This document shows positions 1 through 64,000 of a DNA stretch of 64,000 nucleotides, in pieces. The position numbers were made by a program, and so were the translations under genes. The notes under the pieces are model-generated. The model ran no database searches. It saw only the letters and a program-made list of their open reading frames with translations, and had not been told where the DNA came from. Source of the DNA: an uncultured Verrucomicrobiae bacterium (GTDB lineage Bacteria > Verrucomicrobiota > Verrucomicrobiia > Chthoniobacterales > Chthoniobacteraceae); contig CAWIKF010000001.1 of NCBI GenBank assembly GCA_963836755.1, positions 256,001-320,000 on the forward strand. Reading direction: 5' to 3'. Position 1 is the first letter of the stretch. Every line of letters starts with the position of its first letter.

Positions 1-1273
1 CCGACATCGTCACGTAGCTGTCTTTGTTGATCGATGGCGTGACGGTCAGCGTGTTGCCGAATTCCTTGTCCTGGAAGCCGCCGAACACAGCGGTCGCTGT
101 CTGTTCGTTAAAGTTTAACTGCGGCACCGGTTGGTTGCGCGTGATTTTGATGGTCGCCTGCTGATTGTTTGCGGTGACGACGCGAGGGTTCGCGAGGAAT
201 TCGGCATCGGCGTCTTCGTTCAAAAGCCGGAGCGTCGCAGACATTTGCGGGACGGAAAGAATCGCGAATTGCCCGGCAAGTGCGCTGAGGAAATTACCTG
301 CGGTATGGCCGTCGAGCACGAAGTCATTTCCCTGCACAGTGCCTGTCGTCGCGTTCGTGTTGATCGACGGGATCGTCTGCGGAACGATCGACGAGGTCAC
401 CGCGCCGGTCGTCGGATTCGTGGCGAGATTGACTGTGGAAGTGGCGAGTCCGCTGCCGGCGTAGCGGAAAGTTTGAGGGGTGCTCGAGCCGCCGACGACG
501 CCGGCCCAGTTGATGCCGTAGCTTTGTTTTGGATTCGCTGTCACCTCCACTAGGCGCGCCTCGATCATCACCTGCTGGGTCGGCTTATCGATGGTCTCGA
601 GAAAGAGCCCAATGTTCTTCATGTTCGAGCGGGCCTCGCGATAGAAGATGGTGTTCGTCCGCGGATCAAACTGCGGAGCGACTTTGCTCTGCAGCTGGGC
701 CGTGAGCAAAGGCGCGATTTTTTCCGCCGTGGCGTAGGAAAATGTGTAGAACGCGCTTTCGGTCGGCTCGGCGTCCTGTTCCTCTTTTGTTTTAACGAAG
801 TAAACGCCGTTGCGATTTTGCAGGATCAGGTTTTTCGAGTCGACGATGATGTTGATTGCCTCTAGCGGTGTTTTGTCCATCAGGCGCATCGTCACCTTCA
901 GCGGCGGCTGCGCGGAATCGACTTTGTCGCTGACCACGAGGCTGATCTTCGCCTGGCGGGCGAGCAAACGAAGCACCTGGCTCACATCGTCGCCTTGAAA
1001 TTCGTTGAGCGCGTGGCCCGCGCTTGAAGAATCGAGCACGGTCACATTATTTGCCGGTGCGGAGCTGGCGGGATTCGGCGCGTTTGGCGCGACCGTGGGA
1101 TCCGTGGGCATGAGCGGCGGGTCGATCGGAGCTGGCAAATTCGAGCTCGTCGGGGCAGGGACTGGGCTGCTGACCGGCTCGGGAGATGGCGGCTCCGGCG
1201 TCGCCTGCTGCGCGGACGCAGTGGCGAATGAAAACGCGCATGAGATGGCGATGATGTTATTAAGTTTAGGCAT
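1..1273 (-). CDS. Outer-membrane secretin (GspD/PilQ-like, type II secretion/type IV pilus), running off the left edge of the window
   Basis: Read manually: ATG at 1273 gives MPKLNNIIAISCAFSFATASAQQ (signal peptide), a Pro-rich linker, NEFQGDDVSQVLRLLARQAKISLVVS (STN/N0-like), IDKPTQQVMIEARLVEV and NQKATIKITRNQP...EFGNTLTVTPSI (secretin motifs). No stop codon lies in the window, so it is absent from the ORF track. Confidence 0.85.
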   Translation of the reverse strand, partial: MPKLNNIIAISCAFSFATASAQQATPEPPSPEPVSSPVPAPTSSNLPAPIDPPLMPTDPTVAPNAPNPASSAPANNVTVLDSSSAGHALNEFQGDDVSQVLRLLARQAKISLVVSDKVDSAQPPLKVTMRLMDKTPLEAINIIVDSKNLILQNRNGVYFVKTKEEQDAEPTESAFYTFSYATAEKIAPLLTAQLQSKVAPQFDPRTNTIFYREARSNMKNIGLFLETIDKPTQQVMIEARLVEVTANPKQSYGINWAGVVGGSSTPQTFRYAGSGLATSTVNLATNPTTGAVTSSIVPQTIPSINTNATTGTVQGNDFVLDGHTAGNFLSALAGQFAILSVPQMSATLRLLNEDADAEFLANPRVVTANNQQATIKITRNQPVPQLNFNEQTATAVFGGFQDKEFGNTLTVTPSINKDSYVTMS

Positions 1274-1423
1274 TGGCTGACTTCCTGTTTGTGGTGAACT
1301 CCCAAAAAGCAGGAAGCAGACCAGCCCCGTGCCCGCCGCGTTTTTCCCTCAAAAAATCTTTAGCCACAGAGGGAGCGACGCCTCTCAACTTTGCATTTTC
1401 CGCGCCTTGCCTCTTGGTTTTGG

Positions 1424-2065
1424 CTACGCCGAATGCGCTGCTTCGATGAAAGCGCGCATCAATTCGCGGTCCTTGCGGCCGGCAGAAATTTCGACGCCGC
1501 TTGCGACATCCACGGCAAACGGCTGCACTTGACGCACTGCTTGCGCAACGTTAACCGGTGTCAAACCTCCCGAAAGCAGCAGCTCGATCTCCGGATTTTG
1601 CCGCGCAAACTTTGCCGCCAACTCCAAATCGATCAATTTTCCGGTGCCGCCGAATTGCCCGGGCACATGCGCATCGAGCAAAATTCTGCGAGTGTGAAAA
1701 TGTTTCGCGTCCTCGATCGCGCTTTCATCGCGCAACCCGACGGCCTTGAAAAACGGCAGACCGCGCCGCGCAAAATGCGCGCAAAAATCCGCGCTTTCGT
1801 GTCCGTGAAATTGAACCGCGTCGATGAACGGCAGCGCGAAAATTTCCTCCGCTTCGGCAATGGTCGGATTCACCATCACCGCCACGCGCGTGACGAGCAG
1901 CGGCAGTTCGCGGATCCAGTGCGCCGCGTCTTTCATCTCGATGAACCGCTTCGACGCCGGGAAAAGATTGAAACCCAGCGCATCCGCGCCGAGTTCAATC
2001 GCGCTCTCCGCATCGGCGCGATTGGTCACGCCGCAGATTTTCACCCGCGCCTGCCGCGTGCTCAT
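1424..2065 (-). CDS. trpF: Phosphoribosylanthranilate isomerase
   Basis: VKICG, VQFHG, GGTG, LSGGL and VDVASGVE motifs. ATG at 2065 overlaps the upstream stop (ATGA). Confidence 0.95.
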   Translation of the reverse strand: MSTRQARVKICGVTNRADAESAIELGADALGFNLFPASKRFIEMKDAAHWIRELPLLVTRVAVMVNPTIAEAEEIFALPFIDAVQFHGHESADFCAHFARRGLPFFKAVGLRDESAIEDAKHFHTRRILLDAHVPGQFGGTGKLIDLELAAKFARQNPEIELLLSGGLTPVNVAQAVRQVQPFAVDVASGVEISAGRKDRELMRAFIEAAHSA

Positions 2066-2835
2066 TCGATTCCTTCGCCCGGCTGCCGTTCCATGCCGGA
2101 AAAAGTAAGCGCCGGAATGTCCGCTACCAATTGCACCAACCCATCTTGCCAGCGACGGCGGACGTCCTCGAGGTAGCTGTCGCCTTCCTGCAGACGCAGC
2201 TGATATTTCACGGTGAGCGAGTCGCGTTCGTAGCAAAAAATATCGAATGGCGTGCCGACGGCGACGTTGCTTTTCATCGTCGATTCGAGCGAGAGCACGC
2301 CAAACTTCAGCGCCTGCGCGAGCTTTGTCTCATAGGTGAATCCGCGGTCGAGAATCGGCTTCCCGTATTTGAATTCGCCGATCTGCAAAAACGGCGAATC
2401 GGTGTCCGCGTGAATCGCGTTCCCCTGCGGGTAAACGTGATAAATCTGGTGCGGAAGTCCGGCGATTTGTCCGCCGATGCTGAAGTGGATGTTGAAACTA
2501 AACCCGTCCGCTTCGAGCGCGGCGCGGTCGAGTTTTTCCACCTGTCGAATCTTCGAGCCGACGTAGCGCGCCGTCTCAAAAATCGTCGGCTGGTTGAGCA
2601 GGTTCGGAATTTCCTGGTCGGTCTTCGCGCGCAGCATGTCCTCCTCGATCAACGCAATCGCCGTCTGTGTCAGCGAGAGATTTCCCGAGCTCATCAGGCA
2701 GATCACGCGCCGGCCTTCGTCCGCATACACACGCATCTTCGAGTGGATCGTGATGTTGTCGACGCCGGCGCTCGTGCGCGAATCGGAGAGAAACACGATG
2801 CCCTGCCGGCAAAGCAAACTCAGGCAGTAAGTCAT
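2062..2835 (-). CDS. Proteasome-type protease (Anbu, Ntn-hydrolase)
   Basis: MTYC N-terminus (Thr2 nucleophile), SDSRTSAGVDNI, GNLSLTQ, QIGEFKYGKPILDR and STMKSN. Confidence 0.9.
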   Translation of the reverse strand: MTYCLSLLCRQGIVFLSDSRTSAGVDNITIHSKMRVYADEGRRVICLMSSGNLSLTQTAIALIEEDMLRAKTDQEIPNLLNQPTIFETARYVGSKIRQVEKLDRAALEADGFSFNIHFSIGGQIAGLPHQIYHVYPQGNAIHADTDSPFLQIGEFKYGKPILDRGFTYETKLAQALKFGVLSLESTMKSNVAVGTPFDIFCYERDSLTVKYQLRLQEGDSYLEDVRRRWQDGLVQLVADIPALTFSGMERQPGEGIE

Positions 2836-2838
2836 CGT

Positions 2839-3252
2839 TTAAACATCGATCACGCGTCCGCGCACTTGTTTCATCTGCGAATGATGCGTGATGATCTGCA
2901 CGCGGCCTTTGCTGTCCCTAAAAAACGCGCTCAGCAGCCAGCTCACGATCGAGATGAGCAGCCCGCCAAAAAAAGCGCTGTGGAAATTTTCCACCTGAAA
3001 ACACGGCACGATCCCGCCCACCAGCTTCAGCATCAATGCATTCACGATCAAAATTCCAAAGCCAAGCGTGATCAAAATAAACGGCAGGCTCAGCAGCAGC
3101 ACGAGCGGACGCAGGAATGCATTTACGATGCCGAGCAGCAGCGAAGCGCCGAGCAGGCAGCCGAGCCCCTCGCAGTGAATGCCGGGAACCAGCGACGAAG
3201 CGATGAACACCGCGACCGTCGTCACCAGCCAGCGAATCACAAAAGGTTTCAT
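2839..3252 (-). CDS. Phage holin family / YvlD (DUF360) four-TM membrane protein
   Basis: LLLGIVNAFLRPLVLLLSLPFILITLGFGILIVNALML motif; ATG at 3252. Confidence 0.85.
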   Translation of the reverse strand: MKPFVIRWLVTTVAVFIASSLVPGIHCEGLGCLLGASLLLGIVNAFLRPLVLLLSLPFILITLGFGILIVNALMLKLVGGIVPCFQVENFHSAFFGGLLISIVSWLLSAFFRDSKGRVQIITHHSQMKQVRGRVIDV

Positions 3253-3422
3253 GAGAAATGTATAAGCGAATTCGCCGCGCGAATCCATCCTGAGCGGACG
3301 CGTCGAGAGATTTCGGTGAAAATCAAAAAAGGATGGACTGCGCCGCACAAACTCGTAAATTCTCCGCTTCAAAAAAAGCCGGTCTCAACCAAATCGGCAG
3401 GGAAAATCTAAAAGTAGATCCT

Positions 3423-3779
3423 ATGGGAAAAAAAATCGAACAGGGAAAAAAGGCGGTGGCAAATACCGCCGGCACTGCTGGCAAGGCGCCTGCAAAACCA
3501 ATCGAAACCACTGCGACTCCGGTTGCAGCCTCGCCTGCGCCTGCGATTGCGGAGAAAAAAGCGCGTGCCAAGCGAACCGTCAGCAAAACCACCGCTGCAC
3601 CTGCCGCGCCCAAAGCGGCAGCAATTTCCTCCGATGAAATTGCGCTGCGCGCATACTTCATCGCAGAAAAACGGAATGCTCAGGGACTGCCGGGCGATCC
3701 GCATCAGGACTGGATCGAGGCCGAGCGGCAATTGCGCGCCGAGGCGAAAAAAAGTTCGTCGAAGCCGTCGTCGAAATAA
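3423..3779 (+). CDS. DUF2934-domain protein with Ala/Lys-rich N-terminus
   Basis: IALRAYFIAEKR...DWIEAERQL matches the DUF2934 pattern; ATG at 3423. Confidence 0.85.
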   Translation: MGKKIEQGKKAVANTAGTAGKAPAKPIETTATPVAASPAPAIAEKKARAKRTVSKTTAAPAAPKAAAISSDEIALRAYFIAEKRNAQGLPGDPHQDWIEAERQLRAEAKKSSSKPSSK

Positions 3780-3791
3780 CGGCGTTCCGGT

Positions 3792-4193
3792 TTAGGAGCT
3801 GATCAGCTCCGAAACTTTTTCCACGAGCCGCTCAATGCTGAACGGCTTCGCGAGAAGTCCGCGCACACCCGGCTCGCGCAGCAATTCCTGCGCTTTTTTT
3901 TGCGATGCGTTGCCGGACATCAGGATGAGCGGTGGCAGCTTGCGTCCGTGCGGCGGGTCGATCGAGTAAAGCTTGGAGATCAAGCCGTAGAGCACCGCGC
4001 CGTCGATCCCAGGCATCGAAAAATCGAAGATCAGCAGATCGAACGGCTTCTTCAAAATCAGCTCGAATGCGTATTCCGGATTCGGCGTCGTCTCGACTTC
4101 GCAATGCAAAAGTCCGGTGAGCGACTCGCGCACGAGACGCAGGATCACCACGTCGTCATCGACGACCAGGACGCGCTGGGACTTTTCCGCCAC
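3792..4193 (-). CDS. Single-domain response regulator (receiver)
   Basis: VLVVDDD, LLIFDFSMPGIDG, LMSG and AKPF motifs. Confidence 0.9.
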   Translation of the reverse strand: MAEKSQRVLVVDDDVVILRLVRESLTGLLHCEVETTPNPEYAFELILKKPFDLLIFDFSMPGIDGAVLYGLISKLYSIDPPHGRKLPPLILMSGNASQKKAQELLREPGVRGLLAKPFSIERLVEKVSELISS

Positions 4194-4242
4194 GCGCTCT
4201 GCGTAACAAACCGCGCGTCCGGTGCAAGGCTAATTGCACAGC

Positions 4243-4911
4243 TCACACGCGTTCTGGAAAATCGGTAAACACGCCGTCGACGCCCAACGCTTTCATGCGC
4301 GCGATATCTCGCGGGCGATTTGCCGTATAAACAAAAACTTTCAGCCCACTCGCGTGCGCCCGATCGACGAGCCGGCGGTTCGTGAAACGGATGTGCGGAT
4401 GAATCGCGACAGCGCCAAGCTCCGCCGCGAGCTTCGCGAATCGCCGCGCCGAGCGTTTGAATAAAATGCCCAGCGGAACTTTGCCGCCGACGAGCGCGCG
4501 CAACTCACGGCGATGAAATGATGAGACGAGAAAGTCCGAAAACTCGCAGCCACGCTCGCGCACATATTCGCCAATCAAAGCAGCGACAGGCTTCGACGTG
4601 TTTCGCCCTTTTAACTCGATGTTAACAAACGCGCGCCGATCCACGGCGTCAAAAATTTCGCGCAACGTCGGAATGCGCTCCCCTTTTCCCGCATCGAGCG
4701 CACGAAGTTCGATGAGAGTTTTTCGCATCAACCTGCCGCGCCCATTCGTGGTCCGATCGAGCGTCGTGTCGTGGAAAACGAGCAGCTCATTGCCGACGAA
4801 ATAGACATCGATTTCGACGCCGTCCGCACCGAGTTCAATCGCCTTTTGCACGGAGCGGATCGTATTTTCCGGCTCATGCCCGCGCGCGCCGCGATGTCCT
4901 ATGCACAACAT
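4243..4911 (-). CDS. Glycerophosphodiester phosphodiesterase
   Basis: IGHRGARGHEPENT, EIDV, HD..LDRTT, NIELK and GVDGVFTD motifs. Confidence 0.92.
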   Translation of the reverse strand: MLCIGHRGARGHEPENTIRSVQKAIELGADGVEIDVYFVGNELLVFHDTTLDRTTNGRGRLMRKTLIELRALDAGKGERIPTLREIFDAVDRRAFVNIELKGRNTSKPVAALIGEYVRERGCEFSDFLVSSFHRRELRALVGGKVPLGILFKRSARRFAKLAAELGAVAIHPHIRFTNRRLVDRAHASGLKVFVYTANRPRDIARMKALGVDGVFTDFPERV

Positions 4912-5024
4912 GCCGGCAAAAATGCACATCCGTCGCGGGGAACGAAAGCCGCATCATTTCGCCACCAGTTTGCCTCGCGTTCGCAGGCTGCTCATCGGAT
5001 AAAAATAGAAACGGAAACGAAGCT

Positions 5025-7437
5025 TTGATCACGATTCCTGGCGCCGAAAATTGCAAAATCGCACTGGCGTTTTCCGACGGAAAGCTGCGCATTGACTATT
5101 CCGCTTCCGGAATTGATGGACCGCAGCAGCGGCTGTTCGTCGCGCTTTCTCGCGTGTCGAATGCGGGCTCGCCGATTTTGCCATTCGCGCAAAACGAGGA
5201 AGGTTCCACGGTCTTTCTCGCGTTCGCAGCAGATCGACTTTACTGCGCGGGCACGGACGGTTTGCGCACCGTTCGCGCCTGGCAAACGACGCAATGGAGT
5301 GAAAAATTCGAGGCGACAACGGAATTTAGCGCAAGTTTTACTGAGCGGAAATTGCAGACTCGAAATCGATTTCGCTGCACTCGGCCAGCCGCCGCTCCTC
5401 GGGATGATGATTTACGCGAAGGATTTCCGCGAAAACAACGGCTGGGGAAAGTTTTACGGCTGCATGGATCCGAACGTCCGCGGCGGCATCGGCGACAAAT
5501 ACATCCCGCGCTATTTTTTACTCGATACAAAGGCGCATTGCGGGAATTTTCACGCGCGTCTTCACGCGAAAAAGCGGGTGCGGATTTATCAGTTGTTCGT
5601 GCGGCTTTTCGGAAACACGAATGAGACGCGCAAGGTGAATGGAACGGTCTTCGAGAACGGCGTCGGGAAGTTTTCCGACATTAACGATGCCGCGCTCACG
5701 GCGGTTTCAGCGATGAACTTTACGCACGTGTGGCTGACCGGCGTGTTGCGCCAGGCAACCGCGACCGATCACAGCGCGACCGGCGCAGTGCCGGATGATC
5801 CGGATTTGCTCAAGGGCCTCGCGGGCAGTCCCTATGCGATTCGCAGCTACTTCGACGTTTGCCCGGATTACGCGCTCGATCCGAAAAATCGGCTCGAGGA
5901 ATTCAAAGAGCTGGTCGCCCGCATGCACGCGCACGGGTTGAAAGTCATCACCGATCTCGTGCCGAATCACGTCGCGCGCAGCTATCATTCGGACATCGCG
6001 CCGGAGCACGACTTCGGCGTGAGCGATGACAAATCGAAATTTTTCGATGTGCGGAACAACTTTTTTTACCTCCGCGCCGACGATCCCGGCGGCGGACCGC
6101 CATTGAAATTACCCACTTTCAGCGGCGGCGAAGCGATCAGCCCGACCTGCAAAGTGCTCGGAAAAAAGTGCGACGGATTTTTCGATGGCGAAATGAATTT
6201 CGGCCGCGTCACCGGCAACAATGTGGTGAGTTGGGCGCCGCAACTCAGCGATTGGTATGAAACGGCGAAGCTGAATTTCGGATACGATTTCACGACCGAC
6301 GAACGCGCTTATCCCTACGGCGAACAGCCTGACAGGCCGCTTCCCGACACATGGCTGAAGATGGACCGCATCCTCGAGTATTGGCAAAACATGGGCGTCG
6401 ACGGCTTTCGCTGCGACATGGCGCACATGGTGCCGCCGGAATTTTGGGCGTGGGCGATCGGGCACGCGCGGGCGCGGGATCCCGACGCATTTTTCATGGG
6501 TGAAGCTTACGACGACGATCCGGGAAAAATGTTCGGCACGAATCCGGTGCTCCGCGCGCTGAATGGCGGTCGCGGAAACGTGATGTTTGATTTGTTAAAC
6601 AGTGGTTTTAGCGCGACGTATGACGATCCGGGCTACAAGGCGCTCAAGAATATTTACGACGGACCCGGTTGGGCAAATGACCTCGACCGCGTCATCACTA
6701 ACGAATTCATTTTTCAAAACGGACTGCGCTATGCGGAAAACCACGACGAGGTGCGGCTCGCGGGAAAACGAAATTGGTCTGAGATCGGGATGGAGGTCGG
6801 GAGACCGGTCGCAGCGATTTTATACGGTCTCGGGCGCGGACCGGTGATGCTTTACAACGGCCAGGAAGTGGGCGAGCCGGCGCACGGGGTCGAGGGATTC
6901 GGGGGCGATGACGCGCGCACGACCATCTTTGATTATTGGTCGATGCCTGAATTCACCAAGTGGGTGAACGGCCACAAGTTTGACGGCGGACGCTTGAGCG
7001 ATGCGCAAAAAAGTTTGCGAGAGTTTTATATTCGTTTGATTGCGCTCGTCGGAGAGCCGGCGTTTTCTTGCGGAGATTTTTTTCCGCTAAACTCTGCAAA
7101 CGCTGACACGGCGCGCTTTGGCACGGTGGACGGCGATCCTTCGAGCGGACATTGGATGTATGCATTTCTGCGGAGCGATGCGCAAAGTGGACAACGTTTT
7201 TTGGTCGTCGCAAATTTGCACCGAAGCGTCGAATTTCAAAATGTGCGGCTCCGTTTTTCGAGCGCAGCGCTGGAGGCAATTGGGTATGCGAACAATTTCC
7301 ATTTTGTTGAGCGGCTCAGCGGTGGTCCGACGCTAGACACAAACAGTGAGACTTTGACGGGTAGCGGTTTGGAAATTCCTTCGATCCCACCGCTCACACC
7401 GTTCTACTTTGAAGTGTCCACGCCGCCGCGCGGTTAG
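5025..7437 (+). CDS. GH13 alpha-amylase family glycosidase; +1 frameshift near 5345
   Basis: DLVPNH, GVDGFRCDMAHMV, FMGEAY and ENHDE catalytic motifs in ORF 5092..7437. A protein-like N-terminus lies in the adjacent frame (ORF 5025) and joins near 5345. Confidence 0.85.
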
Positions 7438-7452
7438 AAAATCACGCAGCGG

Positions 7453-8220
7453 TTAGGCTGCCGCGGACGCGATTTGAATGATCTCGGCGAACCCGCGCGG
7501 GTCGAGACCCGCGCCGCCAACCAGCGCCCCGTCAATGTCTGGCTGCGACATCAGCGCGTCGGTGTTTTCCGGTTTGACGCTGCCGCCATATTGAATGCGG
7601 ATTTTGTCGGCAATGCCTTGGTCAGAAATTTCTGCGAGCATTTTGCGGATGAAGGCGTGCGCGGCCTGCGCCTGCTCGGGAGTCGCGGTGCGGCCTGTGC
7701 CAATCGCCCACACTGGCTCATACGCGATCACAATTTCGCTCAATTCTTTCCCGCTCATTCCGGCGAGGCTCCCGCGAATTTGTGCAGACAAAACTTCCTC
7801 GACCCGTCCGGCATCGCGCTCGGCGAGTGTTTCGCCGATGCAGACAATTGTCTTCAACGCTGCCGCATGCGCCGCGTGGATTTTGCGATTTACGATCGCA
7901 TCGGTCTCGCCGAAAAGGGTGCGGCGTTCGCTGTGGCCGAGCACGACGTAACGCACAAAAAGTTCGCGCAGCATCGCGGCGCTGATTTCACCGGTGAACG
8001 CGCCGCTTTTTTCCGCGGACATATTTTGCGCGCCGAGTTTGACGTGCTGCACATTGCTGAGAAGTGCGGAAACTTTCGCGAGCGCGGTGAAAGGCGGCAC
8101 GATCACGATCTCGACCGCATCTTCCTGCCCGATCTCACGCAAAAAATGTTCGAGGAATGACTCCGCCTCCGCGCAAGTCATGTTCATCTTCCAGTTCGCC
8201 GCGATGATCTTTTTTCGCAT
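7453..8220 (-). CDS. tpiA: Triosephosphate isomerase
   Basis: AANWKMN, GHSERR, AYEPVWAIGTG and YGGSV. Confidence 0.98.
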   Translation of the reverse strand: MRKKIIAANWKMNMTCAEAESFLEHFLREIGQEDAVEIVIVPPFTALAKVSALLSNVQHVKLGAQNMSAEKSGAFTGEISAAMLRELFVRYVVLGHSERRTLFGETDAIVNRKIHAAHAAALKTIVCIGETLAERDAGRVEEVLSAQIRGSLAGMSGKELSEIVIAYEPVWAIGTGRTATPEQAQAAHAFIRKMLAEISDQGIADKIRIQYGGSVKPENTDALMSQPDIDGALVGGAGLDPRGFAEIIQIASAAA

Positions 8221-8222
8221 CG

Positions 8223-9419
8223 CTATTTTTCCGAAAGAGCCGCGACGCCGGGCAATTCGCGGCCTTCGAGCAACTCGAGTGAGGCACCGCCGCCGGTGGA
8301 AATAAAAGTCATCTGGTCATCGAGCCCGAATTGTTTGACGGCGGTCACTGAGTCGCCGCCGCCGACGATGCTCTTCGCGCCGGATTGTGCGATTGCCTCC
8401 GCCACCGCGCGGGTCCCTTTCGCGAAATCAGCAATTTCGAAAACACCGACCGGGCCATTCCAAAGCACGGTCGCAGCGGACGAGATTTCCTCGACGAAAA
8501 GCTCCGTGGTTTTCGGGCCGATATCGACGCCTTCCCATCCGTCATCGATCGCGCGGCCTTTGGTGATGCGGGTTGGCGCGCCTGCCTGGAAAAGTTGCGT
8601 TTCGAGGGAATCGACCGGCAACACGAGTTTCACGTTTTTCTCTTTCGCGAAATCGACGATCTCACGCGCGAGGTCGAGCTTGTCGGCCTCAACGAGGCTT
8701 TTCCCCGTTTCGATGCCGTCCGCACGCGCAAAGGTGTAAGCCATCGCGCCGCCGACGAGAATCGTGTCGGCTTTTTCCATGAGCGATTTCATCACAGTGA
8801 TCTTCGTGGAAACTTTGGCGCCACCGAGGATCACGACGAAAGGCCGAGCCGGGTCTTTCAATTCATCGATCAAATATTTCAGCTCCTTTTCCATGAGCAG
8901 ACCCATTGCGGCCTGCGGCACCAATTTCGTGATGCCATCAGTCGAGGCGTGGGCGCGGTGAGCTGCACCGAACGCGTCGTTCACGAAAATATCGGCGAGG
9001 CTAGCGAGCGCTTGCGCAAACTGCGGATCGTTTTTTTCCTCCGCATCGGTGAAGCGCAAATTTTCAAGCAAGGCAACGTCGCCATTGTGCATGTGCGCGA
9101 TGATTTCCTCCGGAACTTTCCCAACAGTGTCGTGGCTGAAAATGACCGGATGCCCGAGCAGATCGTGCAGAGCGACGCCAATCGGGCGCAGCGAATATTT
9201 CTCGCTCGGCTTCCCTTTCGGCCGGCCGAGATGCGACATCAGAATGACTTTGGCACCGCGCTCGCGGAGGAGCTGAATCGTCGGCAGCGATTCGCGAATG
9301 CGCGTGTCATCGGTGATGAATTGCTGCCCGTCGCGGTCCTCGAGCGGGACGTTGAAATCGACGCGCACGAGGACGCGTTTTCCGGCGACGTCGAGGTCGC
9401 GAACAGAGAGCTTAGCCAT
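8223..9419 (-). CDS. pgk: Phosphoglycerate kinase
   Basis: RVDFNVP, SHLGRP, NDAFG, GGAKV and STGGGASLE. Confidence 0.98.
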   Translation of the reverse strand: MAKLSVRDLDVAGKRVLVRVDFNVPLEDRDGQQFITDDTRIRESLPTIQLLRERGAKVILMSHLGRPKGKPSEKYSLRPIGVALHDLLGHPVIFSHDTVGKVPEEIIAHMHNGDVALLENLRFTDAEEKNDPQFAQALASLADIFVNDAFGAAHRAHASTDGITKLVPQAAMGLLMEKELKYLIDELKDPARPFVVILGGAKVSTKITVMKSLMEKADTILVGGAMAYTFARADGIETGKSLVEADKLDLAREIVDFAKEKNVKLVLPVDSLETQLFQAGAPTRITKGRAIDDGWEGVDIGPKTTELFVEEISSAATVLWNGPVGVFEIADFAKGTRAVAEAIAQSGAKSIVGGGDSVTAVKQFGLDDQMTFISTGGGASLELLEGRELPGVAALSEK

Positions 9420-9425
9420 GGCGCA

Positions 9426-10478
<1,053 letters not shown>

Positions 10479-10547
10479 TTAAAAAAAGTGAAGATGGGAA
10501 CTTACTAGCCGCTTCTCAGCAGCGTCAACGCGCGATTTTGCCGCGCG

Positions 10548-13500
10548 TCACAATCGAGCCGGAGCAGGCGCTGGAAGGCTGCACACAACCACTGTCCCGG
10601 TCTGCGCGCCGCGCCTGAAGTGGAGCTGCGCGCCGATGATGCGGGCGCGGTAATGCATCGTGTGCCAGCCGAGCCCCGGCGACGCGGGCGCGGAATGGTC
10701 GAGCGCGATGCCCACGCCATCGTCCTCGACGGAAAGCGTGGTGCCGTCGGCATTTGACGCGAGGCAAATCACGATGCGTTTGCCGCCGCTGTGCTTCGCG
10801 GCATTGTGTGCAGACTCCTGCGCGATTCTGTAAAGATGCGTCGCGACCGCAGCGTCTGCAATTTCGACGACCGATGCGCAATCGAAGATGCACTCAATGT
10901 TAAATAACCGCTGGACCATGTGAGCCAATTCCTGGAGCGCCGCGACAAATCCCGTGCCAGCCAAATCCAACGGCGCGAGCCCCTTCGCAATGCTGCGTGC
11001 CTTGATCACGGCCTGCCGCACCAGCTCGTTGATCTGGCGCGCATCGTCCGCCTCCTTGATTTGTTGCGCGGCGAGATTGTCGCGCAGCACGTTCGCGAGC
11101 AGCGACACTCCCACGAGATACTGGCAAAGATCGTCGTGCAAATCCTGGCCGATCCGCCGTTTTTCATTGTCGCTGATTTCCAGGACCTCGCGTTCGAGCC
11201 GCTTCCGCTCGCTGATGTCGCGGATGATCGCCGAGACGCCGCGGATTTCTCCGCCTTCATCACGCAAAGGCGAGACCGTCATCGCGATTTCGATCTTTCG
11301 TCCGTCCTTCGTCTGTCGCACGGTTTCAAAGTTTTTGAAAACCTGCCCCTGCCGCACGAGGTCGCTCATGCCGGCCGCTTCGTCGCGACGTTCAGGCGGC
11401 GAAAGTTTTGATGCGGTCCCGCCGATCATTTCCTCCGCCGAATAGCCGAAAATAGTTTCCGCCGCTTTGTTCCAACTGAGAATTGCTCCGTCGTTGCTCG
11501 TGCTTATGATCGCGTCGTTCGATGATTCGACGATCGAGGCGAAGCGCGACAGTTGTTGCTCCGTCTGTTTACGCTCCGTAATATCACGCTGCACGCCGAG
11601 CAGGCCGACTGTTTTTCCGGCGCTGTCGAGCAACGGCACTTTCGAGGTCAAGAACCACCGCGTTTGACCCGCAGCGTCCAACATTGTTTCAGTTTGATCG
11701 ATGAGCGCGCGGCCGGTGGCGAGGACCTCGCGCTCCTCCTCCAGATTGCGCGCGGCAATTTCCGGTGGGAAAAAATCGGAGTCAGTTTTGCCGGTGATTT
11801 CCTGCTGCGTCCGCGCGCGTAAAAGTTGTCGATGCGCAGCATTGCTCACGACGAAAAGGCCTTCATTGTCTTTCACAAAAACCGAGTCCGGCAGGTTGTC
11901 GATCAGCGTGCGGAGCAGGTTGCGCTCATGCGCGAGCGCTTCGCTCATCCGGTTGCGTTCCGTGATGTCGCGCGAGATGCCGAAGATGCCGACGATGTCG
12001 CCCGCGGCATTGCGGCAAACGCCCTTCGTCGCCAAAAAATCATGCTCGCGTCCCATCAATCGCATGGTGCTGAAAAATGTTTGCGTGTGGCCGGTCACGA
12101 CTACTTTCAGATCCTCGCGAACGATGCTGCGCGCGGTCTGCGGATCAAAAAGATCGCGCGCCGTTTTCCCAATCACGTCATCTGGCGTCCGCCCCAATGC
12201 GAGCGCGCCCGCGGAATTCATCATCGTGTATCGCCCTTGCAAATCCTTCACATAAATGGCGTCGGTTGTTCCTTCGACGATATCGCGCAGAAGCACGTGG
12301 CTGGCGCGCAACGCCATCTCGGCGCGGTGCCTGCCGGTGATTTCTGTCTGGGAAATTACCGCTCCGCCGCCCTCGGGCGAAAGGGGCGTGGCGCAAAGCG
12401 TAAACCAGCGCTCTCCCGCGTGGTCGGCACAATACTCGAACGAAAATTCCGCGAGCGATCCATCCAGCACGCATTGCACGCCGGAAACCGTCTCGCTCGC
12501 GCTGATCTCTGCGGACTGAAAAGCCGTGCGACAGAAATCGAGATAATTCGCGCCGACGCTGCAGTTCATCGCTCCACAAAATTCATCGCGAGCGCGCATC
12601 CATACTTTGTTTACGGTGAGCACATTGCCTTGCGGATCGAGCACTGCGACCTGCGCCTGCAGCGAATCAATCAACGACCGCAGCAATCCTTTGCTGTTCC
12701 GCAAATCTCTCTCGGCCTGACGCCGATCTTCGACTTCCTTGAGCAGCGCGTCGTTGAGCCCGCGCAGTTCCGCTGTCCGTTCCTCGATGCGCTGCTCCAG
12801 TTCCTCGTGCATTTTTTGCAATTCATCCTCCGTTTTTTTGCGAAGCGAAACGTCCTCGACCACCGTGACGAAATATTCCGGCGCGCCCGACTCCTCGCGC
12901 ACGAGCGTCCCGCTGACGTGCACCCACACGATGGAACCGTCTTTGCGGACGTAGCGCTTTTCCACGCTCATCCGCGGAAATTTCTCCGCAACCGCGCGCC
13001 TAAAAAAATCGATGTTTGAGGCGAGGTCGTCCGGATGAGTGATGTCGACAAAGTTTCGCTGCAGCAATTCCTCGCGCGAGTAGCCGACGATTTCGCACAT
13101 CCGGTCATTCACGCGGATCCAGCGGCCGTCGAGATCGACTTGCGAGATACCGACCGCGGCTTGCGCGAAAGTTGCCTGCAGCCGCTTTTCTTTTTGCTGT
13201 AATCTTCGCTGCGTGAGCCGTTGCTCCGTCACGTCGCGAGCCAGCACTAGCGCGGCATCCCGGGCGGCGAAGTCGAGCGCGTGCGAGGTAAGTTCGACTT
13301 CGATGAGATCGCCGTTCTTTTTTTTATGCCGCCAAAATCCGAAGTGCTCGCGCTCCGATTTTTGTTGCTCGAAAACCGCGCGATATTCCTCGAGATCCTC
13401 GATCGGCCAGATCTGCTCAATCGTCATCGCGAGAAACTCCTCGCGCGAATATCCGTAGCAAAAAATCGCTGCGTCATTCACCGCGAGGAAGCGGAGCGTC

Positions 13501-13667
13501 TCGCGATCGTAGACCCACATCGGCTGCGGATTCGCATCGAAAAGCAGGCGATAATTTCCTTCCCCCGGCGTGGCGGACGCACTCGCCGAAACGTGGTCAT
13601 CCGTCGCAACGGCAGTCTGCTTCGCGTTGCGCGCGACCGGCGACTTGATGGACTTCCCCTTGGCCAT
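10548..13667 (-). CDS. Cytoplasmic multi-PAS sensor histidine kinase (HisKA_3/NarX-like)
   Basis: Several PAS/PAC repeats (RDVTE, RDITER, RDISER), EKRRIGQDLHDDLCQ H-box, RIAQESAHNAAKHS and EDDGVG. The start is uncertain (13667 ATG versus 13742). Confidence 0.9.
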   Translation of the reverse strand: MAKGKSIKSPVARNAKQTAVATDDHVSASASATPGEGNYRLLFDANPQPMWVYDRETLRFLAVNDAAIFCYGYSREEFLAMTIEQIWPIEDLEEYRAVFEQQKSEREHFGFWRHKKKNGDLIEVELTSHALDFAARDAALVLARDVTEQRLTQRRLQQKEKRLQATFAQAAVGISQVDLDGRWIRVNDRMCEIVGYSREELLQRNFVDITHPDDLASNIDFFRRAVAEKFPRMSVEKRYVRKDGSIVWVHVSGTLVREESGAPEYFVTVVEDVSLRKKTEDELQKMHEELEQRIEERTAELRGLNDALLKEVEDRRQAERDLRNSKGLLRSLIDSLQAQVAVLDPQGNVLTVNKVWMRARDEFCGAMNCSVGANYLDFCRTAFQSAEISASETVSGVQCVLDGSLAEFSFEYCADHAGERWFTLCATPLSPEGGGAVISQTEITGRHRAEMALRASHVLLRDIVEGTTDAIYVKDLQGRYTMMNSAGALALGRTPDDVIGKTARDLFDPQTARSIVREDLKVVVTGHTQTFFSTMRLMGREHDFLATKGVCRNAAGDIVGIFGISRDITERNRMSEALAHERNLLRTLIDNLPDSVFVKDNEGLFVVSNAAHRQLLRARTQQEITGKTDSDFFPPEIAARNLEEEREVLATGRALIDQTETMLDAAGQTRWFLTSKVPLLDSAGKTVGLLGVQRDITERKQTEQQLSRFASIVESSNDAIISTSNDGAILSWNKAAETIFGYSAEEMIGGTASKLSPPERRDEAAGMSDLVRQGQVFKNFETVRQTKDGRKIEIAMTVSPLRDEGGEIRGVSAIIRDISERKRLEREVLEISDNEKRRIGQDLHDDLCQYLVGVSLLANVLRDNLAAQQIKEADDARQINELVRQAVIKARSIAKGLAPLDLAGTGFVAALQELAHMVQRLFNIECIFDCASVVEIADAAVATHLYRIAQESAHNAAKHSGGKRIVICLASNADGTTLSVEDDGVGIALDHSAPASPGLGWHTMHYRARIIGAQLHFRRGAQTGTVVVCSLPAPAPARL

Positions 13668-13764
13668 AGAGCCGTGAGGCTCTTGGCGGGGCCGGAGCAT
13701 CAGGCAGGCCATCGTGGGCATCGGTGCCCACTTTTCCAACAACTAAATCGCGACTCGCGATAAA

Positions 13765-15783
13765 CTACGCCGGCGCTTCCGTGAGCCCGTGCGGATAATC
13801 GGGCGCGAGCGTGGTTGTGCCTTCGCTCAATGGCGGCGGCTCTTTGCTCGGCTTGCTCGGGCCGCTCGTTGGCGGATTAAGCATGCGATCATGCTTTATG
13901 ATGTCGCGAATTTGGGCGCCATCGAGAGTTTCATATTCGAGCAGTGCTTTCGCGATCGATTCCAACTTCCCGCGATATTTCAAAAGCATTTCCTTCGCAC
14001 GCGAATACGCATCGTCGCAAAGTTTGCGCACTTCGCGGTCGATCTCCTGCGCCGTCGCCTCGCTGTAATCGCGAGCTCGTGAAATGTCGCGGCCGAGGAA
14101 AACATAGTCTTCGTGCTCACCGTATTCGACCATGCCGAGTTTTTCCGACATGCCCCATTCACACACCATTTTGCGCGCGAGGCCAGTTGCCATTTTGATG
14201 TCGCCGCGCGCGCCACTCGTCACGTCGCCGAAAACAATTTCCTCCGCAACGCGACCGCCCATGTCGACGACGAGATCGTCAAGTAACTCGTTTTTGCGCA
14301 TCGTGTATTTGTCCTCGATCGGCAGCCACATGGTGGACCCGAGCGACGGGCCGCGCGGAATGATGGTCACCTTGTGAAGCGGCTCGGTGTGCTCGAGGAG
14401 CTCGAGCAGAAGCGCGTGGCCGGCTTCGTGATACGCGGTATTTTCTTTTTCTTTTTCGGAAATGGCGAGCGAGCGGCGCTCGCGTCCCCAGCGAACTTTG
14501 TCGCGCGCTTCCTCGAGATCGTGGAGGAAAATCGATTTCTGACTTTTTCTCGCGGCAAGCAGCGCGGCTTCGTTGATCACGTTCGCGAGTTCTGCGCCGG
14601 AATAACCGGGCGTTCCGCGCGCGATGACTGCCATGTCCACGTCTTCGCCGATTTTTACGCGACGTGCGTGCACTTTTAAAATTTCCTCGCGGCCTTTGAC
14701 ATCGGGCAGATTGACCGTGATCTGTCGGTCGAAACGGCCCGGCCGCAGCAGCGCCGGATCGAGCACGTCGGGTCGGTTCGTTGCCGCGATGATGATGACC
14801 CCTTCCTGCGTGTCGAAGCCGTCCATCTCAACCAACAAAGCGTTTAACGTCTGTTCACGCTCGTCATGCCCACCGCCGAGCCCGTGGCCGCGGTGCCGGC
14901 CGACAGCGTCGATCTCATCGATGAAAATAATGCACGGCGCACTCTTTTTACCTTGTTCAAACATGTCACGCACACGTGATGCACCGACGCCGACAAACAT
15001 CTCCACGAAATCCGAGCCGCTGATCGAGAAAAACGGCACGTCCGCCTCGCCGGCGATTGCGCGTGCGAGCAAAGTTTTTCCGGTGCCGGGAGGGCCGACC
15101 ATCAGCACGCCTTTCGGAATGCGGCCGCCGAGCTTTTGAAATTTTTTCGGGTCGCGCAAAAACTCCACGAGCTCCTGGACTTCATCTTTAGCCTCGTCGA
15201 CGCCGGCGACGTCCTTGAACGTGATTTTGTTTTTGTCGCGCGCGAGCATCCGCGCTTTTGATTTGCCGAAATTCATCGCCCCTTTCCCCGCCATGCGGAT
15301 TTGCTGGCGGAAGAAAAAGTAAATCAGCAGCAGGAACAGCGCGAACGGCAGGAAACCGAAAATCGCCGACGCGACAAAGTTCGACTCCGGTTTCGGCGCG
15401 ACTTCGAAGCCGGCTTTTTTCAAGGTCTCCGGCAGATTTTTGTCCCACTCGAGATCGACCGGCGTGCGGAATGTGCCGACGATATCCTCGCCCGCGGCGG
15501 TTTTGCCGCGCGTGTAATTTCCGCGCAGATACCTGGCCGTCTGCCCTTCCTGCTGCACGAGTTCGAGCGGCGGGGCTTTGCGAATCTGCCCATCCTCGAC
15601 CATTTTCAAAAACGCCGGCTCGGAAAATTCGTCCGGGCTGCCGTAAGGCCCCTTGAATAAAAAGGCGCCGCCGATCAATGCGATGGCGATGGCGAAAAGC
15701 ACGAGGCCGCGCCAGTTAAAATTCGGGTCGCCGCCATTGCGATTGCCTTTTTCTTTTGGCGGACGTGATTCGAGTTGTGACAT
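13765..15783 (-). CDS. ftsH: ATP-dependent zinc metalloprotease FtsH
   Basis: Two TM segments, [22 protein letters not shown] and HEAGH. Confidence 0.98.
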
Positions 15784-16116
15784 AAATTCAGCTCACTGTG
15801 GAAACACGCCGCGCACATTCGCGCGTCCGACGCCAGCGCCACGGAAGCAACCGCGCAATCTAGGTATTCTCGTGGATTGGTCAAACATGTTTGTCACTCT
15901 GTAAAAAAATATTCGATTTTGCCGGCCCACCAAGCTGCCTGCTGTCGCTCACGGAGCGGGGACCTTTGGCGCAGTTTTCCTAATTTTTCGCCTGGCATCG
16001 GCTTGAGAAATCTCCCGTATAAACAAGACACTGCTCCTTCTGCTTTCGTTCACCTGCTGCCGATCGGAATTTTTTTCGCGCTATTTTCGGGGTTCCCGCG
16101 TCTTATTTCCACACCG

Positions 16117-17559
16117 ATGAAAACACCGTTCCTTCCCGGCCTTATTCTGGCCTGCATCTGCGTTCATACTTTCGCGGGCGAGCCCGCGCTCACCATATAT
16201 AATCAAAACTTCGCCGTCGTCCGTGAAATCGTCCCGCTCAAGCTCAACGCCGGCGTCAACGACATCCGCTTCTCCGACGTGACCGCGCAGGCCGAGACCG
16301 ATTCCGTCATCCTCCGCGACCCGAGCGGCAAGGTGAAATTGCAAATCCTCGAGCAAAGTTATCGCAACGACCCGGTCTCGCAGGAATTCCTCCTCTCGCT
16401 CAACGAAGGCAAAACCATTTCGTTTTTCGTCAACCGGCCGAACAAGCCCGACCAAACCATCCAGGGCAAAATCATCCGCAGCGGCTACGGCGCCGGCGGA
16501 CAGAACCCGACGCAGCCGATCATCGAGGTCAATGGCGAGCTGCAGTTTTCCCTGCCGGGCGAGCCGCGTTTCCCCGCGCTCGGCGACGATACGATTTTAA
16601 ATCCGACGCTCGGCTGGAAGCTCAACGCCAGCGCCGCCGGGCCTCTCGACGCCGAGCTCGCCTACATCACCGGCGGACTTTCCTGGCATGCCGATTACAA
16701 CATCGTCGCGGCCGAGAAAAGCGACATCATCGACCTCGTCGGCTGGGTCACCTTTGACAACCAAAGCGGTAAAACTTTCCGCGATGCGAAGATCAAACTC
16801 ATGGCCGGCGACGTGAACAAAATCCTCCCGCAACCCGGGCTGATGAAGGCCAGAACCTTCGCCCTGAGCGCCGATGCAGCGGCTGGCGAAGCCGCGCCCG
16901 TCACCGAAAAAGCCTTCTCCGAATTTCACCTCTACACGATCAGCCGTCCCGCCACACTCCGCGACCACGAGTCGAAACAAGTCGAGTTCGTCCGCGCCCA
17001 GGGCGTCAGCGCCCCGCGCATCTTCGTTTACGATGGCGCCACCGTCACCTACGGCCAGGTCCCGATGTATCGCGGCGAGGGCGACTACGGCATCCCGATG
17101 AACAAAAAAGTCTGGGTCCTGCGCGAATTCAAAAACTCCGAGGCGAACCACCTCGGCATGCCGCTGCCCAAAGGCCGGCTCCGTTTCTACCAGCAGGACG
17201 ACGACAAACAGCTCGAATTCATCGGCGAAAACGAAATCGACCACACTCCGAAAGACGAAACCATCCGCGTCTACGTCGGCAACAGCTTCGACCTCGCCGG
17301 CGAGCGCCGCCGCACCAGCTTCAAAGTCAGCGACAGCGAGCATTGGGCGGAGGAAGCCTTCGAGATAAAACTCCGCAACCACAAAAAAGAACCCGTCGAA
17401 ATCCGCGTCGTCGAGCACCTCTCCCGCTTCGACAACTGGCAGGTAAAAGAAAAAAGCGACGAATTCACAAAACTCGACTCCCACACCATCGAGTTCCGCA
17501 TCCCGCTCAAGCCCGACGAGGAACACGTCGTCACCTACCGCGTCCACTACTCGTGGTGA
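16117..17559 (+). CDS. Secreted DUF4139-domain protein
   Basis: Signal peptide, LTIYNQNFAVVRE, YITGGLSWHADY, FSEFHLY and FIGENEIDHTPKDE patterns typical of this family. Confidence 0.8.
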   Translation: MKTPFLPGLILACICVHTFAGEPALTIYNQNFAVVREIVPLKLNAGVNDIRFSDVTAQAETDSVILRDPSGKVKLQILEQSYRNDPVSQEFLLSLNEGKTISFFVNRPNKPDQTIQGKIIRSGYGAGGQNPTQPIIEVNGELQFSLPGEPRFPALGDDTILNPTLGWKLNASAAGPLDAELAYITGGLSWHADYNIVAAEKSDIIDLVGWVTFDNQSGKTFRDAKIKLMAGDVNKILPQPGLMKARTFALSADAAAGEAAPVTEKAFSEFHLYTISRPATLRDHESKQVEFVRAQGVSAPRIFVYDGATVTYGQVPMYRGEGDYGIPMNKKVWVLREFKNSEANHLGMPLPKGRLRFYQQDDDKQLEFIGENEIDHTPKDETIRVYVGNSFDLAGERRRTSFKVSDSEHWAEEAFEIKLRNHKKEPVEIRVVEHLSRFDNWQVKEKSDEFTKLDSHTIEFRIPLKPDEEHVVTYRVHYSW

Positions 17560-17581
17560 GGCGCCATCGGCGCTCTCTTTT

Positions 17582-17666
17582 AGCCACGGATGGAAACGGA
17601 TGAAACACAGATACGGATTGGCACGCAGCCGTCCTTGGTTTCTCCACATCCGTGCTCCATCCGTGC
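17582..17666. repeat. CCACGGATG-type imperfect palindromic repeat element
   Basis: agccacggatggaaacggatg (17582) is complementary to catccgtgctccatccgtg (17647) and to 18131-18158. Confidence 0.7.
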
Positions 17667-17667
17667 C

Positions 17668-17962
17668 GATCCGGCACTGAAAACTCGGCGTCCCGGCGTG
17701 AATTCCTCACGTCCCGTCGAGAAAAGTCCACGTCCGATGGAGAAAAGTTGAGGTCCCGAGGAGAATTTCTCACGTCCCGGGGAGAAAACTTCACGTCCCG
17801 CGGAGAATTTCTCACGTCCCGTTGAGAAAACATCACGTCCCGGGGAGAATTTCCCACGTCCGATGCAGAAGTTTTCACATCCCGAGGAGAAGTTCTGACG
17901 TCCGGTGTAGAAGTTTTTTACATCCCGAAGCCATTTCCTCACGTCCCGCCGCCGAAAACGGA
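17668..17962. repeat. Degenerate 21-bp tandem array 1 (about 14 units; consensus CGTCCCGNNGAGAANTTYTCA)
   Basis: Units at 17689, 17710, 17731, 17752, 17773, 17794, 17815, 17836, 17857, 17878, 17899 (22 nt), 17921 and 17942, plus a degenerate unit at 17668. Confidence 0.95.
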
Positions 17963-17991
17963 TAATTTAAGACAAATCTCTCGCAAATGAC

Positions 17992-18097
17992 CGGGAGCGC
18001 ACGCTTCCAGCGTGCAGTCGCCGGCATCCTGCCGGCGACATCCGCGAAGGATTCGGCAAGGATGCCGAACCCGGCACGCTGGAAGCGCGCGCTCCCG
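17992..18097. repeat. REP-like palindromic element with internal hairpins
   Basis: cgggagcgcacgcttccagcgtgc ... gcacgctggaagcgcgcgctcccg form terminal inverted repeats. Internal hairpins are gtcgccggca-tcc-tgccggcgac and ttcggca-agga-tgccgaa. Confidence 0.85.
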
Positions 18098-18130
18098 ATA
18101 AGAGCCGTCCGTCTCATCCCAAAAAACCCC

Positions 18131-18158
18131 GTTTCCCATCCGTGTCCCATCCGTGGCT
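18131..18158. repeat. Inverted copy of the 17582 repeat
   Basis: The reverse complement agccacggatgggacacggatgggaaac closely matches 17582-17606. Confidence 0.75.
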
Positions 18159-18248
18159 GAACCAAATGGAACCCGCATGAATCTCCTTCCCAATGCACCC
18201 AAAAACATCACTCTCCCCAAATGCCTGAAAACACACCCGCCACGTTGA

Positions 18249-18680
18249 CGATCCGCAACGCGCAACATCCTCGAAGCCGCTCTCAACAATGAGGCGACCT
18301 ATGTGGAAGGCCTCGTCGAAGACCTCACCGATGCCGCCGCAGCCGCCATTATCGAGGAAGCGGGCATGTCCGTGGCGGGAGAAGTTCCGCCCATCGGCCC
18401 GATGCCGAAAGTCGATGGCCTTTCCGCCACGCAAGGCGACAGCGAAGGCGAAGTCGATCTCCATTGGAACCCCGTGAAACGCGGCTTGCAAAACTACCTC
18501 ACCGAGGTCACCGACGACCCGACCGGCCAGACCGGCTGGCGCTTTGCCGCCAACAGCCGCAAAAGCAGCGTCGCAGTCACCGGCCTCACGAGTGGGAAAA
18601 GGTATTGGTTCCGCGTCACGGCCGAATGCGCCTCCGGCTCCGGCCCCGCCAGCGAGCCGCAAACCAAAGTCGCGCCGTAA
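18249..18680 (+). pseudogene. Fibronectin type III domain protein, apparently 5'-truncated
   Basis: GEVDLHWNPV...VTGLTSGKRYWFRVTA...SEP is an FN3 signature. The frame extends upstream of GTG 18303 as RNILEAALNNEATYVEG but hits TGA at 18246 with no ATG. Confidence 0.7.
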
Positions 18681-18693
18681 AAACCTCTCCCGG

Positions 18694-18749
18694 ATTAGAC
18701 TCAAACATGCGCATTATATTGCGCATGTTTGAGGTCTAATTCGTTAGGC
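18694..18749 (+). other. Long inverted repeat followed by an integron-type core site GTTAGGC (putative attI-like site)
   Basis: attagactcaaacatgcgca-ttatat-tgcgcatgtttgaggtctaat (20-bp arms, one bulged base), then GTTAGGC (GTTRRRY) at 18743-18749. Confidence 0.6.
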
Positions 18750-18756
18750 GCTCCTG

Positions 18757-19179
18757 ATGCGCTATCTACCCAAAATATTGTTTCTCTATCTGGGCGCAGC
18801 GGTATATGCGTGCGCTAGTGACAGGGTCGATTTCACAGGCACGTGGGATCAGCGGAATGCCAAAGCGATCTCGTTCACGCTGTCATTAAAACAGACTGGT
18901 AATCGACTCGAAGGGTATCATCTCGCCGTGGTGCTATACACTCGCGCTCATCACATCGACGACGGGGGCTCTCCAGAAGACGGCGATCCACCATCAATTA
19001 TAGGTATTGTCAGTGGCCAAGAAGCCAGGGTGCGGTTTGAGAGTGGCCGAGAGGGAGGTGGCGCTGCCTTGATAAGATTTGAAGGCAATCGAATTGAGTG
19101 GAAGACGCTTAGTTCTCGTCCTGGGCACTTTTTCCCTGATCATGCGATTCTCGAAAGAAGAGGCTCTCGAAATCATTAA
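18757..19179 (+). CDS. Hypothetical secreted protein carried as a putative integron gene cassette
   Basis: 140-aa ORF with a signal peptide and visibly more A/T-ending codons than its neighbours. ATG lies 7 nt after GTTAGGC, and GCCTAAC follows the stop. Confidence 0.75.
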   Translation: MRYLPKILFLYLGAAVYACASDRVDFTGTWDQRNAKAISFTLSLKQTGNRLEGYHLAVVLYTRAHHIDDGGSPEDGDPPSIIGIVSGQEARVRFESGREGGGAALIRFEGNRIEWKTLSSRPGHFFPDHAILERRGSRNH

Positions 19180-19217
19180 AGGTTCTCAGTCACCACTCGC
19201 TGTCGCAGGATGAAAAA

Positions 19218-19300
19218 GCCTAACAACGTTGCAGCTAATTGGCTCCGGCCTTCACGCTGGCTGCTGCGCACCCAGCGCCCCATCCTCCGCCATTAGCGGA
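19218..19300 (+). mobile_element. Truncated attC-like site (R'' inverse core GCCTAAC plus left arm)
   Basis: gcctaac-aacgttgcagctaattggctcc... begins with RYYYAAC, the exact reverse complement of the upstream GTTAGGC. No distal GTTRRRY is seen before the converging gene. Confidence 0.6.
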
Positions 19301-20261
19301 AAAGCCGGTGCTCCCGCGTGCCGGTGAGCGCTTTTTGCAGGACGATGAACAGCAGCAGCAGCGCGCCGGTGGCAATTTTCGTCCACCAGGTGTTCAGGTT
19401 CCCCTGAAAAGTAATCAAGGTCTGGATCAGGCCCAGGATCAGCACTCCCATCAGCGTGCCGGGGATGAATCCGACGCCGCCAGTCAGCAGCGTGCCGCCA
19501 ATGACGACCGCTGCGATGGCGTCGAGCTCGAGGCCGACGAATGAGGCCGGGTTGCCCGATTGCATGTAAAAAGTGGAGACGCAGCCCGCGAGGGCGGAGA
19601 AAAAACCGGCGAGCGCGTAGATGCCGATCTTCGTGTTGCCGACCGGCACGCCCATGAGCAGCGCGGAGTTTTCGCTGGAACCGATGGCGTAAACGTTGCG
19701 CCCGAAGCGCGTGTAAACGCAGAGCCACGTGGCCGCGATGACGACCGCGATGAAGCAGAGCGCCGTGAATGGAATGCTGATGCGCGGCGCGAGCGGGATC
19801 GAGAGTTCGCGGATGGTCTGCTGGTAAAAGTGGTCCTTGATCGCGAGCGAATCCTCGCGCACGACGAACGCCATTCCGCGCATGAAAAACATTCCGGCCA
19901 GCGTGACGAGGAACGGCGGCAGATCGAAAAACCGGATGAGGCTTCCCTGCGCCGCGCCGAAGATTGTGCCGACGACGAGGGCGATCGCCATTGCCAAAAG
20001 CGGCGGAGTGCCGTCGGCGATCAACGTGGCGATGAAGATGCCGATGAAGGCGATGACCGCGCCCACGGAGAGGTCGATGCCGCCGGACAAAATCACGAAC
20101 GTCGCGCCGACGGCGGCGATGCCGAGGAAGGCGTTGTCGCCGAATAGATTCACGATCACGCGCGGCGAGCTGAAGTTTGGATACAGCACGCAGCCGAGCG
20201 CGTAGAGGGCGATCATGACGAGCGCGGTCGCGGCGAGCGGGATGTATTTGGGGTTGATCAT
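19293..20261 (-). CDS. yjfF: Sugar ABC transporter permease, YjfF-like (galactofuranose type)
   Basis: DNAFLGIAAVGATFVILSGGIDLSVG and ELDAIAAVVIGGTLLTGG. Confidence 0.85.
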   Translation of the reverse strand: MINPKYIPLAATALVMIALYALGCVLYPNFSSPRVIVNLFGDNAFLGIAAVGATFVILSGGIDLSVGAVIAFIGIFIATLIADGTPPLLAMAIALVVGTIFGAAQGSLIRFFDLPPFLVTLAGMFFMRGMAFVVREDSLAIKDHFYQQTIRELSIPLAPRISIPFTALCFIAVVIAATWLCVYTRFGRNVYAIGSSENSALLMGVPVGNTKIGIYALAGFFSALAGCVSTFYMQSGNPASFVGLELDAIAAVVIGGTLLTGGVGFIPGTLMGVLILGLIQTLITFQGNLNTWWTKIATGALLLLFIVLQKALTGTREHRLFR

Positions 20262-21302
20262 GCCGCGGCTGCCGCCTTTCGCGCGAAGAGCCGCGTGAAG
20301 CAGCGGCGCGCTTTTTCACTTTGCAAAAGACAGACGGCGATGACGACGAGCGCCTTCGGGACCGGCGCGATGTCGGCGCTGACGTTGCGCGCATACATCG
20401 TGGTCGTGAGCGTCTGGATGAGCAGCGCGCCGACGATGGAGCCGAGCAGGTAAAAGCGCCCGCCGGTGAGCGCGGTGCCGCCGATGACGACGGCGAGGAT
20501 CGCATCGAGCTCAAAGTAAAGTCCGGCGTGGTTCGCATCGGCGCTCTTGATGTCGGACGCGACGACGAGGCCGGCGAGCCCGGCGCAAAAACCGGCGAAG
20601 ACGTAGGCGATGAATTTTACCATGCGCGCATTCACGCCGGCGTAGCGGCTGGCGATGTCGTTGTCGCCGACTGATTCGATGAACAAGCCGAGCGCCGTGC
20701 CGCGGGTGAGCGCGTGCGGTGACGCCGAGCAGCACGAGCACGAGAATGCACGGAAACGGCAAGCCGAAGAGGTAGCCGTTCGCGATGTAAACCAGCGCGG
20801 GGTCGGTGAAATTGGTAATTTGTCCACCGGTGATGAGCTGCGCGATTCCGCGGCCGGCGACCATCAAAATCAAAGTTGAAACGATCGGCTGGATGCCGAT
20901 GCCGGCGACGAGGAAACCATTCCACGCGCCGAGCAGGAGCGAGACGAAAAGCGCGAGCGCCATCGCGGCGGCGGGTGAAAATGGATGCGCCACGACCGCC
21001 TGCGCCAGCACCGCGCCAGTCACGGCGACGATCGCGCCGACGGACAAATCGACGCCGCCCGTGGCGATGACGAGCGTCATGCCGAGCGCAACGAGCATCA
21101 CGATGCCGCCGTGTTTTAAAATATCGATCAGCGTCCCGTAGAGATGCCCATCGCGCAGCTCGAGCTTGAAGAAACCGGGCGTCAGCAGCGCGTTAAACAA
21201 AAGTAAAAGTCCCAGCGCGAGCAGCGGAAAAAAGATGCGCTCTTTTCGCGTGAAAAAGAGCAACGCCGCAAACGCTGCCCAAAAAAGAACGAGAAAAATC
21301 AT
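20258..21302 (-). CDS. ytfT: Sugar ABC transporter permease, YtfT-like; +1 frameshift near 20718
   Basis: The N-half (GMTLVIATGGVDLSVG) is in ORF 20511..21302 and the C-half (ELDAILAVVIGGT) in ORF 20258..20827. Removing one base restores LGVTHALTRG. Confidence 0.85.
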
Positions 21303-22828
21303 TTCAGCACTGCCTCGGATTCCGCAGTTGGCGCGGCGATCTGCCGCATGATCGCCTGCTCGCTGATTGCGCCGCCCGAGAGCTCGCCAACTTTTTTCCG
21401 ATCGCGCAAAATCACCACGCGTTGGCTCGTGCGGACGATCTCCTCAAGCTCGGAGCTGATGAGCAAAATCGCCAGACCGTCGCGGCGCAGCTCGTCGATG
21501 AGCTTCTCGATTTCCGCCTTCGCGCCGACATCGATGCCGCGCGTCGGCTCGTCGAGAATGATCAGTTTCGGCTCCGTCGCGAGCCAGCGCGCGAGCAAAA
21601 CTTTTTGCTGATTGCCGCCGCTCAGGTTTTTCACCGGCTGCTCCGGCCCCGGAGTTTTGATGCGCAGCGCCGCGATGAATTTCTCGGCGAGCGCATTTTG
21701 TTTTGCCCGCGAAAGCTTTGCCCATGCGCCTCGGCTGGCCTGGAGCGCGATCACGATATTCTCGCGGATCGAAAGATTCGGGATGATGCCGTCCACTTTG
21801 CGATCCTCGGCGGTGAAGGCGAGACGCTGCCGAATCGCGGCGCGCGGCGAGGAAATATTCACCCGTTCGCCGTTCAAAAACATTTCGCCCGAATCCGCTT
21901 TATCCACGCCGAAAATAATGCGCGCCGTTTCGGTGCGGCCGGAGCCAAGCAGCCCCGCGAGCCCGACGACTTCGCCGGGACAAATGCTCAAGTCCAGCGG
22001 CGCGATCGAGCCTTTGCGCCCAAAGTTTTTGACTTCTAGGAACGGCTTTTCGGAAATGTCGCGCGCGCCCTGATGATGGCTTTGCATCGCCGCGACCTCT
22101 TTCACGTCTTTGCCAATCATGCGCGCGACGAGCTCGAGACGCGGCAGCTCGGCGGTCGGATACTCGCCGACGAGTTCGCCATTGCGAAGCAACGTGATGC
22201 GATCGGTCACCGCATAAACTTGATCCATGAAATGCGTGACGAAGACGATGCCCATGCCGTCGTCGCGCAGCTTGCGGATGACTTTAAAAAGTTCGGCGAC
22301 CTCGCGCTCATCGAGGCTCGAGGTCGGCTCGTCGAGGATGAGCAACTTTGCCGCAACGTCCGTGGCGCGGGCGAGCGCGACCATTTGCTGGATCGCAATC
22401 GAGCAGGCGGAGAGCTGCCGCGACGGATCGAGATCGAGTTCCAGCCGCGCCAATGCCTGCTTCGCGCGCTGCATAATCGCGCGCCAGCGAATTTTCCCGA
22501 AAAAAGTCGGCTGCCGCCCGAGGCAGATATTTTCCGCGATGGACAGGTCGGGAATGAGATTGACCTCCTGATAGACCGTGCTGATGCCGCACGCCTCCGC
22601 CTCGCGTGGACTGCGCGGCGAAATCGCGCGGCCATCCAGCCGCGTCTCGCCCGCGTCGCGGTCGTAAACGCCGGTCAGCACTTTGATCAGCGTGCTTTTG
22701 CCTGCGCCGTTCTCGCCCATCAGCGCGTGGATCTCGCCGCGGCGGACGGTGAAATCGACGCCGGCCAGCGCGCGGACGCCGGGGAAACTTTTCGTCAATC
22801 CACGCACTTCGAGCAGGGGGCTGTTCAT
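21299..22828 (-). CDS. ytfR: Sugar ABC transporter ATP-binding protein, YtfR-like
   Basis: Two ABC domains: GENGAGKST, LDEPT, LSGGNQQK and DEPTRGIDVGAK. ATG at 22828 (MNSPLLEVR). Confidence 0.92.
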   Translation of the reverse strand: MNSPLLEVRGLTKSFPGVRALAGVDFTVRRGEIHALMGENGAGKSTLIKVLTGVYDRDAGETRLDGRAISPRSPREAEACGISTVYQEVNLIPDLSIAENICLGRQPTFFGKIRWRAIMQRAKQALARLELDLDPSRQLSACSIAIQQMVALARATDVAAKLLILDEPTSSLDEREVAELFKVIRKLRDDGMGIVFVTHFMDQVYAVTDRITLLRNGELVGEYPTAELPRLELVARMIGKDVKEVAAMQSHHQGARDISEKPFLEVKNFGRKGSIAPLDLSICPGEVVGLAGLLGSGRTETARIIFGVDKADSGEMFLNGERVNISSPRAAIRQRLAFTAEDRKVDGIIPNLSIRENIVIALQASRGAWAKLSRAKQNALAEKFIAALRIKTPGPEQPVKNLSGGNQQKVLLARWLATEPKLIILDEPTRGIDVGAKAEIEKLIDELRRDGLAILLISSELEEIVRTSQRVVILRDRKKVGELSGGAISEQAIMRQIAAPTAESEAVLK

Positions 22829-22867
22829 CTGTTGATGGGAGATCGGGTAAAAGTCCTCGCTCGGGGC

Positions 22868-23110
22868 GACCATTCTGCGACGTCGGGGATCTACTTTGCA
22901 AGGATGCGGAGAGAGGTTGGGCGAAGTCGCGTTGGGAACGTGAAAAATCGTGGCGACTTTGCTCCCAATCGCGACGACTGCGTTTAAAGTCGCAATGACT
23001 TTGCTCAAAGAAATGACGACTTTGTTCCAAGAAATGAAGACTTTGTCAGAAATCGGAATGGCTTTGTTCCAATCGTCGAGACTTTGTCCTGAATCGCGCT
23101 GATTCTCTCT
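22868..23110. repeat. Degenerate 21-bp tandem array 2 (consensus GACTTTGNTCNNAATCGNNAN)
   Basis: Units at 22955, 22976, 22997, 23018, 23039, 23060 (20 nt) and 23080, with more decayed units towards 22868. Confidence 0.85.
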
Positions 23111-23253
23111 TTTGAGCCGAAAATGAGATCCAACTTTTCCGCAACTTTTTCCCCATTTCGCCGTTGACGGCTCCAGTCTACCCATGAAGGAATGAGGAGC
23201 GGCCTCCCTTTCTTCCCGCCACCCCCGCATTTCAAACCTGTAAAATCCGCACC

Positions 23254-26200
23254 ATGATCCAAAGAATCCGCTTCACCCTCATCGCCGCCGCATTGGCCGC
23301 GACCACCACGATCGGCTACGCCGGCCGGCAGGAGACGCCGATCGACCTCGCCGAGCTCCAGACCCCGCTCTACACGGTGAAAGGAGACGCGATCATGCGG
23401 CACAATGGCGACCGCTTTTGCAACCGGCCGCTTTATTGCAATCACATCTACGCGGCGGCGCTCGGCGGCGACAAGCCGACGGCGATGGTCGGCAACAAAA
23501 AGTCGTTTCTCGGCAACCTGATGTTTGCTTTGATCCGGCAGGGAAGCGGCAAATGGCTGCAGGATGCGTCCGATATTACCTCCATCTACAGGCCGGGCCG
23601 GATGGAATGGGTGGTCACGGATGCCTCATGGGGCGGGACGATCGTTCATCTGGAAGTCGTCCCCGCGGCGCATGGCGCTGGGATGATCGCGCGGGCGCGG
23701 CTGGAAAATGGGCAGCCGGGCGACAAGCTGCTCTGGGCGAGCGGCGGCTTCAGCAACGACAACGGCAGCATCCTTTGGACGATGGATATGACGAGCTTGA
23801 AGGTGAAATACCTGCTGACCGGATTCCAAGCGACCGATTGCGTCAAGAACAAGGTGCAGGCGCAGGGAAAGTCGTGGACTTTGCAGGAGGCCGGCAGCGC
23901 GGAGCAGTCGTTCGGCATTTGCAGCGAAGAGACGAACACAGTCGTCGCCGACGCCAACGCATGGAAGGATCCGGTCGCGCTCCTGGCGAGCCAGGGGAAA
24001 GAACTTCCGATGGCCTGCGGGACAGTGTCACCCAAAGGCGATCGCGAGATTTACTGGTATCTGCATGATTCCGCGAAGGATGAGTCAGGCGCAAAGACTC
24101 CCGCCGAAGAATTTGCCGCTGCGATGCAGCGCGAGGTCACGCTTGAAAACGTGGTCACAGTCGATACCCCCGATCCTTGGCTCAATGCGGAAGTGGGCGC
24201 ATCGGTCAATGCCATCGATGCGGTCTACCGGGAAGGGATTTACACTCACTCGGCGATGCGATGGGCGACCGCGCTTCTCGGCTGGCGGACTTTGTTTGGC
24301 GGCACTGTCTATGGCTGGCACGACAATGTAAAAACGGACGCGGCTACTTTCATCAGCGCGCAAATCACCGACTCCGACAGGACCGTTCCCCATGCCGATC
24401 CAAAGACGCTGCTGACGAGCCAGGCGCCTGATTCCCGGATGTTCGGCAAAGGCCGCATCGACCTTCATCACCCGCATCATTATGACATGCAGAGCCAGTT
24501 TTTCGACCAGGTCCAGCACGCATGGGCATGGACGGGCGATCCCGCGCTCGAGAAACTGCTTCGGCCTTCGCTCGACCTGCATTGCGAGTATATCAAGGAT
24601 TGCTTCGATCCGATGAACCTCGGCATCTATGAGAGCTATGCCAATACCTGGCCGACCGATGACCAATGGTATAACGGCGGCGGCACATCCGAAGAGACGG
24701 CCTATGCTTATCATGCCGAAAAAACCGCTTTGCAACTGGCCGAGCGGGCAGGGGATCAAGCTGGGATCAAACTTCACACCGCAAACATTGAGCACATCCG
24801 CAAAGGTTTCTTCGATCTGCTATGGGTTTCGAATACGGGTCATCCCGGAGCCTATCGCGAGCAATACGGTTTGAAGCGGCTGCACGACAATCCATGGCTC
24901 TATGGCATCTTCTGCCCGATCGACGCCGGCTTACTCGATACCGAGCAGGCAGCGCAGGCGTTGCAGTTCAGCGAGTGGGGTCTCGAGCGCGTGAAGATGC
25001 CCTATGGTGGCGAGCAATGCTGGCCGTCGAATTGGGTGCCATCCCTTTGGTCTGTCCGCGAAATGTGGCCGGGTGACAGCTATCAGCTCGCGCTGGCTTA
25101 TTTCCAGACCGGACTCGCGGACGATGGCTGGAAAGTATTTCACGGCACTTATCCGCAACAAATGCTTTATGGCAAAGTTCCCGGAGACACAGGTCATCCC
25201 GCAGGCGGCACCGATTTCAACGACTGCAACAGCATGTTCGCGCGCACCGTCGTGGAAGGACTCTTCGGCTATCGGCCAGACTATCCGAACAAGGTCGTCA
25301 AAATCTCGCCGCAGTTTCCGAGCGATTGGGACCATGCTTCCATCAAGACGCCGGACATGAGTCTCAAGTATTCGCGCAAAGGCGCCGACATCCTTTGCGA
25401 CGTGACTCTTTCAAAGGCTTGTGCGCTGGACGTGCAGCTTCCCGTTTCGGCAAAAGGTATCCAGTCTGTAAAAGTAAACGGCGAGCCATCGAAGTGGACT
25501 TTGACGCCATCTTTTGGGTGCAGCCTTGTCACTATCTCCGTTCCGTCCACTGACTCTGCAAAGGTCGAGGTCACTTGTGACGATGCGCTGGAGACTTATC
25601 CCGCTACCTATCTCGATGGTAACAGCGGCGATGCGATTACTTTGGAAGCAAAGGATGGTGAACTAACTGAGTTCCACGATCCACAAAGTGTCTTCAAGGA
25701 TGCCAAGATAGAGAATGGCAAGATTGCCGGCACCCTTGCCGCCAATGACGGCCATCATCTGGTATTCGGGCTGGTAAACGTAGGTAAGACACAGCAGTGG
25801 CGGCTTTTTAAGATCCACGTGACCGACGTGCAGGCGGCCAAGTTGATCGCGGATAAAACACAAGTGCAGCCTTCGGCGCAGCCGAGCTGGAAGCAGGTAG
25901 ATATGCAGCAAGTATTGAACGGAGACATCCGCACCATCTATAAGCAGAACTACGTTTCGCCGCGCCCGGACACCTGCTCCTTGCGGCTGGCTACCAATGG
26001 TTACAACACGTGGCAAATGTCCGGAAGCGGAGAAAGCCGCGCGCCGGAGATCGACTTGAGCAATGTTCCTGCCTTGAGCGACGGCAAGGGAAATATTGTC
26101 GCCGATAAGGGTATTCCTTTCCGCTGGAGCGATGCGAAAAACAATATCGCCTTTACTTCCCGATGGGATAACTGGCCCAAACAAATCGAGGTTCCCGTAA

Positions 26201-26556
26201 ACCAAACTGGAAAGGCAGCTTGGTTTCTATTGTGCGGCACCACCAATCCGATGGAAGTGCAAATCGCAAACGCGGAACTACGTTTGAAGTATGCGGATGG
26301 CGTCGTAGAAAAAGTAGAGATTGTTCCGCCCATGAACTTCTGGACGCTCTGCCCATTTGGTGTGGATTACGATTACAAGCGCGACGCTTTTGCACTGCCA
26401 AAGGTTCCGCCTATGACCTTGCAGCTAGGAAAGAACTGCCGGGGCATCGTGCTGCCGTGGCGTTTGCGTCAAGGTGTGGCGCTGGAAAGCGTGAGTCTGG
26501 AAACACTCTCCGAAGAAGTAGTCATCGGCCTGATGGGCGTTACTGTGATGAATTAG
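23254..26556 (+). CDS. Large secreted DUF4450-type putative glycoside hydrolase
   Basis: Signal peptide, NGDRFCNRPLY, YDMQSQFFD and EGLFGYRPD; 1100 aa. Confidence 0.7.
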   Translation: MIQRIRFTLIAAALAATTTIGYAGRQETPIDLAELQTPLYTVKGDAIMRHNGDRFCNRPLYCNHIYAAALGGDKPTAMVGNKKSFLGNLMFALIRQGSGKWLQDASDITSIYRPGRMEWVVTDASWGGTIVHLEVVPAAHGAGMIARARLENGQPGDKLLWASGGFSNDNGSILWTMDMTSLKVKYLLTGFQATDCVKNKVQAQGKSWTLQEAGSAEQSFGICSEETNTVVADANAWKDPVALLASQGKELPMACGTVSPKGDREIYWYLHDSAKDESGAKTPAEEFAAAMQREVTLENVVTVDTPDPWLNAEVGASVNAIDAVYREGIYTHSAMRWATALLGWRTLFGGTVYGWHDNVKTDAATFISAQITDSDRTVPHADPKTLLTSQAPDSRMFGKGRIDLHHPHHYDMQSQFFDQVQHAWAWTGDPALEKLLRPSLDLHCEYIKDCFDPMNLGIYESYANTWPTDDQWYNGGGTSEETAYAYHAEKTALQLAERAGDQAGIKLHTANIEHIRKGFFDLLWVSNTGHPGAYREQYGLKRLHDNPWLYGIFCPIDAGLLDTEQAAQALQFSEWGLERVKMPYGGEQCWPSNWVPSLWSVREMWPGDSYQLALAYFQTGLADDGWKVFHGTYPQQMLYGKVPGDTGHPAGGTDFNDCNSMFARTVVEGLFGYRPDYPNKVVKISPQFPSDWDHASIKTPDMSLKYSRKGADILCDVTLSKACALDVQLPVSAKGIQSVKVNGEPSKWTLTPSFGCSLVTISVPSTDSAKVEVTCDDALETYPATYLDGNSGDAITLEAKDGELTEFHDPQSVFKDAKIENGKIAGTLAANDGHHLVFGLVNVGKTQQWRLFKIHVTDVQAAKLIADKTQVQPSAQPSWKQVDMQQVLNGDIRTIYKQNYVSPRPDTCSLRLATNGYNTWQMSGSGESRAPEIDLSNVPALSDGKGNIVADKGIPFRWSDAKNNIAFTSRWDNWPKQIEVPVNQTGKAAWFLLCGTTNPMEVQIANAELRLKYADGVVEKVEIVPPMNFWTLCPFGVDYDYKRDAFALPKVPPMTLQLGKNCRGIVLPWRLRQGVALESVSLETLSEEVVIGLMGVTVMN

Positions 26557-26565
26557 CTGAGACTT

Positions 26566-28008
26566 ATGAAAACGCATTACAAAGGTCTCGTCCAAACTAT
26601 TCCTCTGCTCCTGCTAACCACAGGCTTAACGAGCGGCTTCCTCTCCACTGGCACCGCGCAAACGATGCCCGAGGTAATGAAGACTTTGGACAACAAGGAA
26701 GACATGTCGCCCGAGCATGAGAAAAAGATGGCGTGGTTTCGCGAGGCGAAATACGGCCTTTTCATCCACTGGGGACTTTATGCGATCCCCGGCGGAATGT
26801 GGAAAGGCGAGCACATCCGCATCAGCAGCGAATGGATCATGGCGCACGCGCGGATTCCAGTGAAGGAATATGAGAACCTCGCAAAGGAGTTCAACCCCGT
26901 TAATTTTAACGCCGACCAATGGGTGAAGATGGCAAAGGACTCCGGCATGAAATATCTAGTCTTCACCGCCAAGCACGGTGACGGCTTTGCCATGTATCAT
27001 TCGAAGGTAACTCCATACAACATCTACGACGCGACACCTTTTCATCGCGATCCGCTCAAGGAGCTTTCGGAAGCTTGCGCGAAGTATGGAATCAAACTTG
27101 GCCTATATTACTCGCAGTCGGTGGACTGGCACGAGCCGGGTGGCGAAGGCAATAGCTGGGACTACAAAAGGGATAGTGAGAAGGACAAGAGCGGTGCCTT
27201 TGATAACTATCTCCAGACCAAGGTCGAGCCGCAGATCAAGGAATTGCTTTCGAACTACGGCCCGATCTGCGAAATCTTTTTTGATACTCCCGCGATGATC
27301 ACGCCGCAGCGTGGCCAGCGCATCGCGGATATTGTTCACAAGCTTCAACCTGCCTGCTTGATCGACGGCCGGCTAGGTGTCCCTGGCGACTACGCGACGA
27401 TGGGCGACAATGGTATTCCGAATACGACCGTAGTCGGCGACTGGGAAACTCCTGGTGAACTGAATCATAATTGGGGCTTCGATCAAACGGACAAGGACTA
27501 CCAATCGCCGAGTCAGGTCATCTTCAAGCTCATGGAGATTGTGAGTAAAGGCGGTAACTACTTACTGGATGTCGGGCCGACGGCTTTAGGCGAGATTCCA
27601 ATCGTGGCGGAGAAAAACCTCGAGACGGTGGGGGACTGGCTGAAGGTTAATGGTGACGCCGTTTATGGCACGATCCGTTCTCCGTTCGGAGAAGGATTTA
27701 GCGGCTTTGGGAGGAAGCTATCCGACGGCCGAGGCAAAGATGTAGAGTTACCGTTCCTGGATTGGCGATGCACAACAAAGCCGGGCAAACTTTACTTCAC
27801 AATCTTCCATTGGTCGGGCAATGGCTTCAAGCTTCCGGCCTTCAAAAACGAGGTAGCTAAAGCATACTTTCTCGCGGACAAAGATCAGGCTTCCATACCT
27901 ATCGCGGACACCAACGGATCGCGCATCGTGCAGACTCCTCACTATGCGCCAGATCTCATGGCGACAGTGCTGGTGGTGGAATTCAAAGGCGACAAAGTAG
28001 AGCGTTAA
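26566..28008 (+). CDS. Alpha-L-fucosidase (GH29)
   Basis: WFREAKYGLFIHWGLY, FTAKHGDGF, YYSQSVDWH and IVSKGGNYLLDVGP. Confidence 0.92.
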   Translation: MKTHYKGLVQTIPLLLLTTGLTSGFLSTGTAQTMPEVMKTLDNKEDMSPEHEKKMAWFREAKYGLFIHWGLYAIPGGMWKGEHIRISSEWIMAHARIPVKEYENLAKEFNPVNFNADQWVKMAKDSGMKYLVFTAKHGDGFAMYHSKVTPYNIYDATPFHRDPLKELSEACAKYGIKLGLYYSQSVDWHEPGGEGNSWDYKRDSEKDKSGAFDNYLQTKVEPQIKELLSNYGPICEIFFDTPAMITPQRGQRIADIVHKLQPACLIDGRLGVPGDYATMGDNGIPNTTVVGDWETPGELNHNWGFDQTDKDYQSPSQVIFKLMEIVSKGGNYLLDVGPTALGEIPIVAEKNLETVGDWLKVNGDAVYGTIRSPFGEGFSGFGRKLSDGRGKDVELPFLDWRCTTKPGKLYFTIFHWSGNGFKLPAFKNEVAKAYFLADKDQASIPIADTNGSRIVQTPHYAPDLMATVLVVEFKGDKVER

Positions 28009-28062
28009 TTGGCACAAATTAGCTGATGCAAAACCGGTAAAACCGCCGATGGTTTGGCTCTT

Positions 28063-29193
28063 ATGTCCAAAGCGGAAACGAGTTCGCAAAAGCGAAACAA
28101 GATCGGGTTCTTTCAGCGGCTGCGCCGATACTCTCGGCTGATTTTTCAAATTTTCATCGTGATCGCGGTGTTGCTGATTGCAGCGCGAATCGCGGCACCG
28201 TATTTCATCCGCAAATACGTCAACGAGAAGATCAACGAAATACCAGGTTTTCGCGGCGAGATCGGCGACGTGCATCTGCATCTTTGGCGAGGCGCTTATT
28301 CAATCGAAGAGATCAAGCTGCTTAAGACGGAGGGCAGCGTGCCAGTGCCTTTTTTTTCGTCGCACACGGTCGATCTTTCGGTGCAGTGGCGCGCACTTTT
28401 TGACGGAGCGCTTGTGGCGAAAATCCGTTTCTACGATCCGGTGATTAATTTCGTAAAAGGACCATCGGAAGCGACGACGCAGGTCGGCGTGGACAAGCCG
28501 TGGACAGGAGTTGTGCAGGATTTGTTTCCGCTAAATATCAATCGCTTCGAGGTGTTCAACGGCGAGGTGCATTATCGCGATTTTCACAGCAGCCCCAAGG
28601 TAACCCTGACGCTCGATCGCATTCACATGCTCGCGGAAAATTTAACGAACAGCCGCAAGGTCGCGCAGACGCTGATCGCGACGATTCAAATCGATGGCCA
28701 GGCTTTCGAGTCGGCGCCATTCGATGTGCACGTGAAGCTCGACCCGTGGCGCTACAAACCGACATTCGACCTCGCTGCGAAAATGCAGCCGGTGCCGCTC
28801 ACAAAATTCAACGAGTTCTCGGAGGCATACGGGAAATTTCATTTTACCAAAGGCACCTTTTCGCTGGCCACCGAACTCGCAGCGTCCGACGGAAAGTTGA
28901 CTGGCTACGTCAAGCCTCTGCTCGACAACATCGCGATCATCGACGTGCGCGACGTGAAAAATCCGATCAAGCTGTTGTGGGAAAGCGCGGTGGCTGGATT
29001 GACGCGGCTCTTCCGCAACCAAGGCGAGAACCGCTTCGCGACTAAAATTCCAGTCTCGGGATCGCTCGATTCACCGAAGATCGCGGTGCTGCCGATGCTC
29101 GGGAATATTTTGAAAAATGAATTCATCAAGGCCTATCAGGGCAACATCGATAATGATGTTTCGCTGAAAGACGCCGCGAAGGGCAGAAAATAA
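28063..29193 (+). CDS. DUF748/AsmA-like membrane-anchored protein
   Basis: N-terminal TM segment, GEIGDVHLHLWRGAY, GYVKPL and FATKIPVSG. Confidence 0.75.
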   Translation: MSKAETSSQKRNKIGFFQRLRRYSRLIFQIFIVIAVLLIAARIAAPYFIRKYVNEKINEIPGFRGEIGDVHLHLWRGAYSIEEIKLLKTEGSVPVPFFSSHTVDLSVQWRALFDGALVAKIRFYDPVINFVKGPSEATTQVGVDKPWTGVVQDLFPLNINRFEVFNGEVHYRDFHSSPKVTLTLDRIHMLAENLTNSRKVAQTLIATIQIDGQAFESAPFDVHVKLDPWRYKPTFDLAAKMQPVPLTKFNEFSEAYGKFHFTKGTFSLATELAASDGKLTGYVKPLLDNIAIIDVRDVKNPIKLLWESAVAGLTRLFRNQGENRFATKIPVSGSLDSPKIAVLPMLGNILKNEFIKAYQGNIDNDVSLKDAAKGRK

Positions 29194-29203
29194 ATCGGCG
29201 CGA

Positions 29204-30370
29204 TCAGGCCGCAACGCTCATCTGGCGTAGCTTCGCGATGATCTGCGGCAAAATCTGCAGCGCGTGCTCGACTTCGCGCACCGTGTTAAAGCGGCTGAAC
29301 GAAAAGCGGAGACTGCCGCGCGCGCGCTCGTTGCTGAAGCCCATCGCTTTCAAAACGTGCGACGGATGAATCGAGCCCGTGGTGCACGCGCTGCCGGCCG
29401 AGCAGCAGATGCCGGCGTTGTCCAAAAGCATCAGCACGCCTTCGCTTTCGATGCCGTCAAACGCAATGCTGGTGGTGTTCGGCAGGCGATGCGCGCGGTC
29501 GCCGTTGACTTGCGTGTCAGCGATTTTTTCGAGGATTCCGCTTTCAAAGTCATCGCGCAGTCCGCGCACGAAAGAATTTTCGTGCTCCATTTTTTCAGCC
29601 GCCAATTCGCACGCCTTCCCAAGCGCAACGATGCTCGCCACGTTTTCCGTGCCCGCGCGCTTGCCGTGCTCCTGCCCGCCGCCGATGAACGATGGATTGA
29701 AGCGAGTGCGCCGGTTGACATAGAGCACGCCGACGCCTTTCGGGCAGTGCAATTTGTGGCCGGAGACGCTCAGGAAATTGATGTGCGAATGCGAACGCGC
29801 GAGATCGATCGGGATTTTTCCGACGGCCTGCACGGCATCGGTATGGAAAAAAGTTTTCTTTCGATGCACGAGCGCGGCGATTTCTTCAATCGGAAAAAGC
29901 ACGCCCGTTTCGTTGTTCGCCCACATCGTCGATACGATCGCAGTGTCGGGTCGGATCGCCCGCTCCAGCTCGGCAAGATCGATTTGGCCCCGCTCGTCGA
30001 CTCCCAGCCAAGTGACTTCAGTGCCACGTTTCGCCAGCGCTTCACAATGTTTGGTAATCGCACTGTGTTCAACACGCGTTGTCACAATGTGCTGCCGATC
30101 GGGATCGAGCGAAAGCGCGGACGCGATCGCAGAGTTGTTCGATTCCGTGCCGCAGCTCGTAAAAATAATTTCGCGCGGCTCGCAGCCAAGCAGCCCGGCA
30201 ACCCGCTCCCGCGCTTGCTCCACGGCCTGCGCCACGCTTGCGCCGAATGTGTAGGCACTCGATGGATTGCCGTAAAAGTCAGTCAAAAACGGCAGCATCT
30301 CCGCGACCACCGCGGGATCAACCTGCGTCGTCGCGTTGTTGTCGAAATAAATGACCGGCTCCTTTTTCAT
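29204..30370 (-). CDS. Cysteine desulfurase (NifS/IscS class)
   Basis: YFDNNATT, GNPSS, NNETG, HTDAVQ, SGHK and SAGSAC. Confidence 0.95.
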   Translation of the reverse strand: MKKEPVIYFDNNATTQVDPAVVAEMLPFLTDFYGNPSSAYTFGASVAQAVEQARERVAGLLGCEPREIIFTSCGTESNNSAIASALSLDPDRQHIVTTRVEHSAITKHCEALAKRGTEVTWLGVDERGQIDLAELERAIRPDTAIVSTMWANNETGVLFPIEEIAALVHRKKTFFHTDAVQAVGKIPIDLARSHSHINFLSVSGHKLHCPKGVGVLYVNRRTRFNPSFIGGGQEHGKRAGTENVASIVALGKACELAAEKMEHENSFVRGLRDDFESGILEKIADTQVNGDRAHRLPNTTSIAFDGIESEGVLMLLDNAGICCSAGSACTTGSIHPSHVLKAMGFSNERARGSLRFSFSRFNTVREVEHALQILPQIIAKLRQMSVAA

Positions 30371-30426
30371 GGAAAGCCGCGCACCTTAGCGCAATCCGCC
30401 ATGGCGCGCCACCGAGTTTCGCGCCG

Positions 30427-31395
30427 TCACGCCCAGCTGACTGTCCCTTTCGCTTCGCGCAAAATAATGTTTTGTAAAAATTCCACGCCTTTGCGCAGCC
30501 CTTCATTCGGCGTCATCAGCGAATCCTCGTGCTCCATCGAAAGAACGCCGTCGTAGCCGCACATCCGCAGCGTGCTCACAAACTCGCACCAAAAATCCGC
30601 GGCGTGTCCGTAGCCGACGGTGCGGAAAATCCATGCACGATTTTTTTCATCGCGATACGGCTTTGTGTCGAGATAGCCGTCGAAATCGGCGTTGTGCTTG
30701 AAGAGCCCCGTGTCCTTCGCATGCACGTGATAGATCGCGCCCTCGAGCTTGCGCACGGCCTGATTCGGATCGATGCCCTGCCAGAAAAAATGGCTCGGGT
30801 CAAAGTTCGCGCCGAGCACGCTGCTCTCCGTCGCGTCACGCAAACGCAAAACTGTGGACGGATTGTAAACGAGAAAACCCGGATGCGCCTCGAGCGCAAT
30901 CTTGTTCACGCCATGGTCCTGCGCGAATTTCACCTGCTCCCGCCAATACGGAATCGCGATCTCATTCCACTGCCAGTCGAGGATTTTTGAAAAATCCGGC
31001 GGCCATGGACACGTGACCCAGTTTGGATATTTCGCGCCGACCTGATCGCCTGGGCAACCGGAAAAAGTTGTTACCACTTCGACGCCGATTTTCTCCGCCA
31101 GCCGCACCGTTTCCTGAAAAACTTCGTGATGCTCCCGCGCGAACTCTGCATCCGGGTGCAGCGGATTTCCGTGGCAGGAAAGTGAACTGATCTCCAGCCC
31201 GCGCGACTTCGCGGCGTCCACGAACTCGCGCAGCTTGCCCTCGTTTTGTAAAAGTTCCCGCGGCTTGCAATGCGCGTCGCCGGGATAAGCGCCCGTGCCG
31301 ATCTCCACGCAATCGCAGCCGAGCGCGGCAATGTGGTCGAGTGCCTTTTCAAGAGGGAGGTCGCTGAGAATCGCGGAGAAGACGCCGACTTTCAT
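30427..31395 (-). CDS. Sugar phosphate isomerase/epimerase (xylose-isomerase-like TIM barrel)
   Basis: LSCHGNPLHP, ALEAHPG, NFDPSH, HVHAKD and SMEHED. Confidence 0.88.
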   Translation of the reverse strand: MKVGVFSAILSDLPLEKALDHIAALGCDCVEIGTGAYPGDAHCKPRELLQNEGKLREFVDAAKSRGLEISSLSCHGNPLHPDAEFAREHHEVFQETVRLAEKIGVEVVTTFSGCPGDQVGAKYPNWVTCPWPPDFSKILDWQWNEIAIPYWREQVKFAQDHGVNKIALEAHPGFLVYNPSTVLRLRDATESSVLGANFDPSHFFWQGIDPNQAVRKLEGAIYHVHAKDTGLFKHNADFDGYLDTKPYRDEKNRAWIFRTVGYGHAADFWCEFVSTLRMCGYDGVLSMEHEDSLMTPNEGLRKGVEFLQNIILREAKGTVSWA

Positions 31396-31444
31396 AAAAA
31401 TTCGTTGGAAACCAAATCGCCCTTGCGGGCAAAATAGAATCCAC

Positions 31445-32017
31445 ATGCAGGACGATATTGAAAAGACACTTTTTCACGCCACGACGATCCTTTCCCGGCT
31501 CGATGAAATCGCGCGCACGATCACTGAGGATTATCGCGGCAGAGAATTGACGATCATCGCCGTCTTAAACGGAAGTTTAATGTTTGCTGCCGATCTGTTG
31601 CGCCGCATTCCTCTGCCGCTAAAACTCGAATGCCTCAGCGTCGCGAGCTACCATGGCGGCACGTCGAGTTCCGGCCACGTGACTTTTCACCAGCTTTCGT
31701 TGCCCGATATCGACGGCCGCCACGTCCTGATTCTCGACGACATTCTCGACAGCGGCCTCACGCTCAGCGCGATCTCGGAAAGACTGCAAACCTTGACAAA
31801 GCCGCTCAGCATCAAGATCTGCGTCCTTTTGCGAAAACTGAAAACACGCGCAACGCCGGTTGACGCCGATTATGTCGGCTTTGATATCGGCGACGAATTT
31901 GTCGTCGGCTACGGCCTCGATTATCAGGAGCGGTATCGCAATTTGCCATTCGTCGGCGTGCTGCGTCCGGGATTGATCGGCGCGCCGCCGCACGCTGTCA
32001 CGCCGGAGATTGTTTGA
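31445..32017 (+). CDS. hpt: Hypoxanthine phosphoribosyltransferase
   Basis: VLILDDILDSGLTL and FVVGYGLDYQERYRNLP. Confidence 0.95.
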   Translation: MQDDIEKTLFHATTILSRLDEIARTITEDYRGRELTIIAVLNGSLMFAADLLRRIPLPLKLECLSVASYHGGTSSSGHVTFHQLSLPDIDGRHVLILDDILDSGLTLSAISERLQTLTKPLSIKICVLLRKLKTRATPVDADYVGFDIGDEFVVGYGLDYQERYRNLPFVGVLRPGLIGAPPHAVTPEIV

Positions 32018-33212
32018 CGTTCGCGCGAGCGAAGAGCGATTCAAACTCACGCGTGATGCTAGCGACAATGCCGCCCGCGCGCAGCTCCGCGGGGAGCACA
32101 TCGAAAGTATAGGTTTCGATTTCCCAGTGCGGCGCGCGACCGTCGCGAATTTTTGCAAAAAATTCAGGCGTGAGCAGGGAGGAAGTCGAAGCGAGTGTTC
32201 CGTAATTTTCGCAAAAAATCGGGACATGAAAATGAACACGCGCCTCGTTTACTCCCGCAATCTTGGGCAGGTCGCGTAGTGCATCCGGAAGATCATCCCA
32301 AGAAGGCAAATCGTCCGAGAAGCCTCGCTGTGCCTTGGTTTGATGCAGATACACGGGTTCGCAAAATTCCGCCAGAGCACTCCAGCTCTGGGAGCTTCCG
32401 CGAGCGCGCAAAGCGGCGCTGAGTTGCACTTTCGAGATGCGAATATTCTCCGTAGCGAAGCGCCACAGCGACTCGAGGAAATCTTCAAATTGCAACGCCA
32501 CGTGACACGTATCGAAGCAGACACCGAGGTGGCGATGAAGCAAAGCGTCGGACTTTTCTTCAGTGACTTCCAACTCCGTCGTCAAAACCTCGCTGCAGCA
32601 TTTTCGCAACGGACCGTTAAAAAAATGGATGAATTCAGCAGTCGTCTCGAGATAACACGATGGCTCCGGTTCCAGTCCGAGATGGATTTCCTTTCCCGTC
32701 GCGCGCTCAATCTTCGCGAGATGCAGCACGCACTCCGCGAGCATTTGCGCCATCGCAAGGACGTCGAGGTCATCCTCGATCCATTTTTTGAACGAGCACG
32801 GCACTGTGCTGATGCTGCCGCTCACGCCATCCGGCAAAAGATCGGCGAGAATTTCCGCGAGCAAATTTGTGTAGTCGCGCCGCGCCGTCGTGCGCCAGTC
32901 GGGAGCGTAAACCTGCTCCTTCACACGACCCGCATGGAACTGCCCAAACGGAAATCCATTGATCGTGAAAACGTAGAGATTTTCCTGCTCAAGAAAATTT
33001 CTGAATTCCTCGCGAGCCTTCGCTGAAGCCAGTTCGCGGGCCGCGCATGCGCTCAATCGCAAGCCGATGGCAAATTGTTTCCGGGGATTCACGCGATCCC
33101 TCACAGCGGTTGCGTATGTGCGAATGGCGTCAAAGTTTTCCGCCCAACTTTCGCCACGATGGACGTTCAGGCAGTAGGTCAAATGGACCGGCGGATCGCT
33201 TTGAATGAGCAT
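31998..33212 (-). CDS. eboE: Metabolite traffic protein EboE
   Basis: LTYCLNVH.GE, TINGFPFG.FH..VKEQVYAPDW, LEPEP, RVHFHVP and EIETYT. Confidence 0.9.
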   Translation of the reverse strand: MLIQSDPPVHLTYCLNVHRGESWAENFDAIRTYATAVRDRVNPRKQFAIGLRLSACAARELASAKAREEFRNFLEQENLYVFTINGFPFGQFHAGRVKEQVYAPDWRTTARRDYTNLLAEILADLLPDGVSGSISTVPCSFKKWIEDDLDVLAMAQMLAECVLHLAKIERATGKEIHLGLEPEPSCYLETTAEFIHFFNGPLRKCCSEVLTTELEVTEEKSDALLHRHLGVCFDTCHVALQFEDFLESLWRFATENIRISKVQLSAALRARGSSQSWSALAEFCEPVYLHQTKAQRGFSDDLPSWDDLPDALRDLPKIAGVNEARVHFHVPIFCENYGTLASTSSLLTPEFFAKIRDGRAPHWEIETYTFDVLPAELRAGGIVASITREFESLFARANVKQSPA

Positions 33213-34351
33213 CAGGACGCAAGCGCTTTGATTTTGGCAAGCGCGCGGCGCATGACGTCAAAATCGATGTCGTGCACTTCGTGACGCGCACCAATCTCTT
33301 TGGGAAAAGTCACACAAAGCTCGCCGCCGAGATGTTCCTGAAATTCGCGAAGACCGTCAAAAATGTCCTCGCCTTCCAATTCTTTGTGCCACGCGGGAAA
33401 ACCCACTGCGCCAAGGCTCGCATGAAGTTCGCGGAAATCGATTTCGTTCATCCAGCCGCGCTCCATTGCGTAAGCGGAATCAAGCAGAATGCCCGCTGCG
33501 ACAGCATCGCCGTGCGAAATGGAAAAGTCCGACAACGCCTCGAGCTTATGCGCGGACCAATGGCCGAAATCGAGCGGACGCGCGTGCCCCATCTCAAACG
33601 GATCGCCGCCGGCCCGGATGTGCTCGAGATGCAATTCCGCGCAATGTCTGACGAGATGTCGCATGGAAGCTTCGTCGCGCGCGCGCAACTTTTTCGCGTG
33701 TTCATTGAGCCAGTCGAAAAAATCGCGGTCGCGAATGATCGCGACTTTGAACGCCTCGGCCACACCGCTCCGCCATTCGCGATCGTTCAATGTCAGCAAA
33801 AATTGAAAATCGTTGATGACGGCGAATGGCGGCGTGAATGTGCCAAGCGCGTTTTTCACGCCGCGAAAATTGATGCCGGTTTTGACGCCGACGCCGCCAT
33901 CATTTTGCGCGAGCACCGTTGTCGGAATGCGGATGATGCGCAGTCCGCGATGCACCAGCGATGCTGCGAAGCCGACGGCATCGAGGACCGCGCCACCACC
34001 GATGATCAGCACGAACGCGTGCCGATCGAGATGACAGTCCAGCATCTGCGCAGCCCAGTCGAAATTTCGGTTGAGATCATTTTTCGCAGATTCTCCGCCC
34101 ACCGCGACTTGGACGGGAGCCGCGAGTTTCATCGTCTCTGCCTGCGCGTGGAAATATTCTTCGATCTGCGTCAAAATCTTCGGCGCCGCTCGCCTCACAT
34201 TTTCATCCACGAAAGCCATCGCCCGATGCTGTCGGCCCTCGCGCAAACGATTCATCACTTCCACGAGCACGGGATTGTCCTGCGCGAAAATGTGGTCGGT
34301 AAAGACGACCGGAAACGCGAATGGAACGCTGATTTTTTGCTCGATCATCAT
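33212..34351 (-). CDS. eboD: 3-dehydroquinate synthase-like sugar-phosphate cyclase (EboD)
   Basis: GGGAVLDAVG, PTTVLAQND.GVGVK and ARPLDFGHWSAHKLE. Confidence 0.85.
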   Translation of the reverse strand: MMIEQKISVPFAFPVVFTDHIFAQDNPVLVEVMNRLREGRQHRAMAFVDENVRRAAPKILTQIEEYFHAQAETMKLAAPVQVAVGGESAKNDLNRNFDWAAQMLDCHLDRHAFVLIIGGGAVLDAVGFAASLVHRGLRIIRIPTTVLAQNDGGVGVKTGINFRGVKNALGTFTPPFAVINDFQFLLTLNDREWRSGVAEAFKVAIIRDRDFFDWLNEHAKKLRARDEASMRHLVRHCAELHLEHIRAGGDPFEMGHARPLDFGHWSAHKLEALSDFSISHGDAVAAGILLDSAYAMERGWMNEIDFRELHASLGAVGFPAWHKELEGEDIFDGLREFQEHLGGELCVTFPKEIGARHEVHDIDFDVMRRALAKIKALAS

Positions 34352-35616
34352 GCCTGTTTGTCGAGCCAGACGCGGGTCAATCGCGCGAGATCTAGCAGCG
34401 AATTTGGCTGTGCCGGAAATTGCAGCGAGGAGGTCCAGGCGACTGGCGCATCGGGACGCCCGTGCGAGCCGCGAATCCGCTTGGGATCAGCGCTCACAGA
34501 CGGCGGCGGCCACCCGAAAAATAATTCGCACGGGTCGTAGCCGGGCTTGTTGTGGATGTCCACGTGCGACGCGAAATCCGGCGCCTCGCGTCTGTCCTTC
34601 CACCACGGATATGCAAACCATGTGCCGCTCGACGCGATGAGCAGCAGATCGCCGCCGCGCGGATGCGCGACACCGCGCACGCGTTGCTCGTCGCGGTCGA
34701 GCACCGCCTCAATGCCGGGCAATTTGCTGAGGGCGGCTTTTGCATCCGCGGTGGCCTTTTCATCCGCGGTGAACACGTGGGCGACCTGATGATCGACCAT
34801 TGCGAAAGCCCGGCTGGAGAAAAAGTCCGCGTAGCTCATATGTTTAACGCATCGTTCGTTAAACAAACCCGCGCCGCGCAATCTTCGATTTGGGAAAATC
34901 GTTTCGCCCATCACCGGCTCAATCGCATAGTCGCCATAGAACAAAGTCTCGAAGCCGCTTCGCGCCGCTTCTGCCTTTAAGCGATCGACGTAACTGAGCA
35001 ATGTCTTCAACGCACGCTTCGCCTGCGGGCTCGCTGGTCCGTGCCGCTGCAAATCGTAGTCGAGATGCGGGATGTAGCTGAAAAGCAAATCGGGCGTATC
35101 AGCCATTCGCATCACGGCGCAAGTCGCTGCGACGATCCAGTCGCTCGATTTTCGTGAAGCGAGCGGTCCCCAATAATTCATGAGATTAAAAGGGCGGCCG
35201 ACCTCTTTCGTGAGCCGCGTATAAAGATCGTGCGGCTTCGCGTAGCAATCCTGAATCATTCCGCCGCCGTGCTTGTGAATCGGCGCCGGGGAGAGAAGCA
35301 GGTCGACATCTTCGCCGAGACTTTGCTGCCAAAACATCATGCCGACTCGCTTGCCGCCGTCGCGAAACTTTTTCCAAATGCGCTCGCCTTCCACAAGCGA
35401 CGAGGCCTGTTCCCAAAACAGCACCTTGCGCAGATCGCGAAAGAACAAACCGTTCGCGATCATGCCGTGAGCCTGCGGTTGTGAAGCCGTGCGGAACGAG
35501 GCCTGCGCGGTGCAGGTGACCGCTGGAAAAAACGGGGTCGCGCTCTGGAATCTGGGCAGGTCTTGCATCAGGTCCCACCCGAGTGCAGCGATTTGAACGA
35601 CGAGAAGTTTGGCCAC
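34348..35616 (-). CDS. eboF: Alkaline phosphatase / nucleotide pyrophosphatase family protein (EboF-like)
   Basis: FPAVTCTAQ, YIPHLDYDLQRHGP, VDIHNKPGYDPCELF and IRGSHG. GTG start at 35616 is inferred. Confidence 0.85.
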   Translation of the reverse strand: MAKLLVVQIAALGWDLMQDLPRFQSATPFFPAVTCTAQASFRTASQPQAHGMIANGLFFRDLRKVLFWEQASSLVEGERIWKKFRDGGKRVGMMFWQQSLGEDVDLLLSPAPIHKHGGGMIQDCYAKPHDLYTRLTKEVGRPFNLMNYWGPLASRKSSDWIVAATCAVMRMADTPDLLFSYIPHLDYDLQRHGPASPQAKRALKTLLSYVDRLKAEAARSGFETLFYGDYAIEPVMGETIFPNRRLRGAGLFNERCVKHMSYADFFSSRAFAMVDHQVAHVFTADEKATADAKAALSKLPGIEAVLDRDEQRVRGVAHPRGGDLLLIASSGTWFAYPWWKDRREAPDFASHVDIHNKPGYDPCELFFGWPPPSVSADPKRIRGSHGRPDAPVAWTSSLQFPAQPNSLLDLARLTRVWLDKQA

Positions 35617-35618
35617 AG

Positions 35619-36512
35619 TCAGCTTGCGTAAAAGCGCCTGCCAACTAAACGGCTGATCGGCCAGAGCGCAAGCAACACCAGCGCTGCGGCGAGGCTCGCG
35701 GGGGTGACGGTTTTCAGCGCCATGCACAGCGCTGCCTGCATCGGCAACAGCACGCGGATGAACGCGCCGATGAGTTGCGGTAAAGGCGCATTCGCATTGC
35801 GCAAGATCGCCACGGTAGGGGATGCGCCGGCAGCGATGGCGAGAAGATAAGAGGCGTAAAAAACGAAGTTCACTTCGTTGTTCTTATCGGAACAAAAGAC
35901 GACGCCGCCGGCGACGAGAGCGCACAGCGGAAGCAGTTTCATCGCGAGCGGCGTCGTTGATTTTGTTTCGAAGCCGGCAAGTTGTGTGACAGCTGCAACG
36001 TAAACGGTCATTAAACAGGCTGCGATGATCGCAATGCGAGAGACCGTTCCGGCGCAAGCGGCGCCGAGCAGCAGACTGAGGCCGCGACAAATCCCCATGT
36101 TCAGCACGCCGATCAGCGGAACATTTTTCAAAACGAAGTTGTAAAAGACAATTGCCGCGAGCAGCAGCGCGCCGAAAAGTAGAGCCGTCAGACTTGTGGC
36201 TGCGCACATTCCCAACCCGCAAAATGAAAGCGCAATCGCGACACACCACGCCGACCGAATCGTCGCTAAACCGTTTGGCAGTGGGCGTTCCGGGCGTTCT
36301 CGCTGATCTTCTTCAAGGTCGGCGATATCATTTAACAAGAGCCCAGCAGAGTAAAAACAGAGGGTCGCCGCCATCGCCGAAATCACGCCGCCGCTCAACG
36401 TGCCGCGGGTCGCGAGAAAAAACCCGGCCAGCGGATCACCCGGAACAGTGAAAAGATTTGGTGCTCGAAAAAGTTGCAGCCAAACGTTAAGCCGCGACGC
36501 ATTTTTCCTCAA
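35619..36512 (-). CDS. eboC: UbiA family prenyltransferase (EboC-like)
   Basis: RAPNLFTVPGD, LLNDIADLEEDQRERPERPLP and MGICRGL. Confidence 0.85.
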   Translation of the reverse strand: MRKNASRLNVWLQLFRAPNLFTVPGDPLAGFFLATRGTLSGGVISAMAATLCFYSAGLLLNDIADLEEDQRERPERPLPNGLATIRSAWCVAIALSFCGLGMCAATSLTALLFGALLLAAIVFYNFVLKNVPLIGVLNMGICRGLSLLLGAACAGTVSRIAIIAACLMTVYVAAVTQLAGFETKSTTPLAMKLLPLCALVAGGVVFCSDKNNEVNFVFYASYLLAIAAGASPTVAILRNANAPLPQLIGAFIRVLLPMQAALCMALKTVTPASLAAALVLLALWPISRLVGRRFYAS

Positions 36513-36524
36513 GTTGCCGCCTCG

Positions 36525-37205
36525 CTAAACGTCGCGCCGCGTGATGATTTCAAACGTTTGCTTGAATTTCACGATGCTGTTTTCGGGCGCCACCCCGCGC
36601 CATTGCGTGCCGGGATAGACGATGCAATTGCGCCCGATGATCGAGCCAGGGCTGAGCACGGAATTGCAACCGATCTCCGCCTTGTCGCCAATGATTGCGC
36701 CAAATTTTCGAAGGCCAGTCGGCACAAATCCCTGCTTCGTCATCACGGTCACTTCGCCGCGATCGAGTTTCACGTTCGACAAAATCACGCCTGCGCCCAG
36801 GTGGCCCTTGTAGCCGATGATCGAGTCGCCCACGTAGCTGAAATGAGGAATCTCCGCGTCATCGAAGATGACGCAGTTTTTAAATTCGCACGAGTTTCCC
36901 AGCACCACGCCGTTGCCGACGATGACGTTTTCGCGAATGTAACAACCGTTGCGAATCTCGCAGCCGTCTCCGATCCACGCGGGACCTTTGATCATCGCGC
37001 CCTGCTCGATCGTCGTGTTTTTGCCGACAAAAACGGCGCCGCTGATGAACGGTTTTCCGATCAATCGGCCCTGCACCGCGGGTTTCAGTCGGAATTGCAG
37101 ATAACTCGGGATTTGCGGAAGCGCCTCCCATGCATTCGCCACATTCTCGAAAAGTTTGCGGTGATCGGTGTGATCGAGATCGAGAAATTTGTTGGGTGAG
37201 AACAT
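36525..37205 (-). CDS. Hexapeptide-repeat (GlmU C-terminal-like) acyltransferase
   Basis: Left-handed beta-helix repeats, HFSYVGDSIIG and TGLRKFGAIIGD. Confidence 0.85.
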   Translation of the reverse strand: MFSPNKFLDLDHTDHRKLFENVANAWEALPQIPSYLQFRLKPAVQGRLIGKPFISGAVFVGKNTTIEQGAMIKGPAWIGDGCEIRNGCYIRENVIVGNGVVLGNSCEFKNCVIFDDAEIPHFSYVGDSIIGYKGHLGAGVILSNVKLDRGEVTVMTKQGFVPTGLRKFGAIIGDKAEIGCNSVLSPGSIIGRNCIVYPGTQWRGVAPENSIVKFKQTFEIITRRDV

Positions 37206-37246
37206 CGTTTAAAAGTTTGAAACACGCGTCGGACTTGTCGAGCACT

Positions 37247-38647
37247 TCATGCGGCGCGGGCAGTGAGTCTTTGGCCCTCTTTTTCATCCTTCACGATCCA
37301 GCCGAGGGCGAAGATTTCATCGCGCAGCTCATCACTTTTTTTCCAATCTTTCGCCATGCGCGCGGCTTTGCGTTGTTCGACAAGCGCGAGAACTTCTGCG
37401 GGAATTTCTGTGTCTTCAGGCGCGAGCATCAGCACGGCATCAATGTTTTCCCAAGCCTCGAGGAGCGCTTGCGCTTCAGATGGCGACAAGTTCATTTCGT
37501 CCATCGCGCGATTGGAATCGCGGATGAGATTGAAGACGTGGCCGAGCGCGCCCGAAATGTTTAAATCATCGTCGAGCGCATTTTGGAATTCCGCGAGCGC
37601 CGCGTTCGAACTCGCCGACTTCGCGTCTGCATTTTGCGCGAGCTTTGACAATCGCGCAGTCCATTCGTCAATCCGCATCAGCGCACTTCGTGCCGCGCCT
37701 AATCCATCGAAAGTGAAATTCAGCGGTAAGCGATAATTGACGGAGATCAAGGCGTAACGGACTTCTCGACCGGTCCAGCCCTTGGCGAGCAGATCGCGCA
37801 GCGTGTAAAAGTTGCCGAACGATTTCGACATCTTTCGTCCCTCGACCATCAGGTGTGCGCAATGAAGCCAATACCTCACAAATTTAACTCCTGTGCAACA
37901 CTCTGATTGTGCAATCTCGGCTTCGTGGTGTGGAAAAATGTTGTCCACTCCTCCGCAATGGATGTCGAGTTCCGGGCCCAGCAGAGCCGTCGCCATCGCG
38001 CTGCACTCGATGTGCCAGCCTGGCCGTCCGCGGCCCCACGGCGCATCCCATCCGACCTCGCCATCGGCTTCAGTCCACGCTTTCCAAAGCGCGAAATCGC
38101 CGATGTTTTCCTTCTCATAATCATCGCTGCTGACTCGACCCGTCGGGCGCATTTCTTCAAGGTTGAGATGCGCAAGTCTTCCGTAATCAGGAAATTTGCT
38201 GAGGCGAAAATAGACCGACTTGTCTTCGGCCTGATACGCGACGCCGGCATCGAGAAGTGTTGCGATCATTTCAATCATTCTCGCGATGTAGCGCGGCTCC
38301 GTCGCGGCCGGGAAAGCTGATGGCGGCTTGATTCGCAGGGTTTTCAGGTCCTCAAAAAACGCATCTTTGTAACGCTGCGTGAATTCGGCCAGCGGCAGAT
38401 TTGCATCCCGGCTGCCGCGGATTGTCTTGTCGTCTACATCGGTCAAATTCATCACCCGTTCGACCTTGAACCCGCGCGATTCCAGATGCCTTTGCAGAAG
38501 ATCTTCGAAGATGTAAGCGCGAAAATTTCCAATGTGCGCAAAGTTATAAACTGTCGGGCCGCACGTATAAAGTTTGACGAGCGGCGGAGCGAGCGGCTCG
38601 AAAACTTCCAGCTCGCGGGAATAAGTGTTGAACAGGCGGAGCGGCAT
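37247..38647 (-). CDS. cysS: Cysteine--tRNA ligase
   Basis: CGPTVY, HIGN, GRPGWHIECSAM and KMSKS. Confidence 0.98.
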   Translation of the reverse strand: MPLRLFNTYSRELEVFEPLAPPLVKLYTCGPTVYNFAHIGNFRAYIFEDLLQRHLESRGFKVERVMNLTDVDDKTIRGSRDANLPLAEFTQRYKDAFFEDLKTLRIKPPSAFPAATEPRYIARMIEMIATLLDAGVAYQAEDKSVYFRLSKFPDYGRLAHLNLEEMRPTGRVSSDDYEKENIGDFALWKAWTEADGEVGWDAPWGRGRPGWHIECSAMATALLGPELDIHCGGVDNIFPHHEAEIAQSECCTGVKFVRYWLHCAHLMVEGRKMSKSFGNFYTLRDLLAKGWTGREVRYALISVNYRLPLNFTFDGLGAARSALMRIDEWTARLSKLAQNADAKSASSNAALAEFQNALDDDLNISGALGHVFNLIRDSNRAMDEMNLSPSEAQALLEAWENIDAVLMLAPEDTEIPAEVLALVEQRKAARMAKDWKKSDELRDEIFALGWIVKDEKEGQRLTARAA

Positions 38648-39160
38648 TTAAACGAGGACGGCCGGTGGCGCGGTGCGATCGGCATCCATTCGCTCGACAC
38701 TTGCGACGGCCATCGCTGCCATTCCTTCGCCGCGACCGATGAAGCCGAGCAGCTCGTTGGTCGTAGCCTTGATGCCAACACGATCTGCGGGCAATTGCAG
38801 AACGCCGGCAATCTTTTCGCGCATCGCTGGAATGTGCGGTCCTATTTTCGGCGCCTCAGCGAGGAGCGTGGCGTCAATGTTTACAACGCGCGCATTTTTA
38901 TTTCCTAAAATCAACGAGACCCGCTGCAAAATTTCGATGCTGCTGATGCCGCGGATCGACTCGTCACTGTTCGGAAAATGATGGCCGATGTCTTGTTCGC
39001 CGACTGCGCCAAGCAACGCATCGGCGATCGCGTGCAGCAGCACATCCGCGTCCGAATGCCCGTCCAGCCCGAGCGTGTGGGAGATCTCTATGCCGCCGAG
39101 AATCAGCTTCCTGCCTTGCACAAGCCGATGAACGTCGTAACCGATGCCGACCAAACTCAT
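38648..39160 (-). CDS. ispF: 2-C-methyl-D-erythritol 2,4-cyclodiphosphate synthase
   Basis: GIGYDVH, GHSDADVLLH and KATTNE. Confidence 0.97.
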   Translation of the reverse strand: MSLVGIGYDVHRLVQGRKLILGGIEISHTLGLDGHSDADVLLHAIADALLGAVGEQDIGHHFPNSDESIRGISSIEILQRVSLILGNKNARVVNIDATLLAEAPKIGPHIPAMREKIAGVLQLPADRVGIKATTNELLGFIGRGEGMAAMAVASVERMDADRTAPPAVLV

Positions 39161-39163
39161 GCT

Positions 39164-39910
39164 TTAGATTCCAAGATCGATGCGGCCGTTCGATGCGACC
39201 ACAGACAATTTTCCCGGAGCGTCGGTGCGCTCCTGGACATTGATTCTTCCGCCAGCGTTCTGGACTAAAAGTTTTCCCGCTGCGATGTCCCACAAGCTCA
39301 CCGATTGTTCGATGTAAGCGTCGAGTCGACCGCAAGCCACATAGGCGAGATCGAGCGCGGCGCTGCCCATCAACCGGCATTTGCGTGCCCTGTATACCAT
39401 TTGTTCAAACAACGGAAGACCGCTATCGATCGTGGTTTTTGTTTTGGAAAATCCGACCGAGAGCACCGCTTCGGAAAGTTGCGTGCGCTCGCTCACGTTG
39501 ATGACGGCACCATTGAGTTCAGAAGATTTCCCGAGCCGCGTCTGCCAGAGCTCGTCGCGAATCGGATCGTAAATCACGCCGACTTCGATTTCGCCGCGCA
39601 CACGCAGCGCGATCGAGATGCAGAAATGCGGAATCCCGTAAAAAAAATTCACCGTTCCATCGATCGGATCGATGATCCATTGCGAGTCGCTTTCCTGGTT
39701 ACCGGCAATGCCTTCCTCGCCAAAAATTGCGTGCTCGGGAAACGCATCGAGGATGATTTTCGTGATCAAACTCTGCGAGCGCACATCGAGCTCAAGCTTA
39801 ATGTCATGGGCTTCGATCGCATTGACCTCAAGCGTCGCGCCAAAATTTTCGCGCAGCAATTCGCCGGTGGCGCGAGCGGCGTGAACGGCGATTTCGAGAG
39901 GATCAGTCAT
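39164..39910 (-). CDS. suhB: Inositol monophosphatase family protein
   Basis: GEE, WIIDPIDGTVNF, GSAALDL and WDIAAG. Confidence 0.92.
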   Translation of the reverse strand: MTDPLEIAVHAARATGELLRENFGATLEVNAIEAHDIKLELDVRSQSLITKIILDAFPEHAIFGEEGIAGNQESDSQWIIDPIDGTVNFFYGIPHFCISIALRVRGEIEVGVIYDPIRDELWQTRLGKSSELNGAVINVSERTQLSEAVLSVGFSKTKTTIDSGLPLFEQMVYRARKCRLMGSAALDLAYVACGRLDAYIEQSVSLWDIAAGKLLVQNAGGRINVQERTDAPGKLSVVASNGRIDLGI

Positions 39911-39935
39911 GCGTGAAAGAGGAGGTGCGGATGTT

Positions 39936-39977
39936 GACAAAGAAAATGGGAGGAGAAAACAAATTCTCCTCCCATTC
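39936..39977 (-). terminator. Rho-independent terminator downstream of the small basic gene
   Basis: 13-bp stem aatgggaggagaa/ttctcctcccatt followed on the minus strand by a T-rich tract. Confidence 0.75.
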
Positions 39978-40001
39978 GGTTAAACTGATTTTGAAATCAG
40001 G

Positions 40002-40121
40002 TTATTTTTTCTTCGCGGTTTTTTTGGCGGCCGGCTTTTTAGCGGCTGCTTTTTTGGCGGCCGGTTTCTTCGCAGCCATTTTCTTGGCCGGGGCTTTTTT
40101 TACTACTTTCTTAGTGGGCAT
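40002..40121 (-). CDS. 39-aa Lys/Ala/Pro-rich histone-H1-like basic microprotein
   Basis: MPTKKVVKKAPAKKMAAKKPAAKKAAAKKPAAKKTAKKK*, with an upstream SD-like gaaagggg and a downstream terminator. It is below the ORF-track length cut-off. Confidence 0.8.
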   Translation of the reverse strand: MPTKKVVKKAPAKKMAAKKPAAKKAAAKKPAAKKTAKKK

Positions 40122-40217
40122 CGACAATCCCCCCTTTCAATCCGCGAGTTGCGGTGGTTGTGAAATTCACGATCAACATTGATCTGAGGTTGTAAGTAAG
40201 AGACGCAGTTTTTTCCG

Positions 40218-40856
40218 TCAACGTTTTTCTGCAAGATGATGAAAGATTTTTAAAAGTTTGTTGGCGAGGGCTCGTTTGTTTTCGCGCGGCATCACGAGCG
40301 TTTCTCCGCTTTTAAAAAACAGCTGCAGCTCGTTGTCATCGCTCTCCAGCCCTGTATCCATGCGGCTTACATCGTTTCCGATGATGAGATCACAGTTTTT
40401 TTCACGCAGTTTTTTTTGTGCATGTTCCGCGAGCAATTCCGTCTCCGCAGCGAATCCAACAATCGCGATTTTTTTTTTCGTGATGTGAAGTGACGACAAA
40501 ATATCGCGCGTTGGAACAAGCGTGATTTGCAATGACGCTTCGTGTTTTTTCAATTTCTGCGCGTGAAATTTTGCGGGTTTGAAATCAGCGACCGCGGCAC
40601 ACATCACGAGGCAGTTAGCGGCATCAACGCGTTGCTGCACGGCGTTAAACATGTCGTCGCTCGTCACAACTGGCACAATCTCCGCGCCGAATGGCGCGGG
40701 GAGGCAGACGGGGCCGCTGACGAGAGTCACTTCATCGCCGGCGTCGAGCGCAGCCTGCGCGATGGCGTAGCCCATTTTTCCGGAGGAGCGGTTGCTGAGA
40801 AAACGGACCGGGTCGATCGCTTCGCGAGTGGGGCCGGCGGTGACGAGGAATTTCAA
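40218..40856 (-). CDS. coaB: Phosphopantothenate--cysteine ligase
   Basis: LVTAGPTREAIDPVRFLSNRSSGKMG, AAVADF and VGFAAET. TTG start overlaps the coaC stop. Confidence 0.92.
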   Translation of the reverse strand: MKFLVTAGPTREAIDPVRFLSNRSSGKMGYAIAQAALDAGDEVTLVSGPVCLPAPFGAEIVPVVTSDDMFNAVQQRVDAANCLVMCAAVADFKPAKFHAQKLKKHEASLQITLVPTRDILSSLHITKKKIAIVGFAAETELLAEHAQKKLREKNCDLIIGNDVSRMDTGLESDDNELQLFFKSGETLVMPRENKRALANKLLKIFHHLAEKR

Positions 40857-41410
40857 GTTTGTGGACGCGCGAGAATTTCTTCCGCACGAGCGATGATGCC
40901 GTCGATCTGCCACATGCGGCCGAGTCCCTCATATCCGCAGGCAAGCATTCCCGCTTCGGGACCGATGAAGTCGACGCGCCGTGCTTTCAGAGTGTCAACG
41001 TTCTGTTGTGTGGCAGGATGCTTCCACATTTTGCCATTCATCGCGGGCGCGATCAGCACTGGCGCGAGAGTTGCGAGTGCAATTTCTGTCAGCGGATTGG
41101 CGGCGAGACCGTGCGCGAACTCAGCGATAATGTTGGCGGTGGCGGGCGCGATGAGCAGGAGGTCAGCGCGATCGGAGAGCTCGATGTGACTGGGGCGCCA
41201 GTTTTCCTTTTCGTCGAAGATGCTGATGAGCACAGGGTTTTTCGACAGCGTCTGCAATGTGAGTGGTGTGATGAATCGCTGCGCACCACCGGTCATGATG
41301 ACGTGGACGTCATTGCCGCGCCTCACGAGTTGACTCACCAAATCGGCGGATTTGTAGGCCGCGATCGAGCCGGTGATGCCGACGAGAATCGTCTTTCGCG
41401 CGTCACTCAT
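40853..41410 (-). CDS. coaC: Phosphopantothenoylcysteine decarboxylase
   Basis: GITGSIAAYK, APATAN, APAMN and LACGYEG.GRM. Confidence 0.92.
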   Translation of the reverse strand: MSDARKTILVGITGSIAAYKSADLVSQLVRRGNDVHVIMTGGAQRFITPLTLQTLSKNPVLISIFDEKENWRPSHIELSDRADLLLIAPATANIIAEFAHGLAANPLTEIALATLAPVLIAPAMNGKMWKHPATQQNVDTLKARRVDFIGPEAGMLACGYEGLGRMWQIDGIIARAEEILARPQT

Positions 41411-42026
41411 AACCAAGCCGCAGCGTGAGGCGTTTGCTGGCCTGTCGCTCCGCATGCATGATCGCGCGGAAATTTTCGAGATCCTCCTGCGCGCTGCCGC
41501 TGAGAATCGTGTAGCGATATTTGCACCACTCACGCATTTCCGCGGCGGCGTTTTTCAACCGGATTTCCAGCGCCTCCGCTGTTTCCGTTGCGCGTCGCAT
41601 CAGTCGCCGGCGGAGCAATTCGAGATTTGGCGCGGTTAGAAAAACATCGACGATGTGCTCGCGCAGATTGCCATTGCCATGGTCGCGAATCATCGCTGCG
41701 CCTTGCGTGTCGACGTCGACGAGCACGTCGCGGCCTTGCGCGATATTTTCCACGACGGTTTCGCGGAGCGTCCCGTAAAAGTTTCCGTGCACCTCGGCGT
41801 GCTCGAGAAATTCGTCATTCATCCGGCGACGATGAAATTCCTCCTCGTGCAAAAAAAAGTAATGCTGCCCATGCACTTCGCCGGGCCGCATTGCGCGCGT
41901 CGTGCACGAGATGGAATAGAAAAAATCGCTCGTCGGCCGCAAACCAGCCAGCAACGTGCTTTTGCCGGCGCCGGACGGGCCGGAGACGACGAATAAAATG
42001 CCGTGCCGCTCCGGTTTGTTATTCAA
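41403..42026 (-). CDS. gmk: Guanylate kinase
   Basis: SGPSGAGKST, SCTTRAMRPGE and HGNFYGT. TTG start is inferred. Confidence 0.95.
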   Translation of the reverse strand: MNNKPERHGILFVVSGPSGAGKSTLLAGLRPTSDFFYSISCTTRAMRPGEVHGQHYFFLHEEEFHRRRMNDEFLEHAEVHGNFYGTLRETVVENIAQGRDVLVDVDTQGAAMIRDHGNGNLREHIVDVFLTAPNLELLRRRLMRRATETAEALEIRLKNAAAEMREWCKYRYTILSGSAQEDLENFRAIMHAERQASKRLTLRLGYE

Positions 42027-42894
42027 TGTTTTGGATTTGTTCGCGGATTTTTTCCATCTCGGCTTTGCACGTGACGACGTGCTGTGAAATCTCGGCGTCG
42101 TTAGCTTTGGCGCCGAGCGTATTGAATTCGCGGTAGATTTCCTGCGTGATGAAATCGAGCGTGCGGCCGACAGGCTCTGGCTTGCGAAGCGTGTGCGCGA
42201 ACTGCGCGAAATGGCTTTCGAGGCGCGTGAGTTCTTCGGAGACGTCGGATTTGTCGGCAAAAAAAATCAGCTCTTTCACGAGTCGTTCATCATCGAGCGC
42301 GAGCTGCACGCCGGCGCGTTCCACGCGTTCGTGCAAAGTCTGTCGATATTTTTTGACAACGTTCGGATGCAACTGCCGGATCTTGCGCAGTGATTGGCGG
42401 ACGATTTTGAGCCGCTTGATCAAATCCTTGGCGAGATGTTTGCCTTCGCGCTCGCGCATTTTAATCAGATCGCCGAGCGCCTCGCCGAGCGCGCTTTCCA
42501 AGTGCGGCCAAGCATCGTCGGCAGCGATCAATTCCTCCGGCAGTTTCAGCACGCCCGGTGCGCGCAGAACGGTCTCGATGCTGACTTCGCCGGCGGCGCT
42601 GAGCTCTTTTTGCAAGTCGAGCATCGCGCGGTAGTAAGTGCGGGCGAGGGCGCCATCGAGCGCGAGCTTTGGCGAAACGGAGCCGCCGTTGTGATAGCTG
42701 ACGACGACGTTCATGCGGCCGCGCGCGATGTGGGTGTTCACGAGATCGCGCACGCGCGGCTCGAGCTCGGCGAATTCGCGCGGCAGATTCACCGTCACGT
42801 CGCTTTGCTTGCGGTTGACGGAGTTGAGCTCGACGCTGAATTTTGCGCCGTTGAAGGCGCTCTGGCCCCGGCCGTAGCCGGTCATGCTTCTCAT
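42019..42894 (-). CDS. yicC: YicC/YloC family endoribonuclease
   Basis: MRSMTGYG, EELTRLESH, GRTLDFITQE and EQIQNIE. Confidence 0.95.
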   Translation of the reverse strand: MRSMTGYGRGQSAFNGAKFSVELNSVNRKQSDVTVNLPREFAELEPRVRDLVNTHIARGRMNVVVSYHNGGSVSPKLALDGALARTYYRAMLDLQKELSAAGEVSIETVLRAPGVLKLPEELIAADDAWPHLESALGEALGDLIKMREREGKHLAKDLIKRLKIVRQSLRKIRQLHPNVVKKYRQTLHERVERAGVQLALDDERLVKELIFFADKSDVSEELTRLESHFAQFAHTLRKPEPVGRTLDFITQEIYREFNTLGAKANDAEISQHVVTCKAEMEKIREQIQNIE

Positions 42895-42953
42895 GCGGCG
42901 AGATTAGAAACCGAGCTTCGAATTACAAACAGAAAGACGGCGCGAGAAGTTGC

Positions 42954-44571
42954 TCATTCGCTTTTGCGCGGAGAAATTGTCGGCGATCCGGACGGCGTGT
43001 TGGCGCGGCTCGGCGATGCGGAAGTGGCAGGCGGTGGTGAACCTCCCGGAACCGACAGCACCGGTTTTTCCGGCGCCGCCGCATCGGGCTGGATTCCATT
43101 GCGCAACAGCCAGACGCGATATGCGGGGCTGTTCGGCGGCACGTTCGGCGGATAACCTGCCATCCTGTATGCCATCGGCTGCGGCGGGTTTAAAAAAAGC
43201 TCCATGCCTTGTTCAAATTCCTTCGGATGCGCCGCCTGAATTGCGGCAAGTCGGTCGCCCACGTTTTTTGCAGGCACCGCATCGCTGCCCGTTTTCAAAG
43301 CGTTTTCGTAAGACACCACTGCGAGCGTCCATTGGCCGGCGGCCTCCTGATTTTGCGCCGCCGACAATGTGGTAAGCGCCGCATTGTCCGACGTGGTGGT
43401 CACTTGCGGACCTCGCACGAGCACTCGCTGTGCGTCGTGAATTCGTGCGATGAGTGAGGCGTCGTTGCGCTTTTTGGCTTCGCTGTCCATCCGTTCCAAA
43501 AATGGCTGCACTGCTTCGCCGGTGTTCGCTTTCAAATCCGACGGAAGATTCAAATAACGCGGCAGAACAAGCAGAAGCAGTTGCGTTTTGAGCGGAATTA
43601 TCTCCGGCGATGCGGCGTCGATGTTTCCGCTCGGCGCTTCGATCGTCGTCGGGAAACCGGCGAGAAATTCGCGATACGTTTTCTCGATTGCGTTCAGCGC
43701 GTTTGTCGTCGCGATGATGGGATCGTTGTAATTCTGCACGCGCGATTCGCTTTGAAGTTTGCGCAGATCTTTGAGCGCGCCATCCATGTCCTTCAGTGTT
43801 TTTGTTTTCGCCAGGATTTGCTCCATCCGCTCCGCTGGCGACGTCTCGCTTTCCGCATCTCCAGTCCGACCACGCGGCGTGATAGGCTTTTTCAGCGCCT
43901 GCAAGCGCGCGAGGATTTCCGATCGCGGAATGAGATTCGCGCTTTCGCTGTAATTGGTGATGTTCTGCAACGCGCTGGTCGCGGCATCGATGTTGCCGTC
44001 GTCGAGGTTCGCCAGATAATCCTGCCAATGCGTCACGAACTGCTGGACGGACTGCAAGCCGTTGAGCGCAGCTTGCACGGTCGGCGAATTGTAGTTGCGG
44101 TCGCGCTGGTTTCGAAACTTTCCGAGTTCCGTGAGCACCGCATCGAGATCGGCAGCCTTTTTCGCAGCGCGAACCGCAGTGCCCGCGTGCTGCACCGCGG
44201 CGTCGATTTGCGCCACGGCCGCTTTTTCCTCCGTCTCGCGTTCACTGCGCAATGTCTCGGCGAGTTTTTCCGCTTCTTTCTTCACATCATCGGATGAAAA
44301 ATACGCCGGCAATTGATTCAAAATTTCCTCAATCTGTGTTGGCTCGCCTCTCGCGATCGCCGCGCGCAATTGCCCGAGCATCATGCGTCCGGCATCCGAG
44401 CGCCGGCTCACAACGCCGTCAGGCTCGGCAGCCTCCGCCGGTCCGTTCTTTTTTGTCCGCCATTTCCTTTTGCGCGGCGGCTTCGAGCGCTTTTAGCTGC
44501 GCATTGTGATCCTGCGCCTGCGTGGAAAACAAACCGCAAAGAAAGATCGCCGCGAGAAATCGAGCCTTCAT
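42954..44571 (-). CDS. Hypothetical secreted alpha-helical protein; +1 frameshift near 44450
   Basis: ATG 44571 gives a signal peptide MKARFLAAIFLCGLFSTQAQD. Removing one A from the run at 44449-44454 joins it to ORF 42954..44411. Confidence 0.7.
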
Positions 44572-44576
44572 TTCAG

Positions 44577-45773
44577 TTAAGTTAGCAGCCGCTCGGCTGC
44601 CTGTGCGACGTCCTTGTCGCCGCGGCCGGAAAGATTCGCAACGATGATTTGGTCGCGAGACATTTGCGGCGCGACTTTGATCACGTGCGCGATGGCGTGC
44701 GCGGATTCGAGCGCGGGAATGATTCCCTCCGTGTTCGACAACCGTTGAAATGCATTTAACGCTTCGTCGTCTGTCGCAAAATCGTATTCGATCCGTCCCG
44801 CGTCGCGCAAAAAACTGTGTTCCGGCCCGATCGCGGCGTAGTCGAGTCCCGCAGAAATCGAGTGCGTGAGCTGGATTTGACCGTTTTGATCGGCGAGTAA
44901 AAAAGTTTTGGTGCCTTGCAAAACGCCGAGCTGACCGCCTTGAAAACGCGCTGCGTGTTTGCCGAGCGAAATGCCTTCGCCTCCGGCCTCGACGCCGACC
45001 ATGCGAACTTTGTCGTCATTTAAGAAAGCGTAAAACAACCCGATGGCGTTGCTCCCGCCGCCGACGCACGCGACGAGGAGATCAGGCAGTCGATTTTCTT
45101 TTTCTAAAATCTGCCGCCGCGCCTCGTCGCCGATGCAGCGGTGAAAATCGCGGACCATCATCGGATACGGATGCGAGCCGAGCGCCGATCCGAGAATGTA
45201 ATGCGTGGTGCGGACATTCGTCACCCAATCGCGCATCGCCTCATTGATCGCTTCTTTTAGCGTCGCCTGTCCGGCCGTCACCGGCACGACGCGCGCGCCG
45301 AGAAATTTCATCCGCGCCACGTTCAGCGCCTGCCGCTCCATGTCCACTGCGCCCATATATATAATGCATTCGCAGCCGAAGCGCGCCGCGACAGTCGCGG
45401 TCGCCACTCCGTGCTGACCAGCGCCCGTCTCGGCGATGATTCGCTTTTTGCCCATGCGCCGCGCGAGCAGGATTTGACCGAGCGCGTTATTAATTTTGTG
45501 CGCGCCGGTGTGGAGTAAATCTTCGCGTTTTAGAAAAATCCTGGCGCCGCCGAGTTCCTCCGTCAGCCGCTTCGCGAAATAAAGTGGCGTCGGCCGGCCC
45601 GCGTAATCGTGGAGCAAATTCGCCAGCTCCTTTTGAAAATCTACATCGGCTCTCGCCTTCGCATACTCCGCGGTCAATTCATTGAGCGCCGTCATCAACG
45701 TCTCCGGCACGAACATTCCGCCGTAAGGCCCGAAGTGGCCGCGGGCGTCTGGGAGATTTTCGAGAGCGATCAT
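44577..45773 (-). CDS. trpB: Tryptophan synthase beta chain
   Basis: [25 protein letters not shown] and NLSGRGDKD. Confidence 0.98.
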
Positions 45774-45978
45774 GGGAGGTGAAAACTAGGTGCGAGCGGG
45801 AGCTGTCGCAATCGATTTTGCTCGGCGGCCGTTGCCGTATCGCTACGAGCTCATTCGGTGAAGATGAAACTGCATAGTAAATACATTTTCTTGGTTTCAG
45901 CTATTGCAAAATTCCTCTCCAGAGTTAATTTCATGCATGCAAACGCCCCCCTTGGCTGTTCGTTCGCGCCATCTTGCA

Positions 45979-48900
45979 ATGCAAAAGTTTGTGCTTTTTT
46001 CCCACCGCCGCCGGGCCGGAGTGGCGTTGGTGTTGGTGCTGGGGATGCTGGTGTTGTTGATGGTGCTGGTGGTGGCGTTTTTCACCCGCGTGACCACGGA
46101 AGTTGTGGGCGCGAAAGCTTCGGCGTCGAACTTGCGTTCGCGGCAATTGGCGGCTTCGGCCGTGCAATTGGTGCAGGGGACGATCACCAATGCGACCGAG
46201 CCACGGGAAACAACGACGACTGCGTGGGCCTGCCAGCCGGGGATGATCCGCACCTTTGGCACCGGGACCAGTGCCTCGAGTGCGCCGTATAAGTATTACA
46301 AGCTCTACTCCTCGGACACCATGGTGGTGACGGCGGACACCAATCCAGCGGTGACCAACTTCTCACCCTCCTCGGATCTCGATGCGCTTTGGGACAAGAA
46401 GCCGGCCTACTTCACCGATCTCAATGCGCCGATTGCGAACGCGACCAATCCTTCGGATGTGATTTTCCCCATTGCCGATCCGCGTGCGACCGATCCTTCG
46501 ACTCCGGTGGAGGGCTTTAGCTACACTGCGGGAGTCGACGGCGTGGTGCAGGTCAGCAGCGGCACAAACACAGCCCGGCTGCCGATGCCGGTGCGATGGC
46601 TCTATGTGCTGCGCGATGGAACTTTGACCTGCCCGGACATTGCTTCAGCGAGCACTACAGTTCCGAGCGCGACCTTTACGGCGAACATCCCCACCAAAAA
46701 CAACCCGATCGTGGGGCGCATCGCATTTTGGACCGATGACGAAAGTGCCAAGGTCAATCTCAACACAGCCTCCGAGGGAACCTATTGGGATACGCCGGTG
46801 GCAAACACGGGAAAGTCTCCTGACAGCTTCTCATATCCACAAACTACAGCGATAGGAGATGTGCTCCTTGCAACCTATCAAGGAGCGCAGCACGAGTATC
46901 AACGTTACCCGGGACATCCCGCGACGACCTGTCTTTCCACGGTTCTTGGCTCGGCTCTGGGTGGTTTGTCGCGAAATGATCTTGTGCAGGCGATCACCAA
47001 TGCCATTCCGCGAGTCACTGATACAGCAGGTCAATCCTCAATGGGTGGGACGGCAGCGCCTAACACTGCGAATTTAACCACTGACTTGGATCGGCTCTAC
47101 GCCAGCGTGGATGAGTTTGCTTTCAAGCCACCAGCCTCCACGGATACCACGCGCACTGTGCAAGCCGTAGGCTCGGGTTCCACGGTCCAGAATGTCATCG
47201 AGCGCACCCGCTTTTTCCTCACCTCCAGCAGCAAGGCTCCGGAGTTGAATCTTTTCGGCCTTCCGCGCGTGGCGATGTGGCCGGTCTGGGATGACTCTCA
47301 TGCGAGCAAGCGCACATCGTTTGACAATGCCATCCTGCGCTGTGCCACTGTGGCCAACAGTGCTACGGCTGGCAATCAGCACCCGATGATCTTCGAGCGC
47401 TCGGATCCGGCGAGCGCGACCAAAGATTTCAGCATCAAGCGCAACCAGCAGGTCTATTCATATCTAAGCTCGTTAATGTCGGAAGCTATTCCCGGGTTCG
47501 GTGGCAACTTTCTCACCAAGTATGGCCCGACGGATCAAACCCAGATACTAACGGAGATATTTGATTACATCCGCTGCACGAATCTAGCGGATCAAAGTGA
47601 TGCGACTTTAAATCACACCTATACCCCGAGCTTCTTGCCCAGCGCACCAAACCTCAACGTCGCCGTAGGACAGGTAGTGCCGACACAGGGCGGCGGAGCT
47701 AACGCGGGAGGCACCAGCCATGGTTTTGGCCGCATCGGAACCGTCGCGGAACTCGCGTTGGTCCTAGATAAGATCGATGACCGTTTTGACACCTCACTGC
47801 CGGAAGGTCCATCGAATCAAGCAGCGGCGATGACGATCTCAGGAGATACTCCGGTGAACGCGATTGACCCGAGCAAGCAAACATTGATGGAGTGGTCTCT
47901 CATCCCGAAATTTTTCTGCCCGATGGCAGGTTATGCGGGATTGGGAAATGATTTCCGACTCAGGTTCGTGATCAACAATCTGAAGATTGGCGATGCGCCG
48001 GTTATCACCAAAGCGCTGGGGTCGCTTTCCGATGAATTTGATACCGGACGACTCCCGAGCGGCGGTCGCGACGCCGTGATTGGTGGTTTGATGGGTATCA
48101 TGTTTCCAATTTGGGGAGGTGGTCCTTCGACGTCGCTGTTTCCTACCGGTCTGTGCGCAGTTACCGGCACGAATGCGCTTAGTGGCTCCTACAATGGTGG
48201 AACTATTCCAGTCTCAGGCAGCGTCGATGTTTTGGTCTATGCTCCAAACACGGCGACGACCAACCCGATTCAGACCCTTCATTTCCAATTCCCTGCGGCC
48301 AATCCGGTTCCAATTCCAGTGACCACCTATTGGAGTGGTTCCAGCGCGACTGGGACCTTCAGGAACTCTTCCTGGAGTGCGAACAAGAGCGCACACACCG
48401 TTACCTTCAGCTATAACACGACGAATTCGTCTCACGGTGGCTCAAGACGATGGGATCCCAGTCTCTATCACTTCATAGGCGATTCCGCAGGCGGTCCTTC
48501 AGGAAAGGAAACGGTGCGCACCCTCGTTCCCACCGGCACGATCAATGGGATTGCCATCGGCGGCGACATGCGGATGATCGCGTCAAGTTCTACTGTCCCG
48601 GCAGAAGCGTGGAAGCTTGCGCAGATAAATGCTTCGTCCGGCACTCTCAATGTATCGGGTGGGACTGATCCCACGGCGAAAGACTATCAAGTTTCCTCCA
48701 TGAGAATGTCACCTTACTTCTCCTGTGCCTCGGCAGATAATGGTTCGCTGATTCCCCTGCTAAAATCGCCTAAGTCCCTAGTTTATGGACGCAAGCCAGA
48801 AATCCCTCCAGGTGTCTCGGCGGCGATGATGGCTTCGACCGACAACTCGGTTCCCGGCGACTGGGATAACGGACCAGGAATCATGATTGATGGTCCTTTT

Positions 48901-49998
48901 GTCAACAAGCCCGACGAAGGCGAGAGCCCGGTGAAAGCCGGGTCGGGTATCCCCTATGTCGGCCCCAGCGAAACCACGAGCAACTACCAGGCGGCTGAGA
49001 GCTATTTTTTCTCGCCCAACAAACAAGTTTCCTCTCCCGTAATGTTGGGATCTCTTACAGTGGGAGTGGATCATCCTTGGCGCACGCTGTGTTTTCGCCC
49101 TGGGAATTTGCCCGGCTATCAAGATGCTTCGGTAAGTGGTGGATACCAGCATCCCGGCCGAACTGACTCCACTATTCCTGATCACCTTATGCTTGATCTT
49201 TTCTCGATGCCTGTAGTAGAGCCCTACAGCATCAGCGAGCCATTGGCGACTGCGGGCAAGATCAATCTTAATACTCAGATCGCCCCCTTCACCTACATCA
49301 CGCGGAACACCGGGATGCGCGCCGTATTGAAATCAGTAATGATCACGGCTCTTAACCCTGCCCAATCTGCCGATCCAAGTGGGAAAAACCTTCTTATCCA
49401 TCAATATAAAAACGGCTACGACACAGCGACCGGCTACTCGGAGAACACAACCGCCACCTCGCGTTATCCCATCGATGCGGATCAAACTCTCAATCAGCTG
49501 ACAACAAACTCCACCGGCTTTTTCCCCGTCTTTAATAGAACCACGAACTCCGCGCGGCTGCCGAACTTCTTCGTTGCTGCTTCTCAGATTTGTGACGTGC
49601 CACTAATTCCTTCCGGTTACACCACTTCGAATCTCTCGACCTTCTGGAGCGCCAACGGTCTCACTGGAGATAATAGCCTGGAGCGGCCTTATTCCATGAT
49701 CTATTCGCGCGTGACCACCAAGTCGAACACCTTCACTGTGCATGTGCGGGCGCAAAGTTTACAGCAGGCGGTCAATGGCACGCCAAGCGTCTGGCGCGAA
49801 GACCGCGACCAGGTGACCGGAGAATACCGCGGTGCATTCACGATCGAGAAATACTACGACCCGAACACCGCAAACATCACCGACAGCAGTGGCAATGCCT
49901 TAGCCAACAGCGAAGACGCAAACTTGTCGGCCCATTCAGATGCTGCGGTTCGCGGAACTCGCTGGCGCCTCGTTGATACGAAGCAGTTCGGTCAGTAG
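45979..49998 (+). CDS. vccA: Verru_Chthon cassette protein A (PilX/GspK-like N-terminus)
   Basis: GVALVLVL pilin-like leader, AWACQPGMIR, LPMPVRWLYVLRDG, GRIAFWTDDESAKVNLNTASEG, YQRYPGHPATT, GKINLN, TTKSNTFTVH and GEYRG. Confidence 0.88.
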   Translation: MQKFVLFSHRRRAGVALVLVLGMLVLLMVLVVAFFTRVTTEVVGAKASASNLRSRQLAASAVQLVQGTITNATEPRETTTTAWACQPGMIRTFGTGTSASSAPYKYYKLYSSDTMVVTADTNPAVTNFSPSSDLDALWDKKPAYFTDLNAPIANATNPSDVIFPIADPRATDPSTPVEGFSYTAGVDGVVQVSSGTNTARLPMPVRWLYVLRDGTLTCPDIASASTTVPSATFTANIPTKNNPIVGRIAFWTDDESAKVNLNTASEGTYWDTPVANTGKSPDSFSYPQTTAIGDVLLATYQGAQHEYQRYPGHPATTCLSTVLGSALGGLSRNDLVQAITNAIPRVTDTAGQSSMGGTAAPNTANLTTDLDRLYASVDEFAFKPPASTDTTRTVQAVGSGSTVQNVIERTRFFLTSSSKAPELNLFGLPRVAMWPVWDDSHASKRTSFDNAILRCATVANSATAGNQHPMIFERSDPASATKDFSIKRNQQVYSYLSSLMSEAIPGFGGNFLTKYGPTDQTQILTEIFDYIRCTNLADQSDATLNHTYTPSFLPSAPNLNVAVGQVVPTQGGGANAGGTSHGFGRIGTVAELALVLDKIDDRFDTSLPEGPSNQAAAMTISGDTPVNAIDPSKQTLMEWSLIPKFFCPMAGYAGLGNDFRLRFVINNLKIGDAPVITKALGSLSDEFDTGRLPSGGRDAVIGGLMGIMFPIWGGGPSTSLFPTGLCAVTGTNALSGSYNGGTIPVSGSVDVLVYAPNTATTNPIQTLHFQFPAANPVPIPVTTYWSGSSATGTFRNSSWSANKSAHTVTFSYNTTNSSHGGSRRWDPSLYHFIGDSAGGPSGKETVRTLVPTGTINGIAIGGDMRMIASSSTVPAEAWKLAQINASSGTLNVSGGTDPTAKDYQVSSMRMSPYFSCASADNGSLIPLLKSPKSLVYGRKPEIPPGVSAAMMASTDNSVPGDWDNGPGIMIDGPFVNKPDEGESPVKAGSGIPYVGPSETTSNYQAAESYFFSPNKQVSSPVMLGSLTVGVDHPWRTLCFRPGNLPGYQDASVSGGYQHPGRTDSTIPDHLMLDLFSMPVVEPYSISEPLATAGKINLNTQIAPFTYITRNTGMRAVLKSVMITALNPAQSADPSGKNLLIHQYKNGYDTATGYSENTTATSRYPIDADQTLNQLTTNSTGFFPVFNRTTNSARLPNFFVAASQICDVPLIPSGYTTSNLSTFWSANGLTGDNSLERPYSMIYSRVTTKSNTFTVHVRAQSLQQAVNGTPSVWREDRDQVTGEYRGAFTIEKYYDPNTANITDSSGNALANSEDANLSAHSDAAVRGTRWRLVDTKQFGQ

Positions 49999-50009
49999 CT
50001 CAAGCCGTT

Positions 50010-51533
50010 CTAGGGAGAGCTGGGACTAGCGCTTGGTTTCGACCCGGTGTCCGTGCGAAATGGCACGGCCGGCAAACCATCTTTATTGAAGAAGTTCGGC
50101 ATCGCTGCTTCATCCCATGCGAAGCGGACCTCCTTCGGTTCCGCCACTTGCGGACTGGTGATGACGACTGCGTCTCCTGAGATAACCGCTTTTGCTGCAT
50201 AGAAGACTCCGTCCTTGCCTGCGGTCGTGAACGAAGTGAGTGGCTTACCGTCGCTGGAGACGAGACCTTTGCCTACGTGGTCGAAATGCAAGACGGCTTT
50301 GTAACCTTCGTGTTCGATACTTCCTTTTCGGTAAACGGGACCGGACGTCTCGACGCCGCGCTCGTCGTAGTCTTTGGCCAGAGCTATGCGAGCCAGCCGT
50401 TCGCCGATTTCTTTCTTGTGCGGCGGATGCATGTTCTTTAGGTCCCCGACATCCGTTGTGACAACGGCTGCAGTCTTCGGGAGCTCGAGTGCAGCCATTT
50501 GAGCTTCGCGAAAATTCGCTTCATCCTCGGGAGTATGAGAAGGATTTTTTCGGGCTGAATAGAGCAGGGGAGGAAGCTGAACAAAGTAGAAGGGCAGATC
50601 CTTCTCCCATGCGATGCGCCAACTTTTAATCAAAGCGATCTCTTTGTTCGCGTAGATGGAGCCGTCGCCCTTGATCAGGTTTGACTCGCCTTGATACCAA
50701 AGGATGCCGCGCAGGGCGAAAGGCACCATTGGATTGATCATGCCATTGTAGAGAGTGGAGATCGTAGTGCCATCGAACTTCACCTTCGGTGTAAGCGCGG
50801 CCTTGGCAAAATCGGCCAGTGCTGGGTCGCTGGAAAACCCTGATGCAGGAGTCCATCCCTCGATGTGTGTGCCGCCTGCAGTAGCTTCGATCATCCCGAT
50901 TGGAACTTTGAGCTCGGTGTAAAGCTTGCGCGCAAAGAAGTAGCCGACGGCAGAGAATTTAATCTCATCCAATGAAGCAGGCGTGCAAGCTACCCAACCT
51001 TTCCAAGGATAGTCGGCAGGTTGCCGCGGAGTAATGTTGAAATCTTTCGCGGGAGACTCGGTGTTCGAGATCTCAACATTCATGAGTCGAATGAGCGGAT
51101 AGTCTGCGGCCGCTAGTTCCTTTTCAGCATCGATCGTGGTGATCGGCTGTCCGCGCCATGTGCCGACTGGCTTTTGCATGTTCGATTGTCCGGAGCAGAG
51201 CCATACCTCTCCGACAAGGACATCGTGAAAAGTCACCGTCTCTTTTCCTGTAACAGTTAGGTCTTCCGGTTTTTCAGAAGTAGTCAACTGGTCCAACTTT
51301 ACTTCCCATTTGCCATCGCTGGCAGCTGTTGCCTTTTTCTGCTGGCCCGCAAAGCTAACTGTAACTGTCTCACCAGGCGTGGCCCAGCCCCAGATGGGAA
51401 CAGGTTCACCACGTTGCAGCACCATGTGATCGCCAAAGACGTGCGGCAGGCTTAATGGCGAAGCTGGCTCTGCGTTAGCCTGCGACGAGATCAGAAGGAA
51501 TTGCGTGGCTAGAACTAGGATCAACGATTTCAT
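50010..51533 (-). CDS. Sialate O-acetylesterase family (SASA/DUF303) protein
   Basis: FGDHMVLQR, GEVWLCSGQSNM, WYQGESN and HP..K..IGERLA. Confidence 0.92.
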   Translation of the reverse strand: MKSLILVLATQFLLISSQANAEPASPLSLPHVFGDHMVLQRGEPVPIWGWATPGETVTVSFAGQQKKATAASDGKWEVKLDQLTTSEKPEDLTVTGKETVTFHDVLVGEVWLCSGQSNMQKPVGTWRGQPITTIDAEKELAAADYPLIRLMNVEISNTESPAKDFNITPRQPADYPWKGWVACTPASLDEIKFSAVGYFFARKLYTELKVPIGMIEATAGGTHIEGWTPASGFSSDPALADFAKAALTPKVKFDGTTISTLYNGMINPMVPFALRGILWYQGESNLIKGDGSIYANKEIALIKSWRIAWEKDLPFYFVQLPPLLYSARKNPSHTPEDEANFREAQMAALELPKTAAVVTTDVGDLKNMHPPHKKEIGERLARIALAKDYDERGVETSGPVYRKGSIEHEGYKAVLHFDHVGKGLVSSDGKPLTSFTTAGKDGVFYAAKAVISGDAVVITSPQVAEPKEVRFAWDEAAMPNFFNKDGLPAVPFRTDTGSKPSASPSSP

Positions 51534-51559
51534 GATTTTACGAACGACTAACTACCAAC

Positions 51560-52447
51560 TTACTTTGAAAGCACTCCAATCTTCAGAAACCATTCTTCAG
51601 CTTGCTGCGGCCAGATGCGCGCTTCCTTCTTGCAACGCATCCCATAGCCATGGCCGCCAGTATTGTAGAAGAGAAACGTGTTGTTGATCTTTGCGGCGTC
51701 CAGTGCCGCGTGATAGAGCTTGCTGCCGGGGACGTAGCCTTTGTCGTCTTCGTTATGCACGATGAGAGTAGGAGGTATCTGAGACTTAAGGTTCAACTCT
51801 GGCGCGACTTTTCCATTCACCGCGAGGTAGGCGGGATAGACTAGAACGGCGAAGTCCGGTCTGCAGCTTAGCTTGTCCGCGGCATCGATCTCCGAATAGG
51901 ACTTCTCGTCAAAGCCGGTGCTCAACCGCGCCGCGAGATGTCCTCCCGCGGAAAATCCCATCACTCCCAGCCGCTTCGGATCGATGCCCCAATCCGTCGC
52001 GTGAGAGCGAACGACACGCAGCGCGCGCTCGACGTCTTGAAAGGCTCCTTCGCGATTTGCCGGCACGCGATACTTCAACACGATGGCGGTGAAGCCGATG
52101 GAGTTCAGCCATGCCGCGACTTCCGTTCCTTCCAGGTTGTAGGCGAGAAGCTTGTAAGCCCCGCCGGGACATACGACGATCGCTGGGCGCGGTCGCGATT
52201 GCGCGGGCGCCTTGAAGAGCGCGAGCGTTGGACGGCTTACATTGATGATGCGATGCACCTCGTCGCCAGTCTGCGGCATTTCCGACTCAGGTGCATCGGC
52301 CGCTTTTCCTGGCATTTTTCCATCTGGCCACACATCCACGGTGAGGTCCGGTGCGCGAGCGGGAATGGTTTCAGCGGACATGGTTGAAAGGAGACCTAGC
52401 AGCAGAACGGCGACTACCCAATGCGTTTTCATTAACTTTGACCGCAT
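51560..52447 (-). CDS. Secreted alpha/beta hydrolase (carbohydrate esterase-like)
   Basis: CPGGAY, GFSAGGHL, RPDFAVLVYP and GGHGYG. Confidence 0.88.
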   Translation of the reverse strand: MRSKLMKTHWVVAVLLLGLLSTMSAETIPARAPDLTVDVWPDGKMPGKAADAPESEMPQTGDEVHRIINVSRPTLALFKAPAQSRPRPAIVVCPGGAYKLLAYNLEGTEVAAWLNSIGFTAIVLKYRVPANREGAFQDVERALRVVRSHATDWGIDPKRLGVMGFSAGGHLAARLSTGFDEKSYSEIDAADKLSCRPDFAVLVYPAYLAVNGKVAPELNLKSQIPPTLIVHNEDDKGYVPGSKLYHAALDAAKINNTFLFYNTGGHGYGMRCKKEARIWPQQAEEWFLKIGVLSK

Positions 52448-53338
52448 CTACTTGGAGGTTTGAATGGTATGGCTGACGATGAAATCGACCACCGGAGTAG
52501 GATCGTCGAGGCCGTGCGGATGATGGCCGACGCCGGGCTTGTGAATGACTTTCATCTCACCGCCTAGTTCATGATAGCGGCTCTCGACGATGGCGGTATT
52601 TTCCGCGACCGGCACCGTCCTATCGACATCGCCGACGACATGGATGATCGCCACGCCGGCCTTTGCCAACGGCGCGAGGATTTCCGTCGGATTACCCTTG
52701 TAGGCCATCGCCTCGGCTTCATCCTTGAAATGGTAACACTTCTGCAGCAAGGCCCAGTCACTCGCGCTCCCTTCACCGTGGCCTTTGCCGCCGGGCCAGC
52801 TCTTGATATCGCACACCGGCGCGTCGCCATAGATGACCGAAACTTTTTCCGGATGCTCCGCGGCCCAATGGTAGGCGTAAAGTCCGCCGCGACTAACCCC
52901 GGTCAACGCAACTTTTTCCGCGAAACCTTTCGCGCGCAGCGCCTCATAGAACGCATCGAGATGCTTCACCGCATCGGGCGAGCCGAAGGTGTTACCGACA
53001 CTGATGTGAGCGTAGTAAAAACCCTTCGCCAGCAACTGCGGGCCGCCGCAACGCTGCACAAACGCATCGGGAAATTCCATGTTCCAGACCCACCGTTTGC
53101 CCGGCAGCGGCTCTTTCGGTTCCACCACCCACGCCTTGCAGCCATCCACGGTGAAAGTGTGACGCGTGAATCCGTTCCAAATATCTAATTTCTCGTCGGG
53201 CCATGACAGCGGCTCTGCGCGGAGCGAGGAACTGCCGGCCAAAAGAATCGCGGCGAAAGTGCCGACAATATGCATCGGCCGGAACTTTTTACGCAGTGGG
53301 AGGAAAACTTTGCGGGGCTCGGGAGGGAGAGTTGTCAT
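52448..53338 (-). CDS. Alpha/beta hydrolase family protein
   Basis: GVSRGG nucleophile elbow, GDAPVCDIKSWPGG, GDVD and HHPHGL. The start is uncertain. Confidence 0.8.
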   Translation of the reverse strand: MTTLPPEPRKVFLPLRKKFRPMHIVGTFAAILLAGSSSLRAEPLSWPDEKLDIWNGFTRHTFTVDGCKAWVVEPKEPLPGKRWVWNMEFPDAFVQRCGGPQLLAKGFYYAHISVGNTFGSPDAVKHLDAFYEALRAKGFAEKVALTGVSRGGLYAYHWAAEHPEKVSVIYGDAPVCDIKSWPGGKGHGEGSASDWALLQKCYHFKDEAEAMAYKGNPTEILAPLAKAGVAIIHVVGDVDRTVPVAENTAIVESRYHELGGEMKVIHKPGVGHHPHGLDDPTPVVDFIVSHTIQTSK

Positions 53339-53432
53339 GGTGGTAAGACTCAATGGCAGGCGAAGATGGGCGGCAAGGATAAAGCGCTGACAGTCTGACA
53401 AATTTAGCGTTCAATACTTCTATGTTATTCCG

Positions 53433-54933
53433 CTAGGTGCCCGGCGCTTTGGTCTTCGTGGACGTTGGGATATTCCAAGGGACCGCATCGGTGCGAAATG
53501 GCACTGCGGGCAGACCTTCTTTATTCGCAAGGTTCGGCGTCGCCAACTCATCCCATGCGAAGCGCACAGTCGTTGGCATTGCAACTTCGGGACTGCTGAC
53601 CACCACATGATCTCCTTCTATCTTCGCTGTGGCCGGAAAGAATTTCCCATCCTTTCCCGCGATGGTGAAGTAGCTAAGTGGTTTGCCATCCTTGCTCATC
53701 AAACCATCCGCATAGTCAAAGGTTAGGTCTGCCTGGTTACCGTGCACTTCCATCTTTTTAAACATAGGGCCGGAATAGACTACATCCTTGCGGCCATAAG
53801 TCTTCGCCAGCGCCCATAGAGCCAGCCGCTCGCCGACGCTTTTCTTATCATGCGGATGATGGTTGTGGACATCGTCAGTGATGTCGGTAGTCACGATCAT
53901 CCCCGTGTGCGGAATCTTCAGCGCATCGGTTTGCTGTTCCCAGAATACGGCGAGCCGATCCGGGGAATCGGCATCCTTTGGGCCGGGCCGGCCATTGCCG
54001 AAGTAGGTGAAAGGCGCGATCTGCACATAGTAGAACGGAAAATCTTCATGCCATGCGTTGCGCCAGCCCTGGATGAGCGCATACATCTTGTCGGCATAGC
54101 GATTCACCTCGCTGAGCTTGCCGACATTCGACTCGCCTTGATACCAAAGCACGCCTCGGATCGCGTAAGGAATCAGCGGCCCGATCATGCTGTTATACAT
54201 CATCGATAATTGCGGGGTTCCCTTGACCCACGGCTTCTTTGCGAGTTCCACATCATCGGCGAGCGAAGGAGCGAGACTTAGCGCTTCCTTCGGAATCCAG
54301 GGCTCGATCGGCGATCCCCCAAACGACGACTCGATCAAACCGACCGGCACTTTCAATTCCTGATGAATCTTGCGACCAAAGAAATAGGCCGCTGCGGAAA
54401 AGTGCATCGAGGCGAGCGTCTCCGGACTGCACGGCGCCCATGCGATATCGGCGTCAGCGAGGACCACAGGCTTCCGATTTCGCGCGACATTCAAGATCCG
54501 GATTTGCGGATAATTCGCCGCTTTCAACTCCTCCGGATAGTCGCTTCCTGGGTTTGGTCCTTTCGAGGTGGCCAGTGGTTTTTCCATGTTCGACTGCCCC
54601 GAGCAAACCCAGACTTCGCCGACCAGCACGTTGCTGAATTTGATCGTGTTCGTAGCGCTGACGGTCATCTCGGACGGCGTGTCCGAGGCTTTCAGTGGCT
54701 TTAGCGTGACCCTCCAGTGCCCGTCGTCTCCCGCTTTGGCGCTCTCGGTTTGTCCTGCGAAAGTAACAGTGACTTTTTCATTGGGTGCCGCCGTTCCCCA
54801 GACGGGCACGGGCATCTCCCGCTGCAGCACCATGTTATCGCCGAAAATATGCGGCAGCGAAACGTCGGCGTGCAGCGAGCAGGGGACGATCAGGAGAAGG
54901 GCGAGCAGCGCGCAGTCGGAGAGATTTCTTCAT
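53433..54933 (-). CDS. Second sialate O-acetylesterase family protein; +1 frameshift in the signal peptide near 54915
   Basis: GEVWVCSGQSNM, WYQGESN and HPHDKKSVGERLA. ATG 54933 (MKKSL) is one base out of frame with CALLALLLIVPCSLHADVSLPHIFGDNMVLQ. Confidence 0.88.
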
Positions 54934-54996
54934 AAAGGGGAACGAACAACGGGGAGTTTTGCAGGTTTCGTCCGCGATTCCAGAGTAAAAGCGTCG

Positions 54997-55308
54997 CTGC
55001 AAAGCCATTCCGCGCCTCGGCAGAACGATTCTACGCAGCGGCAGAACCGTTCGGCGCACGGGCAGAATGATTCTGCCGCCCGGCAGAATGGTTCTACGCC
55101 CCGGCGGAATGGTTCTGCCCGCCGGCAGAGGCCTCGGCGCACCGGCAGAATGATTCTGCGCACCGGCGGAACGGTTCTGCCGGTCGGCAGCGGGCTCGGC
55201 GCACCGGCGGAATGGTTCTGCCGGTCGGCAGAGGGCTCGGCGCGTCGGCAGAATGGTTCTGCGCGCTCGCGGAATGGTTCCGCACGGCTGCAGAACGTTG
55301 CTGCCACT
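54997..55308. repeat. Degenerate 21-bp tandem array 3 (about 15 units; consensus CGGCAGAATGGTTCTGCNCNC)
   Basis: Units at 55018, 55039, 55060, 55081, 55102, 55123 (20 nt), 55143, 55164, 55185 (20 nt), 55205, 55226 (20 nt), 55246, 55267 and 55288. Confidence 0.95.
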
Positions 55309-55396
55309 CTGTAAAAGCCCGCAACCGGCTAAAATCAGCCCTCAACCGTGCCTCAACCGCATCCGTTTCCCTTTTGACACAGCCGCGCGCGCCAGC

Positions 55397-56029
55397 TCAG
55401 GCGCGGTCGCCTTTCGCCGTGAGGCGCATGACCAAAATGTAGAGCGCGGTGAAAGCCGCCGCGCCAATCACGATCCAGAGCGATTGGTGCTTGATGAAGT
55501 GGACGAGCGCATCGGGGTTTTGGATCAGGTCGGGCTGCACGCGATACGCCTGCTCGCCGAGCTTCGCCAGCACGAAGCACCAGAGCGCGGAGCCGAGCAC
55601 CGTCATCAGGCTGAAGACGCCGAACGGCATCCGGATGATGCCCGCCGGGATCGAGATGAGATGGCGGATGACCGGCAGGAGGCGTGCGAAAAAGATGCCG
55701 CCGGCTTCGTAGCGGTGCACCCAATGCTCCGCGCGGGTGAGTTTTTCTTCGCTGACCAAAAAGAGCCGCCCCCATTTAACAATGATCACGCGGCCGACCC
55801 AGCGCGAAATCCAATAGCTGATCGCCGCGCCGAGCCACGAGCCGAACGTGCCGGCGGCGATCACGCCCCAGAGGTTCATCTCGCCCTGCGCCGCCCAGAA
55901 CGCCGCGGGCGCGATGACGATTTCGCTCGGCACGGGAATGACGGAGCTTTCCATGGCCATGAGCGCGATGATGCCGAGGTAGCCGCCGTGCTGGACCCAG
56001 CCGAACCAAATGAGCAAAAGCTGATGCAT
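55397..56029 (-). CDS. DedA family membrane protein
   Basis: MAMESSVIPVPSE and FARLLPVIRHLISIPAG. Confidence 0.92.
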   Translation of the reverse strand: MHQLLLIWFGWVQHGGYLGIIALMAMESSVIPVPSEIVIAPAAFWAAQGEMNLWGVIAAGTFGSWLGAAISYWISRWVGRVIIVKWGRLFLVSEEKLTRAEHWVHRYEAGGIFFARLLPVIRHLISIPAGIIRMPFGVFSLMTVLGSALWCFVLAKLGEQAYRVQPDLIQNPDALVHFIKHQSLWIVIGAAAFTALYILVMRLTAKGDRA

Positions 56030-56095
56030 CGCGCTTGTGTAGCAGCGCGAGTTGCCTTTGCCAGATTTTTAAAAAGATGCGCGACTGCGCTGCGG

Positions 56096-56455
56096 CTATC
56101 TGCGCGCCATTTTCACGCCAAAGACAAACCCGCAAAATGCCGCGCACAGCCCGAACGCGAAATAGTTTTCCCGGGCGATTGGCGAGAAAATCAGGATGAA
56201 GCCGTGGCCTTTCATCAAGGACGAAAAACTCGAGACGCAAAACGGGATGAGAAACAGCCGAAACATCGGCCATCCGAATGTTTTCGGGCTCGCCGTGCTG
56301 ATCATCAGCGCGACGCCGACGATGATCGCGATGCCGAACGAGGTGAGCCAGAGATTGCGGTTCGCGTCAAAGTAGCGCGCGGCGAAAAAAAGATACCAGA
56401 TGAAGTAGCACCAGAGGACGGTGCGCACCGCGTTGAGGTTGGCAAAATACTTCAT
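56096..56455 (-). CDS. Hypothetical membrane protein
   Basis: Hydrophobic ORF with about 4 TM segments, co-directional with dedA. Confidence 0.65.
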   Translation of the reverse strand: MKYFANLNAVRTVLWCYFIWYLFFAARYFDANRNLWLTSFGIAIIVGVALMISTASPKTFGWPMFRLFLIPFCVSSFSSLMKGHGFILIFSPIARENYFAFGLCAAFCGFVFGVKMARR

Positions 56456-56498
56456 CCCCAAATCGTGTAACGGCGCGGCATGCCGGCCGTCAATCGAC

Positions 56499-56621
56499 TT
56501 AGAGCGCCAGCCAGCGAATCGCGAGGAGAATCAAAAAGGCGCCGACGATGAGTTCCACGACGGTGGAAAATTCGCTGCAGCCATGATCGAACTTTTTAAG
56601 GACGGTCTGAAGGGTCTTCAT
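56499..56621 (-). CDS. Putative 40-aa single-TM microprotein
   Basis: MKTLQTVLKKFDHGCSEFSTVVELIVGAFLILLAIRWLAL* fills the gap between co-directional genes. Confidence 0.45.
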   Translation of the reverse strand: MKTLQTVLKKFDHGCSEFSTVVELIVGAFLILLAIRWLAL

Positions 56622-56660
56622 GCACCTGATGTTTTAAGCATCAGGCGTGCCCTTCGCTGA

Positions 56661-56957
56661 TCAGTAAATATCGAGATTTTCCGAGAGCCCGGAATCTTCG
56701 CGAATCGATTCCAGCCGCCGCCGCATGCCGCGCGCGGATTCGGGACGGTTGATTCGTTTCGCAAAAAAATCGACGACGACCGGCAGCGTGGAAAGCAGGC
56801 CCGCGGAGAGCATCGCGATGGCGGTGTTGCGCTTCACCTTCGCGCCCATCTTGGCGGAAAGGAGAAGGCCGATGCCGCAGCCGACCGCGGTTTGGGTGAC
56901 GGCGACGATACTAGTGACAGGAAGATTGTCGATCAGGCGATGGCGTTGCAGCTGCAT
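56661..56957 (-). CDS. Hypothetical small membrane protein
   Basis: ATG 56957 (MQLQRHRL), two hydrophobic segments and a RRRLESIREDSG C-terminus. Confidence 0.65.
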   Translation of the reverse strand: MQLQRHRLIDNLPVTSIVAVTQTAVGCGIGLLLSAKMGAKVKRNTAIAMLSAGLLSTLPVVVDFFAKRINRPESARGMRRRLESIREDSGLSENLDIY

Positions 56958-57047
56958 AAACAAAAGGTTTTTAGGTCTGTTTGAAAATAAACTCGAATCG
57001 TCTGAGCCGTATCTATTTAGTAGCACACCCTTGTTCAAGCAAGTTCC

Positions 57048-58124
57048 GTGACACCTTCGCTTTATGTTCTCATTTTGGCCGGCGGCAGCGGCGAACGCTT
57101 CTGGCCATTGAGCCGGCGCGCGCGGCCGAAGCAGCTGCTCGCACTTTTTTCGGAAACGACGCTGCTCGAGGCGACACTCGCGCGACTCAATGGGCTTGTG
57201 CCGCGCGAGAACATTTTGATCCTCACGAACCGCGACCAGGAAAATGCGGTGCGCGAACTGATTCACGATCTGCCTGCGGAAAACATTGTCGCCGAACCCG
57301 CGAAACGCGACACCGCCGCCGCGATCGCGCTCGGCGTCGCGTGGGTCTCACTCCGCGATCCGCAAGCCACGATGATCGTGTTGCCGGCCGATCACATGAT
57401 CAAAGACACGGCGGCATTTCAAAAAACTTTGCGCACCGCCGCCGAAGCGGCCTCGGAGACCGGCGAACTCGTAACCGTCGGCATTCAGCCGACGTGGGCC
57501 TGCCCCGGATTCGGCTACATCGAGCAAGGCGCGAAAATGAAAATCGACGCGCCCGCAGATGCGCCCGACCTTTTTGAAGTGACGAGCTTTCGCGAAAAAC
57601 CGGGCACGGAAATCGCGGAAAAGTTTTTGCGCCAGGGAAATTTTCGCTGGAACGCTGGCATGTTCATCTGGACGCTGGGCTCCATTCTAAGCGCGTTCCA
57701 GCGCCACGCGCCCGAGCTCGCGCAGTTCATCGCGGAGATCAAAGCAGCACAAAACCTCGAGCCGGCGCTCACGGAAAAGTTTGCGGCTCTGCCGAAAATT
57801 TCGATCGATTACGCGATCATGGAAAAGGCCGGGCGCGTCCTGATGGTCGAGGCCGCCTTTGATTGGGACGACGTCGGCGGCTGGACTGCGGTTGCGAAAT
57901 ATTTGCAATCGCATGCGGGCGAAAACATCAGCAATCACGAGGCGCTGACGACGATCGATGCGGAGAGAAACATAGTTTTCACCAGCGGGAAAAAACAGGT
58001 CGCGCTGCTCGGCGTTCAGGATTTGATCGTCGTTCAGACCGACGACGCGCTGCTCGTTTGTCATCGCGACGAAGCGGAGAAAATCAAAAACCTCGTTGCG
58101 AAAATCCCGCCGGAACTACAATGA
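57048..58124 (+). CDS. manC: Mannose-1-phosphate guanylyltransferase
   Basis: ILAGGSGERFWPLSR...PKQ, EPAKRDTA, FREKP, WNAGMF and SIDYAIME. Confidence 0.95.
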   Translation: MTPSLYVLILAGGSGERFWPLSRRARPKQLLALFSETTLLEATLARLNGLVPRENILILTNRDQENAVRELIHDLPAENIVAEPAKRDTAAAIALGVAWVSLRDPQATMIVLPADHMIKDTAAFQKTLRTAAEAASETGELVTVGIQPTWACPGFGYIEQGAKMKIDAPADAPDLFEVTSFREKPGTEIAEKFLRQGNFRWNAGMFIWTLGSILSAFQRHAPELAQFIAEIKAAQNLEPALTEKFAALPKISIDYAIMEKAGRVLMVEAAFDWDDVGGWTAVAKYLQSHAGENISNHEALTTIDAERNIVFTSGKKQVALLGVQDLIVVQTDDALLVCHRDEAEKIKNLVAKIPPELQ

Positions 58125-58543
58125 ATCGCGCTCTCGGCATTGATCTCGGTGAAGCGCGCATCGGCCTCGCCATTTCGGATGAACTCGGCATGCTCGCGCA
58201 TCCGCTGGAAACGATTGCGGTCAAAATTGTCGCGGATCCGATCGCACGCATCGCCGAAATTGTGACGCGCGACAAAGTTGGCATGATCGTGCTCGGCATG
58301 CCGCGCAACATGAACGGCACTTACGGTCCAGCCGCCGAAAAAGTGAAAACTTTTGCTCAACAACTAAAGGAGCGGGTCGCGTGCGAAATCAAACTTTGGG
58401 ACGAGCGGCTCACGACCGTCGCGGCTCAAAAGTCGCTGCACGCCGGCGGCAAAAATGCAAAGCAAAGTCGGGCGGTCGTCGATCAAGTCGCGGCGCAATT
58501 GATTTTGCAGGGCTATCTCGACGGCCAGGCGATGCTCGGCTGA
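58121..58543 (+). CDS. ruvX: Holliday junction resolvase RuvX / YqgF
   Basis: LGIDLGEARIGLAISD, WDERLTT and VDQVAAQLILQ. Confidence 0.95.
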   Translation: MNRALGIDLGEARIGLAISDELGMLAHPLETIAVKIVADPIARIAEIVTRDKVGMIVLGMPRNMNGTYGPAAEKVKTFAQQLKERVACEIKLWDERLTTVAAQKSLHAGGKNAKQSRAVVDQVAAQLILQGYLDGQAMLG

Positions 58544-59268
58544 TGCCGCGGTTGAAGCTTGTCATCGCCTACGACGGGCACCCATTCAGCGGCTGGCAGA
58601 GCCAGGCGGGTGGAAACACCGTGCAGGATTTTTTGCAACAAGCGTTCGAGAAAGTTTGTGGCGAAAAACTCGTCGTTCACGGCGCCGGCCGCACGGATGC
58701 TGGCGTGCACGCGCTCGCGCAATGCGCGCACGTGGATGTGCCGCCGCAAAAGATCGACTGGCGCGCCGCGCTCAATGCCCATCTGCCGCGCACGATTCGG
58801 GTGATGCGCTGGGCACAAGCGCGCGTCGATTTTCACGCGCGTTTTTCTGCGACAGGAAAAGTTTACCGATACCGCATCTGCCGCGCGCCAGTGCTTCCGC
58901 CGCTGGAATTGCATCGCGCGTGGCATTTTTCTTCCGAGCTCGATCTCGATGCAATGCAGCACGGCGCAAAACATTTTCTCGGCTCGCATGATTTCGCAGC
59001 CTTCGCAGCGAATCGCGGGAAGCCGGTCAGGAGCACGATCCGCACGATTCACAGTCTTGAAATCCGCAGCCGCGGCACGGAGATCACGCTGACTTTTTCG
59101 GGCGACGGTTTTCTTTATAAGATGGTCCGGCTGATGACCGGCGCACTGGTGCGCGTGGCGCAGCATCGGCACGAGCCGGAGTGGATCACGACGCTTTTGG
59201 CAGGAGAAACAAAGTGCACATTCGCCGCGCCCGCCGACGGCCTTTATCTAGTGCGCGTGCTTTATTGA
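58543..59268 (+). CDS. truA: tRNA pseudouridine(38-40) synthase
   Basis: AYDG..FSGWQ, AGRTDAGVHA, FHARF and GFLYKMVR. Confidence 0.96.
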   Translation: MPRLKLVIAYDGHPFSGWQSQAGGNTVQDFLQQAFEKVCGEKLVVHGAGRTDAGVHALAQCAHVDVPPQKIDWRAALNAHLPRTIRVMRWAQARVDFHARFSATGKVYRYRICRAPVLPPLELHRAWHFSSELDLDAMQHGAKHFLGSHDFAAFAANRGKPVRSTIRTIHSLEIRSRGTEITLTFSGDGFLYKMVRLMTGALVRVAQHRHEPEWITTLLAGETKCTFAAPADGLYLVRVLY

Positions 59269-59810
59269 GCCGCTGGCGAGGCGGAGCTGGTCGCTTCGGG
59301 CGCGCCCGGTTTCCGGATCACGATCGCGTATTTCTCGATCACCGCCTGCGCGCCGGCCAATTGGCAGACATAGCGTAGTGCCTCGGTGAACGGCACATTG
59401 GAAAGGCTCAGCGAGACCGGCTTGTTCATCTCCGCTGCCGGCAGCTGGCTAACGAATGAGACGACGACCTGTTGTTTCGCAGCCTGCTGTTTGAGGAATT
59501 CCAGCGCCGAACTGAGCGACGCATCCTGAAATTTGACCGCAGGCAGAATCAGCGTGCGCAGTTGTTTCTCCTCCTTATTGCCGCGCCCCTGCGCTTCCTG
59601 CGCGAGGATTGTGCGCAGATAATTGCGCGCGACCACATTCGACGGATCCATCTGGAGCACGGTGCTGAATTTCGCTTTCGCCGTCGCGAGATCGCCGGCG
59701 AGATATGCGCGCTGCGCTTCTGAGGAAAGCTGCGACGTGCCTTGTGCGAAACCAGACGATGCAACCGCGAGAAGAAGTGTCGAGAGAGCCGGGAGGGATC
59801 GAAGTTTCAT
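59262..59810 (-). CDS. Secreted protein with a TPR-like helix pair and an STN-like domain
   Basis: Signal peptide, AKAKFSTVLQMDPSN, and ILPAVKFQDASLSSALEFL...VSLSLSNVPFTEALRYV. Confidence 0.65.
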   Translation of the reverse strand: MKLRSLPALSTLLLAVASSGFAQGTSQLSSEAQRAYLAGDLATAKAKFSTVLQMDPSNVVARNYLRTILAQEAQGRGNKEEKQLRTLILPAVKFQDASLSSALEFLKQQAAKQQVVVSFVSQLPAAEMNKPVSLSLSNVPFTEALRYVCQLAGAQAVIEKYAIVIRKPGAPEATSSASPAAQ

Positions 59811-59867
59811 CCTGTCAGCATCGCCGCTGCGGTGTCTTTCGCAACGGCGATGCACAAGTTCAGGACG

Positions 59868-60128
59868 TTAGAAACCGAACGTGAATGCGAACCGCGGCCG
59901 CGAGTAGTGCGGCCGATAGTAATAATGCGGCTCGTAGTAACCCGAATAATATGGCTCGGAGTAAACGACTGCGCGCGGTCGGTAGTAACCATAATATGGC
60001 TCATAATAAACCGCGCTGTCCCTGTCGTAACAATAATGATGCCCATGATGGTCGTAGGCGGAGGCCTTCGGCACCAGCACGGCGCTGAAAGTGATTAGAG
60101 CCCCGATCGCTAAAAAGAGTGTTTTCAT
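59868..60128 (-). CDS. Small secreted Tyr-rich hypothetical protein
   Basis: Signal peptide MKTLFLAIGAL..KASA, YYEP repeats and an FTFGF C-terminus. Confidence 0.7.
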   Translation of the reverse strand: MKTLFLAIGALITFSAVLVPKASAYDHHGHHYCYDRDSAVYYEPYYGYYRPRAVVYSEPYYSGYYEPHYYYRPHYSRPRFAFTFGF

Positions 60129-60170
60129 ATACCTAATTCGACGCAGAGCCGCCCGCTGTATTCATTGGTT

Positions 60171-61019
60171 TCAAAATCCTTCGTGCGGTTTCAATTTTTG
60201 CGCAGAGAGCGTTTCGATTTCTTCGCCGGGTGCAAACGTGCTGCTGATGCGCGCAATTTTTCGCAGGGTCACGCGATCGCCATCAATGTCCACAAACATC
60301 CGGCCGCCGATTGTGGAAAGGTAGCTTCCGGTGTTGACGACGATCCGCGGCCCGCGCCGCCAGACGCCGCAGAGATGCGTGTGCCCCACGATGATGATCC
60401 GCGCGCGGGGCCGAAAAACACGCGCCAGCGCCACGGCCTTTGACGGCATTTCGATCCAACATTTCACGATCTGAAGAGGTCGCCACGGCGGCCAGCATTC
60501 GCGCGCGATCGTGAGCAACGAAGCGAATGGCCCGCGCGGGATCGACGGCTTGTGCAGCTCGAGCGCGAGCGATGCGCGCTTGTTCGCGGAAAGGCGCTGC
60601 TCGAAGTCGTGAAACGCATCCTCCGGCAGCGCCGACAGCTCTTTCACGTGCGCCTCGCGCATGATTTTTGCCTCCGTTCCCCACGGGGCGATGTCGTGAA
60701 AAAGCATGTCGCCGTGCGTGACCAGCACCGCGCCGCCTGCGAGATCGAGATGGCTCTGCGCGGCAATGATCGGGTCGTGATTGCCGTTGAGGAAAACCGC
60801 CTCCGCGCCTTCACCGGCGCACAATTGAGCGATCGCCGAAGCGCCGCGTTTGCCGCGCGCGCGGCCGCGCAGATAACGCATCTCGACGGTGTCGCCATTG
60901 AAAACAACCGTTCGCATTCCGCGAAACAACGGCAGCAGCGACTCAGCGCTCTCGATCAAGCTCGCAGGATGTCCGAAATGCAAATCGGATAAAATGCGGA
61001 TCGGTTCAGCCAGAGACAT
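60171..61019 (-). CDS. Metallophosphoesterase (calcineurin-like)
   Basis: SDLH, NGD, GNHD, THGD, GHTH and NTGS. Confidence 0.88.
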   Translation of the reverse strand: MSLAEPIRILSDLHFGHPASLIESAESLLPLFRGMRTVVFNGDTVEMRYLRGRARGKRGASAIAQLCAGEGAEAVFLNGNHDPIIAAQSHLDLAGGAVLVTHGDMLFHDIAPWGTEAKIMREAHVKELSALPEDAFHDFEQRLSANKRASLALELHKPSIPRGPFASLLTIARECWPPWRPLQIVKCWIEMPSKAVALARVFRPRARIIIVGHTHLCGVWRRGPRIVVNTGSYLSTIGGRMFVDIDGDRVTLRKIARISSTFAPGEEIETLSAQKLKPHEGF

Positions 61020-61090
61020 TTGTTCTTCTCAATGTAACGCGCAGCGCGAAACGGCTGCACGCAATTCGACTCTCGCGGCAGTCGCGAAAA

Positions 61091-62929
61091 TCACACTGCC
61101 GGTTCGAGTTCGTAGCCGACGAATCGCTGTTCCGAAAGCCGCGCCGGTTTTAAAATCAGCCGATTAATTTTTCGAGGCGCGCCGGTGTGGTCACGATATT
61201 CCTGCACCTGGACGCCGGCAAAAACCGTCTCATCGAATGGCTTGACCAGCAGCGCGAATCCTCTCGCTTTGATCCGCGCCGAACGTTCCGTGAGGATGAT
61301 TTCCTCTTCGCTGATGATCGACGTTTCAAAAGATTCGTGGACCGCAAGCTCGTAAAATTCTTTCACGCGTAAACGGCCTTGGCGCTTGTCCAAATAGAAA
61401 CTGCGGGTCAAATCGATCGCGCCCGCCTCGGCCGGATAGCAGTTCGTGAGATCGATCGAAATTTCCACGTGATCTGCGGCCAGCTCGGCATTGAGAATCC
61501 CTGCCGCGTATTGCAAGCCGGCGGCCTGCTCATGGCCATTCACGATCGGCAGCGAATGCCCGAGCGTCCGCGCGGCGAGGTAGTTGTAGCGGTTTTCGCT
61601 GAAGAAATCCTTCGTATATTCCGGCGCTCCAATCTCGATCACGAGCGGGATGCCGTTAATGTTCAGTAAATAATTTCCGCAGTCGTTGTGATTGTTTTTC
61701 TCCGCGTTGTTGCCCGCTTTCGCCGCGAAATCCCAGCGGTTCCCGCGCGCATCGAGCGCGTGCGCCACGACGATGCCGAGATTTTTAAAATAAAAATCCT
61801 CAGGCTCGATCGCGCGCTCGGCGGAGTGATCGGCGGGCACATTTAAAAAAAGCCGCGTGAGATAAAGCAGGTCCGTGCGCTGGCCGCGCATGTTCAATCC
61901 CGTGTGCCCGAGCCGCGTGTAATTCCGATAGCCGTGCGCGCCGAGCAGGCTGTCGTCAAAGCGCCGGCCGAGGTAGGTGAGCAGCGCCGGATTCAGCGCG
62001 CCGTTACGCGGACTGTCGCCAAAGTTCACGAAATGGTGATTCGCTAGCGTAACGCGCGGTGCGTATTTCGCGATCTCGCGCACGCGCTCGTCGCCGGCGA
62101 AAAACGAGAGCGCTCCATCGGTGCGCGTCTCGAGTTGCTCGTTTAGAAAACTGAACCAGCCGAATCCGTATTGCCAATAGCCCGGCCCTTCCGCGCAGCC
62201 GCCATCCTCGCCGAAGGCCTCGAGAAAAACGTTGAGATAACGGCGCGCAATCAAAAGCAGCCGCGCGATCATCTGCGGATCGTCCTCCGCGGCAAATGCG
62301 GCTCCGAGTAAACCTTGATGGCAGACCGCGTTCCAGTTGCCGCCGGATCGCGTCCAAAACAAGTCTTGATGCCGGTAAATGTAATTCTCGAAAAGTTGTT
62401 TTCGCAGCCGCGTCTTAATTGCGCCCACCAATTCCGCCGGTAATTCCGCGCCAAAAAGATCGAGCGTTTCGCCCATCATGTTGCCGGTTTCGCACGCGAA
62501 TAAATCGAGATGCATCGGATCTTTTCCCGACGGCGAATTCACGTGCGCCGGCAGCGCCCACGAAACTTCCTCCGAAATTTGCGCGAGCTTGTCGCGCATC
62601 GAATCGAGCCAATTTCGTCCGCCATCGATCAGCGCGCACATCGCGGCGCGGGCGAAACGGCGGCGTCTTTCAAAATACGCATCTTCAAACGGCAGCCGAT
62701 TCCCGCTCGTGAAAAATTCGCGATACAACTCGTCCGTCAGCGCGGGCAGTGACTCGCCGATTTCCTTGGTCGCGAGCGCGCGGATCGGCTCCATCCACGA
62801 TTGCACCATCGCGCTTTCCGCAGCGCTTTTCCAACGCTCGGAACCGAGCGGCGGCATCATCGCGCGCTTCGGGATAAAACTCTGTGCTGCCTCGTCCTGC
62901 GTCAGGTTTTCCGCGAGGACGTTCTTCAT
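61091..62929 (-). CDS. Heparinase II/III-like protein
   Basis: ATG 62929 (MKNVLAE), [35 protein letters not shown] and HSLPIVNG. Confidence 0.8.
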
Positions 62930-64000
62930 CGCAAGCGGTCCGGATTCAAGCGCTGAAGCGGCTTGGGGACGAAAAGTCCGTCGCGGCGGATGACTTTTCC
63001 GTCGAACGAAATGGTGCCGCCGCCATAGTCCTGGCGCTGGATGCAAACCATGTCCCAATGCACTTGCGACGCGGTTGCCGTTGTCCGCCTGCTCGTAGGC
63101 TTGGCCCGGCGTGAAATGAAACGAGCCACTGATTTTTTCGTCGAACAAAATGTCCCGCATTGGATGCAAAATGTGCGGATTAAATGCGAGCGAAAACTCA
63201 CCGATGAAGCGGGCGCCCGCATCAGAGTCGAGAATTTCATTCAACTTTTTCGAATTGTTCGCGGTCGCGTCGACGACTTTGCCGTCTTTGAAAGCGAGGC
63301 GAATGCTGTCAAAGGCGGTCCCTTGATAAATGGTCGGCGCGTTAAACGTGACGTGACCTTGCACGGAATTTTTGACGGGCGCGGTGAAGACTTCGCCGTC
63401 CGGAATATTGTGCGAGCCACCGCACGTGATCGCCGGTATTCCCCTGATGGAAAATTGCAAATCGGTGCCCGGACCTTTGATTTCCACGCGGTCAGTTTTT
63501 TCCATCAACGCTTTCAGCGCCTTCATTCCCGGCACCATCCGCGCGTAGTCGAGCGTGCAGACATTGAAGTAAAAGTTTTCGAATTGCTCGGTGCTCATCC
63601 CGGCCTGCTGCGCCATCGACGGCGTCGGCCAGCGCAACACGCACCAGCGGGTTTTTTTCACGCGCCAGTCGATCACGGGGCGCATGATTTTCATCGCGAG
63701 CTTCATTTTTTCGCCCGGCACGTCGGACATCTCGGTGATGTTTTCACTGCCGCGCACTGCGATGTAGGCGTCCATCTTTTTCATCCGCGCCAGCTCGTGC
63801 TCAGCTGCAAATTGATACTGCGCCTCGCTCGCCTCACGCGCCATCTCGCGCACGACGCGGGCCTGATGCGTCTGCACGAACGGCAGCGCTTTCGCACCGC
63901 GCACCGCGCGAATGAGCGCCACGGTCATCTCGGGCGGAATGTCGTATGCGTCGAGCAAGACTTTTTCGCCTGGCCGCAGCTTCGTGGAATAGCCGACCAG
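62926..64000 (-). CDS. Aminopeptidase, M29 (thermophilic metalloprotease) family; 5' end outside the window; +1 frameshift near 63070
   Basis: [14 protein letters not shown] and LFDEKI.G.FH..GQAY. The C-terminus SQVHWDMV...R* is in ORF 62926..63240. Confidence 0.9.

Follow-up and report, generated by a model that had tools for sequence, protein, structure and literature searches.

The window, a 64,000-nt stretch of contig C1 from the genome of an uncultured Verrucomicrobiae bacterium (G000), harbors a small element between the end of a fibronectin-III-domain ORF and the 3' end of the convergent gene yjfF (Table 1). The element comprises a hairpin followed by GTTAGGC, an ORF, and a broken attC. 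The inverted repeat with 20-bp arms and one bulged base that a first-pass annotation had described in front of GTTAGGC was borne out base for base, and the start of the ORF 7 nt further on was read directly at an ATG. Within the site, an outer inverted pair encloses an inner dyad round an AT-rich centre, followed by a spacer and the R box. The R box is complementary to the GCCTAAC of the window cassette itself, and following established integron biology (PMC9892861), the crossover is predicted to fall between G 18743 and T 18744.

Table 1. Features of the locus (window coordinates unless a contig is named)
Feature	Position	Strand	Basis or remark
Window	G000:C1:256001-320000		G000 is the window's genome
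21-bp tandem repeats of the upstream module	17679..17948	+	
Inverted repeat, presumably REP-like, 39-nt arms	17992..18097	.	several genomic copies
Fibronectin-III-domain ORF, ends 13 nt before the site	18303..18680	+	domain search and paralogous-locus comparison
14-bp flank	18680..18693	+	common to two other site copies in the genome (C2:1277509, C2:1340923)
attI-family site, no adjoining intI	18694..18749	+	read directly; fold; profile match; alignment
Hairpin left arm	18694-18713		20 nt
Hairpin loop	18714-18719		
Hairpin right arm	18720-18740		21 nt, single bulged G
Outer inverted pair of the site	18694-18700 and 18734-18740		ATTAGAC and GTCTAAT
L box-R box spacer	18741..18742	+	alignment
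R box GTTAGGC	18743..18749	+	read directly
Cassette ORF, 140 aa	18757..19179	+	ATG at 18757, 7 nt past the R box
Broken attC	19218..19291	+	R'' GCCTAAC at 19218-19224, L'' and inner arms; without L' and R'
yjfF, galactofuranose ABC transporter permease, convergent neighbor	19293..20261	-	NCBIfam NF008630
Tandem-repeat/fibronectin-III modules	17679-18680; C1:615.8-617.2 kb; C2:763.5-765.0, 1470.2-1471.6, 1698.8-1699.6 kb		

Over 662 nt, the upstream module shares 89% identity with C1:615.8-616.4 kb; there, the gene is followed by a degenerate attI copy of the same type. Since the 5' part of the fibronectin-III ORF in the window is out of frame with the start common to the paralogous locus, this ORF is likely a decayed gene. 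On the other side, the yjfF product scored 402.6 bits against NCBIfam NF008630 (cut-off 363), and its stop codon occupies 19293-19295 on the minus strand. Upstream of yjfF (20258-21302, minus strand), a sugar ABC permease gene is represented by two overlapping ORFs in different frames, which suggests a frameshift or an assembly error.

As proposed at first pass, the cassette ORF looked foreign, with a GC3 of 0.47 versus 0.86 for yjfF. Its description as promoterless was upheld by just two observations, the 7-nt gap and a sigma-70 promoter scan of 18550-19400 in which none was called. The ORF encodes a hydrophobic N terminus and is likely to give rise to an exported small protein. A Pfam scan returned no family and a word-index protein search no homologue, all matches in the ESM Atlas stayed under 0.9, and among 347 loci compared the ORF matched only itself. 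Among 400 other genomes of the class, we found one homologue (G325, 38%, E 1e-16), which is a cassette flanked by intact attC in a six-attC array. The first-pass question whether homologues occur in cassette arrays is thereby answered with one case.

The GCCTAAC at 19218 and the attC-like left arm cut near the convergent 3' end of yjfF were present as previously described. When aligned to intact attC sites of G000 (82% identity over 50 nt at an E of 8.6e-6), this region showed a 2-nt loss in the left spacer, lacked about 35 nt centrally, and had lost the L' and R' boxes; the similarity ended 1-2 nt before the yjfF stop. A home-made covariance model derived from 8 other (sister) attC sites ranked it first in the window (18.4 bits, E 0.028), but the match was weak and level with the REP-like hairpin at 18.3 bits. 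Lack of an attC model match at 19218 had been named at first pass as counter-evidence, and so weak a match goes part of the way towards it. In a genome-wide nhmmer search with a long-attC profile, the window attC was unreported at E <=0.01. By this similarity, 19218-19291 is a remnant of the attC family of G000. Arrays often end in an attC reduced to its left arm at a convergent host gene, as in the window and at four other loci (L047, L051, L099, L108). Cassettes with attC sites and no neighboring integrase are known as CALINs and SALINs (PMC4889954; bioRxiv 10.1101/2022.09.11.507474). A CALIN comprises two or more attC and no intI; the window element has one broken attC and is, by attC count, a broken SALIN.

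We then turned to the hairpin. It folded with z scores of -8.6 (plus strand) and -7.6 (minus strand), and none of 200 shuffles folded equally well. Only 13 perfect hairpins with arms of at least 14 bp exist in the 3.18 Mb, the window hairpin among them. A/T runs of terminator type flank 10 of the 12 others and are absent here; the hairpin has no T tract, and no intrinsic terminator was called at it. The assertion that it is not a normal attC held: the order is reversed with respect to RYYYAAC...GTTRRRY, and an attC model gave 0 matches at 18694-18749. Against a profile of 34 intI-adjacent sites, all from other genomes, the window site aligned weakly but over its full length, at profile positions 4-63 (14.8 bits at an E of 0.064, compared with 12.1 bits for the top control match in the reversed genome). 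It is 85.7% identical over 63 nt to a copy at C2:1340933, which heads an array with six attC profile matches and itself scores 25.9 bits (E 2e-5, match from C2:1340937). Homology to intI-adjacent sites is thus weak for the window site alone and stronger through this copy. We conclude that the hairpin with its GTTAGGC is a lineage-specific, dyad-symmetric attI, neither an attC nor a terminator.

The window site retains its L and R boxes. The spacer between them measures 2 nt versus 4 nt in intact copies of the family, which in turn differ from attI1 of class 1 integrons, whose spacer is 5 nt. Judging from the alignment, the 2-nt loss is likely inactivating. With 2 nt missing from the spacer and its attC broken, the window copy belongs to the family in decayed form and, on its own, is a minor relic. 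The exact window-type variant gave 0 matches in GTDB and in metagenomes. A search of 400 other genomes returned 5 matches in 4 genomes, which we rejected on inspection: none of them leads into an R box in the stretch inspected, one lying at a contig end. At first pass, a hairpin never found beside intI was to count against the reading. This applies to the exact variant, which is known only from G000 and was not seen next to any intI, and not to homologous family sites.

A role for the folded hairpin was considered and is unsupported, since paired changes are lacking in the outer arms (G/C 0, A/C 9, G/T 28, A/T 131); this pattern would suit binding by a protein better than folding of one strand. 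Template switching is a mechanism that can perfect the symmetry of inverted repeats, and the window copy may owe its more perfect symmetry to it. Four DNA sequencing runs yielded short pieces alone, 0 of which bridged the site, so that they do not bear on it.

In line with the first-pass annotation, neither intI nor a remnant of it was found in the window, including upstream of the site. A single integron integrase is encoded in G000, as an open frame on the other contig (C2:765053-766066). It scored 474.8 bits against TIGR02249 (cut-off 265) and has the IntI insertion and the catalytic residues, the latter read by eye. Its attI is of a short form, with an inverted TTAGAC...GTCTAAT pair, 4 nt, and GTTAGGC. 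Motifs of attC occur at many separate loci of the genome, and a stricter profile yielded 39 matches in 15 clusters, with 0 in the reversed genome. The profile of intI-adjacent sites recovered eight sites at E <1, one linked to intI and seven without it. The weakest of the seven (C2:1426371) scored 11.7 bits, below the 12.1-bit control, and therefore rests not on the profile but on its similarity to the region upstream of intI (77.5% over 80 nt); the first attC at this head (C2:1426k) is 98% identical to the first attC of the intI locus. Three further copies were judged by eye to be truncated or degenerate. G000 thus has one intI and six or more intI-less sites of the family, and sister sites head arrays of up to nine attC profile matches. 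Upstream of one site, C2:1340933, a Met-x10-GGK stretch was considered as an intI stump and found no support from the IntI profile.

Several of the G000 copies share 14 to ~260 bp of upstream flank, and several adjoin tandem-repeat-led genes resembling that of the window. Both features suggest, at the level of sequence, that a larger unit was duplicated. Five attI-like sites, the intI locus included, are directly adjoined by modules in which tandem repeats (of 21 or 41 bp) accompany a fibronectin-III or related gene and sometimes a REP-like hairpin; these modules may be the unit that duplicates platforms. Two near-identical intI-less platforms of G000 (C1:703.4 kb and C2:1471.4 kb, 95% over 264 bp) have different first cassettes. 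The same was seen for L070 and L102, 13 kb apart on one contig and 97% identical over 500 bp. In the G000 arrays and in G002:C27, the commonest attC has the same last 12 letters, through the R box, as the attI of the lineage, and attC spacers are 5 and 8 nt.

To follow the family beyond G000, we used two patterns (29-33 letters) derived from the G000 copies. They matched 68 GTDB stretches and at least 121 metagenome stretches (L063 was left out as a duplicate of L062), and the GTDB titles were nearly all Verrucomicrobiota, Chthoniobacterales or Ca. Udaeobacter. This family and the IntI tree also point to Chthoniobacterales as the order of G000. Among the matches listed, 103 sites had at least 1.2 kb upstream. 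No intI ends within 500 bp of 79 of them, a co-oriented intI or intI fragment is present at 22, and at 2 the intI is divergent. A long form with the same central AT-rich dyad as in the window adjoins a same-genus intI (L009). Conservation has a sharp edge at a GTTAGAC-like box, which in 162 of 169 scored sites precedes the R box by 49-50 bp. The first base of this box is often not G (A in 54/169). In a sample of 121 genomes from one family, the site was present in 67 (reversed control, 0), 39 of which have two to six copies by hand count, and intI in 85, mostly as one copy; the site and intI tallies each include one unpublished genome (G177, G269), on which nothing else here depends. Six sites coexist with one intI in G172, and five with one intI in each of G214 and G183.

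The 78 orphan sites scored among the matches listed fall into 34 upstream contexts, including pgeF, M48 peptidase, glnA, pafA, nuoC, rpsD, gpmI, ftsH and surA, names that were assigned from Pfam families. With 50 of 61 candidate ORFs scanned, 19 contexts had a Pfam-named upstream gene, co-oriented in 17. Over the 34 orphan contexts, the part of the site outside the search pattern carried 1.6 bits per position compared to 0.06 in the flank, and identity was 0.89 for orphan sites versus 0.74 for their flanks. Some 55 bp are therefore conserved across these contexts, whereas an attG has GWT only and no extended site. Because the site belongs to a conserved family, the first-pass suggestion of a secondary site, in the sense of a chance target, is unsupported.

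A short form without the inner dyad coexists with the long form in G172, G203, G233, G240 and others, as well as at G000:C2:766101-766138, and resembles the product of deletion between short direct repeats. In a long form (L036:2975-3031), we noticed by eye a weak -35-like hexamer with the AT-rich centre 16-17 nt later, and the two could be a cassette promoter.

How do orphan sites arise? Behind one glycosyltransferase gene, intI was full in 3 cases, partial in 1 and absent in 5, and behind ftsH it was full in one and absent in another. Overall, the 39 intI-linked loci divide into 20 with a full intI, 12 with a fragment only and 7 cut by a contig end; at the second site of G002, intI is internally deleted. 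Full, partial and absent states at one locus show that orphans arise by integrase deletion, a process seen in relatives that we infer for the window. The first-pass proposal of a lineage-specific attI left after integrase loss fits both this stepwise deletion and the intI-linked homologues. Only 3 of 101 orphan flanks hold a remnant of the intI 3' end, which counts against deletion as the sole route.

Of 24 long-flanked intI-linked loci, 22 have their intI directed towards the array. The co-oriented IntIs (11 of the 31 rows of the tree) form one clade (99/100) within divergent IntIs that share the attI family, in a tree rooted at the midpoint only and built with no Treponema sequence. A single inversion of intI, with the attI in front of it kept, would agree with this topology. 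The inverted-integrase arrangement in Chthoniobacterales is displayed by L036 and other co-oriented loci.

We next analyzed the cassettes at orphan sites. The last two letters of the R box match the inverse core of the first attC at 38/43 orphan and 19/22 intI-linked sites (27% by chance). This agreement indicates precise, integrase-type cassette junctions, as expected for insertion. When pairs of sites sharing an intI-less context were compared, 4 of 10 with >=95% flank identity and 89 of 90 with 80-95% had different first cassettes. By class, it differed in 1/7 (>=98%), 3/3 (95-98%), 6/6 (90-95%) and 83/84 (80-90%), counts that come from mutually dependent pairs, few of them near-identical, and from MAG or metagenome contigs that may be chimeric. 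Most of the 6 pairs (of 7) that share the first cassette at >=98% look like one organism sampled twice. L101 and L110 are 99% identical upstream and have identical sites followed by unrelated arrays, with two short shared stretches downstream. A first cassette displaced to second place was not found in any same-context comparison, bar one cross-match in the pgeF group.

The pgeF context comprises 25 loci, 0 with intI, and 17 different first cassettes among the 23 scored. In the 30 genomes matching pgeF best, 2 loci were filled and two more had a short relic by eye; lpxA lay within 1.5 kb in 25, and there was 0 intI within the 0.8-1.5 kb examined. From these comparisons, orphan sites appear to be used, gaining cassettes and not merely donating them. 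At pgeF, the host frame enters the attI: in 22 of the 25 loci (including L047), the stop is the TAG of the upstream box, which adds about six residues. A host stop inside the site would by itself conserve three site bases.

We consider it quite probable, from sequence comparison, that the hairpin is a Chthoniobacterales attI, likely left after intI deletion, that intact copies likely still use a distant integrase, and that the window copy is likely dead. Whole integrons occur in many host contexts, sometimes several per genome. In relatives, intI has been deleted while the ~55-bp attI and the array stayed, and the window would have undergone the same. IntI from the remaining locus would then bind the site as double-stranded DNA through its L and R boxes, presumably assisted by the upstream inverted pair, which would replace the direct repeats of attI1, and would insert attC-bearing cassettes at G|TT. 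With a co-oriented host gene just upstream of the site, the first cassette would be expressed by read-through. The window copy has a spacer short by 2 nt and an attC without its right end, and a single cassette remains.

This scheme draws on the reported ability of IntI to recombine attI, as double-stranded DNA, with the bottom strand of attC, in folded form, at G|TT (PMC8946536) and on laboratory assays in which IntI supplied from another plasmid works (PMC9668308, PMC9892861). Non-cognate attI/IntI pairs are described as generally inefficient (PMC8946536). Together with the short form carried by the G000 intI, this counts against use of the window-type variant. By comparison of sequences, use in trans, as suggested at first pass, is probable for the family sites and doubtful for the decayed window copy, whose inactivity we infer.

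Orphan sites could instead be inert fossils, the cassette differences predating a separate, recent intI loss in each lineage. We consider this unlikely. Pseudogenes of intI are reported to be common (PMC2426708), 12 of our 39 loci are fragment-only, the window copy and three other G000 copies are visibly decayed, and the window-type variant has no known cognate integrase. However, orphan sites are more conserved than their flanks, the pgeF loci combine a uniform lack of intI with many first cassettes, and L101 and L110 share a junction and differ in cargo.

Another explanation is that the attI itself is mobile. IntI would make its cuts in the GTTAGAC-like box upstream and in a downstream attC, and the resulting attI-cassette circle would insert at GWT sites elsewhere and seed platforms on which intI never resided. 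That insertion takes place at GWT sites of genomes is established (bioRxiv 10.1101/2022.09.11.507474), and the conservation edge does coincide with an R-box-like box 49-50 bp before the real R box. The 34 unrelated orphan contexts among the matches listed, the rarity of intI remnants (3/101), and the pgeF locus, filled in 2/30 genomes with lpxA in 25 and no intI in the 0.8-1.5 kb, would also be explained. Nevertheless, we regard this as quite improbable. The deletion series is seen directly, the G000 copies share flank beyond the box, the first base of the box is A rather than G in 54 of 169 sites, the outer arms are free of paired changes, and we found no pair of empty and filled junctions that shows a clean G|TT footprint.

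Finally, it is extremely improbable that the hairpin is a terminator or a repressor operator of the fibronectin-III gene with the cassette at a chance secondary site behind it: its location 13 nt past the stop codon, its stable fold and the reported commonness of single cassettes at secondary sites (SALINs; bioRxiv 10.1101/2022.09.11.507474) would suit this, but there is neither T tract nor terminator call, and homologous sites adjoin intI in G000 and other genomes and head arrays, so that the idea, also raised at first pass as a simple terminator, appears largely refuted by homology.

The family attI can be compared to attI1, which is described as a 65-bp site made of the simple site L/R together with DR1 and DR2, which are direct repeats (PMC3146285, PMC8946536). 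Compared with that description, both have a core L/R simple site ending in GTTRRRY, a G|TT crossover, a similar length and extra upstream sequences resembling integrase boxes. Unlike in attI1, the accessory boxes are not direct repeats but form an inverted pair that encloses an inner dyad, the family has long and short forms, and most copies have no adjoining intI.

For CALINs, both intI loss and use of a distant IntI have been proposed as origins, and an intI pseudogene is reported absent from 95% of them (PMC4889954; bioRxiv 10.1101/2022.09.11.507474). In contrast to CALINs and SALINs as described there, the arrays reported here keep a recognizable, conserved attI and appear to gain cassettes. 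A CALIN with its own attI was already known from one case: in the Shewanella prophage M16-3, one attI heads a complete integron and another an integrase-less array (PMC9892861). That is, as reported, a single prophage without turnover data, whereas here dozens of host-gene contexts in a bacterial order are involved. In Xanthomonas, one intI locus likewise coexists with integrase-less arrays at fixed chromosomal sites (bioRxiv 10.1101/2025.06.18.660453). Unlike for the Chthoniobacterales sites, no attI is described at those CALINs in the passages covered, and some are read as inactive. Integrons with inverted integrases are reported for Treponema and others (PMC4889954), and the orientation of intI towards the array is similar here. 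As far as that description goes, the difference is that our 11 co-oriented IntIs form one clade among divergent IntIs with the same attI, in a tree that leaves out Treponema.

In the literature covered, which included few subscription journals, we found no report of this attI family or of intI-less attI networks in Verrucomicrobiota. The family is apparently undescribed, and an archaeal attI alignment (supplement of PMC9668308) could bear on the novelty of its anatomy. Integrase-less arrays outnumber complete integrons, and how they arise and whether they work are open questions, largely because attI is unrecognizable in most lineages. The family provides a searchable attI for a major soil lineage, in which the same locus shows full, partial and deleted integrase states and in which comparative data indicate that orphan sites probably keep changing cassettes. 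The origin of integrase-less arrays and their activity as entry points thereby become testable. A bolder proposal, to which we give a small chance, is that Chthoniobacterales, including Ca. Udaeobacter, possess a distributed integron in which one integrase serves several chromosomal docking sites behind housekeeping genes, and in which the ~55-bp attI is also excisable at its upstream box, together with its first cassettes, and seeds platforms. If true, this would offer a direct route to the 95% of CALINs without an integrase remnant.

Several integrases can also reside in one genome of this lineage. In G015 (C5:173-221 kb and C7), we found five intI, four of them clustered within 50 kb; every copy has an attI of its own, and their first cassettes differ.
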